Shown here: piece by piece, positions 1 to 64,000 of the stretch
How the letters are laid out: each line of letters begins with the position of its first letter
Position numbering within the stretch: position 1 is the first letter of the stretch
DNA from: a virus
Taxonomy: Duplodnaviria > Caudoviricetes
Reading direction: 5' to 3' (one strand)
Length of the DNA stretch: 64,000 nt
IMG/VR virus record: IMGVR_UViG_2974601178_000001
Span: 32,001-96,000 of that record
The notes under the pieces: generated by a model
Seen by the model: the letters and a program-made list of their open reading frames with translations, nothing else
What the model was told of the DNA's origin: nothing
The model's database searches: none
Program-made: the position numbers and the translations under genes

Positions 1-546
1 GGTGAAGGAGATTGCGGAGAGATTTACGGTCATGTGGCAAGGAATTGGCACGGTTTGGATTTGATTGATAAGGTTTATAAAAATCTATCTAACGGTATAG
101 ATGATAGAAGAGAAATTATTACTTTCTTTGACCCTAGTAAGTTTGACAAAGCTTGTTTACGCCCTTGTGCCTTTCAATGGCATTTCAGTTTACTGAATGG
201 GAAGTTAAATCTGCATGTCTATCAAGCTAGTTGTGACGTACCTCTAGGATTACCTTGGAACTCTGTAAGCTTTTATTGGTTACTGGATACGATGGCAAGA
301 ATAACAGGTAATCAACCAGATAAAGTTTACCACAAGTTGGTTAACGTGCATGTATACGAAGACCAAATAGAACCTTTAGAAAAACAGTTATCAAGAACAC
401 CTTTAAAAGTGTCACCTGTACTAGAGTTACCAACTTGGGTAGAAAGTATGGAAGATTTACTTTATGAAGATATTCATGCAAGGGAATATTTCACGTTGAC
501 AAACTATAAACACTTAGGTAAAATAAGTTTTCCATTTAGTGAATAG
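1..546 (+). CDS. thyA: Thymidylate synthase (5' truncated by window edge)
   Basis: Frame open from base 1; motifs LRPC, YQxSCD, LGLPWN, HVYxD; directly upstream of DHFR. Confidence 0.9.
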   Translation, partial: GEGDCGEIYGHVARNWHGLDLIDKVYKNLSNGIDDRREIITFFDPSKFDKACLRPCAFQWHFSLLNGKLNLHVYQASCDVPLGLPWNSVSFYWLLDTMARITGNQPDKVYHKLVNVHVYEDQIEPLEKQLSRTPLKVSPVLELPTWVESMEDLLYEDIHAREYFTLTNYKHLGKISFPFSE

Positions 547-554
547 GGGGTGAG

Positions 555-1070
555 ATGATTAAAGCAATCCTTGCAACAGGAATCAATGGTGAAATAGGAA
601 ATGATAATTCCCTCCTATGGCACCTTCCAAAAGATTTAGCCTATTTTAAAAAGGTTACTTCTGATGGAAGTGTTGTCCTCATGGGAAATAAGACGCACCA
701 AAGTTTACCCTTTTACCCGAAAGGTTTACCTAAGCGTAAAAATTATGTTATTACTAATAATGGTTACGGTGAACAAGAAGGTGGTATTATTAAATTACCT
801 TTGGTAAACTTTGAAAAGTGTTGGGGAAGTGGTGAAAGCATTTTCAACTTCTGGGGTGTTTGGGTAATAGGTGGAGCAACCATTTATGAACAGTTGTGGC
901 CTTTGGTGCAAGAAGTACACTTGACAACAGTGAGACAATCTTACCCAGAAGCGGATACCTATTTCAAACCAGATTTAACAGGGTTTGAGAAAGTAGGTGA
1001 ACCTTTGGATGTAAGTGAGGGTGATTTAAAGGCAAGTGTTCAAGTTTGGAGAAGAGTTAATAACGTTTAA
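555..1070 (+). CDS. folA: Dihydrofolate reductase
   Basis: IGxxNxLLWHLPKDLAYFK, MGxKT, LPxRxN, IGGAxIY, DTYF motifs. Confidence 0.95.
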   Translation: MIKAILATGINGEIGNDNSLLWHLPKDLAYFKKVTSDGSVVLMGNKTHQSLPFYPKGLPKRKNYVITNNGYGEQEGGIIKLPLVNFEKCWGSGESIFNFWGVWVIGGATIYEQLWPLVQEVHLTTVRQSYPEADTYFKPDLTGFEKVGEPLDVSEGDLKASVQVWRRVNNV

Positions 1071-1100
1071 AGGTTAGTAACAATTAACCACAAAAACCTA

Positions 1101-1129
1101 TTGACAACAAGACACCCTTATGAGATAAT
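1101..1129 (+). promoter_or_regulatory. sigma70-type promoter
   Basis: TTGACA-17 nt-GATAAT. Confidence 0.7.
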
Positions 1130-1364
1130 AAGCGCCCAGTTTGAGAATAAAGGAGATTCATTTTGAATGAAGAAGCAGTCATTACCTAAGAATAATAACA
1201 ATTCAGATAAAGGAGGTGATGGTATAAAGTCTCCCCCTACTTGGAAAATAATGGGTTTCCCAAGTGAATATGAGTACACACATCGCAGAATGTATGACCG
1301 TCCTGCCAATGATGTTTTTGTAGAAGATGAATACGATTTTGATTAAAAAGAAGGAAATATAATT

Positions 1365-1622
1365 ATGACAACAGTGAATATTGAGATGGAAAGTTTGGTA
1401 GATTTTAAATTGGATAGTAAAGACTTCCCAGAAACGGTGATGCTTCTGCAAAACCATTTAGAAGTTTACAAAGATACACATGGCAGAAAAGCACCTTATG
1501 CGGAAGATTTCAATAAACTTGTGTGTGATATTCAGGCTGCTTGGGACAAGAAAGAGAGTTACATTTTGGTAAATGCCAAAGAAGCGGAAGATGTTCGTCA
1601 TATTTTAGTTAATGGTCTATAA
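1365..1622 (+). CDS. Hypothetical protein
   Basis: 85 aa ORF with SD, in operon with nrdA. Confidence 0.7.
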   Translation: MTTVNIEMESLVDFKLDSKDFPETVMLLQNHLEVYKDTHGRKAPYAEDFNKLVCDIQAAWDKKESYILVNAKEAEDVRHILVNGL

Positions 1623-1632
1623 GGGGTAGATT

Positions 1633-2899
1633 TTGAGTATAAACTATGTTACTAAAAGTAATGGTGATGTTGTAGAGTTTTCTCCTGACAAATTGAACCG
1701 TATGGCAGAATGGGGAGCAACAATAGGAATTTGTTGGTCAGGGTTAGTTTTTGATGCATTACGTAAAGTAGAAGATAAATGTTCAACACAAGAATTACAA
1801 CAAGCCTTAATTGATGCATGTTCTGACAAGAAAACCCCTGAACATTTAGATATGGCAGCAAGGTTATATTTAGGGTCTTTGTATAAAACTGTACACGGGG
1901 GTTTCGAAGAGAGACCATCTTTACCAGATTTCTATTATAAAATGACATCTGCTGGTGTATGGGAGTACATGGATTATGATGACTCTGATTTAGATTATCT
2001 TGATAGTGTTTTGGATAATGACAAAGATTTGAATTATAAGTTATCTACAGTAAAACAAATAAGTACAAAATATGCAAAGAAGTTAAATGGAGTGGTTTGT
2101 GAAACACCCCAATATGCTTTCATGGGTATTGCAATGAAGGTGATGGAAACACAACCTGATGAGCGCAGGTTAGAAGATGTTGAGAAACTGTATACATACT
2201 TAAGTGATTTGAAGATTAATATGCCAACACCTTTCTTAGCAGGTTTGAGAACTTCTTTTAAAGGGTTTGCTAGTTGTTGTGTAATTAAGTCAGAAGATAC
2301 TGCAGACTCTATTGAGAATTTAGTACATGCTGCTTACAAGTTTACTAATGCGTCATCTGGTATTGGTTGTACTTTAACTACCCGTTCTGTTAAAGATCCC
2401 ATAAGAGCGCAACCCGATAAACATACAGGAAAGATACCTTACTATCGCTATTTACAAGGAGCGGTTAAGTCTACTAAGCAGGAAGTGAGAGGTGGTGGTG
2501 CAACAGTCCATTACACTGTACTTGACCCAGAAGTAGAAACCTTGTTACGATTGAAGCATCCCACCACAATAGAAGATAAGCGTATACGTGGTCTTGATTA
2601 TTCAATGGGGGCAACAAAATTATTAGCTGAAAAAGCTTCTAGGAAAGAACCTTGGATGTTAGTGTCTTATTATGATTCTCCTGAGTTATATGAAGCACAT
2701 TTTAAAGGTTATGACGAGTTTAAGAAAGCTTATCAAGCTTATGAAAAGAGTGAAGGCAAGAAGAAGTTTGTTAACTCTTTTGAAGTATTAAAACTATTCT
2801 TAACTCAACGTGGTGACACAGGCCGTAAATACCACACTTGGTTAGATGAAATGAATACGCATACGCCGTTTAAAGATACAATATATAGTAGTAATCTGT
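1633..2899 (+). CDS. nrdA: Ribonucleotide reductase class Ia alpha subunit, exon 1
   Basis: N-terminal ATP-cone-like region, ETPQ, PTP, ASCC, RGGG; ends ...IYSSNL plus first base (T) of the Cys codon of SNLCxEI. Confidence 0.93.
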
Positions 2900-3120
2900 G
2901 AAATGACGCAGCCTTACGTGGGAACACGTATTGAATAATTGGGTGAATTGACTGGAAAGCTAAGAGGATTACCTTATGCCAATCAGCAGCGAAGCTCTAA
3001 GGATAGAGAACGTTCAGAGACTAGTGGAGTTTGAGAACTTAATTACCACATTAGCGCCCAACACCTAGAACAGGTGATGATATAGTCCGACACTTGTAGA
3101 AATGCAAGATTAACATTAAG
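2900..3120 (+). ncRNA. Group I self-splicing intron (221 nt, no ORF) in nrdA
   Basis: 5' splice site after U2899 with P1 CTGT/GCAG (U-G pair); P10 TGAC pairs with exon-2 GTCA; core elements GAATTGACTGGAA, AATCAGCAG, GTTCAGAGACTA, GATATAGTCC; terminal G3120; removal restores SNL-C-QEI in frame. Confidence 0.92.
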
Positions 3121-4133
3121 GTCAGGAGATTTTTCTCCCTACTAAAGGTTATTTAAACGTTGTAGATATGTATGATAAGAATAAAGGTGTAGAAGCAGGG
3201 GAAATTGCTTTATGTTTCCTAAGTTGTTTAGTTGCAGGAAGAATTTCAGAAGAAGAATATGAAGATGTAGCTTATTATTCTCTTCTAGCAGTTGATAATG
3301 TTATCGACTTAATGGAGTATCCTTTCCCTCAAGTAGAGAACACTGCTAAAGGTAGACGTAGTGTAGGTATAGGTATTACCAACTTAGCGCATGATATGGC
3401 GGTAAGAGGGTTAAGTTACAGTAGTCTAGAGGGTAAGAATTACATGCACTCTTTGGCTGAAATGCATAGCTTCTATTTACACAGTGCAAGTTTACGTTTA
3501 GCAAAAGAAAAAGGTAACTGTTCTTTAATAGACAGGACTAAATACCCTGAAGGTTGGCTACCTATTGACACGTACAATAAAAACGTAGATGATGTGCATA
3601 GTCAAGGTTTGAAATTTGATTGGGAGAGTTTACGTAAAGAAATTATAAAGCAAGGTGGTATACGTAATTCAGTATTAGAGGCAACTCCTCCTGCTGAAAG
3701 TAGTTCTCAAGCAAGCGAGACCACTAATAGTTTATACCCTATACGTGAATTTTATACTGTTAAGCGTTCTGGTAGCACAGTGAATACTTTTGCAGCGCCT
3801 GATATCGAGAAGGAAGAAGTTAAAAATAGTTATGAACTTGCTTATAATGTTCCTACTAAGGATATTATAGATTGTTACGCTATCTTCCAAAAGTTTCATG
3901 GACAAGGTATTAGTTGTGACCTTTACACAAATTATAGTAAGTATGAAGGTGAAAAAGTACCACTGACTGTAATGATGAAAGATTACTTTTACGCTACTAA
4001 AATGGGGCTTAAAAGTTTATACTATCAGAATAGTAAAGGTGGTATCAAAGAAGACGAAACTAAGGTCACGGTTGCAGCAACTTCTATTTTAGAAGATGAA
4101 GAAGACGAGGGGTGCGAAAGTTGCCGTATGTAG
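3121..4133 (+). CDS. nrdA: Ribonucleotide reductase alpha subunit, exon 2 (spliced protein 759 aa)
   Basis: (T)GT CAG GAG ATT in frame with ORF 3168..4133; ALCFL, RSVGIG, PxESSS, KSLYY, C-terminal CESC. Confidence 0.93.
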
Positions 4134-4633
4134 ACAAAACTATGATAGAAAACTGCCTAGAATGGGATAATACTCTAAGTAGGTTCTTATGGAAGTTCAG
4201 GAAAGATAAACCCCCTAATTGGAATGGGAGGTTTGCTGGAAAGCTTGCTGGGTATATAAAGAAGGAGGGATATGAAACTATAACTATAGATTATGTCCCT
4301 CATTACACTCACAGACTTGTTTGGGTGCTATTTTATGGAGACATACCAGAAGGGTACATTATAGACCATATAGACAGGAACAGGAGTAATAATTCCTCTG
4401 AAAATTTAAGACTTGTTACCAACCAAGAGAATTGTTTCAACACTAAAGGTAGTAAAGGTACTAGTAAGTACAAAGGTGTTCATTTAACTTCTAGGGGTAA
4501 ATGGGCCGCTCAAATAACCTGTAACGGAAAGACACACCACTTAGGAGTGTTCGAACACGAAGAAGATGCAAAGGATAGTTATAATTGTGCGGCAAAGAAA
4601 TACTTCAAAGAAAAAGCGTATATTAACATTTAA
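4112..4633 (+). CDS. Free-standing HNH homing endonuclease with AP2-like C-terminus
   Basis: HRLVW...IDHIDRNRSNNxxxNLRxxxxxxN; SKYKGV...KWAAQI...HLGxF. Confidence 0.85.
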   Translation: MRKLPYVDKTMIENCLEWDNTLSRFLWKFRKDKPPNWNGRFAGKLAGYIKKEGYETITIDYVPHYTHRLVWVLFYGDIPEGYIIDHIDRNRSNNSSENLRLVTNQENCFNTKGSKGTSKYKGVHLTSRGKWAAQITCNGKTHHLGVFEHEEDAKDSYNCAAKKYFKEKAYINI

Positions 4634-4648
4634 AGAGGAATTATATCA

Positions 4649-5986
4649 GTGATAGATAATGTATTGAATCGTTCTAACACAGGATGGAAAACAGGAAAGT
4701 ATCCTTTATTTATGGGAGAGGAGTTGGGTTTACATGATACCATGAACAGACCTTACCCAGAATTATTCAAACTGTTCAAAAAGCTTAAAAGTTTAGATTG
4801 GGCAGAAGATGAGATAGATTTAGAAAAGTCAAGGTTAGATTTTGCAAGTTGTGATAAAAATAGTTATGATGTTATGATAAAAACTTTATCATTTCAATAT
4901 GAAGCGGATAGCCTTGCATCTAGATCTATAATCGCGTTGTTTGCCCCTTTCATTTCTAACAGTGATTTAAGTCAGATGATGTTGAAGTGGAGTGAGAATG
5001 AATCCCTTCATGCATTAACGTACTCTGAGATAATTAGGCAATGTGTATCTAACCCAGATGATATATTTAATGAGATACTATCTGATAAGAATATAACTGA
5101 CCGTTCAGATGTTATTGCTAAAAGTTTTTCTAAGTTAAAAGTACTTGGTGCTAAGTATTCTTTAGATAAAAACTCAGTATCCTCAGAAGAAGTACGAGAG
5201 ACTTTACTTTTAAGTTTGGTAGCTTTATATTGTCTAGAGGCAATGGAATTTATGGCTTCTTTCGCATGTACTTTTAGTCTAGCGGAAAGAGATTTATTCG
5301 AGGGTGTAGCAAGCTTAGTTCAGAAGATAATGGTAGACGAAACAATCCACACTCAAATGGATGAAGCTATTATTGATATTCTGTTTAAAGAATCGGAATG
5401 GAAAGCTACTTTTGAGAAGATTAAACCTCAAGTACAAGAGTTAGTGGATAGCGTTTATCATCAAGAGGTTTCTTGGGCGGAGTATATATTCAGTGAAGGG
5501 CGTAGTGTACTTGGCTTGACATCAGGATTACTTAAGGATTGGGTCACATACCGAACGGATGCCGTGTACAATAAACTAGGTCTGGATAAACCATACACTG
5601 TTGTAGAGGAAAATCCTTTACCTTGGATGGATAAGTGGTTAGATATAGATTCTAATCAACAGTCAGCGCAAGAAGTTAGTTTGAACAATTACCGATTAAA
5701 CTCTGTTATTGATGATACTAGTGAAGATATCGTTTATGACTTTGGAAGCAGGGAGAACAGTCTACCTTCTGATGTCGTGGTTTATACAAAAGAGTCTTGT
5801 CCTTTTTGCGATAAGGTTAAGCAGTTTCTTAAAGATAAAGGAATTAATGTAACAGAAGTTGATGTAGAAAGGGTTTATGCAAAGCAAAGTTTGATAAACA
5901 AAGGGCTAACCACAGTACCTCAAGTATTTACTCAAGAGGGAAATTACTTAGGTGATTGTACTTCTATCATTAACAAATATTCATAA
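4649..5986 (+). CDS. nrdB: Ribonucleotide reductase beta subunit with C-terminal glutaredoxin domain
   Basis: ExxHxxxY (ESLHALTY), LEAMEF, DETIH iron ligands; C-terminal VYTKESCPFC...TVPQVF. Confidence 0.92.
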   Translation: MIDNVLNRSNTGWKTGKYPLFMGEELGLHDTMNRPYPELFKLFKKLKSLDWAEDEIDLEKSRLDFASCDKNSYDVMIKTLSFQYEADSLASRSIIALFAPFISNSDLSQMMLKWSENESLHALTYSEIIRQCVSNPDDIFNEILSDKNITDRSDVIAKSFSKLKVLGAKYSLDKNSVSSEEVRETLLLSLVALYCLEAMEFMASFACTFSLAERDLFEGVASLVQKIMVDETIHTQMDEAIIDILFKESEWKATFEKIKPQVQELVDSVYHQEVSWAEYIFSEGRSVLGLTSGLLKDWVTYRTDAVYNKLGLDKPYTVVEENPLPWMDKWLDIDSNQQSAQEVSLNNYRLNSVIDDTSEDIVYDFGSRENSLPSDVVVYTKESCPFCDKVKQFLKDKGINVTEVDVERVYAKQSLINKGLTTVPQVFTQEGNYLGDCTSIINKYS

Positions 5987-5997
5987 AAGGAGAAACC

Positions 5998-6297
5998 ATG
6001 ACACAAGAATCAAATGGCTCAAATTATCAAGAAGATTACACCAAATTGGAAGCAATCATTATTAAAATGTTAGAACACGTTTCAGCATTGGATAACGTTG
6101 ACCAAGAATTACAGACCACTTTAAACGATTTCGTTTATGAAGTTGTTGGTCAAGTTAAGTACCTTTTATCGATGTATGACCAGAATATCCAAAAGTATAA
6201 TCACACTTTGGAAAATATGGACACTGTTATCGATGGTTTGGATTGTTCAAGAGGGGTGAAAGCTTCTCTGAAAGCAACCTTGCCGCAGAAAGGTTGA
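5998..6297 (+). CDS. Hypothetical protein
   Basis: 99 aa, SD AGGAG. Confidence 0.7.
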   Translation: MTQESNGSNYQEDYTKLEAIIIKMLEHVSALDNVDQELQTTLNDFVYEVVGQVKYLLSMYDQNIQKYNHTLENMDTVIDGLDCSRGVKASLKATLPQKG

Positions 6298-6354
6298 TTT
6301 TATATTTTAAAGAGGAGGTTATAATGGCCTTCTCAATTATTCACAGAGGTTATT

Positions 6355-6552
6355 ATGGTTACTGTATATGATTATAAAGAAAGTACTATAACTTTAAGTA
6401 AAGGGGAGCATAAAGAGGTTATCCCTTTTAATTGTGGAGATGTAGATTGTCCTTACGAAGCGATAATCCTCTTGAAATTCAAGGAAGGTAAACTTTCTTT
6501 ACAGGAAACTTATCACCTGTTAAAATATGACCCTAAGTTGTATTTTTTGTAG
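6355..6552 (+). CDS. Hypothetical protein
   Basis: 65 aa, SD GAGG. Confidence 0.6.
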   Translation: MVTVYDYKESTITLSKGEHKEVIPFNCGDVDCPYEAIILLKFKEGKLSLQETYHLLKYDPKLYFL

Positions 6553-6557
6553 GAAGA

Positions 6558-7277
6558 TTGGACACTATGACAAAAAAGAAAAGAAATATTGTTAAAAGGA
6601 AAACTGCTTCTGACGATATAGTTAATTTCTCAGAAGGTAATATCCAGTTTAAATATTATCCTTACACTGGGGAAGTCTTTTGTCCATCTTCTCACTCCCT
6701 TGTGTTAACAGCACATCACTTTGGGGTAAGAGGGTTTGAGATTTCAGAAAGTAGAAGTGAGATACATAAGAATATGTTATTTGTTCATCCTCCTACTGAT
6801 ATGGAAAAAGTGGAAGCCTTTAGGTTAATTAAGAAAACCTTGCGTGAGTTGAAAGATGATCGTAAACAGAGGCGAGCAGAACTTATTGCTAATAATATTA
6901 ACAATAGGACAGGTAATCCTATAACATGGGCTACTATCAATGCTTATATTCACAAGCTTAAAACAGGTGATTTATCAAGGGAGAAAGTTGCCAAATGGTT
7001 TAATACTTTTAACGTGGAAGATGACAAACATTTAAAAGCTAAGCACACCACTGTTATAGAAGTGTCTACTCGTAGTAAAGCTACTATTATTAAGATGGGA
7101 TTGGACATTTTGAAAAGGTTGTTCAAAGAAGGTAAGCTTAGACGTTTGACAGAAGAACAATATCAAGCTAAGATGGAAGTATATGCTAAAGAAAAAGCCG
7201 ATAAGCAAAAAGAAAGTGCACAAGAGGGAGAAGAGGAAACGATTGTTAAAACTGGCGAAAGAACGGAGGAAAAATAG
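6558..7277 (+). CDS. Hypothetical basic protein
   Basis: 239 aa ORF abutting endolysin. Confidence 0.7.
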   Translation: MDTMTKKKRNIVKRKTASDDIVNFSEGNIQFKYYPYTGEVFCPSSHSLVLTAHHFGVRGFEISESRSEIHKNMLFVHPPTDMEKVEAFRLIKKTLRELKDDRKQRRAELIANNINNRTGNPITWATINAYIHKLKTGDLSREKVAKWFNTFNVEDDKHLKAKHTTVIEVSTRSKATIIKMGLDILKRLFKEGKLRRLTEEQYQAKMEVYAKEKADKQKESAQEGEEETIVKTGERTEEK

Positions 7278-7858
7278 TGAAGAATAGTTATAAAAATGCA
7301 CCTCCTTTTGTGCAGGAAATAGTTGACCATATTATTGATGTGGAAGGGGGCTATGTTGATAACAAGGATGATTCTGGTGGTGCAACCAAGTATGGTGTCA
7401 CAGAAAAAGTGGCAAGAGCTAATGGTTATGAAGGACATATGTCAGAATTACCAATAACCTTTGCACAAGATTTATATGTCACCGAATATTACCTTGCACC
7501 TAAGTTTAACCTTGTTGCAGAAGTGTCAGAAACTTTAGCAAAAGAAATGATGGACTCTGGGGTGAATGTAGGTTATCGTACTCCTATAAAATGGTTTCAA
7601 CGTTTACTAAATGTATCCAATTGTAAGCAGAAGTATTACAAAGATATAGAAGTGGATGGATATTTAGGTAGTAAGTCTATTGGTGCATATACAGCTTTGT
7701 GCAAAAGAAGGGGAGAACTTGAAGCAGAGAGATACATGTTTAATGGGTTGAATAGTTTTCAGCAAGTGTATTATGTTGAATTGGCGGAACGTAGGGAGAA
7801 GGATGAGACTTTTGTTTATGGGCAAATTGTAAACAGAGTGGAATATCTTCCATTTTAG
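7277..7858 (+). CDS. Endolysin, glycoside hydrolase family 108 with peptidoglycan-binding domain
   Basis: EGGYVDNxxDxGGATKYGVT; DSGVNxG; QRLLN...VDGxLG. Confidence 0.9.
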   Translation: MKNSYKNAPPFVQEIVDHIIDVEGGYVDNKDDSGGATKYGVTEKVARANGYEGHMSELPITFAQDLYVTEYYLAPKFNLVAEVSETLAKEMMDSGVNVGYRTPIKWFQRLLNVSNCKQKYYKDIEVDGYLGSKSIGAYTALCKRRGELEAERYMFNGLNSFQQVYYVELAERREKDETFVYGQIVNRVEYLPF

Positions 7859-7923
7859 AGGAGGGTTGACAGTTTAAAGGTTAAGTAGTTTTTTCATAAT
7901 AATTATTAATTAAGAGGTGATAT

Positions 7924-8730
7924 ATGGCTCGTAAGAAACGTAATAAAGGTAACAATACACAATCAGTAACACGACACCCCAATAGAGTAGATAAGCACAC
8001 CTCACGTACTCAGAAAGGTATGAAGGATATTGCAGAAGACCACAAAGTTAATAATGAAAGTTACTCTTTAGATTGGTTTTCTCCTACAGAAGGGCAACAG
8101 GATGTTATTCGCAGTATGATTGAGAATGAGCTTACATTAGTGCAAGCTTCAAGCGGATCAGGGAAATCCACTACGGTTATTTGGCAAGCACTTAAGGATT
8201 TAAAATCAGGTTATTACAAAAGTATTTTATTTGTTAAAACCCCTAATGAATCCTCAGACGACCTTATAGGGTTTTTACCTAGTTCAGCAGAAGACAAACT
8301 TTCTGTACATTTTGAAGCTACTCGTAGTGTATTCCACCAGTTTATGACTAAAGAAAAACTAGTTATGGAAGAGAAAAAGGGGAGAATTAATTTTAAGATA
8401 CCTAACTTTATACAAGGTGCTACTTTTGAAAACACTTTAATGATTCTTGATGAAAGCCAGTCTCTATCACCTAATACAATGAAGTTAGTAATGGAACGTG
8501 TAGGAAAAGGTAGTAAGATTGTGGTTTGTGCTGATAAAAGACAACGATACTCATATAGAAAACGTGAGGATGGTTTCACTAACTTTGTGAATATGGTTAC
8601 TGCAGTTGATGAAGATGGTAGGTACTCTAATGTAGATACTATCGGTTATGTGGAGATGCCAGCATCAGCTAATATGCGTTCTGATTTATCAAGATTAATT
8701 GTAACGTTGTATGAAGAGGATGATGAATAG
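7924..8730 (+). CDS. phoH: PhoH-family ATPase
   Basis: SGSGKS Walker A, IGFLP, QGATF, ILDESQ, RVGxGSK. Confidence 0.9.
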   Translation: MARKKRNKGNNTQSVTRHPNRVDKHTSRTQKGMKDIAEDHKVNNESYSLDWFSPTEGQQDVIRSMIENELTLVQASSGSGKSTTVIWQALKDLKSGYYKSILFVKTPNESSDDLIGFLPSSAEDKLSVHFEATRSVFHQFMTKEKLVMEEKKGRINFKIPNFIQGATFENTLMILDESQSLSPNTMKLVMERVGKGSKIVVCADKRQRYSYRKREDGFTNFVNMVTAVDEDGRYSNVDTIGYVEMPASANMRSDLSRLIVTLYEEDDE

Positions 8731-8747
8731 ACCCTTCGGGGTCTTTT
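8729..8747 (+). terminator. Rho-independent terminator
   Basis: AGACCC-TTCG-GGGTCT followed by T run. Confidence 0.75.
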
Positions 8748-8759
8748 ATAAGGAGAGGT

Positions 8760-9539
8760 ATGAAGATTACAAAACGGAGAGCTAAAGATAGGGTAGGTGA
8801 GGTTTTTGGCAGGTTGACTGTAGAGGATTGTTATAAAAAAGGTGGACGATCTTGGTATAAATGTAGTTGTTGTTGTGGTAATAAAGATTTCCATGTTGTA
8901 TACCACTCTGTGACAGGAGGTAAGACATCATCTTGCGGGTGCTCTAGATACTCAAAGAAGATTAAAAGCCACGGTATGTCTAAAGATAAAGTTTATAGGA
9001 CATGGATCTCAATGAAAGGTAGGATTAACTGTAAAACACATACATCATACCCTTACTATGGGGGCAGAGGTATATCTTACTGTGAAAAATGGGAAAGTTT
9101 TGAAGGGTTTTTTGAGGACATGGGGATTCCTCCTTCAGAAGACCACACCCTAGATAGGATAGATAATAATAAGGATTACTCTAAAAGTAATTGTAGGTGG
9201 GAAACCAGATCTGTGCAGATGAAGAATCAAGGTAAAAGATCTATACTGACAGCTTCGAGTCGTTATAAGGGAGTAATAGTAGATGCAGGAGGTAACTGTG
9301 ATGTTTGTGTTACATTAAAAGGGGTGTCTATAAGGTTCAGGGTAAGTAAAGATGAAGAGTTAGCTGCAAAGTACTTTAATTATTTAAGTAAGTATCTATA
9401 CTCCGACCAGATAGCCCTGAATAACACCGAAGATTTAACGTTAACCGTACAACAAGCTGAGCTTTTAAATGCTAAAGTTGAAGATAAATTTTATTATTCT
9501 CAAGAATTGAGAGAATATTCACCTATAAGAGGAAAATAG
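8760..9539 (+). CDS. Putative HNH-type homing endonuclease
   Basis: FGRLTV...CxCxCG, SCGC, YGGRGI, TLDRIDNNKDYxxxNCRW, SRYKGV. Confidence 0.8.
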   Translation: MKITKRRAKDRVGEVFGRLTVEDCYKKGGRSWYKCSCCCGNKDFHVVYHSVTGGKTSSCGCSRYSKKIKSHGMSKDKVYRTWISMKGRINCKTHTSYPYYGGRGISYCEKWESFEGFFEDMGIPPSEDHTLDRIDNNKDYSKSNCRWETRSVQMKNQGKRSILTASSRYKGVIVDAGGNCDVCVTLKGVSIRFRVSKDEELAAKYFNYLSKYLYSDQIALNNTEDLTLTVQQAELLNAKVEDKFYYSQELREYSPIRGK

Positions 9540-9540
9540 T

Positions 9541-10611
9541 ATGCAAGATAACCATTTCGTAGAGACATTTAAAGTTCAATCTTACCCTAGTACATTAGCT
9601 TATGATATTTTTATTGATGAGACTATTAGCTCTCCAGAGTACTACCGTAATGTTATTAATGTACTTAACCGTGCAGCAGAAGGTGATGTCCTAAATATAT
9701 ACCTTAACACTGTTGGAGGTTACGTTAGTTCATCTTCTGCTATTACTGCCGCAATGGACCAATGTAAAGGTCATATAGTAGTACATATGGCCGCGGAAGT
9801 ATGCTCTGCAGGGACAATGATTGCACTACACGGAAATGAATGGGTTGTAGGTGATGGTATTTGTTTTATGTGCCACAATATCAGTTTTAGTTGTGGGGGT
9901 AGTGCGGAGAAGGTTAAAGATCACCACGATTTCATTCAGGATTGGAACAAAAGTTTACTGGAACGTGAATACAGTGGTTTCCTTACACCAGAGGAAATTA
10001 GTAATATGTTCACTAATGGCAAGGAGTATTGGTTTAATGCAGAAGAGGTTAAATCTCGTCTTAAAAACTTTGTAGACTACCGTGAAGGTTCATACAAAGA
10101 AGCCATGAATCAAATGTTCGACCAACAAATTGCCGCAGAAGACGAAGCCCTTGACGCAGGATTGAATCACCTTCTAACAAGTGGAAAGGTAACTCAGGCA
10201 GAAGTAGATGCCATTAAGAAAATCACTCCACTTTTAGATGAAGCTTTTGAATCTGGTGAAATTGATTTGGACAACCTTCCTGAAAGTGTGGAAACATTAT
10301 CAGAAGATGTATCTGACTATTCAAATGCTTTTGCCATCAACGTCAAAGATGAAATTGCGGCGATATGTATGTACACTTTAGATGAAGAAGGTATTATTTC
10401 AGAAGTGGTGTTAGATATTGCAGAATATGATGATGAGGTTATTGTTTCTAATATTTGGCTAGAAGATAACCTTGACCGAAGTGAGCTTATCACTTTAGCA
10501 AAAGATATTGGTGTCAAAGGAGTTGCACATAATACTAAAGACTCTGGTAAAATTATAAATAAGATTATTGATTATGTGGATTCTCTTATTGAAAAAGAAG
10601 AGAATAATTAA
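9541..10611 (+). CDS. ClpP-like serine protease with acidic C-terminal extension
   Basis: INT/LNTxGG, CSAGTMI (catalytic Ser), FMCH, EYWFxAEE. Confidence 0.8.
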   Translation: MQDNHFVETFKVQSYPSTLAYDIFIDETISSPEYYRNVINVLNRAAEGDVLNIYLNTVGGYVSSSSAITAAMDQCKGHIVVHMAAEVCSAGTMIALHGNEWVVGDGICFMCHNISFSCGGSAEKVKDHHDFIQDWNKSLLEREYSGFLTPEEISNMFTNGKEYWFNAEEVKSRLKNFVDYREGSYKEAMNQMFDQQIAAEDEALDAGLNHLLTSGKVTQAEVDAIKKITPLLDEAFESGEIDLDNLPESVETLSEDVSDYSNAFAINVKDEIAAICMYTLDEEGIISEVVLDIAEYDDEVIVSNIWLEDNLDRSELITLAKDIGVKGVAHNTKDSGKIINKIIDYVDSLIEKEENN

Positions 10612-10723
10612 TTTCATTAAATGCTTAAATAACATTTGACACTATAACACCCTTTTGCTAATATTTACTTATTGGTGAGAGGGTGTTTTTATATCCGATG
10701 GTAAATTTTAATTAAGAGGTACT

Positions 10724-10933
10724 ATGAGAAAACGAGATAAGATTAAAAGTATAACACCTTTTATATTTGGAGCACTTTGGGCAATTGTGTTCTGGTTAAT
10801 GGGAGTCACTACTGAAGGAGGAGATTCACTATTAGTTGTAGGTGGATGGGTAGCTTTGGTGTTAATAAGTGTCCTTGTCACAGATGAAGGTATTGACCTT
10901 TTCGACAAGAACGATAATGAAGAAGATGATTAA
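10724..10933 (+). CDS. Small two-TM membrane protein
   Basis: Two hydrophobic segments; SD GAGG; upstream TTGACA-17-TAATAT promoter. Confidence 0.65.
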   Translation: MRKRDKIKSITPFIFGALWAIVFWLMGVTTEGGDSLLVVGGWVALVLISVLVTDEGIDLFDKNDNEEDD

Positions 10934-10952
10934 ATTTTAAGAAGGGGTTATT

Positions 10953-11219
10953 ATGAAACAGTATACTCACGTAAATCAAAATCACATCAGGAAGAATATA
11001 AAACTTCCGCCAGAAGAAAGATTACCTGTTGTGACAAGTAAAACTTATAAAGAAAATAACTATTTCAACAATGCGGAATTAGTTTGCAAAGATACTGGTA
11101 AAGTTGTGGCAAAGGTGGTATATTCTCCTGATAAACCGTTGAGCTGCGGTGCTCGTCTTTTCATACTTACAGATACAGATGATATTGAAATTAGGGAGAT
11201 GACTAATGGTGATAGTTGA
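10953..11219 (+). CDS. Conserved phage hypothetical protein
   Basis: HVNQxxIRxN...VVYSPDKPLSCGA pattern typical of a widespread phage family. Confidence 0.7.
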   Translation: MKQYTHVNQNHIRKNIKLPPEERLPVVTSKTYKENNYFNNAELVCKDTGKVVAKVVYSPDKPLSCGARLFILTDTDDIEIREMTNGDS

Positions 11220-11442
11220 TATACACTTAAGCAGATTAGGTATTATTTCAGGTGATTCCAAACGTTTATTGGAACCCTATATAGATAGTAGGTTATTTTC
11301 ACAAAGGAAATCTTATGATGAATACACCATTGACACTGATAGTGTTAAAATTAGAATGGACATCAAAGATTTATTTATACTTTCAGAAAAGTTTATTGTC
11401 ACTGTGGGGAATGGTTGGGTAGAATTGGAGGAAATAATTTGA
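11206..11442 (+). CDS. Hypothetical protein
   Basis: 78 aa, overlapping neighbours. Confidence 0.6.
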   Translation: MVIVDIHLSRLGIISGDSKRLLEPYIDSRLFSQRKSYDEYTIDTDSVKIRMDIKDLFILSEKFIVTVGNGWVELEEII

Positions 11443-12023
11443 ATAAAAGTTTAATGTTTAGCAGCGACAACCAAAAATGGGCAACTAGAGAAACCTGTTT
11501 TAGAAGCATAGAACAGCAATTAGGACGTTCCTACAATGTTGACCCCTGCTGCGAAGAATCCACCGCAAAATGTAAGTTGTTCATCACACAAGAAGATGAC
11601 TTATTTAAAGTGGATAGTATACGAGAGAAGTTTAACCTTCCTAAAGTGGAAATGTTTGTCAATCCGCCTTATGGAACAATGCAGAAGAAGTTTGTTGAAA
11701 AGGTAATTACTTTGTGTGAAGAAGATAACGTTGTTGCGGATATATTAATTCCTTCTCGCACAGATACACAACTTTTCCACGATGTTATTCTTCCTAAAGC
11801 AAATGCTGTATATTTTATAAAAGGTCGTATCACATTCGGGGATGATGCTTATTGGCAGTGGGTTTGGGAACAAGAATTTATTGATGGAAAGAAGAATTCC
11901 CTTTATCAAAAGTTTGGTAAGATGAATCCAGCACCATTCCCCTCAATGGTAGTGTCTGTTGGTGGAAAGGGTATTTTCCAAATGAGTACATTACAATTAG
12001 AGAAGGAGAAATATGATGGATGA
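11439..12023 (+). CDS. Phage DNA N6-adenine methyltransferase (phage Dam-like family)
   Basis: WxT, DPCC, FVNPPY, LIPSRTDT, FIKGRI; start likely TTG 11439 after GGAGG. Confidence 0.85.
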   Translation: MNKSLMFSSDNQKWATRETCFRSIEQQLGRSYNVDPCCEESTAKCKLFITQEDDLFKVDSIREKFNLPKVEMFVNPPYGTMQKKFVEKVITLCEEDNVVADILIPSRTDTQLFHDVILPKANAVYFIKGRITFGDDAYWQWVWEQEFIDGKKNSLYQKFGKMNPAPFPSMVVSVGGKGIFQMSTLQLEKEKYDG

Positions 12024-12375
12024 AGATTCCTTACAAGGACAACTTTCATCAATAGGAAACCTTCTGCACAACATTTGTTGTTCAATAGAAGATGAACAGC
12101 ATCAAGATACCCTTGGAAAAATGGCAACTGACCTCTGGGAATTATCTAAGTTTTATAAGTTAACACCTGAACAAAAACTTCGTGCAAAAGTATGGGACAC
12201 TGTTGCGGAAACAGATATTCGTGAATCGGATATCGACTCTATCACAACGGACATTTTGGAAAGTATGATCCTTTCACATGGACTACTTCCTATGCAAGTG
12301 TTGGAAATTGTGTTGGAGGAATGCCTCACCAAACAGGACGTTTCAGACGCAATTGATTCCCTTATGGTAGGGTAG
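12013..12375 (+). CDS. Hypothetical protein
   Basis: 120 aa, SD AGGAG. Confidence 0.65.
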   Translation: MMDEDSLQGQLSSIGNLLHNICCSIEDEQHQDTLGKMATDLWELSKFYKLTPEQKLRAKVWDTVAETDIRESDIDSITTDILESMILSHGLLPMQVLEIVLEECLTKQDVSDAIDSLMVG

Positions 12376-12608
12376 CTTACCTATTATTATAAAAACCTCT
12401 TAGACGTTCTGTTTAAGGGGTTATTTTCGTTTCAAAGGATATATTTATGAATGGGTACAAGGTTGGTGAAGTGGTGGGACGTAAATTGGCAGGGAGTAGA
12501 CTTTTCAAATTGAAATATGTTGGGGAAGTTTATTGCATTGCGGAAAATGTTTCCACTGGTGAAGAATGTGTTATTAAATTGAAGAATTTGAAGAAGCCTA
12601 TCTAAAAT

Positions 12609-12633
12609 AAAAGGGAGCGAAAGCTCCCTTTTT
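12609..12633. terminator. Bidirectional terminator
   Basis: AAAAGGGAGC-GAAA-GCTCCCTTTTT between convergent genes. Confidence 0.85.
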
Positions 12634-12645
12634 GCTAGGTGTAAA

Positions 12646-12921
12646 TTATTTAACCTTGTTTGCCTCTCTACGTTTCTTGTTATTTACCCAAACAACACTT
12701 TGCTCAATGTCATATTCCTTTATCAAAGCATTATAACTCTTTTCCAAATCAACATTTGAAACAATACCCTCCCTTTCCATAAAACGAGATACACTTCCTA
12801 AATTAGGGAAAGTTTTGGTTGAAGCTTTATACCAATTACCCGAATCTTCTGCCACCTTGTGATGATGTAGAAGGTAATACCCGTTTTTGTACTCTGTACT
12901 CCATGTTTTATTAATAAACAT
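12646..12921 (-). CDS. Hypothetical protein
   Basis: 91 aa, SD AGGAG. Confidence 0.65.
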   Translation of the reverse strand: MFINKTWSTEYKNGYYLLHHHKVAEDSGNWYKASTKTFPNLGSVSRFMEREGIVSNVDLEKSYNALIKEYDIEQSVVWVNNKKRREANKVK

Positions 12922-13193
12922 TATTTAATCTCCTTTTTGTTAAGTTCCCACTTCTTCCAAACGTCATTCATCACTTGTGAATAACTCCTCAAATACTTTT
13001 CCTTATATTGCTCACATTCCCATTCATCACCAACTTCTGCCATGAACAAAGTGTACTCCTCTTCGGGTAAAGTATCCCACTTACTTTCAACCAAAGGGAC
13101 TTCCTTTTTAGGAGGAGCACCCTTCCTCGCATCTTCTTTCATCTTATCCGCAAAAGCTTGTAATTCTACTAAAGCTTCCTCTACACTAGACAT
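12921..13193 (-). CDS. Hypothetical protein
   Basis: 90 aa, SD AGGAG, upstream TTGACA promoter on minus strand. Confidence 0.65.
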   Translation of the reverse strand: MSSVEEALVELQAFADKMKEDARKGAPPKKEVPLVESKWDTLPEEEYTLFMAEVGDEWECEQYKEKYLRSYSQVMNDVWKKWELNKKEIK

Positions 13194-13333
13194 ATATTCT
13201 CCTTTTGTTAATATTAATCTTTATTGTAACAGGTAACACCTTTATGTCAACAGGGAAATACTTTTAGACAAGGTGTTGACTTGCGGAAATATTAGTGTAG
13301 AATTGAGGTTTATTGTTAATGAGAGGAGATGTT

Positions 13334-14887
13334 ATGAGTTATAACTCGGAGAAGTTGGGGCAAGTGTTAAGTAGATTACCTTTTACTCTGACAGAGGAAC
13401 AAGATTTCTTCGTGAGGGATTTTATTAAAGGAGAAGGTCATGGGGTATTATTAGGTGATCAGGGTTCGGGGAAGAGTACTGTAATGGAAGTTTTAGCAGA
13501 ATATTATCAAGATGAGATACTATTTGGAGGTAGTAGTGGTGTGGCTACAGTTAACCTACCTAATAATATTGGGGCAGCCACAGGCCACAAGATGTTAAAG
13601 TTGTCGGTAGGAGAGGCAATAGAAGCTGACTACAAAAAATCGGCAATAGCAACTTTAACCAAGAGTGATATGATTAAAATTATAGTTTTAGATGAAGCCT
13701 TCTGCTATACAAGTCAAGATCTCGACCAGATGCTTAATCAGATTAGAAAATTGAATAAATCCACAGCTAAAAGGGGTATGCGAAATATAAGGTTACTTTT
13801 AGTGGGAGATTGTCTACAAAGATTACCTATAGTAGAGGATCACTTGAAGGTTAAGATGGAAGAAAAATTCGGACACTACCTGATGTTTAAAAGTTGGGTT
13901 TGGAAAAGGTTCAATGCTAAATCTTATGTGCTGCAAGTTAATAAGAGGCAAGATGGAAACTCTCCCAAAGATATATGGTTCAAGAAAGCACTGTACGTAC
14001 TTCGTTATGGAGTAGAACAGCATTACGACAAAGTATTAGAAGGGTTGAACAAATTGGTGGTTGGTGATGATTACGAGGAAGGTAGCTTATACCTTGCCCC
14101 CACTAACTCTGCTGTGAACGCATACAATAATGCTTACTTACAAACCAATCCTAACGAAAAATTTACCTTTACTGTAGAGTTCGATAAGAAATACGATAAA
14201 AAGGATTTTCCTATGGAGAAGGAAGTTACTCTTGCAGAAGGTTGTAAAGTTATTGCTTTGGTAAACAATGAGGATGGTGGTTATCAAAACGGAACAGAAG
14301 TGACTATTAAGAGTATCTTACCTAACGAGGGGGTTGTTGGTTTAAAAGAAGACGGTAGTGAAATATTCATAGAATTGCACGAATTTAAACAAGAGGAAAT
14401 AGTGGCGGTGGAAGCTACCCCAGAGAGTTTGAAGACGTATGATGTAGTAAACAAGTTATCAGAGGAAGATATTCTTTCGGAAGAAGGACAAGAGTCTTTA
14501 ACCAGAGAAGCCCTAAATAAACTTTACTCTACTAAAGTAAAGAATAAAATACTTGTACAAGAGAGGCAGCACATAGCGAGTGCTTTCATGTTACCTTGTA
14601 AACTAAGTGCAGGTTATGTGATAGCCCGTTCGCAAGGTAAGACGTTTAATAGAAAAGGGTTGATTGATGTAGGAGAACCAAATAAAGATTACTTTTACAC
14701 TTGGAGTAAAATGCCAGACTACATGGTAGCTGGTCTGTTTGTAGCTTTAGGTAGGTTTACTAGTATTGACCATATCCAGCTAGTACGTCCTATAGAAAAG
14801 AAGCATATAAAAGTTTGCCGAGATTCTGTAAACTTCTGGTGGAAATGCGTTGACGAGTTTAATAAAATGAGAGGTTGTAATGACTAA
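13334..14887 (+). CDS. SF1B (Pif1/RecD/Dda-like) DNA helicase
   Basis: GDQGSGKS, LDEA, VGDxLQxLP, NKRQ, SQGxT, VALGR; ATG 13334 after GAGGAG. Confidence 0.85.
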   Translation: MSYNSEKLGQVLSRLPFTLTEEQDFFVRDFIKGEGHGVLLGDQGSGKSTVMEVLAEYYQDEILFGGSSGVATVNLPNNIGAATGHKMLKLSVGEAIEADYKKSAIATLTKSDMIKIIVLDEAFCYTSQDLDQMLNQIRKLNKSTAKRGMRNIRLLLVGDCLQRLPIVEDHLKVKMEEKFGHYLMFKSWVWKRFNAKSYVLQVNKRQDGNSPKDIWFKKALYVLRYGVEQHYDKVLEGLNKLVVGDDYEEGSLYLAPTNSAVNAYNNAYLQTNPNEKFTFTVEFDKKYDKKDFPMEKEVTLAEGCKVIALVNNEDGGYQNGTEVTIKSILPNEGVVGLKEDGSEIFIELHEFKQEEIVAVEATPESLKTYDVVNKLSEEDILSEEGQESLTREALNKLYSTKVKNKILVQERQHIASAFMLPCKLSAGYVIARSQGKTFNRKGLIDVGEPNKDYFYTWSKMPDYMVAGLFVALGRFTSIDHIQLVRPIEKKHIKVCRDSVNFWWKCVDEFNKMRGCND

Positions 14888-15692
14888 AAGAAAGAAGAGT
14901 AAAATTTATCCTGATGGGAGTAAGTGGTTGCAAAATAATGGATGTTACTTGGAAGTGGTAGAATTTCTAGGTAATGGGTCTTTTATGGTTAAGTTCGAGG
15001 ACAGTCCTGTATTTAAAGCTGATGCCAAAGAGTTTAGAAAAGGGGTAGTTAAGAATAAAAATAAACCTCAGGTATACAATGTAGGGTACATGGGGTATGG
15101 AGAGTTTATGTCCAAAAACTCTTCTAAAAAGCATACACCTGAGTACGAGGTATGGAGGGGAGTGATTCGAAGATGTTATGATGAAAATGCGACTAGTTAC
15201 AATATCTATGGAGGAAAAGGAGTTACTGTTTGCAAAGAATGGCACAACTTCCAAAATTTTGCCCAATGGTATACAAGTTTACCTAATTACAATAAAGGTT
15301 TCAATCTTGATAAGGACTTACTGGATAAAAGCAACATAACATATTCACCAGAAAAATGTACCCTTGTACCTACTTCGGTAAATTCACTTTTCACAGGAGG
15401 TTTTAAAACTATAGTATTCCTGAGACGAGATAAATGGGTTGTTCAAATGCAGATGGGTGAAAAGTGTCTCAATGGTAATAAACGCCAATCTTACTTTGGA
15501 GAATATCATGACCGAGATGAGGCAATAGAAGTTTACTTTGAAAATAAGATTAAACATGTTATAAGTGTTGCCAATAAAGAAAAGGAAAATCTTGATGAAA
15601 TGGTTTATCTGAATTTAACTAACCCTGCTTGGATAAGAGAATACATCGAAGAATTAACACTTTCTCACAAGGACAATGGAGAAGAAGAATGA
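14880..15692 (+). CDS. Putative HNH-type homing endonuclease
   Basis: WxGxIxRCY, VCKEWHNFQNFAQW, LDKDLL, YSPEKC. Confidence 0.8.
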   Translation: MTKRKKSKIYPDGSKWLQNNGCYLEVVEFLGNGSFMVKFEDSPVFKADAKEFRKGVVKNKNKPQVYNVGYMGYGEFMSKNSSKKHTPEYEVWRGVIRRCYDENATSYNIYGGKGVTVCKEWHNFQNFAQWYTSLPNYNKGFNLDKDLLDKSNITYSPEKCTLVPTSVNSLFTGGFKTIVFLRRDKWVVQMQMGEKCLNGNKRQSYFGEYHDRDEAIEVYFENKIKHVISVANKEKENLDEMVYLNLTNPAWIREYIEELTLSHKDNGEEE

Positions 15693-16099
15693 AACTAATC
15701 ATCGCAGGAGGAAGAACCTTTTCAAATTTTGAATATGGTTTCAAATGTATTGACTACATGACAAAAGATACTCCTAAATCCGAAATAACCATCATTTGCG
15801 GCAAGGCCGCAGGTGGTGACACTTGCGGAGAAGAGTGGTACAAACTTCACAAAGAAGATGGTGTGCAAATAGAATACTTTGTCCCAAAGTGGGATGACAC
15901 TTCCGCACCAGACGCTGTTATTAAAATTAATAAATTTGGGAAAGAGTACAATGCTAAAGCAGGAATGGATCGTAATCACGCAATGGGAGACACTGCCACA
16001 CATTTGATTGCCTTTTGGGATAATAATTCTCGTGGTACAAAAGATATGATAAATTACATGACAAAACTGGGTAAACCTATTAAAGTGTTTGAATATTAG
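15689..16099 (+). CDS. SLOG-superfamily (YspA-like) nucleotide-binding protein
   Basis: IIAGGRxF, GxAxGGD, AGMxRNxxM, AFWDxxSRGT. Confidence 0.8.
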   Translation: MKLIIAGGRTFSNFEYGFKCIDYMTKDTPKSEITIICGKAAGGDTCGEEWYKLHKEDGVQIEYFVPKWDDTSAPDAVIKINKFGKEYNAKAGMDRNHAMGDTATHLIAFWDNNSRGTKDMINYMTKLGKPIKVFEY

Positions 16100-16113
16100 G
16101 AAAGGAGATATTA

Positions 16114-16374
16114 ATGTTAAAAGAGATGAAATGTAATTGTGGCTTACCCGTGAGATACTCCCACGGAGCTAAAGGGGATTCTTGTAATAAGTACACTGTA
16201 TGTCCTACGTATGACCAATTGTTAGAAGAAAACCAAAAACTTCAAAAACAATTGTACTGGTACAGGTATTCCGTTAATCAAATTGATGACTATTTCGAAT
16301 ACAGAAATGAATCATTAAAAGACAGGAAGAAGGTTCACCAATTATTAGGTAACCTTACAGATAAACTCGTTTAA
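16114..16374 (+). CDS. Hypothetical protein
   Basis: 86 aa, Cys-rich N-terminus, SD AGGAG. Confidence 0.65.
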   Translation: MLKEMKCNCGLPVRYSHGAKGDSCNKYTVCPTYDQLLEENQKLQKQLYWYRYSVNQIDDYFEYRNESLKDRKKVHQLLGNLTDKLV

Positions 16375-16545
16375 ATTGAGGAGTAAACCAATGGATAAAG
16401 AAAAATGTGTTGAAATTATACATAGTACTATATCTAAAGTACTGTTCACCACTGAAGAGTTTAATTTAACAGATAGTAGGATATTACTAGAAGTTTTAAT
16501 AAAAGAAGGTTACATTAAGGAAACAGTTTTCAAAGGAGAACAATA

Positions 16546-16962
16546 ATGAATAAAATTTATAACTTAACCGAAGGGGATTGGACTAATGCATCAGAGGATG
16601 TCAATGAAATTGTTTACCAATATTTAGAAAATTACCCTAAAGAGGAATTGATCGCCACCAAGAGTGTATTCCTTTACGAAGGTGTTCCTGTTCAAAAGTA
16701 CATGTCCGATTATATCGATGTGGATTACATATTGGATATGGCAGAGAGCAACGCTTGTGATGAAGTGGGTGAATTTGCGGAAGGGTGGTTAGATTATGTC
16801 ACCACACCTCAACGGGATGAATTGGCAGAAATGATCACCTTGTGGGCAAATAAGAACCACCTTCAACCAAAGTTTCAACATGTTGATGAGGTAGAGGAAA
16901 TTGAGGTGGAAGTGGATGAAATTATCCGCAATGAATTATTAAAACTTTTAGAAGGGGAATAA
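16546..16962 (+). CDS. Hypothetical acidic protein
   Basis: 138 aa, SD AGGAG. Confidence 0.7.
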   Translation: MNKIYNLTEGDWTNASEDVNEIVYQYLENYPKEELIATKSVFLYEGVPVQKYMSDYIDVDYILDMAESNACDEVGEFAEGWLDYVTTPQRDELAEMITLWANKNHLQPKFQHVDEVEEIEVEVDEIIRNELLKLLEGE

Positions 16963-16964
16963 TA

Positions 16965-17249
16965 ATGTTCAAAAGTAAAAGACGTTTAGAATTGGAGAAA
17001 GCGGAAGATGAGTTGCACCTTCTTAAAAATGAAATTCGTGAAATGATGTACTGGTGTGCAGCAGATTCTCCTGAAATAGGGTTTGCCATGAGAAGACTCC
17101 TTGGAGAAGATATTCACGAAGTAGGTATTAGTTGTTGGAGAGATAAACTTCGTAAGGGTGTATTCACTTGGGAAGAATATGTACGCCCTACTCCACCTAA
17201 ACCACCTGAGAATCGTATCGTCCATAACGGTAAAATTTTGAGTGAATAA
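16965..17249 (+). CDS. Hypothetical protein
   Basis: 94 aa. Confidence 0.65.
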   Translation: MFKSKRRLELEKAEDELHLLKNEIREMMYWCAADSPEIGFAMRRLLGEDIHEVGISCWRDKLRKGVFTWEEYVRPTPPKPPENRIVHNGKILSE

Positions 17250-17335
17250 TACTTGACTTAAAGAACACTCTTGGGATAATATCATCCAAAAGAGAAATAT
17301 ACTTTACTTTAGAAACACTGGATAGGAGAAATATT

Positions 17336-17851
17336 ATGAAAGAATTAGATTTAACAGGTGCAAAATTATTAAAACTTTGGTTACGAATGGGATACTATGA
17401 TTATCAGCTTTCTGGTGAAAAGGATATTTGCACCCTTGTAAGAATGTGTTTGAAAAGTGGTTTATGTGGAGCGGGTTATTTAGTGGTGATTAGTATTTTA
17501 CTTGCGGGGGTGGTTGCTTCACTTTGGGCAGGGTATTTGATGTTCTCATTTTTAACATTGTACTTACCAGAAGCTTACTATGCCCCTGTGGATGATATAC
17601 TATTCAGTTACATACTCTTACCTGTGCTAAGTGGAATCGCTTTAGTAGGTTTCACTTCGGAAGTGTGCCAAGGTAAAAGAAACTTTACCCCAGAATATAT
17701 GAAACGTCCACTAAGGAAACTTTTCAAAAATAGTACATCTTCTACGGAAGAAAACATTGTTAAAGAAAAGACACCATCTAAAACGTGGATTGCCATTAAG
17801 GAAATGTATCGTAGTGTGAAAGATAAAACTTGTATCAAGGTGAGATTATGA
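17336..17851 (+). CDS. Membrane protein
   Basis: Two hydrophobic segments, SD AGGAG. Confidence 0.7.
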   Translation: MKELDLTGAKLLKLWLRMGYYDYQLSGEKDICTLVRMCLKSGLCGAGYLVVISILLAGVVASLWAGYLMFSFLTLYLPEAYYAPVDDILFSYILLPVLSGIALVGFTSEVCQGKRNFTPEYMKRPLRKLFKNSTSSTEENIVKEKTPSKTWIAIKEMYRSVKDKTCIKVRL

Positions 17852-18043
17852 GTAAAAAGAACCCTCCTAAAAATAGAGACTTTCTCGGATTAGTTAAATC
17901 TGGTGAGAATGTTTATTGGGACATATTCTTCTATGGCAGAAAGGAGGACGGTCTTAGAAAAGCTGAATTTGTTGATAGAGGTTTGTTCTCTATGCCACCA
18001 CTTATACGTTGGGAAGAAATGCCTATTATAAAGGAATCAGATT

Positions 18044-18436
18044 ATGATAAATAACATTAGAATCAAGAATCAACCTCTGTTCAAAGAGTTAACTTTTCAT
18101 GAACAGGAGATGAAACCTTTTGTGTTGAAGTTTTCTGTGCCCTATAATCATCGTAATCTTTATGTCGATAGTACATCACACTCAGAAGTGTTATCAACAC
18201 CTTTTGAATATAAAATCCTTGAGGAAGTGTTCAACTATGAACCAAATTCAAACATTTTTACAAAGGAAGAAACTGAGAGTAAGTTACGAGAGATATCGCA
18301 TGTTTTATCAGCAGCATCTGAAATTGTAAAAGTGATGTCTCTAGATGAAGTGGAATTTATTGAAGTGGACAAAGAAACTTTTGATAAGTGGCTTACATTT
18401 CGGGAATGGTATTATATTGTAGGAGAAGGTTTATGA
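18044..18436 (+). CDS. Hypothetical protein
   Basis: 130 aa in tightly packed operon. Confidence 0.65.
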   Translation: MINNIRIKNQPLFKELTFHEQEMKPFVLKFSVPYNHRNLYVDSTSHSEVLSTPFEYKILEEVFNYEPNSNIFTKEETESKLREISHVLSAASEIVKVMSLDEVEFIEVDKETFDKWLTFREWYYIVGEGL

Positions 18437-18723
18437 GAACAGAGAAAATATTGAGACGTGAAGATGGTTCCCGTGTTAAAATTATAGTAGAGTACCATAT
18501 AGAACGTTATATGCAAAAACAAGGATACAGAACGCTAGTATTCACTTGTGAGAAAGGTAAACGCACTTGGAAACCTAGTTTCGATGAAGATTGTTACAGA
18601 TACCGCACATTAAGTATGGAAGATCGTAAAGTTTTTGAAGAGGAGTCTAAGTTGAATCATGTCACGGAAGAAGAATTATTGGATGCAAAAATACTCTTAT
18701 GGCAGAGGATGAAACCTGATTAA
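18433..18723 (+). CDS. Hypothetical protein
   Basis: ATGA overlap with previous gene. Confidence 0.65.
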   Translation: MRTEKILRREDGSRVKIIVEYHIERYMQKQGYRTLVFTCEKGKRTWKPSFDEDCYRYRTLSMEDRKVFEEESKLNHVTEEELLDAKILLWQRMKPD

Positions 18724-18754
18724 AGTGTTAATCACTATTTAACAAGAGGAGGAA

Positions 18755-19030
18755 TTGAACATGAGTTATATACTTTTGACAATGGCTGTTGTAACATATA
18801 TCCTACTTCAAAAGATTAAGTTTAAAAATATGGAAATGGAAGCTTATAGGTCAGAGGATCAAGGTTGTTACGATGTAAATCTTGGAAGAAGGAATTTCAC
18901 TTTTGATAATGGCAATGTCAGGTCAAGAAGGGCTTGCCGTAAACGAAAGGTAATTGCACATTTTGAAAGTATTGAAGATTCAGGGAACATGGATTGGAAA
19001 ACTAAGTGGAAAGTTTATAGAGGGTACTAA
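18755..19030 (+). CDS. Hypothetical protein with N-terminal TM
   Basis: SD GAGGAGG. Confidence 0.6.
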   Translation: MNMSYILLTMAVVTYILLQKIKFKNMEMEAYRSEDQGCYDVNLGRRNFTFDNGNVRSRRACRKRKVIAHFESIEDSGNMDWKTKWKVYRGY

Positions 19031-19031
19031 T

Positions 19032-19481
19032 ATGAAAGATTTTAACAGTTTTACAAAAGAACTAGTGGAAACAAAGAATAAACTGGGCAGCATGGAGACA
19101 ACACTTAACGAACTTTGCGATTTTCTAAATAATGTTACCCACTTATGTATAGACGGAGAAGACTTATCATATTATAATCCATTTTCTAAAGGTTATAATG
19201 AAACAGTGGATAGCTGGGGTGTAGGTGACAACAATATCACAGTGGCGCTCTCTTACCACGATTCTTATGACGATTATGAAACACATTCAAGAATGGAGAT
19301 ACCTTCTGAAATAGTAGACCTTTTTCTCAGTAAGGATAAGGCTGCAAGTGAGGATACTATCACCAAAGAAGTGCTACGTTTGTGCAAAGATAGTAAGGAT
19401 AGGGAAGAGTATTTATTTTTAGAAGGTTTGAAATCTTCTGCTAAAGAGTTGGGTTATGTTTTGGTGAGGGAAGACTTATGA
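19032..19481 (+). CDS. Hypothetical protein
   Basis: Likely start ATG 19032 within ORF 18954..19481. Confidence 0.65.
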   Translation: MKDFNSFTKELVETKNKLGSMETTLNELCDFLNNVTHLCIDGEDLSYYNPFSKGYNETVDSWGVGDNNITVALSYHDSYDDYETHSRMEIPSEIVDLFLSKDKAASEDTITKEVLRLCKDSKDREEYLFLEGLKSSAKELGYVLVREDL

Positions 19482-19885
19482 AATATAAAGTGATAAGTTT
19501 CACCCAAAGGGAATGCCCCCAAAGGGAGAGTATTTTCAATGTGTTGATCGGAGAATATACTATAAAATCTTTATGTGGTGGGTACGTTAAGATAATAGGA
19601 CATAATGAGTACGAAAAAGGTATTGAAGAAGATGGATATATCAATTTTTATGGTGTTCAGGCTTTAGAAAGGGTTATTACACGGTTGACTAAGATTGGGA
19701 TTGAGCTAGAGTTGATTGGTAATGTACCTTGGGTGTACTTAAGAAGTGTAAATGGTATTCCTGTGACTGAGAAGAAGAATGCGAGACATGGTTACTGTGT
19801 AGATTACATGATAGGCAAAAGGCATCTGAATTTTAGGAAAGATTTATTTGCTAAGGTGAGAGAGTTGGTGAAGGAGAAAATATGA
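19478..19885 (+). CDS. Hypothetical protein
   Basis: ATGA overlaps both sides. Confidence 0.65.
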   Translation: MKYKVISFTQRECPQRESIFNVLIGEYTIKSLCGGYVKIIGHNEYEKGIEEDGYINFYGVQALERVITRLTKIGIELELIGNVPWVYLRSVNGIPVTEKKNARHGYCVDYMIGKRHLNFRKDLFAKVRELVKEKI

Positions 19886-20385
19886 AAACTCTAATCTACC
19901 GAGTAGAGGATAAATTTGGTAAAGGGTACAGTGGAGATTTTGAATATAGCTTATCCTCAGAAATAAACAACTTCACCAAACTAGGTGTTCACATGTGCCA
20001 TGTAGATGAAGATACCTACATGAGGAAACGTCCTCGTCCAGAAGATGATAACATTTTTAACATAGAGGAACACCACTTATTCGGATTCACTTCACATTCA
20101 CAAATTGTATCTTGGTTTGGTGAAGAACAATTGGTACTGGGTAAATTACTTGGTGGAAAAATAGTGATCTATGAAGTGGACGGCTCTAGTGTGAAAAGAG
20201 GTGATTGCCAAGCAGTGTTCGATAGCCGTTGTACTAAATTGGTGTCCTCTTATGAAATGGATTACTTTCTGGAAGATAGTGTAAGAGAAAGTTTATTTGA
20301 TTTCAAAGAAGAAGTGGAAGACTCTTTAGAATGTGATATGGAAATTCCAGAAGGGTTGCTGTTTTTGATAGAGGAGGTAATATGA
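19882..20385 (+). CDS. Hypothetical protein, possibly ADP-ribosyltransferase-like fold
   Basis: IYRVE...FGFTS...QAVF pattern; fold assignment tentative. Confidence 0.5.
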   Translation: MKTLIYRVEDKFGKGYSGDFEYSLSSEINNFTKLGVHMCHVDEDTYMRKRPRPEDDNIFNIEEHHLFGFTSHSQIVSWFGEEQLVLGKLLGGKIVIYEVDGSSVKRGDCQAVFDSRCTKLVSSYEMDYFLEDSVRESLFDFKEEVEDSLECDMEIPEGLLFLIEEVI

Positions 20386-20765
20386 AAAACAAAAAACACA
20401 AGATATAATAGCACTTGCACAAGATTTACTTTATTTAAAAGGGGAATTTGAAGGAGAGAATAAACTTTACGGAAGTTGTCCTGATGGGTATGTGACACTT
20501 GATGCAATTATTGAATATTGCAAAGAGAATGACTACCTTTTGGAACATGTGATTAAGGTTGCGAGGCAGGTGCATAAATTTTGATTAAGAGTGTTGACAT
20601 ACATTTTTATAAAAGTTAATATACTTGCATAAAATATATTTAAGAGGAGGAAAAGTATTATGAATATTGTAAAAAAGGTGTTATCCTTGTTTTCAAAGGG
20701 TGTTGATTGGACTGATGTGGTACGTGATTGTGTTAAGTAATTTAGAATAAAGGAGGTGGTTTATT

Positions 20766-21287
20766 TTGAGCAATGTTAATGATAAAGTTATGACACCAGA
20801 TTTTATAGTGGACGAGGTATTAGAAGAGTTTGGGTATCTTATAGGACAACAAGAGTCTATACTAGAACCTTTTCTAGGAGAAGGGGCGTTCTACAATAAA
20901 CTGTTAAATTACAGTGAAGATGTATCTTGGTGTGAGATAGATAAGGGTGTGGACTTTCTAGATTATAAAGGTAAAGATGATTGGATTATAACTAACCCTC
21001 CCTATTCCGTGTTTAAACAGATGCTACCTAAAATGCTAGAGGTTTCTGATAATGTGGTTATGGTGATACCATTGAATAAACTGATGTCTAGTATGCCAAG
21101 GTTAATGGATGTGGAAAGGGCAGGTTTCGGTATCAAGAGGCTGCATTATCTTGGTAGTGGCAGGCAGCTTAAGTTCCCTTTCGGGTTCCCTGTGGCAGCT
21201 ATTTACGTCAAGAAAGGTTATAAGGGTGATACAAAGATTACATACGCTAAAAGGTGTCTGGATGCGAAGAGAAAAAGGGAAGGTTAG
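20766..21287 (+). CDS. DNA adenine methyltransferase
   Basis: LEPFLGEGAF SAM motif, CEID, ITNPPYS. Confidence 0.85.
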   Translation: MSNVNDKVMTPDFIVDEVLEEFGYLIGQQESILEPFLGEGAFYNKLLNYSEDVSWCEIDKGVDFLDYKGKDDWIITNPPYSVFKQMLPKMLEVSDNVVMVIPLNKLMSSMPRLMDVERAGFGIKRLHYLGSGRQLKFPFGFPVAAIYVKKGYKGDTKITYAKRCLDAKRKREG

Positions 21288-21306
21288 ATAACATTGTGTA
21301 AAAGAT

Positions 21307-21330
21307 GCCCTCTTTATTGAGGGCTTTTTT
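21307..21330 (+). terminator. Terminator at convergence of + and - blocks
   Basis: GCCCTC-TTTATT-GAGGGC-TTTTTT. Confidence 0.8.
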
Positions 21331-21348
21331 CTTTGTAGAAGGGTTTTG

Positions 21349-21909
21349 TTAGAAACAATAGGGTGGGATGTAAAGGGACTCGTCTTCGTTGATGTTATCT
21401 TCTTTGGTGAAATCGTAACCTCTTCCCACCAAATCTTTGCCTTCTAAACGGTAATGGTCTCCACACCATTTAAGAGGTAGTTGCGTAGGGAAAGTTAAAT
21501 GAGATAAACCTTCATAATTAGGTGAACGTTTAACCCACACAAGCGGATTATCTCCTTCTTCAACCAAGTAACTTTCTTGCTCTTCTCCTTCCCTTTCATA
21601 TTCCCACTTAATCTGTAAGTCCTCTACTGCAGCAAGGTATAATTCTTCTGTAATCCTAGGCTTCACAACATTACAAGGCGGATTTTCTGAATGTATAAGT
21701 TGAGCTTCTCTTAACTTAGCTCTGTTCTCTGAAATACCCGAAACAAATTTATGACCAAAAAGTTCAACACCTTCAAAGAATTTAGCGTTTAGTAAAGAAC
21801 TAGAACTACATCCTGTTAGATGAGTATCCATCCTTGACCCTTTACCCTTTCCTACATAAAGCAGTTTTTCATCTGAGAATATACCATATACATAATACTC
21901 ATTATTCAT
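21349..21909 (-). CDS. GIY-YIG family nuclease
   Basis: YVYG...YVGKG..xR..H...E..LI....PxCN. Confidence 0.7.
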   Translation of the reverse strand: MNNEYYVYGIFSDEKLLYVGKGKGSRMDTHLTGCSSSSLLNAKFFEGVELFGHKFVSGISENRAKLREAQLIHSENPPCNVVKPRITEELYLAAVEDLQIKWEYEREGEEQESYLVEEGDNPLVWVKRSPNYEGLSHLTFPTQLPLKWCGDHYRLEGKDLVGRGYDFTKEDNINEDESLYIPPYCF

Positions 21910-21910
21910 T

Positions 21911-22237
21911 TTATTCTCCTTGTTGACATTTCTTAGCTGCTAGATAAACCCCTTGACGAGTTATATCAATACCTAATTCCTCTTTTATCATATCCACTGC
22001 ACCAACAGCTCCATATTTATCACGGTAATACTTAGCTACACTGGGTTCAATCTTCCTACTTTTGCTAAACTTCTTACGAAAAGCATTTATCCATTCCAAC
22101 AAACTATCGTACCTACCTTCTAAATTATTATCCTTGAACCAGCAGTATTTAATACCTACTTCTGTTAGGCTGTAGTCCATAGCTAAACAATACTTTTCTA
22201 AATCTTCATAACTTGTTGCATCTGTTATCTTCTTCAT
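21911..22237 (-). CDS. Putative DNA-binding protein (C-terminal HTH-like)
   Basis: IKEELGIDITRQGVY. Confidence 0.55.
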   Translation of the reverse strand: MKKITDATSYEDLEKYCLAMDYSLTEVGIKYCWFKDNNLEGRYDSLLEWINAFRKKFSKSRKIEPSVAKYYRDKYGAVGAVDMIKEELGIDITRQGVYLAAKKCQQGE

Positions 22238-22238
22238 G

Positions 22239-23819
22239 TTACCCTCTTTTACTTATAATATTATTTATTTTGGTGTTACATTCTTCTTCGGTAGGTTCTC
22301 TGCCCTTTGTTTTCCTAAAGTAACTCTTGAAATTCCTGAATTTAGCAGACTCCTTTTTATCAAGGTTAAACTTCTTAGCAAGAATATCTTTATTCAACCC
22401 ACCGTTGTTTTCTCTGTTGTCAGGGATGTACAGTGCAAGGGAGTTATCTATCACACAATTAGGGATGTAATTATCTTTTATGTAATGGGCAACATCAATG
22501 TCAGGCACAATAAATTCAATCTTCTCATTAGGTAAATCAAACCTACGTAAGGCACTTCGAGTACAAACTTGGTAACTGGCATCCTTATATTTCATATCTA
22601 TATACTTACCTTCGATATCAGGGAAATCATATAACACTTTCAGATAAGCTAATAAAGACTTATGCAAAGGAGAGGGTTTGTAACAAAACAAGCTTAACAC
22701 TTTCGTATAATGTGAATACCCATTCAGACCATGACACCCATAAGGGATGCACGTACCATAAGGAACACCTTCAAACATCACATCTTTGTACACTTTGGTC
22801 TTAGGAATATAGTTAACCGTGTAAAGGAAATCTTCTCCTAGCTTATCACAAGCCCTGTTCACATACTCTTGGTAGACATTAACAAACCCTTCATCAAGGT
22901 CATCCATACCATTAGGTAAGTGTCTATACTCTCTGTAAGAAAGCTTCTTTCCTGTCTTAAGATTAAATGCAGCATTGAGTAGACTACTTGTACACCCTGA
23001 ATCCACATTCTCGTCTGTTAGGTAGTATATGGTAACCCTTTCTTGATTTAAGTATTCAGACCTGATAGGCTTAACATCATTGAACACTTCAAAAGAAATA
23101 CCTTGTCTTTCCAGTAGACCAGATGTTAAAGTGTTATTTATCTTAGCACCAAGGAAAACAACTCTGTTAGAAGTTTCTATAAAATATCTGTAATCTAGAA
23201 CACTATAAGTTTGGTACACAACATAATCAGACATTTCCTGTCTTAATACAGTGTTAGTTTCTTTTAGTGCTTTAGCAAAATAAGTTATCTTCTTAGAACC
23301 GTTCCTTTCACCATCTTTCTTTAGGTTTTCTAAAGCGGTCTTACTCTTATCTAAAGTGAACACATTGTCATAGTCATCAGACTTAACTAACCTACTTTTA
23401 ATAAAATCACTTTCATTACTAAGAGAGATATCATGCATATTAAATACAGAAGGCAGTTCATCCACCACAACATTAAAACCTTCAAAGATGTGTGTCTCGC
23501 ATTTAGTAATAATATTCTCTAGATTGGCATGAGTGATGAGGTAAATATCGGAAGTGTTCTCTTTTAAGAGTTCTATAGTATTAACCATAACACCCTTGAA
23601 GTAGTCATCAGTTATAATACAAAAGTCCACACTGTCATCTATACTTTCTATAACTTGAGCTGTCTCATTAATCAACTCTTTACTTGGTGCAACATAAACC
23701 CACTTATTACCTTGTGGTATTTGTTCTTCTACAATCCATTTTATTGTTGAGTATGTCTTGCCCATTCCAGCGGATAATTCTAGGTACTCTATAACTCTAC
23801 TGTTGTCTCTTCTTGTCAT
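22239..23819 (-). CDS. SF2 helicase-like / origin-binding (Rep-like) protein
   Basis: AGMGKT, YVAPS, ITH, VVDELP, HGLNxY, QxxxRxxLR. Confidence 0.7.
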   Translation of the reverse strand: MTRRDNSRVIEYLELSAGMGKTYSTIKWIVEEQIPQGNKWVYVAPSKELINETAQVIESIDDSVDFCIITDDYFKGVMVNTIELLKENTSDIYLITHANLENIITKCETHIFEGFNVVVDELPSVFNMHDISLSNESDFIKSRLVKSDDYDNVFTLDKSKTALENLKKDGERNGSKKITYFAKALKETNTVLRQEMSDYVVYQTYSVLDYRYFIETSNRVVFLGAKINNTLTSGLLERQGISFEVFNDVKPIRSEYLNQERVTIYYLTDENVDSGCTSSLLNAAFNLKTGKKLSYREYRHLPNGMDDLDEGFVNVYQEYVNRACDKLGEDFLYTVNYIPKTKVYKDVMFEGVPYGTCIPYGCHGLNGYSHYTKVLSLFCYKPSPLHKSLLAYLKVLYDFPDIEGKYIDMKYKDASYQVCTRSALRRFDLPNEKIEFIVPDIDVAHYIKDNYIPNCVIDNSLALYIPDNRENNGGLNKDILAKKFNLDKKESAKFRNFKSYFRKTKGREPTEEECNTKINNIISKRG

Positions 23820-23976
23820 TCAATAGCTCCAATAGCTCTTTATCATTGTGTTTCAAAAACTGTTCTAATATTAGTTCTACAGTTTCCCCTAAATTGTAAT
23901 AGTGTTCCCTCTCCTTTATCAAAGATAAAATATCTGCATGAGAAGGGTTGATGTAAATACGTTGTCTTTTACTCAA
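23797..23976 (-). CDS. Small ribbon-helix-helix-like regulator (59 aa, below ORF-track cutoff)
   Basis: TTG start after AAGGAG; MSKRQRIYINPSHADILSLIKEREHYYNLGETVELILEQFL...; overlaps helicase start. Confidence 0.55.
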   Translation of the reverse strand: MSKRQRIYINPSHADILSLIKEREHYYNLGETVELILEQFLKHNDKELLELLNDKKRQQ

Positions 23977-25511
23977 TGGTGCTCTCCTTTAATTTATCCA
24001 CCTTATACATATATTATACATGTAAACTAATGTTATGTCAAGTGATGTTATAACGTATCAAAATATGTCGCAGCTTATACTTGTTAAAAGAGTCACTTTC
24101 TAAAAAGCCAATCCATTTTCATACACCAATCCTTGTAGAACTTTTCTCCCCTTTTGATAATATTTTACCTTTGTATTAAATTAACCATTTCTATAATTTC
24201 CATTCTACCAAAATATCCCTTATACAATCGGTGTATAAATTTCCAAAATACACTAACCTCCTTCAAAATAATACCATTCCAAAAGGAGCACTTCAATCAA
24301 AATATCCCACTTTAAAATATCATTATGGAATAAGGGTGTAACCTTTTGTTATAAGGTGTGTTGGGGATAGGGTGTTTTTGTTGAATGGGTAATTTTATAA
24401 AAAATTTTAAATCTACTTCTCGAAATGGGGGTGTACCTTTGGTATATATCTGTGGGAAAATATTTAACTACTTGATATAAAAGGGGTTATAGGTTGGAAA
24501 AGGTTATTTTGGGAAATATTAGAACTACTTCCGTTACTTGTTTAACGCTTCACCTCATACTAAAGTACCACTTCTGAGAATATCAAAATAATTTCCCAAT
24601 AGTCCACTTCCCACAATAATAACATCTTATTAACAAGTGATACCCTTATAACAAAACCTTTCAATAAATGGATTCCTTATTCCAAAAGGTAATTCAACAT
24701 AATATATCTTATAGGAAGTCATTACAATTGTTACAATATAACACTTCCCAAAGTATTATCCCCTTTTGTTTTATAATACCAATTACTACAATAAAACAAA
24801 GATTAACCCACTTTATGCAATTATTACATTGTGTTAAAAGTATTAACATTTAATCAATATTTATTCAATTAGTGTGGGAAGTGGGATAATTTTTGTAAAG
24901 TGGGGTAACTTGTGTTACTTTGTAACAAAGGGATGAGGTAGTGGGGTAGTTTGTGGCATTGCGTTTTTAAGGGGTTAAAAACCTCAACCCCAAAATCAAC
25001 CCCCCTTTCCCTCACATCCACCTATAACCTAATCAACTAACATTTGTTTACACGTAAACAAGAATAATCACCATTTGACACAACGTGTCGAAGTATCCCC
25101 TATATTGTTACTATGTAACAAAATCAAGCCCTATAAGCTTTTCAAGCTAATTGATAATCCTTATCATTACATAAAAACACCTTGATCAATGTAATAAAGG
25201 ATCACCCTTTTGATATAACATAACATATCAATTTTTATTATGTATCTATCTTAATATATAACTAATGCTTATAAGCTATCATTAATTATTGTTACATTAT
25301 TACATATTCTTATAATCAATATAGTGTATGTTTACTATAACTAGTTGTTATAATTATAAATCCTTGTAAATTGTTATATTATCACACTAAATTTTGTTGT
25401 TTAAGAGTGGCACAATCTTTGCTAATAGATACCCTTTTGTTGTATAGCAGATTAATACAACAAAGTAAACCCTTTAGCATAAATAAAAGCCTAATTAAAA
25501 TCTACTCACAA

Positions 25512-25838
25512 TATGAATATTTATTCAAAAATGGTGCATATTAGCTAAAACCCTCTTTGTTGATAACAATTATCATTTATTCATGATATTGCATAAATAA
25601 GCACATATTTGCATAAAAGTGGTGTATGCATACAACGTGCCATCTTGGTTTGTGTGGTTATTTGCTCCTGTGAGCCATTCTGAGAAGGGTTTATTTTAGC
25701 TAAACAAGTGTACTGGGTAGCATTGCATATGCTCACAGGGGTGATTCTGTTGATACAAGCTGGAGGCCTTTATTTATAAGGGATTCCGAGGGTGCAAGGT
25801 ATTTTTAGGTGAAATGGTGTTATGCATAAAAGTGCATA
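25512..25838. promoter_or_regulatory. ARG-box-like sites
   Basis: 25514 TGAATATTTATTCA; 25590 TGCATAAATAAGCA; 25823 TGCATAAAAGTGCA. Confidence 0.55.
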
Positions 25839-25874
25839 GGATTTTGGCACGTGGTGGGGTAAATTTTAGGCAAT

Positions 25875-25905
25875 AAAAAGCCACCTTTTACAGTGGCTTT
25901 ATTTT
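25875..25905 (-). terminator. Terminator ending the minus-strand early block
   Basis: AAAAAGCCAC-N8-GTGGCTTT. Confidence 0.7.
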
Positions 25906-25936
25906 AAATCTGTTAACATTTTCGCTCAGGTAGTTT

Positions 25937-26302
25937 TTAAGCTAATTTTTCAATATCCCAGTTATCTTCCTCATAACTCGCATCTCTAGAAACAACTAAC
26001 GATTGACCACCCATTTTAACAACCCCGTACAAGTTGCCATCTTTTTCAACAATGTTTTTAACTGTTCGTTTTATCATATGTGTGTAATTATCCACCTGTG
26101 GGAAAGAGTTAGTACTGATATTAAATTTAACCATTTCAGACCATGTTAAGCTAACCTCTTGATTTTTCATGTTAGTTGTTTTTACTTCAGTGTTATTAAT
26201 TTTACCGTGTTTATCTTCAAAAGCTTTTTTATTTGCTTCAAATTCTGCATTCATTTTAGCAATGTTTAATAGTGAATTGTGAGCTTGTGATAATAAATCC
26301 AT
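25937..26302 (-). CDS. Hypothetical early protein
   Basis: Likely start ATG 26302 (MDLLSQ...) after GGAG; Fur box just upstream. Confidence 0.65.
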   Translation of the reverse strand: MDLLSQAHNSLLNIAKMNAEFEANKKAFEDKHGKINNTEVKTTNMKNQEVSLTWSEMVKFNISTNSFPQVDNYTHMIKRTVKNIVEKDGNLYGVVKMGGQSLVVSRDASYEEDNWDIEKLA

Positions 26303-27043
26303 GATATTCTCCAATTGATAATGATTCTCATTTAGAAGGTGCTTTTTGCCTTTTCCTTCCCACCCCTTAATAATAGCAAACCTGTAGAATAACACAACCC
26401 CTTTTAAGCAAATAAATCACACTTTTATCAAATTAATTCCAATTGATAACTATTATCATTACCTCCCACCAATACACAATTTTTATAAGGTGTCAACTTT
26501 TTGAAAAAGGATTAGATTTGCTAAAACGTCCTGTATGCAATTCTAAGAGGTGTTAACCTACAACCCTACCACTAGTATTAAAACATTTACTTTTTAGCAT
26601 ACAGCGATTTTATAAAAAGATGGCATTCTAATTGCATACAAAAATTTATGATATTCTGGCATACTATTTGCTACGTGTGCAACACTTTTGTAAATGGTAA
26701 CTGTTATCAAATGATAATAGTTCTCATCAACACATAAAAACATTATAACCAAAATCAAATCCTTTATAACAAAACGTTATATGTGAAAAATGGCTTTTGT
26801 GGTAGTGTTTACCCCCAGTTGAAAAGGTTACTTAGTTAAACAAGAATTACTCGCATTTGATAATAATTCTTATTTATAAAGATTTTTAACTATTTGATCA
26901 ATGTGCCTAGTTCCCTCTATAAGCCCCGCTAAGCTCCTCAAATTAATATTAATACAATCGTATAACATTGTTATCAAAAACGCTTCCAGTTCCTTTACAA
27001 TGAATATAACAGCCAGTTCAAACAAGTTTTAATAGTGTTAAAA

Positions 27044-27253
27044 TTATCTTTTAAAAGTGGTACAACTACGAGTATTTAATTCGCCTTTAAGTTTTACCCA
27101 CTTCGACCCACTTTCACACATAACTTTAGCCATTGCCATTCTATCAGATTCTATCTTTTTGCTAGCTTCAGATAATCCACTACCTATAAAAACCAATACG
27201 ATAATAGAAAGAGTAGTAATTGATAAAGTTGTGATTAAAGTTAAAGTTTTCAT
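27044..27253 (-). CDS. Small membrane-anchored protein
   Basis: N-terminal hydrophobic helix. Confidence 0.6.
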   Translation of the reverse strand: MKTLTLITTLSITTLSIIVLVFIGSGLSEASKKIESDRMAMAKVMCESGSKWVKLKGELNTRSCTTFKR

Positions 27254-27581
27254 AATAATAACGCCTTTAAATTAAAAGCCCTTGCACCATTGCCCGAGCC
27301 GATAAATAGATAGTAAACTAGCTAAATTTTAATAACAACCCTTTTGAGCAAATTAAATCAAACTTTTTAAAAAATCCAACTCAAGCGCACAACCCGCAGC
27401 CAATCCAACACAACAACCACCACCAAAGCACACGGCACCATTAACCACATTGCACTTTTAACAAAGTTTAGCCCTTTGTGTTTAAATGTTTTCTTTTTTA
27501 TGTAATCTTTAGTACGTTTTGAATAAAATTCATTGTTTGTCATTGTCTTGGCCTATTGTTAAAAATTATCTGTTATATATA

Positions 27582-27863
27582 TTAATTTTGTTTTAAAAGT
27601 TGTTTTATATCTTTGTTGTCCAGTTTTAAGACATCTTCGAAAATTGTTTTATCATTGCCATAATAAGTATGATCTTTAAAAATTATAGAAGACTCTGAAT
27701 AATTTAAATCAGTTTCGACTTCTATAACTTCTAGTTTTAAATCATAATTTAGTTTATGATCTTTCAATATATTATCAAAGTAGTTATAAAGCGCTTTTTC
27801 TACTTGTTTAAAGGTAAACTTATAATCGTTTTCTAATGGTAGTTTATTTTGAGTTGGTAACAT
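27582..27863 (-). CDS. Hypothetical early protein
   Basis: 93 aa, SD AGG. Confidence 0.6.
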   Translation of the reverse strand: MLPTQNKLPLENDYKFTFKQVEKALYNYFDNILKDHKLNYDLKLEVIEVETDLNYSESSIIFKDHTYYGNDKTIFEDVLKLDNKDIKQLLKQN

Positions 27864-28010
27864 AGCAACACCTATTTATTAAAAATTATCTCTTAAGGAA
27901 TAACCCGTATATTACAGGCTATTAGTTTAAAAGTAAACTTTTATTTATGAGCTAAATACGATTACCCAAACGATCAACAACCCTTTTTTGCAAATTAATT
28001 TAATTATTTT

Positions 28011-28298
28011 TTAAACACTCTCTTCTATTGACACAAGCGCCCCATTTTTAAACACCACTTTATAAAAAATATTATTTATATATAAACTATGCTCCCCTTC
28101 TGCGTTCAATTTTAACAAACTTTTAAAAGCGCTCAAGACACATTTAGCTTGTGTTTTACCCATTGCACTGAGTGAACGTTCTAAACCTTGCAAACGTAGC
28201 TTAGTAAACGTATCGGCCTCATCTCGTTTTAATTGTGCTTTAGCTTGTGCAATTTGTTGATCTTGTTGACTAGGAAAAAATGCTTTGAATAAACTCAT
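28011..28298 (-). CDS. Hypothetical early protein
   Basis: 95 aa. Confidence 0.6.
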   Translation of the reverse strand: MSLFKAFFPSQQDQQIAQAKAQLKRDEADTFTKLRLQGLERSLSAMGKTQAKCVLSAFKSLLKLNAEGEHSLYINNIFYKVVFKNGALVSIEESV

Positions 28299-28507
28299 AT
28301 TTTGCGGCCTGTTATAACGATTTTAAAAATTGTTTAGCTTTGCGGGCATTCTTGCGTTCACGTTTTAAGGTGTCGTGATCCTGTTTAAGTTGATCATTTT
28401 TTGTTTGTGGCTTGCCTTTTTTGGTTCGTGTCGTTTTGATAAAGTTTGTCATTTTTGGATGCCTTTTTTAAAGTTGGGAGGTGGCGGGAGTGTCCCGCCG
28501 TTGTTGG

Positions 28508-28948
28508 TTATTGATTGTCGTCTTCGTCATAATCAAAGTCTGTTTGCTCAAGTATTTCGCTTATTTCTTCCTGAACATCGGCATACATTGCATAAAAAGC
28601 TAGTGCCTGATGTAAACCAGTTAGCCCATCTTTTTTAAGAATACTTGATAAACTATCACCACAAAATATGTTATCAATTGCATATTCTGAATTAGCAGAA
28701 TATTTAAGTATATCTAAGTGGTAATGGTAGTAAATTGCATACTGGCTACCGTCTATTGTTTCATGTAACAAACTATCATTTACCAATTCTTCGATCTCAT
28801 CCCTGTTAAAACTAATTTGATCGCAATCTAAAGCTTCATTAATTGCATAGATAACACTATCCGTTAATGATAACACCGCTTGATGGTAGTTAAAATCAGA
28901 GTTTAAGTTTTCAACGTTTTCGTAAGATACAGTAGTTAAGTTTTTCAT
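28508..28948 (-). CDS. Ocr-like (T7 gp0.3-type) acidic DNA-mimic anti-restriction protein
   Basis: Very acidic 146 aa; LHETIDG...IYY..LDIL and LQAxxxxxxxxDxxE plus D/E tail resemble Ocr; own strong promoter. Confidence 0.6.
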   Translation of the reverse strand: MKNLTTVSYENVENLNSDFNYHQAVLSLTDSVIYAINEALDCDQISFNRDEIEELVNDSLLHETIDGSQYAIYYHYHLDILKYSANSEYAIDNIFCGDSLSSILKKDGLTGLHQALAFYAMYADVQEEISEILEQTDFDYDEDDNQ

Positions 28949-29009
28949 AATAATACTCTCTTTTAAAATGTAAATTTTGCCTTAATTGGCGTTTTGTTTC
29001 AATAATGTA

Positions 29010-29038
29010 ATTCTAGGTTAATTGGTATTTGTTGTCAA
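29010..29038 (-). promoter_or_regulatory. Strong sigma70 early promoter
   Basis: TTGACA-17-TAGAAT on minus strand with AT-rich UP region. Confidence 0.75.
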
Positions 29039-29056
29039 TAAAAATTTTTAATTTAT

Positions 29057-29278
29057 TTAAATTAATTTTGCAGCAATAGCGCTAACTTCAGTAGCAACCC
29101 CATTCACAACGTCAAAGCGCTTTTTATTAAGTGGCTTAACACTTGGCATAGTAGCCGCCCATTTTTCGCCTGTAGCCTTGCTGCGCTCGTTAGATTCAAT
29201 TTTAACAAGCTGATCCGCCTTAACTGATTTGATGAAATTGCGTAAAGCTGTACGTGTTGGGAAGGTGAAAGTTTTCAT
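29057..29278 (-). CDS. Hypothetical basic early protein
   Basis: 73 aa, SD AGGA. Confidence 0.6.
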   Translation of the reverse strand: MKTFTFPTRTALRNFIKSVKADQLVKIESNERSKATGEKWAATMPSVKPLNKKRFDVVNGVATEVSAIAAKLI

Positions 29279-29368
29279 GATTTGATCCTAGTTTGTTTTT
29301 ACTGGTCAACGGTATTGCTAACCAGTAATTTAATATTAATTGATAACGTTTAATATTGCAAGTAGTTT

Positions 29369-29746
29369 TTAAAAGTTTTCTGCAATTTGTTTTAAATAAA
29401 AATAACACTGATCAGCGTGATCTGATTCACTGCCACCGATTAAACTGATCGCGGTGTTAATAGCTACCTTTTGATCCTGTGTTAATTCTACCGTTGTAAG
29501 TTTTGGCACAATTGGTAATAAATCGGACTCTTTAAAATCAAAACCAGATTCTTTTAATATATAATTATAAGCATTGTTTAAAATCGCTTGCTTACTATCA
29601 AAAGGTAAACCGACTTGATCACCGTTAACCATCGCACCATGTTTGACATAGAATCGCCATAGTTTACCCCAGCGTACCGCACTGATATAAGTATCTTCAT
29701 TATTTTTAGCTAGTGTGATTGATTGATCAAAATCTGATAATTTCAT
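29369..29746 (-). CDS. Hypothetical early protein
   Basis: 125 aa; upstream TTGACA-17-TACAAT promoter at 29791-29819. Confidence 0.7.
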   Translation of the reverse strand: MKLSDFDQSITLAKNNEDTYISAVRWGKLWRFYVKHGAMVNGDQVGLPFDSKQAILNNAYNYILKESGFDFKESDLLPIVPKLTTVELTQDQKVAINTAISLIGGSESDHADQCYFYLKQIAENF

Positions 29747-29833
29747 AGTTTAAAACCTTTTTAATAATGTGATTGTTTGATTGAGTGTTAATTGTAACGG
29801 TTGGCGTTGGTGGTGTCAACCGCTTTTTATGGT

Positions 29834-30070
29834 TTATTTTACTAAGTGGTAAATTAGGTCTTCTATATCTATTATGGTAAAATCTTCACTAGGGAAAAGT
29901 CTACAAGCTATATTAAAAACATCTCTTGTGTTTTTGTTCCCTTTTATCAACTCATTTTTAACCAAATTAATAATACCAGTGTTTAATCCATAAGTTTTGC
30001 AAATATTGCCTTTCATAATCTTAAACCTTAATTTTAAGCCTTGGCGGTATTGCCTAGCCGATAAATACAT
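29834..30070 (-). CDS. Hypothetical early protein
   Basis: ORF track; start uncertain. Confidence 0.5.
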   Translation of the reverse strand: MYLSARQYRQGLKLRFKIMKGNICKTYGLNTGIINLVKNELIKGNKNTRDVFNIACRLFPSEDFTIIDIEDLIYHLVK

Positions 30071-30106
30071 AATAGCACAATGTTTTTAATTTGTGCAAGT
30101 GTTTTA

Positions 30107-30349
30107 TTAAATTAACTGAGAATTAATGATCTTTGATCTTTCCTTTTCATAGATGACAACGCTTGAAAAATCATTTTTCATAGTGCCTGTGTGGTTTAAT
30201 CTATCCAGTTTACTAAGTGCTAACCATCCACTAACATAAGAATTTAAACGGTCTTTTAAAAGTTGACAATCTTTGTTTAAACTAACTTGATCTTTTAATT
30301 TGTCGATCTCTTTTTGGTAATGATCTTTTAACATCTGCAAATTATCCAT
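30107..30349 (-). CDS. Hypothetical early protein
   Basis: 80 aa, SD AAGGA. Confidence 0.6.
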   Translation of the reverse strand: MDNLQMLKDHYQKEIDKLKDQVSLNKDCQLLKDRLNSYVSGWLALSKLDRLNHTGTMKNDFSSVVIYEKERSKIINSQLI

Positions 30350-30363
30350 TTTTAAGTCCTTAT

Positions 30364-30564
30364 TTATTTATATTCAAAATCAACTTGATCAAACTCGTTT
30401 ACCAATTGCACTTTATAAAATCCACCATTTAAGCCAACCTTATGAGCTTGATCCGCTGGTACGTTGTAACGTGTAAATGGTGCGCTTGTTTCATATTCAA
30501 AAGTAATAACTGTAAACATATTTAAAAACCTTGTGTTAATTGTTCGTTGTTTCAATACGTACAC
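30364..30564 (-). CDS. Hypothetical early protein
   Basis: True start probably MFTVITF; TTGACA...TATAAT promoter upstream. Confidence 0.5.
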   Translation of the reverse strand: MYVLKQRTINTRFLNMFTVITFEYETSAPFTRYNVPADQAHKVGLNGGFYKVQLVNEFDQVDFEYK

Positions 30565-30605
30565 ATTATAAGGATATTTTATCCGCTGTCAACAAGTAAA
30601 AACAA

Positions 30606-31112
30606 TTATTTTAAATATTTTTTAAACCTTGTGCTATAAATTTGCCAGCTGTGATCATCATCTATAACATTTTTAAAAACACTATTCCTTATATTAGGGT
30701 ATTTGATCACCGTTGTTAATGTGTAATCTTTTTTACGTAGATTAAACCGCTCTTGCAAACGTTCAATTAATAAAGCGTGATCCGTTGGTGTTGGTGTCCA
30801 GTCATTGCAACAAAGATCTTTTATACTTTTATCTAATTTGTATAATTCAACTTTAACATTTTTATCGTGCTTGATCCCTCTTGCTTTTAATTCACGTTTT
30901 AAAAGTCGGTGTCGCTTGGCTAAGTATAACAATTTATTTCTAAAAAATTTAACATGCCCCGCATTTAATGTGTAATTTGCTGGTATATCCTTTTGTTTGA
31001 AGCGGTGCGGATGTGTTACTAATTCATTAACTATTCTAGGCAACTCGCGCCATTCTGCAATTAGCCATTGGTCGGTTAGATCGCTTGGATCAATCGTATT
31101 GATTCTAGTCAT
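30606..31112 (-). CDS. denV: Pyrimidine-dimer DNA glycosylase / endonuclease V
   Basis: MTRIN...LxDQxLxAExRELPR, YTLxxGHVKFF, ELKARG as in T4 DenV. Confidence 0.9.
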   Translation of the reverse strand: MTRINTIDPSDLTDQWLIAEWRELPRIVNELVTHPHRFKQKDIPANYTLNAGHVKFFRNKLLYLAKRHRLLKRELKARGIKHDKNVKVELYKLDKSIKDLCCNDWTPTPTDHALLIERLQERFNLRKKDYTLTTVIKYPNIRNSVFKNVIDDDHSWQIYSTRFKKYLK

Positions 31113-31296
31113 AATAAGCCTTTGTTTAAGTTGTTCCAACACGTACAAAGTTATATTATTTTTAAGGTAGTGTAAACAGTTTTATTAAAAGAATTATTTT
31201 TGCAAATAGTTGGTGATCTTTGTTGACAGGTTAAAACTTTTTCTTATATAATAGCAGGACACAAACAGAGAATATTATTTATAAAGGGTATATATT

Positions 31297-31515
31297 ATGA
31301 AAACTAAATTACCAATTAAACGCGGTGGATCTTTTATTGTTGGATCTGATTGCGAGCCGATGTTGTTTACTGAAGCACAAGCTAAAACTTTTATTAAAAA
31401 ATGTATAGCTTATAGGAACAGACAATTTAAAAGGAATAACCCTAATAATACATATAGAGAAAAACTTTTATCAGTAGATAACAGAGGATCATACTTTTCA
31501 TATTCTAGTATTTAA
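31297..31515 (+). CDS. Hypothetical protein, divergent from early block
   Basis: TTGACA-18-TATAAT promoter at 31223. Confidence 0.55.
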   Translation: MKTKLPIKRGGSFIVGSDCEPMLFTEAQAKTFIKKCIAYRNRQFKRNNPNNTYREKLLSVDNRGSYFSYSSI

Positions 31516-31742
31516 AAGTTTAAATTAATCCACAAAAGCCCTTGCAATTAAAAGTGTAAGGGCTTATACTTCCTAACATAGTAAATTGGATTGATTGAAG
31601 ATATACAGGCCCCCTGCTTGTCATTCCTGCGAGCGCCTGTATGCGATTTTAAGAGGGCGTTTTAATAAAGGTAGTTTTGCACAAGTGGATTGAGATCACC
31701 TTATACGGTGTTATACATGCTGAAGGGTAGCGTTTAGAAGAG

Positions 31743-31790
31743 TTACACACAGGCTTATTTAGTTATCCACAGGTAGAAAAGTTATCCACA
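31743..31790 (+). promoter_or_regulatory. Three co-oriented DnaA boxes
   Basis: TTACACACA 31743, TTATCCACA 31763, TTATCCACA 31782. Confidence 0.75.
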
Positions 31791-32210
31791 ATAAAATTAA
31801 TTTAATTTATTTTTAAAAAAGTATTGTAATCTTATATTAGGTGCGTATAATGGAATACATAGAAACAAGCATGCGAACTTTAGCGAAAGCGGGAACGGTG
31901 GAGAATAAAACACCGAGGCTGCGTGAAATTTAAAATGTTATGATATAACATAACAACTATTTTGCTATAATATAACATCTCATATATTTTGATACAGTAT
32001 AATATGGTATTGAAAATGTAATTCGGTTTTTGGGAGATGATTCTAAGTTTTATGAAAATTTTTTGGGTCTCGGGTAAATGATTTTTCTACCCAGTTCTTA
32101 AGTTGTTGATTTTAAAGAATATTATTTTCGTATCGAGTTCTAAATGATTTTTCATAAAATTAGAAGAACCTGTTAACAAGAATGACTTCTATAACAGGTT
32201 CTTATTTTAA

Positions 32211-33299
32211 CTACTTATAATGTAAAGTATGTAACTTACTCTTATATTCCTCTAAATTTTCTGGATGATTCAACGATGCAAACTCTCCAAATAAATCTAC
32301 AGCCATTAAATCTCTATACCAAGAGGCTTCTTCTTTGGTATGGAAAGCTTTAGCTCTGGAACGTTTGTTTATCATAATTTCTGCATACCACCTCTTATTC
32401 AATGTACCATCTTTAGCGTATTCATTTCTATGCCCTTTAAATTTTACACCCAGTACTCCGTTTTTGTTTTTAATTACACCTTTATTATAATTATTCTGTG
32501 CTATGGTGGCTAAGCGTAGATTTAACTTCCTGTTATCTACAATAACTCCGTTAACGTGGTCAGCTTTGTAATCCGTGTTATCTCCTAATCCTAACACACA
32601 ACGGTGAAGGTGCAAAGTTAATTTCCTGCGGTCTTTAGGCGGGGTTATATCTAATCTCCTACAGTTATCTTTACTATAATTAGCTATCACATAACCTGCA
32701 GGATTGTTTACCCACATTATCTTACTCCACACATTGTAGACTTCTTTGTCAACTAAACTAAAACCTATTATCCTCTCTCTTCCTACAATACCACTGAATA
32801 TAGGTATCTTCTTCTCTAGTGTATTATCTGTGTCTGGGCACCAAGTCTCCATATGTTTCTCAAACAAGGAAGCGGATTCTTTATAAACTCGTTTACCACT
32901 ACCACACCCACAACTAGGACTATGTACCTTAATAACTTCCGTAGCTACCTTTTTAAAAGTATTACCACAATGACACTTGAAGAAGTACATAGATGTTTTA
33001 CCCTTTTCACATAACCCTGCATAACCTAGTACACGACAACCTCCATAATCCAAATCTGGTAAGTCATTTTCAGGGTTTTGGTTGTCAATTTTTACAAAGG
33101 TAGCTTTGTGCTTATTAATCCTATGTTTAATGTGATCAACATTCTCCGTTGTGTTTAATATCTCTTTCTTCGTGTATGTATTTTCATAACCTGTACCCTT
33201 ATAACGTATTTTATAACCCCTTCTAGGATTGAAACCAATAACAACAAAAGTATCACCTTCTCCATTCAAAAACTCATCACCTACTTCAATATCCTTCAA
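32211..33299 (-). CDS. HNH homing endonuclease with AP2-like C-terminus
   Basis: CHCG, SCGC, LHRxVL...DHVNGxxxDNRxxNLR, GVLGV...WYAEI; start likely TTG 33299. Confidence 0.8.
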   Translation of the reverse strand: MKDIEVGDEFLNGEGDTFVVIGFNPRRGYKIRYKGTGYENTYTKKEILNTTENVDHIKHRINKHKATFVKIDNQNPENDLPDLDYGGCRVLGYAGLCEKGKTSMYFFKCHCGNTFKKVATEVIKVHSPSCGCGSGKRVYKESASLFEKHMETWCPDTDNTLEKKIPIFSGIVGRERIIGFSLVDKEVYNVWSKIMWVNNPAGYVIANYSKDNCRRLDITPPKDRRKLTLHLHRCVLGLGDNTDYKADHVNGVIVDNRKLNLRLATIAQNNYNKGVIKNKNGVLGVKFKGHRNEYAKDGTLNKRWYAEIMINKRSRAKAFHTKEEASWYRDLMAVDLFGEFASLNHPENLEEYKSKLHTLHYK

Positions 33300-33333
33300 A
33301 ATTTTTACCCTCTTCTTATTTATTAATCCTTTA

Positions 33334-33672
33334 TCAATGAGTATGCACACTGTTAAACATCTTATTAACGCTTCTATTATACTTTCCGCAAACCACTTCC
33401 ACTTTCTTATAACCAACCCACTTATCACCTTGGTAAACCTTTACACGCTTGTTATAGGTGCATTTTGGATAAGATGAATGTCCACTATTCTTCCCACTTA
33501 ATTCAAAAATCCTTTGCGGCAATAGGAACTCTTTATTAACCGTGTTAATCTTTTGTGCAATTTCCTGTTGAATACTCTCAGGTACTTTGTATTCAAAATC
33601 ATGTGGCGCACAAACCTCCATTGATAAAGTGGCTGTTACCATAATTGTAGTGATCACACCTTCGCAAATCAT
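33334..33672 (-). CDS. Hypothetical protein
   Basis: 112 aa, SD AGGAG. Confidence 0.55.
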   Translation of the reverse strand: MICEGVITTIMVTATLSMEVCAPHDFEYKVPESIQQEIAQKINTVNKEFLLPQRIFELSGKNSGHSSYPKCTYNKRVKVYQGDKWVGYKKVEVVCGKYNRSVNKMFNSVHTH

Positions 33673-33906
33673 AATCTTTCTCCTAATAATTAATTTATAA
33701 ACAGGGTAGCTTAATATGAGAAGAGTGTCAAGTTCTTTTTGAAAAGGGTTTCTGTTTATGTTAAATGAAATTAGCCTCAGGGTGTCCTCTCACAACACCT
33801 ACCCTTCCAGAAGGTGATTATCCATCAGACAAAAGAAAACCCCTTGTACGCTCTGTGAAGGCGCAGAAGGGGCTGTTTTGTGATTAGGGTTATCCTTTGT
33901 GTAAAG

Positions 33907-34383
33907 CTACAGTTCGTAAATCGTTACACTAGCATAACACCCATCTAAACAATGGTCAATCAATTCTTTGATAATTTCTTGTTCACATCCACCAAGGCCA
34001 GCGCCAATCCAAGGAACACCAATTTTTAAATCTCGTGGATTCCTTGTGTCAATGTCCTGTAAATATGTGAACAAGTTACAAAACCCGCTTGCAATAGCAC
34101 CATAATTTGCATAACGTTTGCCACTTCTACCATAATACTCTTGACTGCAAAGGTTTATAACTTTTCCACCATTGGATAAATCTCCAAGAGGGATGTTCTT
34201 TTTACCAAAGTCAATCCATTGTTGGTGTTGTTTCATGTAGGCTTGGTATGCTTCTGGAATGCGTTTCCTAATTTCACCAGCGATCCCACTTTTGTACACC
34301 CCTTTCGAATTCGTACCATGTACCAAGTAATCAATCTCACCATTTAATAGAGCGTCTACTGCATTACCCTTAATTATTTTCAT
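33907..34383 (-). CDS. Macrodomain (ADP-ribose processing) protein
   Basis: KGN, LVHGTN...GIA, NLxSQ, PWIGAGLGG. Confidence 0.85.
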   Translation of the reverse strand: MKIIKGNAVDALLNGEIDYLVHGTNSKGVYKSGIAGEIRKRIPEAYQAYMKQHQQWIDFGKKNIPLGDLSNGGKVINLCSQEYYGRSGKRYANYGAIASGFCNLFTYLQDIDTRNPRDLKIGVPWIGAGLGGCEQEIIKELIDHCLDGCYASVTIYEL

Positions 34384-34386
34384 AAA

Positions 34387-34791
34387 TTATTCTCCTTCCT
34401 CAAACATCCACTTATGCACAACACATCCTCTATCATAAATAAATCCCCCAGTCCCAACCCTTTCAGCGTTATCAACCTTTGGACAAGTGCAATCCTTGAA
34501 ACCAAATTGATACGTCTGATAATTCTTATCATAAGGAAATCCCCATAACAATTGCAGAGTTGTCTCCAATGATTGAACACATTCTACAGCATCTTTATAT
34601 GTTTCACAATAGTAGAGAGGTCGATTGTGGATAATATGAATCTTGTCCATAATGGTTTGTATTGCTGAAATTGTACTTTCTGATAAGTCCCTACTTCGTG
34701 CAAAAGAATCATTAACTTTTGGGAATGAATCTTGTGGCAGGGTGTACTCTTTATCAAAAGCTTCCCATCCCGAAAGTATACCTGTTGTCAT
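34387..34791 (-). CDS. Conserved phage hypothetical protein
   Basis: LQxLWGF...CTCPKxDN...CxxH. Confidence 0.7.
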   Translation of the reverse strand: MTTGILSGWEAFDKEYTLPQDSFPKVNDSFARSRDLSESTISAIQTIMDKIHIIHNRPLYYCETYKDAVECVQSLETTLQLLWGFPYDKNYQTYQFGFKDCTCPKVDNAERVGTGGFIYDRGCVVHKWMFEEGE

Positions 34792-35000
34792 AACATCACC
34801 TCCACACCCTTACCAACATTATCCATAATTTTCTCATGTACATCTGTACTCCAAATGGATTTCTCATTTACAATGTAAACACTTCCATTAAAAGGAAAAC
34901 TCACTTCACAACAATGATCTTCTGCAAGTGTGACAGCGTTTGTCCAAATGTCATAGTGACTGCCCATTTGCCAATCCATTTCAATTCTTTTAATGTTCAT
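34788..35000 (-). CDS. Hypothetical protein
   Basis: ATGA overlaps. Confidence 0.6.
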   Translation of the reverse strand: MNIKRIEMDWQMGSHYDIWTNAVTLAEDHCCEVSFPFNGSVYIVNEKSIWSTDVHEKIMDNVGKGVEVML

Positions 35001-35464
35001 AAACCCACCTTAATAAAACCTTCGTCATCACAATCATCGTGGTCGTAGTATACATCTCCAAAAGGAGATAATGCAATGGCAACTTGATCCATAATAGAAT
35101 GATTTTTACCCCAGTGTCCTATTGAGAAAAGGATTTTATCACCTTGTACGATATCTTGGTAGTCTTCTGAACAATCAGGAAAAACTTTTAATGAGCGTTT
35201 GTAATCATCCCCACAACCAAACACTATACTAAGACAATCCATATTATAAGCATGAAGGTGTACTCCATTTGTGAAGGTTTCTGCTTGTGACTTGTAGTCC
35301 TCAGTAAACATAAAGTGCATTCTATTTACAGCATCCGTATGATTTTCCCAATAATAATCAAGTTCTTTTCTGGTGTAAATGTTCAACTGTTTAATAACAG
35401 CATCTAACACACCCACAAGTTTATCTTTACCACATGTTACAAACATTTTTGAATCTACTGACAT
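34997..35464 (-). CDS. Hypothetical protein
   Basis: 155 aa, SD AGGAG. Confidence 0.7.
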   Translation of the reverse strand: MSVDSKMFVTCGKDKLVGVLDAVIKQLNIYTRKELDYYWENHTDAVNRMHFMFTEDYKSQAETFTNGVHLHAYNMDCLSIVFGCGDDYKRSLKVFPDCSEDYQDIVQGDKILFSIGHWGKNHSIMDQVAIALSPFGDVYYDHDDCDDEGFIKVGL

Positions 35465-35466
35465 AG

Positions 35467-35655
35467 TTATTCTCCTAATATTTCCGCTTTCATAACAGCC
35501 ATTTTACACGATAACCATTCTGATAAACGTTCCTCAGCATTAGCAAATATTGAATCCTTGTCAGAAGTTTCCCCTGATGCTAACACAAGTGTAGTAGATT
35601 CATCAATAATGTAAGATACAATGTGATCATCTTCTTCCCAGCTTTGAATTTTCAT
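35467..35655 (-). CDS. Hypothetical protein
   Basis: 62 aa, SD GAGGAG. Confidence 0.6.
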   Translation of the reverse strand: MKIQSWEEDDHIVSYIIDESTTLVLASGETSDKDSIFANAEERLSEWLSCKMAVMKAEILGE

Positions 35656-35692
35656 ATCTTTCTCCTCAAAATTAAATCCTACCTACAATATA

Positions 35693-36145
35693 TCACTTTT
35701 TAAACGAATTCAACACTTTTATAGAATTAATCACCTTGTTGTAATCCTCAACACTTTCTATAAAGTATTCATCTTCGTTCCACAGGAACACAACACCCTC
35801 TTTATAGAAGCAGAGGGAGCCGTTCACAGTGTGGCAATCCTCTTTAATACAATGTATCATCTCATCTGAGAAAGTGGCTGAGATTGCGTTAAAAGTGGTT
35901 TCATTGTAGTTGCTAATGGTTTCCCCTTGGTTGATGTTATCATCTTCTAAAGGTATTTCTTCGAAGAATTGGAATTCATCTTCAGGTATTAAAAGCATAC
36001 CTTCCTCAACACAAATCAACTCTCCGAAAGCATTTATATAACCCTCATAACAATTTTTTGAAAGGTAATAATCCTTATAATATCTTGAATTTGGAGAGGC
36101 TGCTGAAAAATACCCATCTTTATCAATCAAACAAAACTTTCTCAA
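35693..36145 (-). CDS. Hypothetical protein
   Basis: 150 aa. Confidence 0.65.
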   Translation of the reverse strand: MRKFCLIDKDGYFSAASPNSRYYKDYYLSKNCYEGYINAFGELICVEEGMLLIPEDEFQFFEEIPLEDDNINQGETISNYNETTFNAISATFSDEMIHCIKEDCHTVNGSLCFYKEGVVFLWNEDEYFIESVEDYNKVINSIKVLNSFKK

Positions 36146-36162
36146 TTTTGTTCACTCATAAT

Positions 36163-36486
36163 TTATTCTCCTTTTAATTTTACAGTAAGGTATTTGTAAA
36201 ACGAGTGATGGATCTTAATACCAACATCAAACCCTTCTTTCTCTAGATAAGTTTGGATATCTCCAAGAGGAACTTCTCCAGAAGAATCTGTAAAAGGAAG
36301 TGCAGGTACAGTTTCTACATTTCCATATTTATTATATTGCATTTGTAAATCAACTTCTTGCCGATTATTAAACAAACTTGAGAACTCATAAGAATTGAAC
36401 CAAGAGTATACTTCTGGGTATCTGGCTTTAAACTCTTTAATAAAGTGTGCTTTCTTTTCCTGCTGGATCTTTTCTGATAAATTCAT
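36163..36486 (-). CDS. Hypothetical protein
   Basis: 107 aa, SD AGGAG. Confidence 0.65.
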   Translation of the reverse strand: MNLSEKIQQEKKAHFIKEFKARYPEVYSWFNSYEFSSLFNNRQEVDLQMQYNKYGNVETVPALPFTDSSGEVPLGDIQTYLEKEGFDVGIKIHHSFYKYLTVKLKGE

Positions 36487-36623
36487 ATTATTCTCCTAAA
36501 AGTTTTAATATTTAGAAACGAAAAAAAAAAGCTTGCATTAAATTCACCTCCGTTTCAATAAGGTAATATTAATACAAGCTTTCTATTTGGTCAAGAGGTA
36601 TTTTGAAAAATGTTGGATTATTT

Positions 36624-37289
36624 TTACAACAGGGTCTCATTTTCCTCATTTAAACTTTCTAAAAGTATATTTGCATGAAGTAGTAATCCGTTTTTGACAC
36701 GGTCGTCCTCTTGTTCAGAAGCTACTTGCAGGATGAGTGCGTGTTTGTATGTGACATAGGCTTCGTATGCTTGTTGCTCTGTTGGGTATCTTCCTAAGTT
36801 CTTTTGTTGGCCTGAACCGTCGTTACATTGTGCTAAGAATTTACCCCTGTCTTTGTTAAAATGCACACCTTTCTTGTAACTACCTCTTTTTGCGCCTCTG
36901 TCTGTTAATAATTTATTAACTTTACTACTAACAAAAACACAAGCATCGGGAGAATACACTTTATTATTAGGTAGAATTATATCTTTGTCTAATTGTTTAC
37001 CCTTCCGATCTTGGGTCTCCATCCATTGACGGAAGTTAGAGAATGTGTGCCATTCTTTGCAAACAGAAACCTCCTTGTAGGCAGGTTGTTTCTCCTTTGA
37101 TTTAAGACAGTACCCTCTCTCAAGAATACCCATCCACCTCGTATAATAGGGGCAACGAGTATACTTTCCGTTTACTTTTTGTGAGGTCTTATACCAAGAA
37201 TCATTCACCCCTACTCCATACAACAATGTTCTGTGAGCTAAATCTGATTTACTAGCAGTAACTCTCTGAAAATCATATTCTTCTTTCAT
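36624..37289 (-). CDS. Putative HNH-type homing endonuclease
   Basis: YGVGVND, VCKEWHTFSNF, LDKDII, YSPDAC, KGV...LGRY. Confidence 0.8.
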   Translation of the reverse strand: MKEEYDFQRVTASKSDLAHRTLLYGVGVNDSWYKTSQKVNGKYTRCPYYTRWMGILERGYCLKSKEKQPAYKEVSVCKEWHTFSNFRQWMETQDRKGKQLDKDIILPNNKVYSPDACVFVSSKVNKLLTDRGAKRGSYKKGVHFNKDRGKFLAQCNDGSGQQKNLGRYPTEQQAYEAYVTYKHALILQVASEQEDDRVKNGLLLHANILLESLNEENETLL

Positions 37290-38579
37290 CTAAAATTCTA
37301 CCTTATAATTAAAATTATCTATATTACCCAAAACCTTTCTCCAAGAATCCCTCATTAAATTAATCAACTCGTCCTGTTGATCCTTCTTTACAATAAAACT
37401 GTCATGGTAACACAAACAGACCTCACCATTATTAGCAAAGTGCATCATAATATTAGTAGCTATCTGTGAATCTATAAATTGTGCAAGTTTCCAATTCTCT
37501 TTGGTGTAGAAGTATTTGTGTAAAAAGAAGTTGTGCTCTTCTAAAGCCTCAAGGATATCCTTCTCATTAATATCTCCTACACATTCATCTTTTAACAACC
37601 CCCTTATCTCGTATAAGGCTGTTCCACGATTACTTGCATAAAGAAGTGCCATCATTGCCACCTTACACAAGCTTCTCACCTCCTTTTCAGAAAGTGTAGT
37701 GTTGAGTAAGTGTTTTATGTTGTAAGGATCATACTCTTCTGCTAAAGTGATACCCTCAAGAGTGGCGAATATACTTGGATGGATAAACTTAAAATCTACT
37801 TCTGTAGAAGCCTCATCATTAATTTCAATAGTATATCTTTTATCAGAAGATTCTGTTTGAAAACTTCCTACTACATACCACCTACCTCCTTGCTTGATGC
37901 AACTGTGAAATCTGCGTTTATAAACCACAGTGCACACCTCTCCTTCAAAGGTTATTTTGTTCTCTGATAATACTTTATTAACAAGTTTAATCTCCTTAGT
38001 CAAAGAACCTACCCCTTTAAATTTTGAATTAGTTTTAAATACGTTCTTGTTTTTAGTGGAGGCTTCTTCATCTATAATTTCCACAAATTGCATACCATCT
38101 GTCTTATTGATAGCATATTTCTTGCATAAGTTTTTATCTAACATAGATAGGAGTTTTTCATGGAATACTAAGTAGGAAGGCATACTGTCATTGTCGTGTT
38201 TGAAATAACCTTTATATACTTTAAAGTATCCTTTCTCCTCCATAAGATCTAATAATCTTCTTGTCTTCCTATAACTGATCTTCTTGCCCGTTTTCTGCAT
38301 CAAAGGTGTTGTAGAGGAGTATTCATTTGCGTTGAGTGGGAACATACAACCCTTATCGTTATACCTTCTCGCTTTAGCTGCTGCTGTAAGTATAACTCTG
38401 ATAGGTATTTCGTACTCTTTCCCAAACTCTTTTACTAAAGTGTTAACTGCTGAATCTTGCCATTTAGGTGATTTATAAGTAAGAAAGAATGGTTCACATC
38501 CTCTTATTACAAAGTACCTTTCCCATTTATCTAGGCTGTCTAAATTTATCATTTCTGATACCTCTTCTGGTACTATCAA
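37290..38579 (-). CDS. Small PolA/T7-RNAP-superfamily polymerase-like protein lacking exonuclease
   Basis: GGRWY, motif A EVDFxxxHP, motif B RxxxKxxxxxxxY, QxxDS, motif C YHDSFIV. Confidence 0.65.
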   Translation of the reverse strand: MIVPEEVSEMINLDSLDKWERYFVIRGCEPFFLTYKSPKWQDSAVNTLVKEFGKEYEIPIRVILTAAAKARRYNDKGCMFPLNANEYSSTTPLMQKTGKKISYRKTRRLLDLMEEKGYFKVYKGYFKHDNDSMPSYLVFHEKLLSMLDKNLCKKYAINKTDGMQFVEIIDEEASTKNKNVFKTNSKFKGVGSLTKEIKLVNKVLSENKITFEGEVCTVVYKRRFHSCIKQGGRWYVVGSFQTESSDKRYTIEINDEASTEVDFKFIHPSIFATLEGITLAEEYDPYNIKHLLNTTLSEKEVRSLCKVAMMALLYASNRGTALYEIRGLLKDECVGDINEKDILEALEEHNFFLHKYFYTKENWKLAQFIDSQIATNIMMHFANNGEVCLCYHDSFIVKKDQQDELINLMRDSWRKVLGNIDNFNYKVEF

Positions 38580-38669
38580 AACGGGTAAAAGAACTCTACC
38601 CGCTTATAAAATATTATTTAAAATTAATAACTTGTAGGTGAAAACTTACAATCCTGTAGGAAAACGTTA

Positions 38670-38852
38670 TTAAATACCTTTCCTCCCTAATATATCCCCT
38701 TCTTCCCTTATAATCCTTTCCCTAATAATATCCCCTTCTTTAGAGTTAATACATTCTTTGATTAATAACTTTAGGTAGTACTGATTGGACTTACCTTTCC
38801 CAAACTCTTCTTCTATAAATTTAATCATCCAAGTGGGTAATTGTAGATTCAT
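38670..38852 (-). CDS. Small putative DNA-binding (RHH-like) protein
   Basis: MNLQLPTW-helix-helix pattern, SD GAGG. Confidence 0.45.
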   Translation of the reverse strand: MNLQLPTWMIKFIEEEFGKGKSNQYYLKLLIKECINSKEGDIIRERIIREEGDILGRKGI

Positions 38853-38882
38853 ATTATATCCTCAAAGGTTATACTTAGCTGT

Positions 38883-39077
38883 TCAGTCGAAACCTGCTTC
38901 TTTAGGGCTAAGGGGTATGCTCCGATCACCCAACACCCACCATCCTAACAAACAACAATAATCATAAGAGTCCATACTATAACGGGCTTCTTCATCAATG
39001 TAATCATGCACCGAAGATAACTCTTCACCTGTCATGTTAGATTTATCTGAATAAAGTAATTTCGCTATTGATCTCAT
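38883..39077 (-). CDS. Hypothetical protein
   Basis: 64 aa, SD GAGG. Confidence 0.55.
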   Translation of the reverse strand: MRSIAKLLYSDKSNMTGEELSSVHDYIDEEARYSMDSYDYCCLLGWWVLGDRSIPLSPKEAGFD

Positions 39078-39631
39078 GACTTATCCTCGCTACTCTCAAA
39101 ATTAAGTTTACCTTTAACCAAACACAAGGCTAAATACTCTTCATAATAACCTTTGGACTTGGCTCGGTATAGACGTTTATTAAGATTTTCTCTGGTAATA
39201 TTTTTGTCTAAAAGCTTGTTTACTCTCACCCAATCTATATGTGTATAGTCCATGTTTATTCCTCTTTATGTATATTAAAATCTATTATAGCTTAAATAAA
39301 GATGTTTGTCAAACCTTCTCTAACCCATCTGAAAGAACATAACATCTTCTAATAATTCTACCTTATCTTCTCCAGCATTCTCTGTAATATAGACATCCCC
39401 GTTATGATAAGACACCCACTCTAAATCATTATCTAGATCTAAGTAAAGAGTGCCACCTCTCATATCAATCTTGTGTGTATAATTAATTATCATAACACCT
39501 CCAATAAAACTTTATTATAACAGCTACCCTTTAACATAGGAAGCCTTCTGGATGGCTATAAATAAGCCTACTTGTCAACTTCGTATATTATACAAATAGC
39601 CTTCTCTAACACTATACAAAACACGAACCAA

Positions 39632-40090
39632 TCAATAACACCTATCCACACTCCCATCCTTAAACTCAACACTTCCATGTTCAAAACAATCGAGGTACAT
39701 TTCACCAAGGGTATTGCCACATTTACACAACAACTCTTCTCCCATATTATAATTGCAACAACCGTACCCTGATTGAAAAGGAGGAACTACCCCTTCTAAT
39801 AAACTACGTTCTCCAACCACAAGGGTGTCCTTTGTTGCCTTAACTACTTTGTAATATCCTTCTATTCCGTGGTAATCGTATGTCCTGTTGAAAGAGGGAA
39901 GCCCTTTTCGAATATAGAATAACCCTTTCTTCATACGGTAACCACTTTGGTCATAAGGTATTCCATGATCGGTGGTCATCACCTTTTTCATAGAATACGG
40001 TGTCAGGAAGTGGTATTTATCATAAGACACTTTTGCATAATACAAATCCTCTGTCAACAAAGTTTTACATTTTGAACATTTTAATTTCAT
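39632..40090 (-). CDS. Putative Zn-binding hypothetical protein
   Basis: CxxC ... CC ... CxCG. Confidence 0.65.
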   Translation of the reverse strand: MKLKCSKCKTLLTEDLYYAKVSYDKYHFLTPYSMKKVMTTDHGIPYDQSGYRMKKGLFYIRKGLPSFNRTYDYHGIEGYYKVVKATKDTLVVGERSLLEGVVPPFQSGYGCCNYNMGEELLCKCGNTLGEMYLDCFEHGSVEFKDGSVDRCY

Positions 40091-40308
40091 ATTATCTCCT
40101 TAACTAAGAACAAAACAAACACCCCGCTCCAACCCTGAACCATTCCCACAAGAATAGCCTTTGAGGAACTGGAATACCACCCCTCACAATACCCTCTCAT
40201 ACCAAGGAAATCCACTTTCAATAAAATGAATAATGTCAAAAGGTTTACCACTGGACACCAGAATAAGAAGGCTTTGGTGAAGTGTTTTATAAATTTATTC
40301 ATAATCAC
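40087..40308 (-). CDS. Small membrane protein
   Basis: Two hydrophobic segments. Confidence 0.6.
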   Translation of the reverse strand: MIMNKFIKHFTKAFLFWCPVVNLLTLFILLKVDFLGMRGYCEGWYSSSSKAILVGMVQGWSGVFVLFLVKEII

Positions 40309-40871
40309 TTCTCCACATAATATTCTCTACCATCTTCACAAGTGTTATCTGCTCCTAAAAAGATCCAATCCCCATCTAAATTCATAAATTCCCAAACATC
40401 GTAAACCTTATTCCCTAAACCAGTTACTGTCTTGTAAGTTTTATTACCTCCCCTGTCAAAAGCAACCACCACATCACCAACAGATAACAACTCATCCCAA
40501 TTATTCAAAGTGATCCTTGTTAGTGGTGGTTCTGCCCTCTCACAGACTGTCTCAGAAGGTTTCTCACTATCCGAGGGTGATTGTGTAGGTGAAGTGTTAT
40601 CATTGCTCACAGGCGCTGTTTCAGAAAGAGGTGAAGATTCAACAATCTCCTTACGTAGCTCAAATGTGATCCCGTTTCGGATACATATGTCAATAAACTC
40701 CACCATAGAAGTTTCCTCTGCTGAAAGAAGGATACTTTTGGCATTACCACCCACTTGTGTTAAAAGGGATTCCAGTTTAGAAATTTCTGTTTCTTCTAAA
40801 GTAGGAGCGCTCTTGTACATTTTATTGATTGTTTGCATAATGTTATTCTTCATAATTATTCTCATTCCCAA
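40305..40871 (-). CDS. Hypothetical protein with S/P-rich linker
   Basis: ORF track. Confidence 0.65.
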   Translation of the reverse strand: MGMRIIMKNNIMQTINKMYKSAPTLEETEISKLESLLTQVGGNAKSILLSAEETSMVEFIDICIRNGITFELRKEIVESSPLSETAPVSNDNTSPTQSPSDSEKPSETVCERAEPPLTRITLNNWDELLSVGDVVVAFDRGGNKTYKTVTGLGNKVYDVWEFMNLDGDWIFLGADNTCEDGREYYVEK

Positions 40872-41086
40872 CGATCAGTAAACAATTCATCAATATAATC
40901 TTCCCATTCTTGATGATAACTTGTAGGCTGTTGTTTATTACTTCGCATAAAGTTATCTATGCAGCAAACACCTCCTTCTTTCAACTCTTGTTTACATTCG
41001 TTGCAAAGGTATTCATTGCGCTCATTAGATACATTATCACACATAATATTTTCACAACCATTTCTATCACAAACTAATACGCCCAT
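40862..41086 (-). CDS. Cys-rich hypothetical protein
   Basis: CxRxGCxNIMCD...CxxC; SD AGGAG. Confidence 0.65.
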   Translation of the reverse strand: MGVLVCDRNGCENIMCDNVSNERNEYLCNECKQELKEGGVCCIDNFMRSNKQQPTSYHQEWEDYIDELFTDRWE

Positions 41087-41200
41087 AATTATTCTCCTAT
41101 TTTATAAAAGTTTATTTCAGATAAAAGAAAACCCCGTTTCCTCAATGTGACTAAGGATAACAGGGTTTTATGTTTGTGTCGAGGGGTAATTTTATCTAAA

Positions 41201-42115
41201 TTAAAATTCTAACCAAGGATTACCTACATTCACAACATTCAAACCTAAATCATATTTGAACATTCTAGAAACTGTAGGGCGATCATCTAATACAAGTTTT
41301 ACATTGTAATTGTGGTTTACATACCTGTTAAATAATTCTTTCTTGATAATAGTGTCTTTTCTACAATCTCCCTCTGGACGCATATATAAATGGAAATGAC
41401 CACCCAATTCAGTAAAATACTTTTCAATCCAAAGTTGGGTATCTTCCATACAAACAGAATCTCTTCCTGACATAAAGATAGGAACATAACCTTCGGCAAT
41501 AAGACCTTTCGCCATGTGAATAATTTCTTCACGAGGTAAATCTTCTCCAACTTTATCCCATTCAAAAGGTGATCGGTTATGCATAGAGGCCAACGTACCA
41601 TCAATATCTAGTATTACCGCAGAAGGAACATCCTCTTTATTAGGATCATGCCAGTTCTTCTTAAGGAAAACGTCTGCGTAATTTTTATATTGAGAAGTGA
41701 TAACCTTATACCCAACGCCAGAAAGTCTCTTAGCGTCCCTTTCAAGGGCTTCTAGTAGGTCAATATGGAACACCTTCTTCTCAAAAGTATAGTTCTTTAA
41801 ACAAGTCCAAGTCTTAAAGTAGTCTATGTATTTTGGGTTAAGGTTGGTGTCACTTATGATAATATTCTTACCCTTTTCAGTAGCATCCTTGATTAGATGG
41901 TGTTGCAATTCTGTCACTAAGGTTTCATTACCTTTTGTGAATTTGTACTTACCCCAATCAATAGTACCTCCTGTGAACAAGAAACCTCGGATATCATCAC
42001 GATTAATATTAACCCAAACGTTTTTATTGTTACCTTGGGAAAGGAAGTCATTAACCCAAGTGGTCTTTCCTGAACAGCTAACCCCTACTGTGTAAATAAG
42101 TTTCTTACTTTTCAT
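41201..42115 (-). CDS. pseT: Polynucleotide 5'-kinase/3'-phosphatase (T4 PseT-like)
   Basis: GVSCSGKTT, NRDDIR, SDTN, DIDGT, SGR, DDR. Confidence 0.92.
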   Translation of the reverse strand: MKSKKLIYTVGVSCSGKTTWVNDFLSQGNNKNVWVNINRDDIRGFLFTGGTIDWGKYKFTKGNETLVTELQHHLIKDATEKGKNIIISDTNLNPKYIDYFKTWTCLKNYTFEKKVFHIDLLEALERDAKRLSGVGYKVITSQYKNYADVFLKKNWHDPNKEDVPSAVILDIDGTLASMHNRSPFEWDKVGEDLPREEIIHMAKGLIAEGYVPIFMSGRDSVCMEDTQLWIEKYFTELGGHFHLYMRPEGDCRKDTIIKKELFNRYVNHNYNVKLVLDDRPTVSRMFKYDLGLNVVNVGNPWLEF

Positions 42116-43181
42116 CTAAATTCTCCAATGTTGCTTCTAATAACTTAATCTTATAAGAATCCTTCAGGTTATGCAACACTTTTAAAGGACAAATCCCACT
42201 ATTTCTTGCTTGGAACATTACACCCGAATAAAACACTTTATTATTAAGGGCGAATTCCTTTTGATCAGTGATTCCTTTAGTTTTATTAAATTGGGCGGTA
42301 CATAATGATTCTAAAATGTCCCATGCTTCTACAAATGGTGTGAAGTACTCTTTATCCTCAGGGAAGACTGCTAAGTACTCATCTAATTCACCTATAACTA
42401 CTAATTCTTTGGCTCGCTTAGGTGATAACCCTTCTCCTCTGAGCCGATGTGCCACAAGGTATTGCGGGGATTTGACCTTCACAACAGGGAGTCCATCCTT
42501 GTAACCAACATAACCTTCTTCTAAATTAGGCAGGTGTTTTAAACTTTCTATACATTCTTGTGTTGTATTAAAAGAGTATTTTCGTGGAAGGTGGTATTTA
42601 GTTGTAATAATTTCCGAATAATCCCCACTAAGGTTATGTCTAATTGCTAAAAGGTAAGCTCTGTCCTCAGGGTAATTAACCACAACACGATTCTCTCTTC
42701 CAACCACTTCAAAGATGTATGTACAAGACTTATCTAACCCCTTTATGTTATCCCAATCTAAAGCAGATTCTATTAAGTCTTTCCAAGTGCGATCCCATCC
42801 TTGAACAGATAGTAATGGCATTAACATACTTTTGGTGCGATACATCCAACCATATGACTCACAATAGAACACACTTATTAAACTCCCATCCACCTTTTCG
42901 TAAATGGTTAAATCTTCGAGTTCAAAATTAACATCGTTCTCTCCCTGATTAAAGAACCTATCAAAAGCACGACTTACAACAGAGTATGTCACACCATCTA
43001 ATTCTTCTTTTATTACAAGAGATCGACACTCTCGTACAATAGGGTGGTTTTTGGGGGAATCTATTTGGTTATAATTTAACACTCTTAGGTCAGGAAACCT
43101 TTTATCAATAGAAACTTTGATTGAAAATTCTTCTACTAATTTTTCTAAACCATATTTGTTCAAATAGTCTAACACTTTCAT
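42105..43181 (-). CDS. rnlA: RNA ligase 1 (T4 RnlA-like)
   Basis: ECR, FDRFFN, EKVDGS, FE, EGYV, VKVK. Confidence 0.9.
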   Translation of the reverse strand: MKVLDYLNKYGLEKLVEEFSIKVSIDKRFPDLRVLNYNQIDSPKNHPIVRECRSLVIKEELDGVTYSVVSRAFDRFFNQGENDVNFELEDLTIYEKVDGSLISVFYCESYGWMYRTKSMLMPLLSVQGWDRTWKDLIESALDWDNIKGLDKSCTYIFEVVGRENRVVVNYPEDRAYLLAIRHNLSGDYSEIITTKYHLPRKYSFNTTQECIESLKHLPNLEEGYVGYKDGLPVVKVKSPQYLVAHRLRGEGLSPKRAKELVVIGELDEYLAVFPEDKEYFTPFVEAWDILESLCTAQFNKTKGITDQKEFALNNKVFYSGVMFQARNSGICPLKVLHNLKDSYKIKLLEATLENLDEK

Positions 43182-43266
43182 AATAATCTTCCTTTAGATA
43201 AATAAAAAGCCTGCAAGGATTACTATCCTTGCAGGCTTTGGTGTCAACACTTTATTTTAAATATCA

Positions 43267-43518
43267 TTACAATGTAAAAGTAATAATATTCTTAGAAGCA
43301 TCCATTGTAAAATCGACTCCCTCATTTGTCAAGTAGTTTTCAATCGCTCGGAATGGAATACTTTTTGTAACTTTATCCTTGTGCAATTGGATCATTCTAC
43401 CACTACCATTTCGTGCATGAGCAACCACCACATCTGTAATGTATGTTGAAATTGCATCAAGGGTTTCCTCTTCTGCTTCATTGAATGCTTCTGTTAGCTG
43501 TTGTGTAAACTTTGACAT
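43267..43518 (-). CDS. Hypothetical protein
   Basis: 83 aa, SD GAGGAG. Confidence 0.65.
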   Translation of the reverse strand: MSKFTQQLTEAFNEAEEETLDAISTYITDVVVAHARNGSGRMIQLHKDKVTKSIPFRAIENYLTNEGVDFTMDASKNIITFTL

Positions 43519-43612
43519 TAGTTATTCTCCTCTTGTTTAAATTTATTTTGTTCAAGTTGTTGTTTGTACAATATGTTCCATGCTTTCGCTAAGTTACTCA
43601 TTATTTCTCCTG

Positions 43613-44236
43613 TTATTTAAAATTTGAACAACGTTTCAATATGTTCATATGATGCACCACCTTGTTGTAATAGTCAACACCTTTCTTCAAACTTTTATCA
43701 TCTTTTTTATTACCGATATTATACGACATAATCATTTTCTTCCAATTACCTTTGTGAACCTTTTCAAAATGTTGTAACACATCCAGCGCAAGGTATGCTC
43801 CTAGTGCATCATCCATCACCACCTTGGTAATCATTTCCTGCTTTTTCCAATAGGATGTCACTCCTAGGATATTGAATATATTTTTCTCATTGATTTGGAA
43901 TAATCCGTAATCCTTTGATTTAATGTTGATTCGATATCTGCCACCATGTGATTCCATCCACGCTAATGATGCCATTGTCCACTGTTTATCATAAGGTTTG
44001 CCATAGTTGTAAGCATATTCTAAACGGTATTGCTGTTCAGCGGAAAGGGAGTTCCATTCTGAGCAATCATTCCCATATGCAGCATCAGACAAGACGGCAC
44101 AGAGGAGAATAACATTTATCCAAGCAAACATCTTCCAAAAGGATTTACGTCCCTCAGAGACCCTTCTACGCTGATTATTCTCACTGTAGTAATCTTCTTC
44201 TAAATGTTGGAATGGGTTGCTGGGATCATCTATCAT
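43613..44236 (-). CDS. Membrane-anchored lytic transglycosylase (SLT/lysozyme-like)
   Basis: TM segment, catalytic ES, DYGLFQIN, SYN. Confidence 0.75.
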   Translation of the reverse strand: MIDDPSNPFQHLEEDYYSENNQRRRVSEGRKSFWKMFAWINVILLCAVLSDAAYGNDCSEWNSLSAEQQYRLEYAYNYGKPYDKQWTMASLAWMESHGGRYRINIKSKDYGLFQINEKNIFNILGVTSYWKKQEMITKVVMDDALGAYLALDVLQHFEKVHKGNWKKMIMSYNIGNKKDDKSLKKGVDYYNKVVHHMNILKRCSNFK

Positions 44237-44472
44237 AAAAGTTTCACTCCTATGTAAGGATATTGTACACTGTGATCAAGGGAAACCTTATTTATTTTAT
44301 CAAGGTACAGCATTGTCCTGACCATACGTTGTGTGCAATCCAATTCCCAAACTGAGATTCTTTTCCTACCTTTTAAGTTTTTCAAAATCCACTTGTGTAA
44401 ACGTTTACCTTTTAAATGTTTAGGATATTCGTCTAAAGGTTGTTTAAAATCCGAGAATGATGTGATTATCAT
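44233..44472 (-). CDS. Hypothetical protein
   Basis: 79 aa, ATGA overlap. Confidence 0.6.
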   Translation of the reverse strand: MIITSFSDFKQPLDEYPKHLKGKRLHKWILKNLKGRKRISVWELDCTQRMVRTMLYLDKINKVSLDHSVQYPYIGVKLL

Positions 44473-44713
44473 AATAAATCCTCATTCAATACTCTCATTG
44501 ACATCATATCCCAATTGTTATCCATTACAAACTGGTTAATCAATTCCTTCTTAAAAGAATCCTCTTTAGTAAAGATACATTCAATTAGACAACGAGTGGT
44601 TGTTTGCATTTGGGCAAATTCTTCTGGTGTAATTGACATTTTCATAATATTTCCTCTTTTTAAATTAGTTAATGTCTATTTGTGCAGTCATTATAATGTT
44701 ATTGATTAAGTTG

Positions 44714-44920
44714 TCAAGTATTAATTTCAGGTACATCAATTAACACAGGAGGAAAATGCTTGATATCATGTTGCCTTCCCAGAATCCAACCCATACCGAA
44801 AATGTTACATTTAACTAAGGTGTAATCACTCTTAAAATGTAGTTTTCCCTCTGAGTCAATAGTGTACTCATCTTCGGAAATATAAAACGCTTTTATAAAT
44901 TCTTTTTCAATTTGTGTCAT
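44714..44920 (-). CDS. Hypothetical protein
   Basis: 68 aa, SD GGAGG. Confidence 0.6.
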   Translation of the reverse strand: MTQIEKEFIKAFYISEDEYTIDSEGKLHFKSDYTLVKCNIFGMGWILGRQHDIKHFPPVLIDVPEINT

Positions 44921-45081
44921 AGTACCTCCTGCTTAAATAATAATCTTATATTAAGGGTGTTGATTGTTTGTGTCAAGGGGTAATTTGGATAATTGGTAAG
45001 TTTTATAAAGTTTATTAAAAGGTGTTGACTTGTGGAGAAGGTGTGTTATCATTTGTGGAAATTGATTAAAGGAGAAGGTTA

Positions 45082-45411
45082 ATGTCAGATAGCACTTTAC
45101 AAAAAATTAGAAATCTTGAACAAGATATAATTGATTTGCAACAACTGTTGCGAGTAGAGTCATCTTTCCGTTCAAAATATGAATTGGAGATAGATGCCAT
45201 TTATAAAACGTTAATTAAAATGGGAATATTAGACACTTTTAAAGAGGGACATTTTTCAGAAGGAAGGGAAGATGATGTGGAAGATTTTACCCACTTTATG
45301 GGAGAGTCACCCTTGCTAGGAGAGGATATCTCTGTTAATATGAGTGGATATACATTGGAAGAACATAAACAGCGTGTAGCAGCGCTACGAGAGTTTAATG
45401 AAGGAGAGTGA
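45082..45411 (+). CDS. Hypothetical protein
   Basis: First gene after divergent promoter TTGACT-17-TATCAT. Confidence 0.65.
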   Translation: MSDSTLQKIRNLEQDIIDLQQLLRVESSFRSKYELEIDAIYKTLIKMGILDTFKEGHFSEGREDDVEDFTHFMGESPLLGEDISVNMSGYTLEEHKQRVAALREFNEGE

Positions 45412-46036
45412 TATGAGAAGTTTTGGAATGACCATGTTTTATACAGAGGATTACGATGAAGCTATGTTAGATTTCATTGAGGAGCATTATAATGTAGATT
45501 ATGTTAATGATTGGTATGTGAAAACTTCGCTTATATATAGCAATGAAGAATTTTTCGTATCTCGACATAGAGGTAAAAGTGGCTCTGTAGGTTTAACAAA
45601 AGAAGAATTCAAGCGTAAAATTGGCATGATAGTAGAAGATGAGGAAGTTATGGATAATAGTACTTCTAGTAAAACTTTTAGTAAAAGTGATTTGGTGGAT
45701 GGGATGATTGTGGAAATACGTGAACCTTTTGAAGAAGTATCTTTATATTTAGTAAAAGATGATCTCTTATTATCAAAGACAGGACATAACCACCTTGAAG
45801 ATTATCAAGATGATTTAACTTTAACGGAAGAAGTATCTGAGTGGGATATTGTTAAGGTTTATACAGTTGATAAGTTTAGGTCACTAACACTTGAAGATTT
45901 GTCCAAAACTCTTGTATGGGCGCGTCCTCTTGAGAAAACACAATCACAACTTAAAATAGAAGCACTTCAACAGAAGATGGAATCCTTGCAAGAAGAAATG
46001 AACAGTTTACAAAAGTCAATTGAAGCAGGAGAATAA
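45398..46036 (+). CDS. Hypothetical protein with C-terminal coiled coil
   Basis: KSDLxxGMxVExR...WDIxKVY...LVW phage domain. Confidence 0.7.
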   Translation: MKESDMRSFGMTMFYTEDYDEAMLDFIEEHYNVDYVNDWYVKTSLIYSNEEFFVSRHRGKSGSVGLTKEEFKRKIGMIVEDEEVMDNSTSSKTFSKSDLVDGMIVEIREPFEEVSLYLVKDDLLLSKTGHNHLEDYQDDLTLTEEVSEWDIVKVYTVDKFRSLTLEDLSKTLVWARPLEKTQSQLKIEALQQKMESLQEEMNSLQKSIEAGE

Positions 46037-46208
46037 TTATGGTAGATTTATACAACAAGCCTCAAAAGGGTGATGAAGCTCAGGCAATGAAAGCACGTAT
46101 TGCACATTTAGGGGATTGTTTGGCAAGGGTGAGACAAGAGGAAAAGGATATACTTTTGGAGATGGAGCGTCTTGTGCAAGCGAGTACTTTTGGTGATCAG
46201 GCGGGGGA

Positions 46209-46484
46209 TTGATTATGAGTTTTGATTATAGTTGGACATGTACTTACATCGACAAGGATATATCTTCTTTCAAGGAGGCTTCTTTTGAAACATGTAAATG
46301 GCTCTTGGAAGGAATTGTTGACGAATATGATATTGATATTTCCGAAGCGAACTTTAGTACAAAAGTGAGAGAATTTGCTGATGAGTTACAAACGGGTAGA
46401 CAGGACGCAAAAAGGTTGTGTCATCAGATTAATTATACTTTTGACATGAGGGTATTTTTGATGGAAAGGTTTGACACTTTGTAG
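46209..46484 (+). CDS. Hypothetical protein
   Basis: ORF track. Confidence 0.5.
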   Translation: MIMSFDYSWTCTYIDKDISSFKEASFETCKWLLEGIVDEYDIDISEANFSTKVREFADELQTGRQDAKRLCHQINYTFDMRVFLMERFDTL

Positions 46485-46714
46485 AGGAGGTGGTATCATT
46501 TGTGGACTGGGAGTTTATTTGGAGAAGCTAATGTATTATATAACTAATGGAACAGAATATTATGCAGGGAAGTGTTGTTCGGATAGTAGGATTCCTGTTT
46601 GGAAAAGTCATTACACAAGAGCAATATCTTTCAACAGCATGGAAGAGGCTATGGATGTGGCAAAAGCTGATCGATTGTTTTATTTAGGGATTGAGTTTAT
46701 CTGCGAGGATTAAT

Positions 46715-47008
46715 ATGAAACCAGAAGTGATAAACAAGTATAAAGAAAAGGGTGGTGTCTATATTGGACGAGGTAGTTACTGGGGTAATCCTTACCCAAT
46801 AAATGAATCCATTGGTGACACACGGGAAGTGGTTATTGCAAAGTATAAACACCATCTTAGAAAGTTATATAAAGAAGACAAGGATAAATTTATGAAAGAG
46901 TTATCTAAACTTTCGGGAAATAAGTTATCCTGTTTTTGCAAACCTAAACCTTGCCACGGGGATATTATTGTTGAGGTGTGGGAGATTTTGATAGGAGGAC
47001 ATTCATGA
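46715..47008 (+). CDS. DUF4326-like protein
   Basis: VYIGRGSxWGNPY...LxGxxLxCFCKPKPCHGD. Confidence 0.8.
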   Translation: MKPEVINKYKEKGGVYIGRGSYWGNPYPINESIGDTREVVIAKYKHHLRKLYKEDKDKFMKELSKLSGNKLSCFCKPKPCHGDIIVEVWEILIGGHS

Positions 47009-47301
47009 AGGTGTACAATTACACAGATGATTCATGGCGGGATGGAGATGAAGATTGCCCATGTTGTAGTGGACTTCTTTTCGAATGTTATAATGCACAA
47101 GGGTGGTCGCAGAATGGGAGTGCTTCTAGCTTATGGAATCTTTATGTAGATGCGATCGTTGCACACAAAGCGGAAGAAAGCGGAGATGATTATCACCACT
47201 TAGCAGAACATTCATACTATTTATATGAGGGGTTTACTTTGGAAGAGTTAGCCACTTTGTGTGAAAGGTTGGGTATTGTTTTGGAGGAAGTATCCCTTTG
47301 A
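47005..47301 (+). CDS. Hypothetical protein
   Basis: SD GGAGG, CPCC motif. Confidence 0.65.
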   Translation: MKVYNYTDDSWRDGDEDCPCCSGLLFECYNAQGWSQNGSASSLWNLYVDAIVAHKAEESGDDYHHLAEHSYYLYEGFTLEELATLCERLGIVLEEVSL

Positions 47302-47336
47302 AAAGAGGTGTAACATTTGCGGAAGATTGATTAAAT

Positions 47337-49382
47337 TTGAGGAGAAGTGGTTTGGGTGATGATGGTTTATTTATTGGAGAACACCAGTATTGTTTAGCGA
47401 AAGAGTTTCCTGTTAAATCGGATGGTACTCAGCGTAGAGCTTGTGGTTCTTCTGATGCTCTTGCTATATATGAGCATACTACTGGGGAAGGTGTTACTTG
47501 GTACGATGGTACGTGCTTCTCTTGTAAACAAAAATTTGATAGAGAAGAAGTACATTCCAGCAGTCTTTCAGGTTTTTTAGGAGTAGGAGAAGGTACTTTA
47601 GAAGTAGTAGAAAAGAAAGAGTTTGAAAATAAAGCTACTAAGAAGAAAAAGATAACACGAGAAGAAGTTCAAGAACTTTGGGTTAGAACAGGGGGAAAAG
47701 AAGGTAATTCTGGAAATGGATATAGGGGTCTTAGCGATTGGGTTTTAAGATTCTATGGTCACAGAATAGAGCATGATAACTTAGGTAAAGTTAAAGCTGT
47801 TTATTATCCAGAAACTTCGGCAGAAGATGGTAAACTTAATGGCTACAAGTCACGACACTTACCAAAGAAATTTGGTATTGGTAATGTAGGTAAAACTGGT
47901 GTTATAAATCAACTATCAGGGCAACATAAATTTCCTAATGGAGGTAGGTACGCGTTAGTATGCGCAGGTGAAGAAGATAAATGTGCAGCCCAAGATATGT
48001 TAAGAGAATATCAAAAGATGAAAGGTCAAGCGGATTATGACCCCTACGCAGTAGTATCTCCAACAACAGGAGAGCCGTCTGCAGCAAAACAGTGCCGACA
48101 ACAATACGATTGGTTCGATAAGTTCGATATTATTATTATTGGAATGGATGTAGACGAAGTAGGTGAAGAAGCTGCACAAGAGATAGCAAAAGTACTCCCT
48201 AGAGATAAAGTTCGTATTGCAAAGTGGTCAGGTAAAGATCCTAATCAGATGCTACTAGACGGTAAAAAGAAACAATTCTGGAGTGATTTCTTCGGTGCTA
48301 AAGAAGTTATTGATAGTGGGGTTTACAATGCTAATGATGACATGGTACAGGATGTTATAGACGTTTTAACAACACCTCGTATTCCGCTACCACCTTTTGC
48401 AAGTCAACTAGAGAAGATGACCAAAGGCTCAGGGTTGTTTACTAGATCTATATACTCTTTGATTGGAGATACGTCTGTGGGGAAATCAACGCACATAGAT
48501 GCATGGATATTCCACTGGATGTTTAATGTACCTGACCACAAGGTGGGTATTGTTAGTGTAGAAGCTACTAAAGGAGAATGGGTTGCTGGTATGCTATCTA
48601 CTTATCTAGAAAATAATCTTTGGTGGATACCTATTGACGAAATAGAAGATTACATGAACACACCTGAGGTTAAAGCTAAAATTAACAACTTCTTTTACAA
48701 TGAGTATGGCGAAAGTCGCTTTGCTATTGTCGATGACAGGGAAGGTACAGTAGAATCGTTACAAAAGTGTATAGACAAATTAGAAAGGCAGTATGGTTGT
48801 ACTATTATCGTTAATGATGTACTTACAGATATACTTCGTGTTGTAGATAATGAGGCACAAGCTCGACACTTCAACTGGCAAAGTAATTTTGTTAAGAATG
48901 GGGCTACTATTTTCAATATATTACACACACGTAAAAGTGGTGATAATCGAGGAGGTAAACCTACTTTCCCTAATGAGTTTGATGCCTACGGAAATTCTAT
49001 TTTTGTCCAGAAGGCCGCAGGTAACTTTGTAATAGCTCGTAATAAGGAAGCACCTAATGATGATATTATAGAACAAAACACTACTTACCTAAGAGTACCT
49101 AAACTTCGTAAAGGTGTGACAGGTAGTGGAGGTGCGTGGTATTATGATGGAGATACACGTAAAGTTTACGACAGGGATACTTATTTCAAAGATAATCCTG
49201 AAAAACTCCCAGTAGGTTATGATTTAACTATTAGCAGTTTTGATAGAGCATATTGGGAAGAAGGTGGTCGTGGTTGGGATGGGGTTTCTAGTGGTAACAA
49301 TGGCTTTAAGATGTCAAAACCTAAGGAAAAACCTGTAGAACCTGATTGGGAAATTGATGTTGGTGGTGATGTTAAGTTTTAA
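47337..49382 (+). CDS. DNA primase-helicase (T7 gp4-like)
   Basis: Zn finger CGSSDA...CFSC, TOPRIM GEED and DxDxxG, KDPN, Walker A GDTSVGKST, HTRK. Confidence 0.92.
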   Translation: MRRSGLGDDGLFIGEHQYCLAKEFPVKSDGTQRRACGSSDALAIYEHTTGEGVTWYDGTCFSCKQKFDREEVHSSSLSGFLGVGEGTLEVVEKKEFENKATKKKKITREEVQELWVRTGGKEGNSGNGYRGLSDWVLRFYGHRIEHDNLGKVKAVYYPETSAEDGKLNGYKSRHLPKKFGIGNVGKTGVINQLSGQHKFPNGGRYALVCAGEEDKCAAQDMLREYQKMKGQADYDPYAVVSPTTGEPSAAKQCRQQYDWFDKFDIIIIGMDVDEVGEEAAQEIAKVLPRDKVRIAKWSGKDPNQMLLDGKKKQFWSDFFGAKEVIDSGVYNANDDMVQDVIDVLTTPRIPLPPFASQLEKMTKGSGLFTRSIYSLIGDTSVGKSTHIDAWIFHWMFNVPDHKVGIVSVEATKGEWVAGMLSTYLENNLWWIPIDEIEDYMNTPEVKAKINNFFYNEYGESRFAIVDDREGTVESLQKCIDKLERQYGCTIIVNDVLTDILRVVDNEAQARHFNWQSNFVKNGATIFNILHTRKSGDNRGGKPTFPNEFDAYGNSIFVQKAAGNFVIARNKEAPNDDIIEQNTTYLRVPKLRKGVTGSGGAWYYDGDTRKVYDRDTYFKDNPEKLPVGYDLTISSFDRAYWEEGGRGWDGVSSGNNGFKMSKPKEKPVEPDWEIDVGGDVKF

Positions 49383-49425
49383 TGTCACCTTTTAATTTAA
49401 CTCTAATGAATTTATAGGAGAAATA

Positions 49426-51969
49426 ATGCAAGCAGAGTTTTTAAAAGATAAGAGTAAGTATACAGACAGAGTACTTCACTCTGATATAGAAGGTCGTGGC
49501 TTTCTAGATGTTATAAAATCAGACAAAGATGTTTGGTGTTTAGTATCAAGAGATGATGAAACAGATGAAGTATTTATATTTCATGATTACCCTGAGTTTG
49601 ATAATGCAGAAGTGTTTGATCAAGGAGAGAAACATATCATACCTCCAAGAACAGGGACACTTTTAGATGGGGTTAGATTTTGGTACTTGGCAGGTAAGAA
49701 CGGTAGTAAACTTTCGGTACACAACTGCTTCACATACGATAAACCTTTGGTTGAAAAGATTTGGCCTAAATGTACAATTGAAGATGATGTGTGGATAGAT
49801 ACCTTCATACAAAGTAAAATACAATATTTTGACAGACCTCAGCGTAAAGGTGCTAAATCTCCTCATGGTTTGTTGAACTACTCTTTAATGGAAGGTAATA
49901 AGAAACCAGAAGTTGAAGACTTTAGTATAATGAATGCTTTTATGCTACATCGTTGTATCATAGATACAAAAACTCAAAAATTTGCATACAATTACCTCAA
50001 GAAAGAAAGGGAAATGTTGAAAAGTAAATTAGGTATTTGTATGGAAGATGCTTATAAGGTGGAAGTAGAGTATACTAAGAATTGTCATGAACAAGAGATG
50101 GTAGGTGTCCTAGCTGATAAACCTCATATGGAAGCTTGTATATCTCTTTGGGATGAAAAGGCAGAAGAAATCCAGAAAGCAATAGAGCCTGTTTTACCTC
50201 CTACTATAAAAGTTTCTGGTGGTAAAGTTTCTCGTGTAGAAATGGCTGCTTTATTTGGGTATGATACCTCTGGTATGAAAGATGCTATGGAGATGGTTAA
50301 GAAAGATGGGGAAATGGTTTCTCAACCAGTTAAACCCTACTACAAACCCACAACCAATTTTCATACTGTTAAAAAAGTCAATCAATATTCAGGTTTTAAT
50401 ATTTCCTACGGATATAGTCCTAAGTTCACTAAAAAGAATGATTTGACTAAATGGATTAAGTATCAACATCCTAAAGGTGACACTGCAAAAGTGAAAGAGT
50501 TATCAGACTTCGTAAAAGAGTGGGAAATTGAGAAAAACATTGAAGAAACTAAACTTTTAAATAAAAACACTTGTGACTATTTTGAATTAGAACCCGAAGA
50601 TACAGATATAATTGCAGGTGCTCATACTAAAATTAAGTTCACTCCTAGTAAACTTACACAACATGAGGTAGTTAAAGGCTTTTTGATAAAAAATGGATTA
50701 AAAGAAGTATCCGAATGGAATTTTAAGAAAGATTCCGATGGAAGTTTTATAAAAGCAGATAAAGAACTTTTAGTGAGCTACCCACCTAAAGCTACTAAAG
50801 AAAACCAGCTACATTACAAAGTTAAAAAGGGTGATATAATGGTTAGTAGTCCTAAGGTATCAGAAAAAGATTATGAAGGCTTAGAGAACGAAGACGCTAA
50901 ACGTATAGGAGAGTACAATACTACTGTACACCGTAGGAGATTCTTATCCAATGAAAAAGACCCCTCCAATAAAGGGTTAATGGCTTATATAAGAGAAGAT
51001 GGGAGAATACCTTGTGGTATAAACAACTTCTCTACTAGCTCAGGAAGGGGTAGCCACAGAAAATGGGTTAATGCTGCGGGAGAAGGTAGCCTTTACGGAG
51101 AAGAAATAAGGAAATGCTTGATAGCCCCAGAAGGTAGGAGATTAGTAGGTGCGGATATGGCATCAGCTCAGCTAGCTATACTGTCTTTCTACGCAAGAAA
51201 TGAGGAATACTATGAAGCGGTTGCATCTGGATTAGAATTAGAAAAAGATGACAATGGAGTAGAAAAGTATGTAGGTATGAGCGCCCACTGTCATTCCGCC
51301 CGTAACTTTGGGATGGTTAGTATAGAAGAGTTTGAAAAAGCTGTAGAAACCCAAGACCCAGATTTAATACATAGTATTAGTCTTAGACGTAAGAAAAGTA
51401 AAGGGGCTTCTTTTGGAGTTTGTTTTGGATGTTCAGGTAAAAAACTTGCAGGGATGTTGGGTGTACCTGAGTCAGAAGGTAACGCTAAAAAAGATATGTT
51501 CTTATCACGAATGGGTTTACAGGGTATCATAGACTGGGGAGATAAGTATAAAGACCAGTTTAAAAGAGGTAAAGGGTTTTACCTACCATTACCATTTGGA
51601 TATTGGGCTTGGTGTGACTCTACCCATAAAATATGTAATTTTCTAGCTCAGGGTGCAGAAGCTGCATGTCAGAAAATAGCAGTAAACTATTTTAATAGAG
51701 AAGTTGTTAAAAGAGGATTAGATGCTTTTAAAGTTCTAGATTATCATGATGAATTTTTGGTAGAAGCCTCTGATCAGGATGCGGAAGAAGCAGGTAAACT
51801 TATGTGCGAAGCTTACAAGTATGCTAGTGACCAGTGTTTTGAATGGTATAAAGAAAATCCTGACAAGTTTCCTAACATACACGGAGGGGTTTTATTTGCA
51901 TTTAATCTGGATGGAGGTTACAAGGTCTCTGAGTTAGGTAATAAAGGTAACTACCTACAAACACACTAA
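49426..51969 (+). CDS. polA: DNA polymerase, family A, with 3'-5' exonuclease
   Basis: DIE, HNxxxYD, RCxxD exonuclease motifs; GADM, RxxxKxxxFG, QG, YHDE. Confidence 0.93.
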   Translation: MQAEFLKDKSKYTDRVLHSDIEGRGFLDVIKSDKDVWCLVSRDDETDEVFIFHDYPEFDNAEVFDQGEKHIIPPRTGTLLDGVRFWYLAGKNGSKLSVHNCFTYDKPLVEKIWPKCTIEDDVWIDTFIQSKIQYFDRPQRKGAKSPHGLLNYSLMEGNKKPEVEDFSIMNAFMLHRCIIDTKTQKFAYNYLKKEREMLKSKLGICMEDAYKVEVEYTKNCHEQEMVGVLADKPHMEACISLWDEKAEEIQKAIEPVLPPTIKVSGGKVSRVEMAALFGYDTSGMKDAMEMVKKDGEMVSQPVKPYYKPTTNFHTVKKVNQYSGFNISYGYSPKFTKKNDLTKWIKYQHPKGDTAKVKELSDFVKEWEIEKNIEETKLLNKNTCDYFELEPEDTDIIAGAHTKIKFTPSKLTQHEVVKGFLIKNGLKEVSEWNFKKDSDGSFIKADKELLVSYPPKATKENQLHYKVKKGDIMVSSPKVSEKDYEGLENEDAKRIGEYNTTVHRRRFLSNEKDPSNKGLMAYIREDGRIPCGINNFSTSSGRGSHRKWVNAAGEGSLYGEEIRKCLIAPEGRRLVGADMASAQLAILSFYARNEEYYEAVASGLELEKDDNGVEKYVGMSAHCHSARNFGMVSIEEFEKAVETQDPDLIHSISLRRKKSKGASFGVCFGCSGKKLAGMLGVPESEGNAKKDMFLSRMGLQGIIDWGDKYKDQFKRGKGFYLPLPFGYWAWCDSTHKICNFLAQGAEAACQKIAVNYFNREVVKRGLDAFKVLDYHDEFLVEASDQDAEEAGKLMCEAYKYASDQCFEWYKENPDKFPNIHGGVLFAFNLDGGYKVSELGNKGNYLQTH

Positions 51970-51976
51970 TAAGGCT

Positions 51977-52000
51977 AAGGGCTTGTATAAAGCCCTTTTT
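51977..52000 (+). terminator. Terminator after polA
   Basis: AAGGGCTT-GTATA-AAGCCCTT-TTT. Confidence 0.7.
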
Positions 52001-52197
52001 AATGTTATAATAATCACTAAAGGAGTTAATTTTGTATAAAACCCCCGAAGATGTCTTAAATAAGCTTGTAAAAGGAGATATAAGTATAAGTACAGTAACA
52101 AGAAATATGAATAAACATTTACATAAAGGTAATATAAAGCAATGGTTACTATTTGCAGAAGCAAAAGCTTTGTATAGAATGAAGGAATTAGGTATAG

Positions 52198-53244
52198 ATG
52201 TCAATAACTGAAGATAAAAATAAAGAAATACTTTATAAACTAGAAAATAAGTATCAACAAAGAGTTGTAGATTTGTTAGGACCCTCCGCCACTTTCTTAG
52301 AGTTTAAAGTAGTTAGTGAAAGGTTAGATAAAAACAAATGCAAACTTATTTGTAACACACATAAGGAAATATGTTACCCTCAAATAGCTAATGTACTTCA
52401 TAGAAAAAGAAGCGGATGTAAACATTGCGCTCAAGAATCTAGAAATAGAAAGAGTATAAAAGATGAAGATGTTTTCTTAGAAGAGCTGAGAGAATCTTGT
52501 GATAAACATAACTGTACCTTTCTAGGCTACGTAGAAGGATACAAAGGTTCTTACCATACCGAAGTTAAACTAAAGTGTAATATACATACCGAAGAAGATG
52601 AATTTACATGTACAGGTAGAACACTGTCTAGACCCGCAAGAAAAACTTCAGGGTGTCCTTCCTGTTTTAATGAACATTTTTTACAACTATCTATAAAAAG
52701 AAATCAAAAACATATAAATATGTTTTTCGATACAGGTAAATTCCATCCCAATTCTACTTTCTGTAGAGATGAAGAAAGAAAAACTACACAAGGAGTTAGG
52801 AGTTACTGGAAGGTTGTTTGTGGTGATTGTGGTGAAAGCTACCCTTCCTGTACAGGAACTTTAAAAGCAGGTAGTAGGGGATGCAGTTGTGCTAAACTAA
52901 CTAACAATATGGGATTTTACCCAGATAGGGTGAATTGGGATGACACTCTTTACTTATTAAAACTGATATCTAAAAAGGATTGTGATGAAAAAGAGTGTTT
53001 CTATAAGATAGGTAGATCTTTTTGTTTTGACAAAAGACTTTCTAATTTAAAAGCTCATTATGATATAGATGTAATATCTACTATTACTAATAACCATAAA
53101 GAAATTTTTGAAAAAGAGAAGCACCTTTTAAAAAGTAATAAACCCCATGCTTACTCTCCTCTTATCTCCTTCGGAGGTCAAGGAGAATGTTTCACCAAAG
53201 AAATACTCAATCACCCAGAAATAATATCCACCTTCAACCTCTAA
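52198..53244 (+). CDS. Zn-finger repeat protein with C-terminal GIY-YIG-like (YKIG) endonuclease domain
   Basis: CxxH...GCxxC repeats; LYLL...FYKIGRS...RL...FGGxxECF. Confidence 0.7.
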   Translation: MSITEDKNKEILYKLENKYQQRVVDLLGPSATFLEFKVVSERLDKNKCKLICNTHKEICYPQIANVLHRKRSGCKHCAQESRNRKSIKDEDVFLEELRESCDKHNCTFLGYVEGYKGSYHTEVKLKCNIHTEEDEFTCTGRTLSRPARKTSGCPSCFNEHFLQLSIKRNQKHINMFFDTGKFHPNSTFCRDEERKTTQGVRSYWKVVCGDCGESYPSCTGTLKAGSRGCSCAKLTNNMGFYPDRVNWDDTLYLLKLISKKDCDEKECFYKIGRSFCFDKRLSNLKAHYDIDVISTITNNHKEIFEKEKHLLKSNKPHAYSPLISFGGQGECFTKEILNHPEIISTFNL

Positions 53245-53311
53245 TAACCAAAAAGCCCTCCCACGAGGGCATCCCCCTTCCCAACCAACCCCCTTTCCCC
53301 CAAATTTCCCC

Positions 53312-53340
53312 TTGACACCATCACACCTTTCCCTTAATAT
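53312..53340 (+). promoter_or_regulatory. sigma70 promoter
   Basis: TTGACA-17-TAATAT. Confidence 0.7.
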
Positions 53341-53394
53341 ATCTACTATCGAAGCAACATTGCTTCACAATTAACCATTTTAGGAGAAATAATC

Positions 53395-53598
53395 ATGACC
53401 AAATCAATAACCCGCTCAGAATCAGCTACTCACTCATTCAGAATATCTTATGGCAGCAAAGGTAACTTTGAATTAAAGTACTCTCGCATCAAGAAGGGTG
53501 CTGGAAAAGGTAAACTTCGTACAAGAGTGTTTTATCGGAAAGGTAATACTTTTGAAAATTTAACTTGGGGTTTAAATGAAAACATACAATGTATTTAA
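53395..53598 (+). CDS. Small basic protein; probable 5' part of a gene interrupted by the TnpB element
   Basis: SD AGGAG; ...RVFYRKG-NT then runs into TnpB; a compatible 3' part NTYVVCKNGEYNFKKETLL* lies at 55278-55337. Confidence 0.6.
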   Translation: MTKSITRSESATHSFRISYGSKGNFELKYSRIKKGAGKGKLRTRVFYRKGNTFENLTWGLNENIQCI

Positions 53599-55027
53599 AA
53601 CTTATAGGTTTGAACTAAGAGACCTATCTAAGAAGAAAATTAAATTACTAAATCAATCTTATAAACAAGCAGAGATGCTATATTATAAAGCACTATCTCT
53701 ATGTAAAGAAGATGCTGAGAAGATGTTATTAATTGATGATAAGAAAGAACGTAAGACGGAGAGTTACAAACTTGCCAAAAAGTTGCAAGCTATTGTTAAA
53801 CCTTTACCGTATTCAAGTGCAATTAAATCATCTGTCATAGAAGGTGTTAAAGCACAGGTATTATCTTATGTAGAACTAACATTATATGGGCAAGATGCAA
53901 CTTATCCAGAGAAGTTTGATTTAGAATATGATTATGATTATTGGTTGAATGTCCTTATTAACAGCGATTCAAAAGATATAGAAGACTTAGCAAGAGATGA
54001 AATGTCCCGTACCAAAGTTAAAGACTTCAGGCCACTTACTTATGAAAAGTATAGAACTAATGACGGATTTATGATCCTTGATAATGGAGAAGGTCGTTTG
54101 TATGCAATGTTGAGTTTATGGGGTGCTAAAGATAAACGAGCAACACCATTAGATATTAACATGATTGATACACGGACAGGAGAAGAATTTAAGAAGAAAA
54201 CTTCTTGTGGATTATTATTCCCATTGATGTGCTCTAATACTCAAAAACAAGCTCTTATAGATGGTCAAGCTAAGACAGCTAAACTTGTAAAACGTGGTGA
54301 CAGGTATTTTCTAATGGTAAGTGTTGCCTTTGAAGTAGAGGCTAGGTCACCAAAATATACCCTTGGGGTTGATAGAGGTATAGAAGAAATAGCTACATAC
54401 GTTGTACGTGACGAATCAGGTAAAGTTGTTGATAAGGGGAGTTTCTCTGGTGTACAATTACGTAACCATCAAAGAAGAGTGGAACTAGCACAAAAGAATA
54501 ATCAACGTGCAGGAAGAAAACGAGTGCAAGGTTGGAGTAATTACACAACAAACCTGATGCACAATTTATCTAATGAGATAGTGAAGGTAGCTGATAAATA
54601 TTGTTGTCAGGTTGTTATTGAGGATTTGAATAATATAAAGAATAATGCTAACATGAAACGTAAGAAAGGTGCAAGGAAGTCAAACTTTAGAAGAATGTTA
54701 TCTAGGCAACAGTATGGAAGGCTGGAGTTTATGTTAGAATATAAACTTAAAGCAAAAGGGTTACCTCCTTCTAAAAGTGTAAGGGCTGCCTACACATCAA
54801 CAACCTGCCCTAAATGTGGTAATGTTGATAAAGAAAATCGTCTGACACGAGATACATTCTTATGTAAAGTGTGCGACTACACTGAACACGCTGATATTGT
54901 AGGTGCTATAAATATTGCTGGAAAACAGTTGCACTTTGAAAAGATTAAAGGTAAACTTAAGAAAGGGAAACCTTTACCATATGAATTGAAGTATTCAAAT
55001 TGGTTGAAAGATAATTTAAAATTATAG
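53576..55027 (+). CDS. tnpB: TnpB/Cas12f-like RNA-guided endonuclease (483 aa)
   Basis: RuvC-I LGVDRG, RuvC-II VVIEDL, Zn ribbon TSxxCPKCG...CKVC, RuvC-III HADIVGAINI; D-E-D triad intact. Confidence 0.9.
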   Translation: MKTYNVFKTYRFELRDLSKKKIKLLNQSYKQAEMLYYKALSLCKEDAEKMLLIDDKKERKTESYKLAKKLQAIVKPLPYSSAIKSSVIEGVKAQVLSYVELTLYGQDATYPEKFDLEYDYDYWLNVLINSDSKDIEDLARDEMSRTKVKDFRPLTYEKYRTNDGFMILDNGEGRLYAMLSLWGAKDKRATPLDINMIDTRTGEEFKKKTSCGLLFPLMCSNTQKQALIDGQAKTAKLVKRGDRYFLMVSVAFEVEARSPKYTLGVDRGIEEIATYVVRDESGKVVDKGSFSGVQLRNHQRRVELAQKNNQRAGRKRVQGWSNYTTNLMHNLSNEIVKVADKYCCQVVIEDLNNIKNNANMKRKKGARKSNFRRMLSRQQYGRLEFMLEYKLKAKGLPPSKSVRAAYTSTTCPKCGNVDKENRLTRDTFLCKVCDYTEHADIVGAINIAGKQLHFEKIKGKLKKGKPLPYELKYSNWLKDNLKL

Positions 55028-55055
55028 TTGACTTCAAGTTTTAGTTAAGTATAAT
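55028..55055 (+). promoter_or_regulatory. sigma70 promoter for the TnpB-associated RNA
   Basis: TTGACT-16-TATAAT starting immediately after the tnpB stop codon. Confidence 0.7.
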
Positions 55056-55061
55056 GAACTG

Positions 55062-55300
55062 GGTAAATTGCTGAGTTACAATTAAAAATAACTTAGGGTG
55101 CATAGAGGTTTGTGAAGTGATTTATTAACCTCTTTATCTTACCACCCTTTTACTGAGGTTATCTTGTATGAGAGGATTTATCTTCCTTGAGTTAACTTTG
55201 GTATAAAATCTTACCTTATATGTGAGTAAGCAAAGCTTATGATCGGAGATATGTAATCGTGAGGTGGTATGAGATATAACACATACGTGGTATGTAAGAA
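55062..55300 (+). ncRNA. Putative omegaRNA/sgRNA-like scaffold (~55062-55280) plus guide (~55281-55300)
   Basis: Stems CTGAGTTA/TAACTTAG, AGAGGTT/AACCTCT, TACTGAGGTTA/TAACTTTGGTA, CTTAC/GTAAG; long-range TATCTTACCACC (55135-55146) with GGTGGTA(TG)AGATA (55263-55276). Confidence 0.65.
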
Positions 55301-55333
55301 CGGGGAATATAATTTTAAAAAGGAAACCTTATT

Positions 55334-55729
55334 ATGAATATTTCACAACACTTTGGCAAATTTACCAACTTACCGCAAGCATCTCGCACAAGTTTATTAG
55401 CTATTGCAGATGGGCACTTTCACTCAATTGATAACACTACTGGTCATGAGGTGTTTGCCATAAATAGAGGACTTGCACACTGGTTGCTACACAATTGTGA
55501 ACATGAAGTTCCTCCTTTGGAAAAGGCTCGTTCTGCAAGTATTCTTGCTCATCAATATTCAACTTCTGGTGCAAAAACCTCTTGGCCTAAGAAACCAATT
55601 GTGATAAACTGTGATGAAGCTCGTATCGAAGACGGAGTTACACGATTGTACGCAATTGCTTATGCACAAACGGAAGGTGTCTGTATGCCAGTTGTGTTCA
55701 AAACTGAAATTAATGACGAGGAAGAATAA
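55334..55729 (+). CDS. Hypothetical protein with ParB-N-like motif
   Basis: PIVI...IEDGVTRLYAI. Confidence 0.55.
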   Translation: MNISQHFGKFTNLPQASRTSLLAIADGHFHSIDNTTGHEVFAINRGLAHWLLHNCEHEVPPLEKARSASILAHQYSTSGAKTSWPKKPIVINCDEARIEDGVTRLYAIAYAQTEGVCMPVVFKTEINDEEE

Positions 55730-55730
55730 T

Positions 55731-56039
55731 ATGTGTAAAAAGGATCAATGTCAGCAAAAGTGTAAATCCTGTATAAAAAACTACACTGACGCAGAAGCAC
55801 CAATTAAACAATACAATATAACTTTAGAAGAAGGAAACCCTGCTATGAATTGGAAAGAACAACAGCGGCACGATGATATCATTCTTGAAATTGAAACTTT
55901 GTGCAAAGGTATCACCTCTGCAGAGAAGGATAAGCGCCTAGAGGAAGTGTCTGAGCTTGTTAAAGAGTTGCAGGGTACATTGGCTTATGCTGCTAAGATT
56001 GGTGTTGTCACAGACGCTTACAAACACTTTGTACGATAG
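55731..56039 (+). CDS. Hypothetical protein
   Basis: Likely start ATG 55731 after GAGG. Confidence 0.55.
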   Translation: MCKKDQCQQKCKSCIKNYTDAEAPIKQYNITLEEGNPAMNWKEQQRHDDIILEIETLCKGITSAEKDKRLEEVSELVKELQGTLAYAAKIGVVTDAYKHFVR

Positions 56040-56259
56040 GTGTTATTTTTAAAATTGTAGAAAAAGCAAATAACATTTGACAACAACCCAAATTATGTTA
56101 CAATGTAACAATATAGAATAAACAAGCACGTTAACGGAATGCAATATTCCTAAAAAGCTACGAGAGTGGCAAGGAGAGAACCTAAAAATCAAACGGCATT
56201 TTCGCCAATTAATAAAACATTTCAGTCCAATTGGACATTTTTAATAAGGAATAATATTT

Positions 56260-57417
56260 ATGACATTTTCATTTACCCCTGAGACAGCTTCTTCTGGTAA
56301 CACTGGTGGCGGTTCTGCAGTATCAGATGATCAATGGAAAGAATGGAACGATTATTACTACAGCTTACTTGATGGTAAGGAACAACCTCATAAGAATAAG
56401 CAAGGTGATATTGTAGAAGGTCGATTTTATAAGAAGAAGAAACTTGTAGGTAAGCTTGCAATGTTGGTGGATTGTGGTTTACAGCCTCAACCTGATTCTT
56501 CTTATGAGTGGAAAGGTGAAATTACAGAAGAGGAACATATTGCAAAGTATCCTGATAACTATTTCAAAACAGTTGATGGCAAACGTATGCAATTTAAACC
56601 TGAGCGTCCTACGCAAGAGTTTGCATTCTACTTCGACTTTACTAAGATTATCGTGGATTGGACTAAACATCCTATTGAAGCATTGCATAGTCTTGGTCAG
56701 AAGCCGTTACGTGTAAGCTATAATGGTTACTTTAAGAATAGTGGTATGGGTTTGGAAGGTTTTGCAAAACAGTTACGATTTGCCCCTAATTTCCGTACTG
56801 GTAAAGTCAGTCCAAATAACCCTATCTATAAGATTGCCACTGCGATGAATGTTGCAGATGAGTTTGAAAGTAGTAATTATGATTTCGGTAAACTGGCAGG
56901 TGGTCATTGTTTCTTCGATGTGTACATCACAAAGAATACCTACAACGGTAAATCTTACTATGATGCAGAAATTAAGAACTATTCTGAAATCACGGAAATT
57001 GAAGCAGGCGAGAACACTATCACAGTGGAACAACAAATTCCACAAAGTGATGTACCTTTTGTTGGTGTGACTCTTAACGGTGGTAATTATTCTGATGAAG
57101 TATTGGATATGGTTGCACACAAGAAAGAGCTGATGGCAGTGTTACCTCGTGCAAAAGCGTTCCAACCAAATGCAACAAAGAATCCTGACTTCTGGTTGGG
57201 TTGTAATTGGAAGGATAGTGACCTTTGTAAAGCTTTAGGGGATCGTGCTCCGAAAGTGGATAAGAATGGTGACAAGGTTCCTGTTGCTGGTACGGAAGTG
57301 GTGAAACCAGAGGTTGTTCAGCAAAAGGATAAAGTTGTACCGAAGGAAGATCCTGTGGAGGAAAGTTTTACTCCTGCGGAAGATAATTTCGACTTCCAAG
57401 ATGATGTGCCTTTTTGA
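56260..57417 (+). CDS. Putative single-stranded DNA-binding protein
   Basis: 385 aa in replication module, aromatic-rich, acidic tail ending DDVPF. Confidence 0.7.
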   Translation: MTFSFTPETASSGNTGGGSAVSDDQWKEWNDYYYSLLDGKEQPHKNKQGDIVEGRFYKKKKLVGKLAMLVDCGLQPQPDSSYEWKGEITEEEHIAKYPDNYFKTVDGKRMQFKPERPTQEFAFYFDFTKIIVDWTKHPIEALHSLGQKPLRVSYNGYFKNSGMGLEGFAKQLRFAPNFRTGKVSPNNPIYKIATAMNVADEFESSNYDFGKLAGGHCFFDVYITKNTYNGKSYYDAEIKNYSEITEIEAGENTITVEQQIPQSDVPFVGVTLNGGNYSDEVLDMVAHKKELMAVLPRAKAFQPNATKNPDFWLGCNWKDSDLCKALGDRAPKVDKNGDKVPVAGTEVVKPEVVQQKDKVVPKEDPVEESFTPAEDNFDFQDDVPF

Positions 57418-57461
57418 GGTAAATCAATAACTTAGCTTAAACACTATTTATTGCACATAAG

Positions 57462-57499
57462 AAAGCCCCAAGAAACAATTAAGTTTCTTGGGGCTTTTT
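57462..57499. terminator. Bidirectional terminator between replication and tail modules
   Basis: AAAGCCCCAAGAAAC-AATTAA-GTTTCTTGGGGCTTTTT. Confidence 0.85.
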
Positions 57500-57619
57500 G
57501 TTATTCTTTTAATAGTAAGGGAGTGTTAACCCTTTTATGAAAATTTTATTGTTATTGGGTAAGGGTGTTTGGTACAACTCGCAGTAGCGCGGATAAAACA
57601 AGGCTAATGATTAAGTAGC

Positions 57620-57722
57620 TTTTACTTTGCGGTTGATATTGGTAGTAAGATTAAAAAATAGGAGTGTTAAAAATGCCAGATTTACAAGCGATAATTATTA
57701 CAGTGATTTTAGTGTGTGGCCT
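57620..57722 (+). repeat. Repeat copy 1 downstream of tail fibre gene; encodes 27-aa hydrophobic peptide (57673-57756)
   Basis: Near-identical to 60131-60172 plus 60255-60307; MPDLQAIIITVILVCGLCYLLYKDHVS with SD AGGAG. Confidence 0.75.
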
Positions 57723-57769
57723 TTGTTATTTGCTATACAAAGACCACGTTAGTTGAGGTTAGCGTTTCG

Positions 57770-60049
57770 CTACTTTCTAAATAGCGACACTTTATACTCA
57801 TTGTCTGCGCGTATGACCTGCCCGATAGTTACAGGTTCAGGTTTATCTGTGTTACTTCTAGCAAAGTACATTTTTCCTACCCAACTACTAAAACCACTTG
57901 GTGTCACTGCTCCTGACAGGTTAGGGGCAATACTAGCTAATCTTGACCCGTATTCATAATCACCAACACCGTAATTAGATGCTGTTAGTGACATAATGCA
58001 GTGATACTCACCATCGTCTGTTGATGGGACTCCTCCCGCACCGATAGGTCGGTAAATATCACCTATTGCTCGCATTTGTAAGTCGGTACTCGCTCCTACA
58101 AACGGGTTAACTATCCCAGCGTAATCTATTAAATCAACTCGACCAGTTTGTGCCAACTCCATTTGCGGACATACTAACTTAGCTGTAACACCGTTAAAGT
58201 GGACTACAGGCCACATAGCAGGATAGTGATATCCGAAGTTGCCATCGGATAGCATTTTGCTTTCGTGGCTTACAACAATTTTACCATTCCCGATGCTATG
58301 AGTCAGTGATGTATCACAAATGTCCGTTGACGTAGCAGTAACAATGCCATAGTACGCTCGGATCTTCTGATTCAAAATTAATTGATAACCTACTGCGTAA
58401 CTTCCATTTTCCAAAGATTTTGTAAGACCGTCCGCTGAGATAGTCAAAGCAGATGTTAAGTATTCATTACCGTGGAGATTTCCTCCTACATCTTGATACG
58501 GATCGCTTAGTGTCGGTCTAAACTCGTATGCGTACTCAAGCTGACTACCAGCAGCCTGTAGCGTATCAGATCTGTTTGAGTCGGTAACAAATGCTGAGCG
58601 CTTTATAAGTAACCAAGTCACATTCCCATCTGTTGCGCTACCGCTCGTATGGCTTGGTATTTCCGTACCAGACGTCCCAGCAACTGTACAAACATAAATG
58701 CGACCACCACCACCTATCACTTCCTCGTACTGAGCATAAGCTGTAGTCGGCATCCAAACTTTAGGCCTTACACTGGGACTCCACGGGTTTCCGAACGAAT
58801 CCCCCTCAATTGTTAATCCTGAAAATATAAATCTATCCCCAGCCAAACTTGACTGGTTCTTAGCTGCTGACAGTGTGAATCTAACTAAGTACGGTGAAAC
58901 TCTAGCGGGTAAACCAGACGCGACCAGTTTTGTCTGTCGATGCGTTAAATCAATGGGCGTGTATGTGTCAACTGTGGTCGCCTCATTAACTAATGCTGTT
59001 GATCCGTCGATGGTCACGTCAATAATATTCCCGTTGTTTCGACCCGTGAAATTCAACGTTATATCGGCCTCACCAGAGCCAACTTGCAAGCTTACCTCCA
59101 CGAACGCACCAACAGTAGTAGTTTGTGCAGCACGATGTCCTAAATATGGATTTGGGTCGCTAGAGCTAAGGTCTGTCCATGTACCAGAACCAGTCGTGAC
59201 TTCTGCATCACCCCAAATTATAGACTCCGCAAAGTCCTGAATCATTGTCTGATTCCAGCCAAACGGTGTAGTGTTCCCAGCTGCGTCTAGTCCACTGTTT
59301 GCAAAATCACTTACTTGCCAAGTTCTTCCGCCCAAGTGTAAGTAGCTGCGGTATTGCTCATCTGAGATTTTCAGTAATGCCGATTTTCTAGATGGTATTA
59401 GCCCAGTCATAATTGGGGGAGTTATTGACTTACCGCGCAGTACTGGTGCTATCATGTTGTTAGCGATGTCTCCCGCTGCTTCTCCACCAACTTGAGTATT
59501 GCTATCTGTGGCGGCTAGCTCCTGCCGCAGCACATCAACCTCAAAACTAATCTGAATAGAATCAACCTCAACATAATAATCACCATCAGCAATATAAAAA
59601 GCAACAACTCCAGAGCTATCAGATACATTACTCGTACCATTCTGCAAAATCTCATTTGCACCATCTTTATCACTGTAAATAGTAGCTAGAGAATTATCAG
59701 ACGTTTTACGTACTTCATAAGCAACCCCTGCGCCACCTGCAAACGTTGTAACTTTGGTTAGGTTGTCGGTAGGCGATTGGAATATTTTTAGTGTAAGAGG
59801 CTCTTTAACAATACCACGAATAGCCTCTAAGTATTGACTGTTATTAGCATTATCAGCATTTCCAGAAGGAGTTAGACCCCCTTCCTTCAATAACGCTTGG
59901 AAGAAACCCCATTGATCATTAATGTAGTCTTCTTCAAATGGTGTACCATCTATTGCGGCAGGGGTACTTTTGTTACGGGCTTTACCTTGCGGGTAGTTGG
60001 CATCCGTTGCGACTTGATCGGGATACCTTTGTTTATAATCTATTGCCAT
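57770..60049 (-). CDS. Tail fibre / receptor-binding protein 1
   Basis: N-terminus shared with neighbour (NDQWGFxQALL, YEVRKTSDNSLATIYSDKDGA); carbohydrate-binding-like C-terminus; higher GC. Confidence 0.8.
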   Translation of the reverse strand: MAIDYKQRYPDQVATDANYPQGKARNKSTPAAIDGTPFEEDYINDQWGFFQALLKEGGLTPSGNADNANNSQYLEAIRGIVKEPLTLKIFQSPTDNLTKVTTFAGGAGVAYEVRKTSDNSLATIYSDKDGANEILQNGTSNVSDSSGVVAFYIADGDYYVEVDSIQISFEVDVLRQELAATDSNTQVGGEAAGDIANNMIAPVLRGKSITPPIMTGLIPSRKSALLKISDEQYRSYLHLGGRTWQVSDFANSGLDAAGNTTPFGWNQTMIQDFAESIIWGDAEVTTGSGTWTDLSSSDPNPYLGHRAAQTTTVGAFVEVSLQVGSGEADITLNFTGRNNGNIIDVTIDGSTALVNEATTVDTYTPIDLTHRQTKLVASGLPARVSPYLVRFTLSAAKNQSSLAGDRFIFSGLTIEGDSFGNPWSPSVRPKVWMPTTAYAQYEEVIGGGGRIYVCTVAGTSGTEIPSHTSGSATDGNVTWLLIKRSAFVTDSNRSDTLQAAGSQLEYAYEFRPTLSDPYQDVGGNLHGNEYLTSALTISADGLTKSLENGSYAVGYQLILNQKIRAYYGIVTATSTDICDTSLTHSIGNGKIVVSHESKMLSDGNFGYHYPAMWPVVHFNGVTAKLVCPQMELAQTGRVDLIDYAGIVNPFVGASTDLQMRAIGDIYRPIGAGGVPSTDDGEYHCIMSLTASNYGVGDYEYGSRLASIAPNLSGAVTPSGFSSWVGKMYFARSNTDKPEPVTIGQVIRADNEYKVSLFRK

Positions 60050-60130
60050 TATTAGTTGTCCTTGTGATAAAATGATTGCTATGTTTACATGAAAGATGTT
60101 TTAGCCAATCCAATGACTTGGATATTGGGT

Positions 60131-60307
60131 TTTTACTTTGCCGTTGATATTGGTAGTAAGATTAAAAAATAGTTATAACATATAACAATTAGTTATTAGC
60201 AATAAAAGCGAATATCGCATATTGTTAGTTCAACAACAAATTGAGAGGAGTAGAAAAATGCCAGATTTACAAGCGATAATTATTACAGTTGTTTTAGTGT
60301 GTGGCCT
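60131..60307 (+). repeat. Repeat copy 2 downstream of tail spike gene; encodes 20-aa hydrophobic peptide (60258-60320)
   Basis: MPDLQAIIITVVLVCGLNIL with SD GAGGAG; ~80 bp extra between the two conserved blocks. Confidence 0.75.
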
Positions 60308-60341
60308 GAATATACTGTAGCAACTGAACCAGAAGATGTAA

Positions 60342-62849
60342 TTAACCCAGAAACGATACTGTAAACACCCTATCAGAACCTAAAAGATTTGTGATGTTTA
60401 ATTGTCCTTGCGCGTCAATCCACATGTTTATTTTACCGCTAACAGCGGGGTCACTACCTGTACCTAATTCATACGTGGAACTGAATGGGTTGGACAATGG
60501 TGTTATACTGCCGCCAGCACCATTAGATGAGAATATGCCTGATGAGTTGCCGAAGGTGTTTGCAACTACAAATACATGAGAGCCAGCTATATAGCCCTTA
60601 GTTTCGAACGTTAATGTAGCACCATCAGCTATGCTCCCAGACTGCACCGTGAGCGCCCCTCCAGTTTTTCCTCCAGTTAGAGAATCCCCGTTCAGCGTCG
60701 GGTAAGCAACGTCTGAATTTTCCAAGAGGGTGGGCCTGCCCGAAATACCTTTGAAATTCCTGCCGCTGACAGACCCCCCAAAATTCCTTAATCCGCCCCC
60801 AAAGTTAGCGAAGAAAGGTACAGGCGCACCCCTCTGACTAACGTTGTTAACATCAAATGCAATATTATTACATGCATTACTAGCCCCAATCCAGCTTAGT
60901 TTAATTTCAGGTACATTTATGTTCTCAAGAATTACAGGCACCTCAGCGTCTGCGTAGTCTGTAAGTAACAAATGGTCAGTTGCACCCTTGGATAGAGTGA
61001 TATTACTGATATTTATGCCACTCATATCAGTGTTTTGCACTGCCACCCCCACTGACAAGTCTATCAAATGCGTAAAGGCAGTAACAACCGAGTCGGGTAG
61101 ATTATTATTTATTGTTATGTTGTCTATGTTAATCATTGTTTTATTAACATTGTACTCTGTACCATTGTAAAAACTAATTGGCACTAGCTTTTCTAGTAGT
61201 ATATGCTGGCCGTTATCAGACCCTATGTTCCAAGTAATATCTTCAAATGTTCCGACACCCCATTGAGAATTCATATGGGTTGACTGCCCACCACCAGTAG
61301 TGAGACGGCCGCCGAACATGTTTATAGTCTCGTGGTGGCAGCATGGTATACACTGAAACTTAGCTGCTCTAACTATCGGATTATTGTAGGTATTACCGTA
61401 GCTCTCAACGCTAGCGTCTGGATATACGTTAAATGTAGCATCGTCATTTTGAAAATGAAGTGGCTCTGGTAGTAGTATAGCTATCATGTCTACATCTATG
61501 TCTTTTATACCAACCTCATTACTGTACATGCCTAGATAATAATTGTTTCTGTGTATAATATTTTTAGGGTAAAAGGTGTTGGCTGAGTGCACAACTAAGA
61601 GACCGTTTGAGCCAGTTGAGCTAGGTACACCAGTGTTTGCCTCTCTACCTATTCTATCTATAACATTGCGCTCAAGCAACGCTAAGTTGAATGACCCCTG
61701 TATTCTCGCACCCTCATTGCTGCCGTCCGTTCCGCCAGACTTATTTAGATTAATATACGCACCGCCAGACAGAATCGCGTCAGGCAGTTCACTGTCCATA
61801 GGAGTGTTGTTAAAAACCTTTAACCCGCTCGATATGGTGTCAGCCCCGTCGAACTTTATGGATGATTTAAAGCTGTTGCCATCACAATAAACGTCTAACA
61901 TATGCGACCGAGACACACCGCCAGTCCAAACAAGCCCGCCGATACCTGTGAGTATTTTAGGTACGGTTAACGTCCCAGAGGTAGCTGTGGATAAATCGTA
62001 GTACCTATCGAAATTAACACTCACAATCGGGCTTTCTATCAGCTCCGCTAGCACTACGCTATTATCCTGCCCCACCCTAAAACCTACCGCCTCCGCAGGC
62101 ACTTCGCCATTTATAGCCAATTCAAGGGACAGCAAGGGGTCACTTATAGATTGTAAAATATACGAATTGTTTGGTGTTACAGAATTAGTCGGCACAACTC
62201 TCCATGTAGTGTTTCCTCTGTCTTCAATACATATCGACATTCCGTTCACGATGTCATCTCTGCTTAACGCATGTTCTGTGGTTGGAGATGTCTTTTTTGT
62301 GTATATTGCATAGGCAGACCAGCTCGCAAGCACACTAAATCCCGCACTAACCCCACCAACCTCAATATAATAATCACCATCAGCCACATAAAAGCCAAGC
62401 TCACCTCTAGCGTTACTTTTATTGTCAATGCCATCTTGCGCAATCTCAGAAGCGCCGTCCTTGTCGCTGTAAATAGTAGCTAAAGAGTTATCAGAAGTTT
62501 TACGCACTTCGTACACTTCATTTGCATCAACTGTGCGGGTTTGTATTTCTGTTAACCCACCATAGGTAGGTGATTGAAATATCTTCAACGCAAGTGGCTC
62601 TCGGATAAGTTTATTCACCGCATCCAAATAATCACTTTGTCCAACTTGATCAGGTGTTCCAGAAGGGGTAATATCCGCAGCATCTAATAACGCTTGCAAA
62701 AAACCCCATTGATCATTAACCCAACTTGCACGAAGTGGTGTCCCTGTACCTTTCTCCCCGTTTACAATATCCTGTGCCTTTCCTAAAGGATAACCACTAT
62801 CACCAGTGACCACCCTTCCTGAATATAAATTACTTGCTACAATAGCCAT
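60342..62849 (-). CDS. Tail spike / receptor-binding protein 2 (beta-helix-like)
   Basis: Shared N-terminal anchor; N/I-rich repeats (INIDNITI, INISNITL, ILENINV). Confidence 0.8.
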   Translation of the reverse strand: MAIVASNLYSGRVVTGDSGYPLGKAQDIVNGEKGTGTPLRASWVNDQWGFLQALLDAADITPSGTPDQVGQSDYLDAVNKLIREPLALKIFQSPTYGGLTEIQTRTVDANEVYEVRKTSDNSLATIYSDKDGASEIAQDGIDNKSNARGELGFYVADGDYYIEVGGVSAGFSVLASWSAYAIYTKKTSPTTEHALSRDDIVNGMSICIEDRGNTTWRVVPTNSVTPNNSYILQSISDPLLSLELAINGEVPAEAVGFRVGQDNSVVLAELIESPIVSVNFDRYYDLSTATSGTLTVPKILTGIGGLVWTGGVSRSHMLDVYCDGNSFKSSIKFDGADTISSGLKVFNNTPMDSELPDAILSGGAYINLNKSGGTDGSNEGARIQGSFNLALLERNVIDRIGREANTGVPSSTGSNGLLVVHSANTFYPKNIIHRNNYYLGMYSNEVGIKDIDVDMIAILLPEPLHFQNDDATFNVYPDASVESYGNTYNNPIVRAAKFQCIPCCHHETINMFGGRLTTGGGQSTHMNSQWGVGTFEDITWNIGSDNGQHILLEKLVPISFYNGTEYNVNKTMINIDNITINNNLPDSVVTAFTHLIDLSVGVAVQNTDMSGINISNITLSKGATDHLLLTDYADAEVPVILENINVPEIKLSWIGASNACNNIAFDVNNVSQRGAPVPFFANFGGGLRNFGGSVSGRNFKGISGRPTLLENSDVAYPTLNGDSLTGGKTGGALTVQSGSIADGATLTFETKGYIAGSHVFVVANTFGNSSGIFSSNGAGGSITPLSNPFSSTYELGTGSDPAVSGKINMWIDAQGQLNITNLLGSDRVFTVSFLG

Positions 62850-62903
62850 GTTCTAGTGTTCCTTAATTTATTATAATTGTTATTCTTTTATTAAGACGAT
62901 CTC

Positions 62904-63818
62904 CTAGAAAGGAGATTGATCCCTGTCCGTTAATAGTTCTGCTCTTTTACCACGATTGCCTACACTACTTTTAACAAATAGTCCCGATGCCAAAGCTCCC
63001 TCATCGCCTGCAAGCATTTTAGCATCTCCTGCTAAAGAGTAACCTATATCGTAAATGTCAGATAACTCTGGGTAAATCCCTTGACCAAGTAAAAATTCTG
63101 TACCTACTAACGCAAAGGCTTTCTCTCCTTCAAAAGACTTCAACTCCATTGTACCAAGCTCTGCTCCTATTTGACCAAGAGATAATCCTGTGAAAGCAGC
63201 AGGGATAGCACATTCTATAAATGACCCTCCACATTCAGCATCCACACTTCCTGTATCGATATCTTCTGTTGCAGCATTTGGTACATAAGTGTACTCATTA
63301 TCATAAGCAGTGGATAATTCTACGGGACGAAATCCATAGTTATCAATCAACACCATTATACCACCAGTGCGAACACCAGCAGGAGTAACATTATCTAAAG
63401 TGGAAGGTATTGCGGAGGGTATTGTTGTTCCGTTGGTCTCCAACACTGTACACGCAGGGTAATGTTCAAAGTACCTCACTTTTGTAGCGTTGGTAGCTAT
63501 TGATAAATAATTGATCACATCCTCAGGTGTACCACTTCCAATATTAACACTTATTTTAAAAAGTATATAATTTCGGTAATCGGAGTCTGTTCTGCCTTTA
63601 CGCTCAGCGCCAATCAATTTACCTATGAGGTCTAGTTGGTAACCTGTAGCAGTTTTAAAGTCTGTATTTATTGCTGATAAAGCTAGTTGTTCAACGTTTA
63701 AATCTTCTACGGACTCTAAATAAATTCTTAAAAATTCTCTTAATTTATCACTGTTTTCATACTGTATAGGTAAGAGGTCGGTGTACTCTTCATAATTTCT
63801 TTCTTTGATTACACTCAT
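62904..63818 (-). CDS. Baseplate wedge protein (DUF2612/gpI-like)
   Basis: TATGxQLDLIGKLIGxxR...DxxYR...N.GSGT...PAGV. Confidence 0.75.
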   Translation of the reverse strand: MSVIKERNYEEYTDLLPIQYENSDKLREFLRIYLESVEDLNVEQLALSAINTDFKTATGYQLDLIGKLIGAERKGRTDSDYRNYILFKISVNIGSGTPEDVINYLSIATNATKVRYFEHYPACTVLETNGTTIPSAIPSTLDNVTPAGVRTGGIMVLIDNYGFRPVELSTAYDNEYTYVPNAATEDIDTGSVDAECGGSFIECAIPAAFTGLSLGQIGAELGTMELKSFEGEKAFALVGTEFLLGQGIYPELSDIYDIGYSLAGDAKMLAGDEGALASGLFVKSSVGNRGKRAELLTDRDQSPF

Positions 63819-63819
63819 A

Positions 63820-64000
63820 TTACCTCTCGAAAACTGAAATCCTATCTAGTGAAAAGGATGCTTCTTCTAAAATACTTATATCAATCGGGGGAGAAGCTAC
63901 TAACAAAGGTGTTGAATCTGTAGGACTATCAGTTGCACCAATGAGGACATCCACTTCCTGTAATCCAGTTATGTTTTGGAAAATATTACTCATTATTCGC
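63820..64000 (-). CDS. C-terminal fragment of probable baseplate J-like protein
   Basis: Open frame ...IFQNITGLQEVDV...IDISILEEASFSLDRISVFER* upstream of wedge gene. Confidence 0.5.
   Translation of the reverse strand, partial: RIMSNIFQNITGLQEVDVLIGATDSPTDSTPLLVASPPIDISILEEASFSLDRISVFER

What the first reader, a model, noticed from the sequence alone, without database searches (positions are those of the whole stretch)
24300..27000. Non-coding array of many different host DNA-binding-protein sites (possible decoy sponge or injection ratchet)
Seen within ~2.5 kb containing only one credible gene: seven Fur-box-like sites, four sigma54 -24/-12 sites, ARG-box-like sites, two perfect GTTAC-N3-GTAAC palindromes, an IHF consensus (24465-24477), and unassigned palindromes TTGTTTAC-AC-GTAAACAA (25044), GACAC-AAC-GTGTC (25077) and ATAAC-AAAAC-GTTAT (~26766). 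Most are not positioned in front of any gene. Known: these match gammaproteobacterial regulator consensus sequences, and T5 has a host-protein-binding, repeat-rich segment next to its first-injected DNA. Inference: the phage carries a purpose-built landing pad for host regulators. It could titrate them as genomes replicate (derepressing iron uptake and arginine synthesis, sequestering sigma54), coat and protect incoming DNA, or pull or pause DNA entry. I know of no described multi-regulator decoy array of this kind.
Basis: partly seen in the sequence, partly recalled or inferred. Interest (0 to 1): 0.85.

Follow-up and report, generated by a model that had tools for sequence, protein, structure and literature searches.

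The report
Phage docking array for host regulators
A 3-kb, almost gene-free stretch of a marine Pseudoalteromonas phage is packed with conserved binding sites for host proteins (Fur, sigma-54 RNA polymerase, ArgR, Zur-like). Part of it is shared with the first-injected, non-coding DNA of T5-like phages, so it is a real host-factor control or docking region whose purpose is still unsettled.

Summary
In window 23977-27043 the only credible gene is 25937-26302 (-).

**What is there**
- Seven Fur boxes: six within 4 mismatches of the 19-bp consensus, against two in the other 117 kb.
- The genome's only three perfect sigma-54 promoters, plus a fourth with one mismatch.
- Two ARG boxes, four Zur-like boxes and several 15-bp dyads.
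- IHF, CRP, matS, LuxO, NtrC, LexA and DnaA motifs are not enriched.

**Conservation**
- In a relative with 79% non-coding identity, sigma-54 sites are 64/64 identical, dyads 78/80 and ARG boxes 35/36.
- Divergent relatives rebuild the same kit around the 121-aa gene.
- A Fur box always sits just before that gene's ribosome site and often just downstream of a sigma-54 promoter.

**Link to T5-like phages**
- A conserved ~75-nt element flanks the sigma-54 promoters. It recurs, with a sigma-54 promoter at the same spacing, in the left terminal repeat of T5-like Vibrio phage VF16.
- VF16 and T5 confine their Fur, LexA and DnaA boxes (VF16 also sigma-54 promoters) almost wholly to their terminal repeats, clustered in the non-coding repeat regions.

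**Reading**
- Most likely (0.4): transcription control gated by host state.
- Rivals: a T5 injection-stop-like docking or roadblock site (0.25), or a deliberate sponge (0.15).
- This scan's first-stage notes flagged the same stretch several times.

The parts
24013..24041 (-). Consensus sigma-70 promoter (12 of 12) for the 59-aa gene and the 526-aa DEAD/ResIII-like gene. It marks the left border of the tract.
24300..25130 (.). Left half of the tract. It is shared with HM1 (about 83%) and L006 (about 80%). It holds inverted GTGGGAA-type repeats, a nearly invariant core at 24755-24900, and 15-bp dyads.
24729..24743 (.). Zur-like box: 1 mismatch in the 15-bp core, 19 of 23 over the long consensus. 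It keeps a Zur-like match (2 mismatches) at the equivalent place in HM1.
24852..24869 (.). ARG-box-like site (1 mismatch) inside the invariant core.
24913..24927 (.). Perfect dyad with 6-nt arms and a 3-nt centre, of the GTTAC-N3-GTAAC type.
25044..25061 (.). Perfect 8-2-8 palindrome, identical in HM1 and differing from L006 at one central base.
25077..25089 (.). 5-3-5 dyad. In HM1 both arms are changed and the dyad is kept.
25105..25121 (.). Perfect 7-3-7 dyad of the GTTAC-N3-GTAAC type.
25150..25168 (.). Fur box 1 (2 mismatches). It overlaps the -10 of a sigma-70-like promoter at 25139-25167 (+). It is degenerate in HM1.
25289..25316 (+). Sigma-70 promoter (10 of 12) overlapped by a Zur-like box at 25290-25304. 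Conserved in L006.
25408..25423 (+). Sigma-54 promoter P1, a perfect match, identical in L006. It is followed by a hairpin at about 25437-25463.
25512..25529 (.). Perfect 18-bp ARG box between the convergent sigma-54 promoters.
25559..25577 (.). Fur box 2 (3 mismatches). It overlaps the -35 of a sigma-70-like promoter at 25560-25587 (+) and lies 65 nt downstream of the start of the minus-strand sigma-54 site.
25627..25642 (-). Sigma-54 promoter with one mismatch, convergent with P1 at a distance of 234 bp. Conserved in L006 and L007.
25665..25741 (.). Conserved element, copy A: 11-nt inverted arms around a 55-nt core. It lies 22 nt upstream of the minus-strand sigma-54 promoter.
25877..25900 (.). 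Two-way intrinsic terminator after the 121-aa gene. The stem differs in L006 and L007; in L007 it is re-formed perfectly by changes on both sides.
25937..26302 (-). The only gene, 121 aa. It has no Pfam or PHROG family and no fold match. Six homologues are known at 60-83% identity.
26314..26332 (.). Fur box 3 (2 mismatches), in the 5' leader of the gene. It lies between the sigma-70-like promoter (-35 at 26398-26393, -10 at 26375-26370, minus strand) and the ribosome site at 26312-26307. It is present at this place in all relatives.
26442..26460 (.). Fur box 4 (2 mismatches).
26520..26604 (.). Conserved element, copy B. It is homologous (78.7% over 75 nt) to non-coding DNA in the left terminal repeat of T5-like Vibrio phage VF16.
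26621..26672 (+). Tandem perfect sigma-54 promoters P2 (26621-26636) and P3 (26657-26672). They fire away from element B and towards the early genes.
26693..26728 (.). Overlapping Fur boxes 5a and 5b, starting 36 and 53 nt after the start of P3.
26765..26781 (.). 6-5-6 palindrome.
26856..26874 (.). Fur box 6 (4 mismatches). L006 has at least two more Fur boxes in this interval.
31516..32210 (.). Second non-coding zone of the same kind, outside the finding. It holds element copy C (about 31631-31755), two perfect DnaA boxes (31763, 31782) and Zur-like boxes at 31936, 31941 and 31963.

Best explanation
The tract is a conserved, essentially non-coding control region at the edge of the early-gene block. 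It is assembled from genuine binding sites for host proteins.

I think it most likely works as transcription control gated by host state. Host RNA polymerase starts here from sigma-70-type promoters and from sigma-54 promoters. Each sigma-54 promoter sits next to a conserved ~75-nt element that I read as its enhancer for an unidentified host activator. Fur sits on or just downstream of the start sites, and ArgR and a Zur-type repressor probably do so at their own boxes.

The 121-aa gene and several non-coding or antisense transcripts would then be made only when the host is iron-starved and the sigma-54 activator is on. One such transcript would run on the plus strand from about 25320 to the terminator at 25900.

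**Shown:**
- The sites exist.
- They are enriched.
- They are conserved.
- They hold fixed positions relative to promoters and to the gene.

**Inferred:**
- Fur, RpoN and ArgR actually bind.
- The element is an enhancer.
- Transcripts are made.

Because phage DNA multiplies, the same sites must also soak up Fur and sigma-54 holoenzyme. I treat that as a side effect.
For: - **Enrichment.** Six Fur boxes lie in the tract against 2 in the other 117 kb. All three perfect sigma-54 promoters of the genome lie here.
- **Selection.** Against L006 the sigma-54 sites are 64/64 identical, ARG boxes 35/36, dyads 78/80 and Fur boxes 113/131. The non-coding background is 78.9% and the gene itself 75.4%.
- **Operator logic at the gene.** A Fur box lies between the promoter and the ribosome site of the 121-aa gene in the window, L006, L007, L008, L010 and L012.
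- **Operator logic at sigma-54 promoters.** Fur boxes begin 21-39 nt after the start of a sigma-54 promoter match in three non-orthologous contexts: window/L006/L007 P3, L008/L010, and PH357.
- **Overlap with sigma-70 hexamers.** Fur boxes 1 and 2 and one Zur-like box overlap sigma-70 hexamers.
- **Order in divergent relatives.** In L008, L010 and L012 the order is element, sigma-54 promoter, sigma-70 promoter, Fur box, gene, all in the gene's direction.
- **Element and promoter travel together.** The pair recurs with the same spacing in the unrelated phage VF16, where the promoter points at protein genes.
- **Host factors required.** The phage has no Fur, no sigma-54 activator and no RNA polymerase of its own.
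Against: - Only one gene is available for about 20 sites.
- P2 and P3 point away from that gene and into the 3' end of the early genes. P1 and the minus-strand sigma-54 promoter are convergent.
- HM1 and PH357 keep arrays of this kind without the 121-aa gene.
- In VF16 and T5 the equivalent sites lie between convergent genes, with nothing to regulate.
- No RNA family matches, and there is no covariation support for a structured RNA.
- No transcript data could be obtained.
- Fur boxes are only modestly better conserved than background: 86% against 79% versus L006, and 82% against 80% versus L007.
Confidence: 0.4

Rival explanations
1. T5-type docking site or roadblock. The array exists to be coated by stable host DNA binders: Fur, ArgR, Zur-type proteins, closed sigma-54 polymerase complexes and, in relatives, DnaA and LexA. 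The resulting bulky nucleoprotein complex at the border of the early region would pause or anchor incoming DNA, as proposed for the T5 injection stop signal. Alternatively it would block read-through into the next operon until the proteins are displaced.
For: - Element B is homologous to left-terminal-repeat DNA of T5-like Vibrio phages.
- In VF16 the perfect sigma-54 promoters, Fur box and LexA boxes occur only in the terminal repeats, and most DnaA boxes do too.
- In T5 the injection-stop candidate region (Repeat Region 3) holds a 19/20 LexA box at 9330, a DnaA box and three to four Fur boxes at 9473-9636. The unique 100 kb holds none.
- Those regions lie between convergent genes, so the sites there are orphans.
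- Convergent sigma-54 pairs enclose repressor sites in both phages: 234 bp apart here, 255 bp in VF16.
- Davison's preprint 10.1101/866236 argues that host DnaA bound at such boxes stops T5 DNA entry.
Against: - No homologue of the T5 pre-early proteins A1, A2 or dmp was found in this genome.
- The record's terminal repeat is only a ~120-bp assembly overlap, so nothing places this tract near a physical end.
- No DnaA or LexA boxes lie in 23977-27043.
- HM1, its relative, is a myovirus to my knowledge, and two-step injection is not known for that kind.
- The fixed Fur-after-promoter spacing and the enhancer-like element are not needed for a passive roadblock.
Confidence: 0.25
2. Purpose-built sponge. 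As genomes multiply, the sites titrate Fur, ArgR, the Zur-type repressor and the scarce sigma-54. This would derepress iron, zinc and arginine supply and silence sigma-54 responses, without any phage protein.
For: - The sites are many, near consensus and orphan.
- L006 has added further Fur boxes by local duplication.
- All the identified transcription-factor sites (Fur, ArgR and Zur-like here; LexA in the T5-like relatives) belong to repressors, which is what a decoy would target. No CRP-type activator site is enriched.
- The phage encodes an iron-dependent ribonucleotide reductase small subunit.
- From established knowledge, multicopy Fur boxes derepress the Fur regulon; this is the principle of the FURTA assay.
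Against: - Operator-like placement relative to promoters and to the gene.
- A conserved enhancer-like element at each sigma-54 promoter.
- In T5-like phages the equivalent sites sit on first-injected DNA.
- Fur-box conservation is only slightly above background.
- My list of recognisable motifs is biased towards palindromic repressor sites.
Confidence: 0.15
3. Replication origin or another cis-acting DNA site. The left half would be an origin served by the neighbouring 526-aa DEAD/ResIII-like protein. Its features are inverted GTGGGAA-type repeats around an AT-rich, nearly invariant core at 24755-24900. The promoters would provide transcriptional activation.
For: - Inverted repeats flank an AT-rich tandem 11-mer.
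- The core is almost identical in HM1 and L006.
- An SF2 helicase-like gene lies next to it in the window and PH357. L006 has a 407-aa YonV_C-domain gene in that position.
- A second zone with DnaA boxes and element copy C lies at 31516-32210.
Against: - HM1 keeps the core but was not among the listed matches to the helicase-like gene, and a different gene lies to the left of its core.
- GC skew follows gene direction only.
- This does not explain the Fur and sigma-54 part.
Confidence: 0.08

Closest known systems
Untranslated repeat regions of the T5 left terminal repeat (Repeat Regions 1-3; candidate injection stop signal), as described by Davison, bioRxiv 10.1101/866236
   Same: [quoted passage not shown]
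- By my scans T5 Repeat Region 3 carries Fur boxes like those here, plus a LexA box.
- The T5-like Vibrio phage VF16 shares the 75-nt element, the adjacent sigma-54 promoter and a Fur box.
   Different: - This phage has no A1, A2 or dmp homologues.
- It has no demonstrated long terminal repeat.
- No DnaA-box pairs with a 52-bp spacer lie inside the tract.
- The tract carries a gene in its middle, and also ARG and Zur-like boxes.
- The function of the T5 region is itself only a hypothesis.
Fur-regulated accessory genes (morons) of temperate phages, for example sitABCD on lambdoid coliphages (PMC6969025)
   Same: A host Fur box placed in front of a phage-borne accessory gene, so that the gene joins the host iron regulon. 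The 121-aa gene fits this pattern.
   Different: - The phage here is, by its gene content, a large virulent-type phage.
- It has seven boxes rather than one, and most are not in front of a gene.
PeSL promoter and stem-loop cassettes of T4-type hyperplastic regions (PMC2839356, PMC4122927)
   Same: Short conserved regulatory cassettes in a variable early region. They appear to move between phages and to flank small, changeable genes. L008 carries two extra small genes at the same place.
   Different: - PeSLs are sigma-70 early promoters joined to terminators.
- Here the cassettes are host repressor operators and sigma-54 promoters.
- Most units have no gene at all.

Membership tests
Gammaproteobacterial Fur operator (Fur box) | Match to the 19-bp palindromic consensus and to the 7-1-7 core | tested here: met
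   Three sites have 2 mismatches, two have 3 and one has 4 out of 18 specified positions. Six sites lie within 2 mismatches of the 15-bp core.
Gammaproteobacterial Fur operator (Fur box) | Density above composition-matched background and above the rest of the genome | tested here: met
   6 seen against 0.24 expected, and 2 in the other 117 kb.
Gammaproteobacterial Fur operator (Fur box) | Placement over or just after a promoter | tested here: met
   True for boxes 1, 2, 3 and 5, and for the relatives' boxes.
Gammaproteobacterial Fur operator (Fur box) | Binding by host Fur and iron-dependent repression | not testable with these tools
   Needs a gel-shift or ChIP experiment and expression assays.
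Sigma-54 (RpoN) promoter | GG at -24 and GC at -12 with exact spacing and consensus flanks | tested here: met
   Three perfect matches and one with a single mismatch. 0.007 expected. 100% conserved in L006.
Sigma-54 (RpoN) promoter | Upstream enhancer bound by an activator ATPase | tested here: inconclusive
   A conserved element lies 16-30 nt upstream of most of these promoters. It matches no activator site I know. The phage encodes no activator.
Sigma-54 (RpoN) promoter | RpoN-dependent transcript | not testable with these tools
T5-type terminal-repeat untranslated region / injection stop signal | Lies in a long terminal repeat at the end of the first-injected DNA | tested here: inconclusive
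   The record is a circular assembly with a ~120-bp overlap. The physical ends are unknown.
T5-type terminal-repeat untranslated region / injection stop signal | Paired DnaA boxes in inverted repeats with a fixed spacer | tested here: not met
   There is no perfect DnaA box in 23977-27043 and no enrichment at one mismatch. A pair lies at 31763 and 31782, and four lie in L008 and L010.
T5-type terminal-repeat untranslated region / injection stop signal | Neighbouring pre-early genes dmp, A1 and A2 | tested here: not met
   tblastn of the VF16 proteins against the genome gave no hit.
T5-type terminal-repeat untranslated region / injection stop signal | Sequence homology to such a region | tested here: met
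   78.7% identity over 75 nt to VF16, VPT02 and pVp-1, with the sigma-54 promoter in register.
Transcription-factor decoy (sponge) array | Sites that regulate nothing in cis | tested here: inconclusive
   True for many sites. It is not true for Fur box 3 or for the boxes after sigma-54 promoters.
Transcription-factor decoy (sponge) array | Measurable titration of the host factor | not testable with these tools
   Needs FURTA-type reporter assays.
ARG box (ArgR operator) | 18-bp palindrome, normally as a pair of boxes 2-3 bp apart | tested here: inconclusive
   There is one perfect and one near-perfect single box, not a tandem pair. PH357 has several clustered boxes upstream of its sigma-54 promoter.

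The most novel reading that the evidence does not exclude
Large virulent phages of gammaproteobacteria share a class of non-coding 'host-regulator docking arrays'. T5-like siphoviruses and this marine myovirus group both have them. The arrays are mobile cassettes of operators for host repressors (Fur, LexA, ArgR, Zur), DnaA boxes and sigma-54 promoters. They work through the bound host proteins themselves rather than through any encoded product, either as a checkpoint for DNA entry or read-through, or as a replication-amplified sponge. On this reading the long-unexplained T5 injection stop region would be one member, and its direct repeats C and palindrome D would be Fur and LexA operators.
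Probability: 0.3. Interest if true: 0.9.

Novelty: new variant of a known kind. Interest (0 to 1): 0.7.

Why it matters
**If the sites are used**
- This would be a virulent phage that reads host iron status and a sigma-54 signal directly through host regulators.
- I found no description of sigma-54 promoters or Fur-box clusters in such phages in the searchable literature. That library is incomplete.

**Link to T5**
- The link makes an old open question testable: what stops DNA entry at 8% of the genome.
- The T5 stop region contains near-consensus Fur and LexA boxes as well as the DnaA boxes already noted. Infections of fur, lexA and dnaA hosts would give a direct test.

**Wider points**
- Cis-acting host-factor cassettes appear to move between unrelated phages.
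- In iron-limited seas, iron-gated phage development would matter for infection dynamics.

Tried and rejected
**Searches and tests that gave nothing**
- Rfam at gathering and permissive thresholds gave nothing credible in the tract.
- Structured-RNA reading of the element and of 25595-25905:
  - Single-strand z-scores are modest on both strands (-2.9 and -2.4).
  - Consensus folding shows no net covariation.
  - The element's arms are not kept in L006 or VF16.
- Hidden small genes: no ORF of 12 aa or more with a ribosome site is conserved beyond nucleotide identity.
- N4-type hairpin promoters for the 15-bp dyads: rejected, because the largest ORF is 847 aa and is a family A DNA polymerase.
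- RNA hairpins for the dyads:
  - Unlikely. In PH357, 22 of them are perfect Watson-Crick.
  - The one-mismatch dyads there show no G-T excess.
- Phage-encoded Fur or sigma-54 activator: none.
- Host origin of the element:
  - A whole-collection scan with a 16-mer gave only scattered chance hits across phyla.
  - The pattern was too short to be informative, and the scan is spent.

**Attempts to find more relatives or data**
- More relatives: two viral-contig protein scans, two DNA-pattern scans and one metagenome scan added nothing beyond HM1.
- The record behind L006 could not be searched whole.
- Function of the 121-aa protein:
  - No family and no atlas hit.
  - The model is of low confidence (pLDDT 65).
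  - No fold match at E 0.001 or better.
I read the coordinates of the element arms and of the gene's promoter by hand.
Full report
**Setting.**
- The window is bases 32001-96000 of a 120,295-bp phage record. Its 'terminal repeat' is only a ~120-bp assembly overlap.
- The nearest named relatives are Pseudoalteromonas phages HM1 and PH357.
- The phage carries a family A DNA polymerase, an NrdB-glutaredoxin fusion and a Pif1-like helicase. It also carries polynucleotide kinase, RNA ligase, endonuclease V and several HNH endonucleases. It has no RNA polymerase of its own.
- The finding lies between the minus-strand early genes (27044 onwards) and a minus-strand operon. That operon is a 59-aa gene plus a 526-aa DEAD/ResIII-like gene, and it has a 12/12 consensus promoter at 24041-24013.

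**Observation.**
- From 23977 to 27043 only one ORF has homologues: 25937-26302 (-), 121 aa.
- Fur boxes:
  - Six lie within 4 mismatches of the 19-bp consensus, and a seventh has 5.
  - The other 117 kb holds two. Shuffles expect 0.24.
- Sigma-54 promoters:
  - All three perfect sigma-54 promoters of the genome are here.
  - A fourth, with one mismatch, is on the other strand. Shuffles expect 0.007.
- Also above chance: one perfect and one near-perfect ARG box, two GTTAC-N3-GTAAC dyads and four Zur-like boxes.
- Not above chance: IHF, CRP, matS, LuxO, NtrC, LexA and DnaA motifs.

**Conservation.**
- Homologues of the 121-aa protein led to five further kinds of locus.
- L006 comes from a 140.9-kb contig and aligns across the whole tract at 79% identity. 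Within that alignment:

| Feature | Identity to L006 |
|---|---|
| Sigma-54 sites | 64/64 |
| Dyads | 78/80 |
| ARG boxes | 35/36 |
| Fur boxes | 113/131 |
| 121-aa gene | 75% |

- The distant loci L008, L010 and L012 cannot be aligned outside the gene, yet they again carry Fur boxes and perfect sigma-54 promoters. L008 and L010 also carry four perfect DnaA boxes each.
- PH357 lacks the gene. At the same place it has a 2.2-kb unannotated gap containing:
  - a sigma-54 promoter directly followed by a Fur box;
  - clustered ARG boxes;
  - 22 perfect 6-3-6 dyads where 1.45 are expected.
- HM1 keeps the left half at about 83% identity but lacks 25200-27040. One dyad there has both arms changed and stays a dyad.

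**Anatomy.**
- A Fur box lies between the promoter and the ribosome site of the 121-aa gene in every relative.
- Fur boxes begin 21-39 nt after the start of a sigma-54 promoter match in three independent contexts.
- A conserved element of about 75 nt lies 16-30 nt upstream of the sigma-54 promoters, which always fire away from it:
  - It has three copies in the window: A and B in the tract, and C at about 31631.
  - In L008, L010 and L012 the order element, sigma-54 promoter, sigma-70 promoter, Fur box, gene runs in one direction.
- P1 and the minus-strand sigma-54 promoter converge over 234 bp. That interval holds a hairpin, the perfect ARG box and Fur box 2.

**The T5 link.**
- A sensitive search matched element B to T5-like Vibrio phages.
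- VF16, first non-coding gap of the left terminal repeat:
  - It holds, in order, a LexA box, the element, sigma-54 promoters in register with the window's, and DnaA boxes.
- VF16, second gap, at the repeat's inner end:
  - It holds a Fur box, a convergent pair of perfect sigma-54 promoters 255 bp apart, LexA boxes and DnaA boxes.
- VF16, whole record:
  - The Fur, LexA and sigma-54 sites occur nowhere else.
  - Four of the six distinct perfect DnaA boxes lie in the terminal repeat.
- T5:
  - Repeat Region 3 is the candidate injection stop signal. It contains a 19/20 LexA box (annotated 'palindrome D'), a DnaA box and three to four Fur boxes (the 'direct repeat C' copies).
  - All Fur, LexA and perfect DnaA matches in the T5 record lie in the terminal repeats. 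The only one outside the non-coding repeat regions is a Fur-like match inside dmp.
- Davison's preprint describes the DnaA boxes and proposes that host DnaA stops DNA entry. It does not mention Fur or LexA.

**Interpretation.**
- Its purpose is not settled. I favour host-gated transcription control (0.4), for two reasons:
  - the operator-like placements;
  - the element and promoter pair that travels as a unit.
- A T5-like docking site or roadblock (0.25) explains the orphan sites, the convergent promoter pairs and the homology. It lacks any evidence on DNA ends or entry in this phage.
- A deliberate sponge (0.15) is physically plausible but is not needed to explain anything seen.
- An origin in the left half (0.08) remains possible.

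**Novelty.** This is a new variant of a known kind: the T5-type untranslated repeat region. Its content (Fur, sigma-54, ArgR and Zur-like sites) is not described in what I could search.

Noticed in passing
L134 (T5, AY587007) 9330-9636 and 6045-6153: The T5 injection-stop candidate region holds a 19/20 LexA box (annotated 'palindrome D'). It also holds three to four Fur boxes, annotated as 'direct repeat C' copies and palindromes E, G and I. All Fur, LexA and perfect DnaA matches in the T5 record lie in the terminal repeats; the unique 100 kb has none. The preprint I could read mentions only the DnaA boxes.
   Followed up: partly
L133 (Vibrio phage VF16) 4340-4760 and 6610-7430: All perfect sigma-54 promoters, the only Fur box, all LexA boxes and 4 of the 6 distinct perfect DnaA boxes of this T5-like phage lie in two non-coding gaps of the terminal repeat. 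About a dozen copies of a GGTGCAAAT-type direct repeat follow.
   Followed up: partly
L002 (PH357) 6676-8844: A regular array of about 25 units of roughly 30 bp. Each has a loosely conserved A/T-rich leader and a different perfect 6-3-6 dyad. The dyads fall into four recurring families plus singles. Unit orientation flips twice. Binding proteins are unknown.
   Followed up: partly
window 31516-32210: A second gene-free zone. It holds a third copy of the conserved element (also present in HM1), two perfect DnaA boxes 19 nt apart, an AT-rich stretch, Zur-like boxes and sigma-70 promoters. It is a possible replication origin.
   Followed up: partly
window 2890-3109: Group I intron: Rfam RF00028, 90.7 bits, full length.
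   Followed up: no
L002 (PH357) 9001-11640: The PH357 homologue of the 526-aa DEAD/ResIII-like gene matches in two pieces spread over 2.6 kb and is annotated as several small ORFs. The gene appears interrupted by an insertion.
   Followed up: no
L008 2382-2782: A distant relative carries two extra small genes (64 and 63 aa) between the sigma-54 promoter and the 121-aa gene. Each is associated with a Fur-like box, and neither has a homologue in the window. The site behaves as a hot spot for small-gene turnover.
   Followed up: partly
window 4712-5986: A ribonucleotide reductase small subunit fused to glutaredoxin. It is an iron-dependent enzyme in a phage that carries many Fur boxes.
   Followed up: no

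Follow-up and report, generated by a model that had tools for sequence, protein, structure and literature searches.

Compact RNA-guided nucleases are found in mobile elements and in CRISPR systems, and when a phage carries the gene for one of them with neither a transposase nor a CRISPR array, the question arises of what guides the nuclease and towards which DNA. The gene considered here lies in a window of 64,000 nucleotides, the whole stretch of DNA that was analysed, which is part of a 120-kb genome held in IMG/VR as a record with terminal repeats. The carrier is a lytic marine phage. An earlier note, made from the letters alone, had read the locus as a TnpB/Cas12f-like nuclease inserted in a phage gene and guided by the adjoining DNA. 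We propose another origin for the cassette: a Cas12f gene whose tracrRNA has become joined to the remnant of a repeat, which may have turned the DNA beyond it into a single, fixed guide. The features on which the argument rests are the following.

53312-53340, plus strand: sigma-70-like promoter (TTGACA-N17-TAATAT), upstream of the 67-aa ORF and the nuclease gene
53395-53598, plus strand: 67-aa ORF, a homologue of H101 gp034, with its native end at about 53564 and overlapping the start of the nuclease gene
53576-55027, plus strand: cas12f-like gene of 483 aa, with RuvC residues D266 (54371-54373), E349 (54620-54622) and D440 (54893-54895) and a zinc-ribbon TNB domain
55028-55055, plus strand: promoter (TTGACT-N16-TATAAT), beginning at the first base past the nuclease stop codon
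55064-55282, plus strand: tracrRNA-type scaffold whose 3' end is an anti-repeat, supported by covariation and a covariance model
55283-55298, plus strand: 3'-terminal 16 nt of a CRISPR repeat, with one substitution, joined without a gap to the anti-repeat that ends at 55282
55299-55330, plus strand: right flank and putative fixed guide, comprising leader sequence with the ribosome-binding site for the 131-aa gene
55334-55729, plus strand: downstream 131-aa gene (phrog_17206), here without a promoter of its own, unlike in HM1

Identity of the nuclease

Profile searches place the 483-aa protein among the Cas12f-like and TnpB-like nucleases. Pfam Cas12f1-like_TNB (PF07282) matches it at 1.9e-16, and the top PADLOC model is Cas12u3, over the full length and at 3.4e-33; of the NCBIfam models, guided_TnpB scores 111 bits, above its cut-off of 100, and Cas12f2 scores 106 bits, below its cut-off of 450. 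For the AlphaFold model (pLDDT 84.7) the nearest solved folds are AsCas12f, CnCas12f1, OsCas12f and SpCas12f1, with TnpB and Cas12p well behind: the top ten Foldseek matches are all Cas12f, led by AsCas12f (8j3r, 8dzj and 8j12) at about 1e-16, and Cas12f matches reach a TM of 0.56-0.65, whereas TnpB matches are weaker (6e-10 to 6e-8). Cas12p ("hacker") was considered as an identity and rejected, its fold match being far weaker than that of Cas12f.

About 45 relatives of the nuclease were collected, with identities from 96% down to 31%, and D266, E349, D440 and the CxxC...CxxC cysteines of the zinc ribbon are invariant in a family alignment of 24 sequences, in agreement with the intact RuvC D-E-D site that had been read from the gene at the outset. 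Against the closest relative, the sister locus L005, the dN/dS of the nuclease gene is 0.10, a value that is not attributable to the time since the fusion described below. As modelled, the protein is a Cas12f-type nuclease with its catalytic residues intact. No Y1 transposase (PF01797) was found in the 120-kb genome, which confirms the reported absence of tnpA, and the nuclease gene is single-copy there, as it is in Motilimonas. The initial label of TnpB/Cas12f-like thus holds for the type, an RNA-guided nuclease without a transposase, and fails for the family: by fold, tracrRNA and repeats the gene is a CRISPR-Cas12f derivative (type V-F-like) and not an IS200/IS605 TnpB.

The scaffold RNA and its pairing with the repeat

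Between the nuclease gene and the 131-aa gene lie 306 non-coding bases. A structured RNA had been suspected downstream of the nuclease gene, and there is one, a scaffold with covariation support and its own promoter, the latter being the top promoter match of the region and recurring in L004, L005 and L044. The same gene with a scaffold ending in an anti-repeat is found in six phage-type loci (L004, L005, L006, L013, L021 and L044), where an AT-rich leader and a mini-array of 2-5 repeats follow. RNAalifold, applied to six scaffolds, gives 54 pairs, of which 20 show compensatory changes, and a covariance model built from the six finds the scaffold at every locus. When the alignment is widened to 17 scaffolds, 91% of the cells pair, compared with 41-47% if the partners are slid, and 45 of the 54 pairs change on both sides; having been fitted to the covariance model, this alignment is biased towards the structure. 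Rfam gave no family match across 53000-56000.

Scaffold and repeat meet at two places. In L005, L006, L010, L022 and L024 the 3' end of the scaffold is the complement of nt 1-16 of the repeat, and the handle, formed by the five terminal repeat bases that adjoin the spacer, pairs with a conserved loop inside the scaffold. The pairing of loop and handle covaries: it is CUUAC/GUAAG in the phage type, CUUCA/UGAAG and CUUCU/GGAAG in two Veronia modules, and UUUCU/AGAAA in Photobacterium. On the comparative evidence, the RNA gene behind the nuclease is the family's tracrRNA.

Arrays with 28-nt repeats and a 60-nt period occur at 12 related loci, half of them the phage-type loci named above and half bacterial (L008, L010, L011, L022, L024 and L025). 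Mobile elements of Vibrionaceae and Motilimonas hold the gene together with a tracrRNA and an array of 3-10 repeats. Two Motilimonas spacers match one other genome with 2-3 mismatches, in one case within a prophage tail-tube gene, and both protospacers are preceded by GCC; these matches therefore point to a working CRISPR family. For the spacers of the phage type, no protospacer was found in the phage's own genome, the fetched loci, the phage collection or IMG/VR, nor in 401 sampled genomes of the order to which Motilimonas belongs. Veronia and Motilimonas arrays gave no match against phages and plasmids, matches of the Veronia and V. alfacsensis arrays to the 401 genomes were at chance level and were disregarded, and the repeat pattern had 0 matches in JGI metagenomes.

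Fusion of the tracrRNA to a repeat remnant

The window carries no array. Only the 16-nt remnant of a repeat is present, and no second repeat occurs in the window or the whole genome, which bears out what had been noted for the immediate neighbourhood. The difference is visible against L005: after the sequence ...AACAC that both have, L005 continues into leader and array, and the window into the 16-nt repeat end and then the flank. The stretch 55269-55298 matches the repeats of relatives at 86-92%, and the last bases of the remnant are the handle GUAAG, the pairing partner of the scaffold loop CUUAC (55139-55143). Although the repeat:anti-repeat duplex is down to 4 bp in the fusion, the fused RNA retains just those proximal pairs (GUAU...AUAC), the linker, the handle and the handle's partner loop. 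A deletion between similar 8-mers, one at the tracrRNA/anti-repeat end and one inside a repeat, could have produced this arrangement, and the outcome would be a natural single-guide RNA in the order scaffold, short closing stem, linker, handle and a guide from 55299 onwards.

Of the seven phage loci in which a scaffold lies downstream, six have retained an array and only the window has not, and the fusion therefore appears to be a recent event. Comparison of the scaffold with that of L005 shows 0 differences in 212 nt (55072-55283), against 99 differences in the 1735 nt compared overall, an identity that is not datable to the time after the fusion. Single-guide scaffolds are also found elsewhere in the family, as stand-alone units on the minus strand of L004 (622-820) and L014 (124-341). 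In both, the scaffold is succeeded by a hairpin, then by a linker with UAU at its end and a handle of five bases, and the handles match the altered loops of their own scaffolds (GUCAC/GUGAC and GUAGA/UCUAC). Both scaffolds point outward from the cassette; therefore their guides, too, would be the flank.

The flanks and the putative guide

On the left, the promoter at 53312-53340 falls in a block common to phage HM1 (53246-53357). The 67-aa ORF does run into the nuclease gene, as had been seen (53395-53598 overlaps 53576-55027), and this had led to the proposal that joining 53547 to 55281 rebuilds one interrupted gene. Phage H101, which lacks the nuclease gene, refutes it. The alignment of its gp034 (85 aa) with the 67-aa ORF covers residues 12-58 of the latter, and two codons further on gp034 ends, at ...NTVDNLTWCV*; a full-length homologue thus ends in ...NT(V/F)(D/E)NLTW, near the NTFENLTWG that the earlier note had itself named as an ending that would refute its proposal. 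Because gp034 ends just past ...NLTW, the 67-aa ORF is whole to about 53564; its last nine codons extend into the cassette, which spans about 53565-55298.

On the right, the correspondence is exact. From 55299 on, HM1 and the IMG/VR relative G001 are 93-94% identical to the window, and the bases preceding that point are unrelated; the end of the cassette and of the repeat falls precisely where homology to HM1 starts. The first 31 nt (55299-55329) are identical in HM1 and G001, where they are preceded by ...TTATTCC. As HM1 has a promoter (TTGACT-N16-TAATAT) and then ...TTATTCC just upstream of the junction, 55299-55333 is a leader and not coding, even though the frame 55278-55337 is open, as reported, with a stop that overlaps the next ATG as ATGA. 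In place of window positions 53358-55298, HM1 has four other ORFs (L001:4419-6000), and what HM1 and G001 hold between the same flanks is this different module and not an empty site. The BLAST search for an empty allele that had been suggested as a check (megablast and blastn against the phage collection, together with a scan of IMG/VR) yielded no relative that joins both flanks, the only matches being HM1, G001 and H101.

The guide first proposed, at about 55281-55300, consists mostly of repeat remnant and handle (55283-55298), and a TAM ending near GGTAAT is without basis. What survives in outline is the idea that the guide is the adjoining flank and is common to related phages without the cassette, here HM1 and G001; its exact start, which we would place at 55299, and the split gene do not. 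No second match to this guide exists in the phage's own genome. The template of the guide in the window is preceded by repeat sequence, and the copy in HM1 and G001 by CC, which resembles the GCC of Motilimonas if one may argue by analogy from two protospacers of a 56%-identical bacterial relative. The 131-aa gene has no promoter of its own here and is therefore presumably read through from the scaffold promoter. No terminator was found between the scaffold and this gene, which would place the guide inside an mRNA leader.

Proposed action and alternative explanations

A strong promoter of its own would drive the fused RNA, which would supply Cas12f with a single, fixed guide. Self-cleavage would be avoided, since repeat sequence occupies the place of the PAM in the phage's own DNA; genomes of the HM1 type, with CC at that position, would be open to cleavage in the leader of the shared gene whenever the two phages infect one cell together. 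Such a cut might simply harm the rival, or repair of the break on the cassette-bearing genome might copy the cassette into it in a homing-like manner. We consider it about an even chance that the window holds a Cas12f cassette with a natural single guide and without its former array, which may cut rival alleles, a function that we infer.

The main rival to this reading is decay. The deletion that took the tracrRNA terminator, the leader and the array may have left an orphan locus with a fused RNA that has neither guide function nor target, its nuclease gene and scaffold being intact only because the event is recent. That the window alone among the seven phage loci with a downstream scaffold has no array, that the duplex has been cut to 4 bp and that the terminator is absent are all in keeping with such a loss, and a scaffold identical to that of the sister locus fits a very recent event. 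Yet neither the ORF nor the catalytic residues nor the promoter is damaged, the dN/dS is 0.10 (again, not a measure of the time since the fusion), and the deletion retained the very handle and loop that pair with each other. Moreover, single-guide scaffolds with co-varying handles recur in the family, so such a layout can work, and the would-be guide flank matches a rival allele behind CC. We regard decay as possible, if on the unlikely side. A regulatory or structural use, in which the fixed-guide complex, or the scaffold as a long leader, controls the 131-aa gene or the cassette and no rival DNA is cut, would liken the locus to natural single guides with a part in repressing cas9 or in directing dead Cas12f. 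The guide does span the ribosome-binding region of the 131-aa gene, whose HM1-type promoter is lost, with no terminator in between, and published collapsed single guides act in regulation (PMC12259090); however, the nuclease site is intact and conserved, unlike in dead regulators, and the guide finds no second match in the phage's own genome, which makes this use improbable in our view.

The original interpretation, an IS200/IS605-type TnpB inside a phage gene with a guide from about 55281, a TAM near GGTAAT and the uninterrupted gene as target, draws on the open joined frame and the overlap of its stop with the next start. It has to be set against the completeness of the 67-aa ORF as judged from H101 gp034, the repeat sequence at 55283-55298, the non-coding leader that stands behind a promoter in HM1 from 55299 onward, and the failure of the phage collection and IMG/VR to yield an allele joining the flanks. 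With TnpA absent, the gene single-copy and the RNA promoter placed after the stop codon, we give this interpretation hardly any credence.

Beyond the single-guide cassette itself, one may ask whether the phage Cas12f cassettes in general are RNA-guided homing modules, with ends set by outward-facing guide RNAs and the flank as guide. The outward guide would be either the terminal repeat or a stand-alone single guide, and recombination between a spacer and its freshly cut protospacer would give rise to new insertions. The terminal repeat of L005 abuts the last ~40 codons of an AP2-type endonuclease gene, homologous to 36624-37289 of the window, and such recombination would account for a cassette boundary that coincides exactly with a repeat end, here relative to HM1 and in L005 relative to the AP2-type gene. 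We speculate that integration of this kind fits the two junctions, and hold the wider proposal of homing modules to be doubtful; if it were true, the window would represent a CRISPR system reverting to the selfish logic of TnpB. The AP2 paralogue of the window is too diverged to yield a PAM for the L005 flank. A similarity (YVTY) between the translated repeat and the AP2 gene was judged to be due to chance.

Comparison with known systems

Type V-F1 (formerly V-U3) Cas12f, with AsCas12f, CnCas12f1 and SpCas12f1, is the best match by fold and is alike in size, domain order, intact RuvC and zinc ribbon. It likewise lacks adaptation genes, and its tracrRNA is long, carries the anti-repeat at the 3' end and pairs a second time beside the spacer. 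The protein described here differs in having only 14-18% identity to the solved proteins and in falling below the NCBIfam Cas12f2 cut-off, and its locus in being borne by a lytic phage, without an array and with the tracrRNA joined to a repeat remnant.

A collapse of the dual guide to single chimeric guide RNAs has been described for nuclease-dead Cas12f (Hoffmann et al., PMC12259090). The outcome there is the same, one RNA of scaffold plus guide that has lost its link to an array, but in the window the nuclease has kept its catalytic residues, the flank of the cassette itself would serve as the guide in place of a distant promoter, and a sister locus of 96% identity, where the two RNAs are still separate, allows the collapse to be dated. 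Since such a collapse has so far been argued mainly for nuclease-dead Cas12f, the window and its sister locus are of particular interest as a natural before/after pair for the transition from dual tracrRNA/crRNA to a single guide. Viruses are also known to bear CRISPR mini-arrays, and phages to encode CRISPR systems, that are used against related viruses (PMC11656645). The related phage loci likewise have 1-4 spacers and no adaptation genes, and competition between phages would be the expected use; these phages differ in bringing their own effector and tracrRNA, and the copy in the window in having one hard-wired guide.

The logic of the putative guide is that of IS200/IS605 TnpB with its omegaRNA, which homes at the donor joint: the guide is the DNA just outside the end of the element, self-protection would come from a missing adjacent motif, and the element-free allele would be the one cut. 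The means are different. Neither TnpA nor any IS end is present here and the gene occurs only once; the RNA, for its part, has a separate promoter and lies clear of the ORF, and its 3' handle is CRISPR repeat. Intermediates between transposons and CRISPR systems, called TranC, were reportedly described by Jin et al. in 2025; no transposon context is seen in the window, and the present family likewise draws on guides from arrays as well as on single guides that resemble omegaRNA.

Phages that have been cultured and sequenced carry an alternative allele with a match to the fixed guide, and the host of HM1, Pseudoalteromonas sp. H71, is known; RNA-guided phage competition or homing is therefore directly testable at the bench. 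The naturally shortened repeat:anti-repeat stem also offers a ready-made compact guide design for this clade of Cas12f.

Guide modules of related cas12f loci

Three stand-alone second copies of the scaffold lie upstream of cas12f in two related phage loci, L004 and L014:

L004:622-820, (-) strand, stand-alone scaffold
L014:124-341, (-) strand, stand-alone scaffold
L014:365-577, (+) strand, stand-alone scaffold

Two of the three (L004:622-820 and L014:124-341, both on the minus strand) point outward, and each of these bears a hairpin, a linker and a handle of 5 nt, the handle co-varying with the internal loop of the same copy; by this architecture they therefore appear to be natural single guides that read out into the flanking DNA. 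The 81%-identical phage cas12f of L014 and L015 has every guide module upstream of the gene, and neither a scaffold nor an array downstream of it (L014:2104-2140, L015). In the bacterial relative from Veronia pacifica (L011), one cas12f lies between two modules of tracrRNA plus array:

L011:3961-4900, tracrRNA and array of about 10 repeats
L011:6486-7070, tracrRNA and array of about 5 repeats

The repeats of the two modules differ slightly, and the handle in each fits the loop of its own scaffold. The mini-array of another related phage locus, L013, has one spacer of just 15 nt (L013:2640-2660), which suggests an internal deletion within the array.

Endonuclease genes and insertion contexts

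The region downstream of the DNA polymerase differs between the window and phage HM1 (L001), where an unrelated 239-aa HNH-like ORF (L001:3582-4301) takes the place of this gene:

52198-53244, endonuclease-like gene, 348 aa (phrog_681, weak CapR domain)

This region is a putative hot spot of swapped endonuclease cassettes. The family-A polymerase itself is a single 847-aa ORF in the window (49426-51969); the HM1 record, flagged UNVERIFIED, has it in two pieces of 782 aa (L001:794-3142) and 68 aa (L001:3428-3634), about 280 nt apart, and an intron, an intein or a sequencing error may explain this split.

The terminal repeat of L005, the sister locus with 96% identity, adjoins a 3' piece of a gene for an endonuclease-like protein with an AP2 domain (L005:5926-6020); the genome of the window phage has three paralogues of this gene:

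36627-37289 (also given as 36624-37289), (-) strand, AP2-gene paralogue
15138-15590, (+) strand, AP2-gene paralogue
outside the window, third copy

In the related phage locus L044, the cassette directly follows a phage tRNA gene cluster (L044:150-310), which is a further distinct insertion context for the same cas12f cassette.

Follow-up and report, generated by a model that had tools for sequence, protein, structure and literature searches.

A phage-borne miniature Cas12f-like cassette that probably carries a natural single-guide RNA

The guide RNA of Cas12f1 nucleases combines a long repeat:anti-repeat stem with a pseudoknot containing a short repeat:anti-repeat stem of 5–7 bp, which is essential in AsCas12f1, and its repeat-derived part is 28 nt long (PMC11246509). 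Cas12f1 enzymes are reported to prefer T- or C-rich PAMs (PMC12216341). In type II systems, tracr-L represses the cas9 promoter through an 11-bp match (PMC10120712), and for the mini-arrays and solitary repeat units borne by viruses, roles in regulation or in the conflicts of mobile elements with one another have been proposed (PMC10120712; PMC11656645). Cas12p nucleases are 500–700 aa long, use a GTN PAM and bind thioredoxin (10.1101/2025.01.20.633832). No report of a natural tracrRNA–crRNA fusion for a type V effector was found in the literature searched. Here we describe a locus that we read, with moderate confidence, as a phage-borne miniature type V-F-like cassette with a natural single-guide RNA.

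The source record is a complete virus genome of 120,295 bp with direct terminal repeats, and the stretch analysed here (64,000 nt, hereafter the window) comprises its bases 32001–96000. Positions below refer to the window unless stated otherwise, and L numbers denote the loci and sequences compared. Pseudoalteromonas phage HM1 is a relative of the window phage, and the flanks at 53246–53357 and 55299–57434 are 83–93% identical between the two. Between these flanks HM1 has four small, unrelated ORFs, and the window has in their place a 67-aa ORF, a 483-aa ORF (53576–55027) and 306 nt of non-coding DNA. The 483-aa gene and the DNA downstream of it belong to a putative mobile cassette (Table 1) that is 94% identical to L165:3975–5708 and L177:2975–4708, two cassettes that occupy a different site in related phages. 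A genome-wide check of the window phage found no Cas1 or adaptation gene, and the complete 120-kb genome encodes no Y1 transposase or TnpA.

Two small ORFs lie beside the cassette. The 67-aa ORF (53395–53598) ends in a C-terminal motif, NLTW, that is common to a hypothetical protein of phage H101. We considered whether this ORF was a gene split by the cassette and resuming beyond it, and rejected the idea because the H101 homologue stops at the same place. Its last 27 nt before the cas12f start accompany the cassette in L165 and L177, so the conserved gene end may have been an anchor for recombination at the left end. On the other side, the 131-aa product of ORF 55334–55729 has no Pfam or NCBIfam match.

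Table 1 Predicted features of the cas12f cassette and its guide RNA gene (window coordinates).
Feature	Position	Strand	Evidence
Putative mobile cas12f cassette (gene, promoter, tracrRNA, repeat remnant)	53549..55298	+	identity to L165, L177, L176
Cas12f-like RNA-guided nuclease gene, 483 aa	53576..55027	+	Pfam, PADLOC, conserved residues, AF2 model
Predicted sigma-70-type promoter of guide RNA gene, TTGACT-16 nt-TATAAT	55028..55055	+	11/12 matches
Predicted tracrRNA scaffold, roughly 230 nt	55056..55283	+	covariance model R1, 225.7 bits
tracrRNA helix 1	55066-70/55079-83	+	consensus fold
tracrRNA helix 2	55094-100/55143-49	+	consensus fold
tracrRNA helix 3	55102-07/55130-35	+	consensus fold
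Short anti-repeat CUUAC, loop between helices 3 and 2	55138..55142	+	covariation with repeat 3' end
tracrRNA helix 4	55151-66/55188-203	+	consensus fold
tracrRNA helix 5	55170-76/55181-86	+	consensus fold
tracrRNA helix 6	55212-21/55259-66	+	consensus fold
tracrRNA helix 7	55222-31/55235-44	+	consensus fold
tracrRNA helix 8	55248-50/55256-58	+	consensus fold
Long anti-repeat	55267..55282	+	complementary 15/16 to bases 1-16 of the relatives' 28-nt repeat
Repeat remnant, repeat bases 13-28	55283..55298	+	14/15 identical to last 15 repeat bases (55284-55298)
Putative guide segment, flanking phage DNA, also 5' UTR of ORF 55334-55729	55299..55330	+	starts right after GUAAG

The 483-aa protein is a member of a CRISPR-associated, Cas12f-like family, nearest to the V-U3 profile and to the AsCas12f fold, and is not an IS200/605 TnpB. 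Its best PADLOC match, Cas12u3 (3.4e-33), runs over nearly the full length (residues 14–455), with several Cas12f models next. The sole Pfam match above threshold is the TNB domain PF07282 (1.9e-16) at the C-terminal zinc ribbon, and NCBIfam assigns the protein to a generic guided-TnpB family. The NCBIfam Cas12f2 score of 106 bits is far below the cut-off of 450 bits, which marks the nuclease as a divergent clade. A profile of 43 relatives matched solved Cas12f proteins at residues 205–450 only; identity to these proteins is 14–18%, and nothing in sequence matched the first 200 residues. For the AlphaFold (AF2) model (pLDDT 84), the top Foldseek matches were all to AsCas12f (the best, TM 0.58/0.66), OsCas12f and SpCas12f1, compared with TM 0.37/0.47 to TnpB and 0.36 to Cas12p. 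Membership of Cas12p was rejected on this fold comparison, and Cas12p was also absent among the sequence matches to solved structures. The RuvC residues D266, E349 and D440 and a CxxC..CxxC zinc ribbon are present; all 43 sequences keep E349, D440 and the four cysteines, and conservation at D266 is 90% or higher.

Genomic context points the same way. In a k-mer screen of full-length relatives (roughly 30–96% identity), periodic repeats adjoined the gene at 30 of 34 loci, so that the effector of this family typically sits beside a CRISPR array, of which the window retains 16 bases of one repeat only. A preliminary description of this DNA had taken the protein for a transposon TnpB. The arrays of the relatives, the lack of a Y1 transposase and the single-copy state of the locus, with one copy of the RNA and one of the repeat tail in the genome, all contradict that assignment. 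Array finders miss such loci, which is why the nuclease gene is mislabelled as a transposase.

The guide RNA gene has a promoter of its own, which starts directly after the TAG stop of the nuclease gene (55025–55027) and is the joint best of a 5-kb scan. The RNA model begins 29 nt past the stop, with no overlap with the 3' end of the gene. The position of the promoter, already noticed in the preliminary description, is kept at five of the nine close loci, and a sixth has a variant; L165, L172, L173 and L005 have the same promoter in the same place, and in L166 the sequence TTGACA-16-TAAAAT overlaps the stop.

The predicted RNA had been described beforehand as about 220 nt long with several hairpins, and comparison with relatives bears this out. 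The interval at ~55056–55283 aligns with the gene-to-array interval of L165, L166, L002 and L005, and the RNAalifold consensus comprises eight helices with 57 pairs that are kept in these relatives. Among five sequences, 21 of the 57 pairs showed compensatory changes, and 95.7% of cells were paired versus 40–51% in controls with slid partners. A covariance model was built from homologous loci, as the preliminary description had envisaged, and covariation was found for the consensus fold: across 15 homologues, 44 of 57 pairs were compensatory and 92.4% of cells were paired versus 39–49% in slid controls, values in which pairing is somewhat inflated as this alignment was fitted to the model. The model also matched RNA before the arrays of a Motilimonas chromosome (L003), a Veronia contig (L004) and L086/L088. 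It missed the tracrRNAs of clades at 30–40% identity, and those loci are left out of the RNA arguments made here. No Rfam family matches the RNA. The segment 55056–55283 is the tracrRNA of the Cas12f-like family.

The minimum free energy fold of the single sequence is unremarkable (z = -1.8; 9 of 200 shuffles fold as well). It includes a 12-bp duplex between 55135–55146 and 55263–55276, with a 2-nt bulge, that had been put forward as a tracr:repeat pairing. The duplex does exist in this fold, but it is unsupported in relatives, where no compensatory change was seen and 6 of the 12 pairs depart only through unpaired cells. It also takes up bases of both anti-repeats and of helices 2, 3 and 6, which are conserved, and so competes with them. 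Given this conflict and the lack of covariation, we rejected the duplex as the repeat:anti-repeat pairing.

The pairing that is conserved becomes clear from the relatives, in which the usual order is a tracrRNA with a terminator, a leader and one to five 28-nt repeats. In L165, L166, L002, L005, L173 and L175, an array of the 28-nt repeat with a 60-nt period follows the gene, and in the close clade it lies about 380 nt downstream of the stop. The crRNA of these relatives would be held to the tracrRNA by two stems, a long one of 16 bp and a short one of 5 bp beside the guide, as in Cas12f1. The long anti-repeat is the unpaired 3' tail of the tracrRNA; the best tracr–repeat duplex has an energy of -19.8 kcal/mol, equalled by 7 of 500 shuffled repeats. 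L003 and L086/L088 have the same geometry, with the tracr 3' end facing the repeat 5' end, at energies that are not individually significant. The short anti-repeat, CUUAC, is complementary to GUAAG, the final five bases of the repeat, and the two covary in four versions: CUUAC:GUAAG, CCUUC:GAAGG (L086/L088), GUCAC:GUGAC (L005, minus strand) and GUAGA:UCUAC (L085, minus strand). In L004, a loop CUUC accompanies a repeat end GAAG. CUUAC at 55138–55142 is thus predicted to form a pseudoknot with GUAAG at 55294–55298, and the predicted layout of long and short anti-repeats matches the published architecture of Cas12f1 guides. In the window and the L165 lineage, the CUUAC loop is also able to pair with 55263–55276, an alternative that could sequester it.

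Against this background, the window carries a fused junction. The 94% identity to L165 spans 53549–55283 and ends within the last bases of the anti-repeat, a point past which L165 has a terminator-like hairpin, a 129-nt leader and two repeats. The window is without the leader, the array and repeat bases 1–12; its anti-repeat runs directly into repeat bases 13–28, and homology to HM1 starts at 55299, right after the remnant. The first four bases of the remnant close a short hairpin; a 7-nt linker and GUAAG follow. We count the remnant from repeat base 13, which is at once the final base matching L165. Compared with the repeat of the relatives at L165:5838–5865, the segment 55271–55298 is identical at 24 of 28 positions. 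The remnant is the only copy of the repeat in the 120-kb genome, which has no other repeat or tracr copy. This anatomy revises two further points of the preliminary description: what it took for a self-folding guide (55280–55295) is actually the 3' part of the CRISPR repeat, and the guide begins at 55299, 18 nt downstream of the start proposed there.

We read the junction as the product of a deletion. The anti-repeat and the 5' half of the repeat are quasi-palindromic, so that, read in direct orientation, the final nine bases of the two agree but for one extra A, and this near-identical direct stretch provides a site for deletion. Deletion there removed the terminator, the leader and repeat bases 1–12. 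The single transcript that results would begin with the scaffold and the long anti-repeat, continue with a truncated stem and the 7-nt linker, and lead through GUAAG into a guide taken from the flank. The fused 3' part can fold in two ways, either as the truncated long stem, in which GUAUG pairs with CAUAC (5 bp) around a loop of 10 nt, or as a repeat-like hairpin of -4.4 kcal/mol; at most 5 bp of the long repeat:anti-repeat stem are left. That so short a stem would suffice is an assumption made from engineered Cas12f guides.

A second occurrence of the junction came from an ENA scaffold of another sample (L176), which encodes an identical protein and has 0 differences from the window over 53549–55328, junction included. 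The right flank of L176 then differs by about 5%, next by 10–25%, and finally becomes unalignable, as is everything left of ~53488. A base-identical junction in an independent assembly with diverged flanks makes an assembly artefact unlikely, and the presence of the base-identical fused cassette in two phage backgrounds suggests recent spread rather than decay. Among the loci found, a fusion at this downstream position was seen only in the window phage and L176. At other positions, RNA fusion recurs in the family: extra tracr-like genes (L085:308–540, plus strand; L085:62–292, minus strand; L172, 1–467; L005:621–828, minus strand) are followed by a small hairpin and the cognate short-repeat motif within ~20–30 nt and then by unique sequence. 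They number two or three per cassette and are oriented outward or toward cas12f, some on the opposite strand; it is possible that they are additional natural single guides that bracket the cassette. The anatomy of a tracrRNA fused to a repeat remnant is very probably as drawn here. Because the tracrRNA is continuous with the remnant and the guide, the RNA would be a natural single-guide RNA, and the junction and the conserved promoter lend support to the preliminary proposal of a separately promoted, tracrRNA-like RNA of this kind. That proposal also saw an evolutionary intermediate between TnpB and Cas12f, and here the evidence runs the other way: L165 (96% protein identity) and L177 (in the same 90%-identity cluster) keep a separate tracrRNA, a leader and one or more repeats, and the arrays and split RNAs of the relatives make the single RNA of the window a secondary, derived state.

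One further sequence, L170:1579–1600 (IMGVR_UViG_3300006921_001845), has an exact 22-nt identity to window 55280–55301 that covers the repeat tail, with the G specific to the window, plus AAC. Its chance estimate is 0.01–0.05 (rough). We set it aside as probable chance, as it lies inside an unrelated ORF without a nearby tracrRNA or other similarity.

The guide starts directly after GUAAG, the position that spacers take in the arrays of the relatives. Its bases 55299–55329 match 31 of 31 in HM1 (L001:4001–4031) and in L171, a complete IMG/VR phage of 129.5 kb, and searches of both genomes found no Cas12f homologue. The bases 5' of the match are TCC in HM1 and L171, and the repeat tail AAG in the cassette carriers. 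At the second site, the vacant allele at window 36783 (minus strand) has CCC before the match, so both clean cassette-free alleles have YCC before a match that starts with AAC. YCC is therefore a possible PAM, proposed from two sites only and with an L165 junction that does not fit; a C-rich PAM would fit the diversity of Cas12f1. We propose that the repeat tail, lying where the PAM would be, protects the phage's own copy.

The spacers of relatives gave no comparable targets. A protospacer search covering the phage collection, IMG/VR and all loci of the analysis found none for the arrays or spacers of L003, L166, L002, L173, L175 and L165 or for the fused guides of L085 and L005, returning only self-matches and a weak match to a Vibrio phage (E = 0.1); no PAM can therefore be derived from them. 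The match of the terminal 'spacer' of L165 in the window phage genome was rejected as a protospacer, being flank homology. Within the window, no match to the guide, even partial, was found near the cas12f promoter or elsewhere. At genome position 100165 (minus strand), about 4 kb past the window end and ~13 kb from the cassette, the first 11 guide bases are matched after CAAAAC, which is close to chance (about 0.06 expected in the genome, an estimate).

We infer that the fused single-guide RNA would be transcribed and loaded by Cas12f, which would cut DNA that carries a guide match next to a PAM; the likely targets would be co-infecting relatives without the cassette. Retention of all the parts that are essential in AsCas12f1 guides, together with the spread of the fused cassette, makes function plausible, and we lean towards the fused RNA being a working guide. 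Its use against cassette-free phages is a more tentative proposal, to which we give somewhat less than even weight.

The alternative that survives best is that the locus is a decayed CRISPR remnant, which has lost its array and crRNA and whose strong promoter would now mainly drive ORF 55334–55729 behind a long 5' UTR, with Cas12f either idle or using crRNAs supplied in trans by the host or a co-infecting phage. The layout of promoters and terminators gives this alternative some weight. A scan found no terminator between 55056 and 55334, and none after the guide, so the transcript probably runs on into ORF 55334 and the promoter may mainly matter for that ORF. In addition, HM1 has a promoter of its own immediately upstream of the homology breakpoint, in front of its homologue of this ORF, that is missing in the window. 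With this promoter replaced and no terminator following, transcription of the ORF probably now comes by way of the guide RNA gene, and the fused RNA would probably double as its 5' UTR. Loss of the long repeat:anti-repeat stem and the lack of an adaptation gene or any other repeat in the genome are likewise what decay would leave. However, the nuclease gene is intact with all its catalytic residues, the fused version is base-identical in two phage backgrounds, and the scaffold, the short repeat:anti-repeat pair and the adjoining guide are kept in an AsCas12f1-like order and spacing. Sister lineages also keep only a single repeat and flank: in L177–L180, four contigs from different samples whose proteins are cluster mates, a tracrRNA and leader are followed by exactly one repeat and then the flank, which suggests that the flank guide is the unit under selection. 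On balance we regard decay as unlikely, if a good deal less so than the alternatives that follow.

A regulatory single guide akin to tracr-L, with which Cas12f would repress a partially matching site without cutting, is quite improbable. Natural tracr fusions and regulatory solitary repeat units are known in type II and V-A loci (PMC10120712), and extra fused tracr-like genes lie just upstream of cas12f in L085, L172 and L005. The 11-nt seed match at genome position 100165 could also be read as a regulatory site. Yet it is a single match near chance and remote from the cassette, the cas12f promoter and the rest of the window have no partial match, the RuvC site is intact, and what the guide matches in other phages is the full 31 nt and not a short seed only. 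Least probable is an IS200/605-type TnpB with a separately transcribed omega-RNA, intermediate toward Cas12f: Pfam and NCBIfam do put the C-terminal half in the TnpB superfamily and the guide is flank-derived, as in omega-RNAs, but the relatives carry arrays and split tracrRNA and crRNA, the fold is closer to Cas12f by the TM scores given above, and the single-copy locus has no TnpA and an RNA that does not overlap the gene 3' end.

If the fused RNA is a functional single guide, as we favour, the borders of the cassettes suggest a role for it. Cassettes were found at two genomic sites, and each ends exactly at a repeat, whether one or two are carried. In L177, homology to the cassette-free allele (window 36783, minus strand) begins at the first base past the repeat; L165, at the same site, has two repeats, and homology resumes 2 nt past the second. 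L086 has one repeat versus four in L088 with the same flank, and L002 and L175 have a terminal flank in common with differing internal spacers. The cassette may thus be an RNA-guided homing element of lytic phages, a CRISPR–Cas12f unit that behaves like TnpB. This reading is attractive and rests on junction geometry and one identity gradient; we hold it tentatively, at clearly less than even probability. As the terminal repeat or fused tail abuts the flank of the insertion site, the last guide would be directed against the vacant allele of co-infecting relatives, and repair of the cut by recombination would copy the cassette into that allele. New sites might be invaded when an array spacer recombines with its protospacer, which would account for the position of every junction at the repeat/spacer boundary. 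The single-guide fusion of the window phage would then be the most streamlined form, with one protein and one RNA. The two sites that end at repeats, the single-repeat sisters and the identical cassette in diverged backgrounds make the homing idea testable, with two cultivable-type Pseudoalteromonas phages.

The relatives offered two further observations. Window 36764–36783 (minus strand), inside ORF 36624–37289 (minus strand), is the vacant allele of the site occupied in L177–L180 and L165; the first 20 positions include 5 mismatches to the L177-type flank guide, and the window phage may therefore be an escape variant there. In L086:1100–1260 and L088:680–840, another structured segment, with a long-range stem of 15 bp, lies between the array and the cas gene. 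A degenerate copy of the repeat forms its end, immediately before the effector gene, and the segment may be a regulatory solitary repeat unit.

Among known systems, the cassette is most like the V-U3-group Cas12f1 enzymes (AsCas12f1, SpCas12f1 and OsCas12f1), with which it has in common a small effector with RuvC and a zinc ribbon, and a guide RNA of roughly 200 nt with a long stem, a 5-bp pseudoknot stem by the guide and a 28-nt repeat part. It differs in its low protein identity, in the natural fusion of its RNAs and in being of a family encoded by lytic-type marine phages, with arrays of 0.6 to 5 repeats and no cas1. If active, a single deletion has yielded a natural version of the truncate-and-link guide design of engineers, and the 483-aa nuclease with its native guide of roughly 240 nt is a candidate compact editor. 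As in tracr-L of S. pyogenes Cas9 (PMC10120712), the tracrRNA is continuous with a repeat-like and a spacer-like segment to give one natural guide; unlike tracr-L, the system is type V, with an intact nuclease, a full-length guide match in other phages and no promoter match. In having so few repeats, down to a single one, within a phage genome, the cassettes recall viral mini-arrays and solitary repeat units, although most of those described borrow the effector of the host, whereas here the effector and tracrRNA travel with the repeat. Cas12p ('Cas12 hacker', 10.1101/2025.01.20.633832) is likewise a miniature phage-borne Cas12 that uses a tracrRNA and crRNA, but the window nuclease is of a different family. 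Finally, the cassette resembles IS200/605 TnpB acting with an omega-RNA as a homing nuclease (PMC10690162): the guide is read from DNA that flanks the right end of the element, the element's own copy would be protected by element sequence at the motif, and the vacant site in relatives would be the target. In contrast to IS200/605 TnpB, the cassette has no TnpA and its RNA lies clear of the gene; its family is associated with CRISPR arrays, whose spacers are exchangeable, and spread of the window cassette would depend on phage recombination in co-infection. The comparison raises the idea that viral CRISPR–Cas12 cassettes can retain or recover the selfish logic of homing that their TnpB ancestors had.
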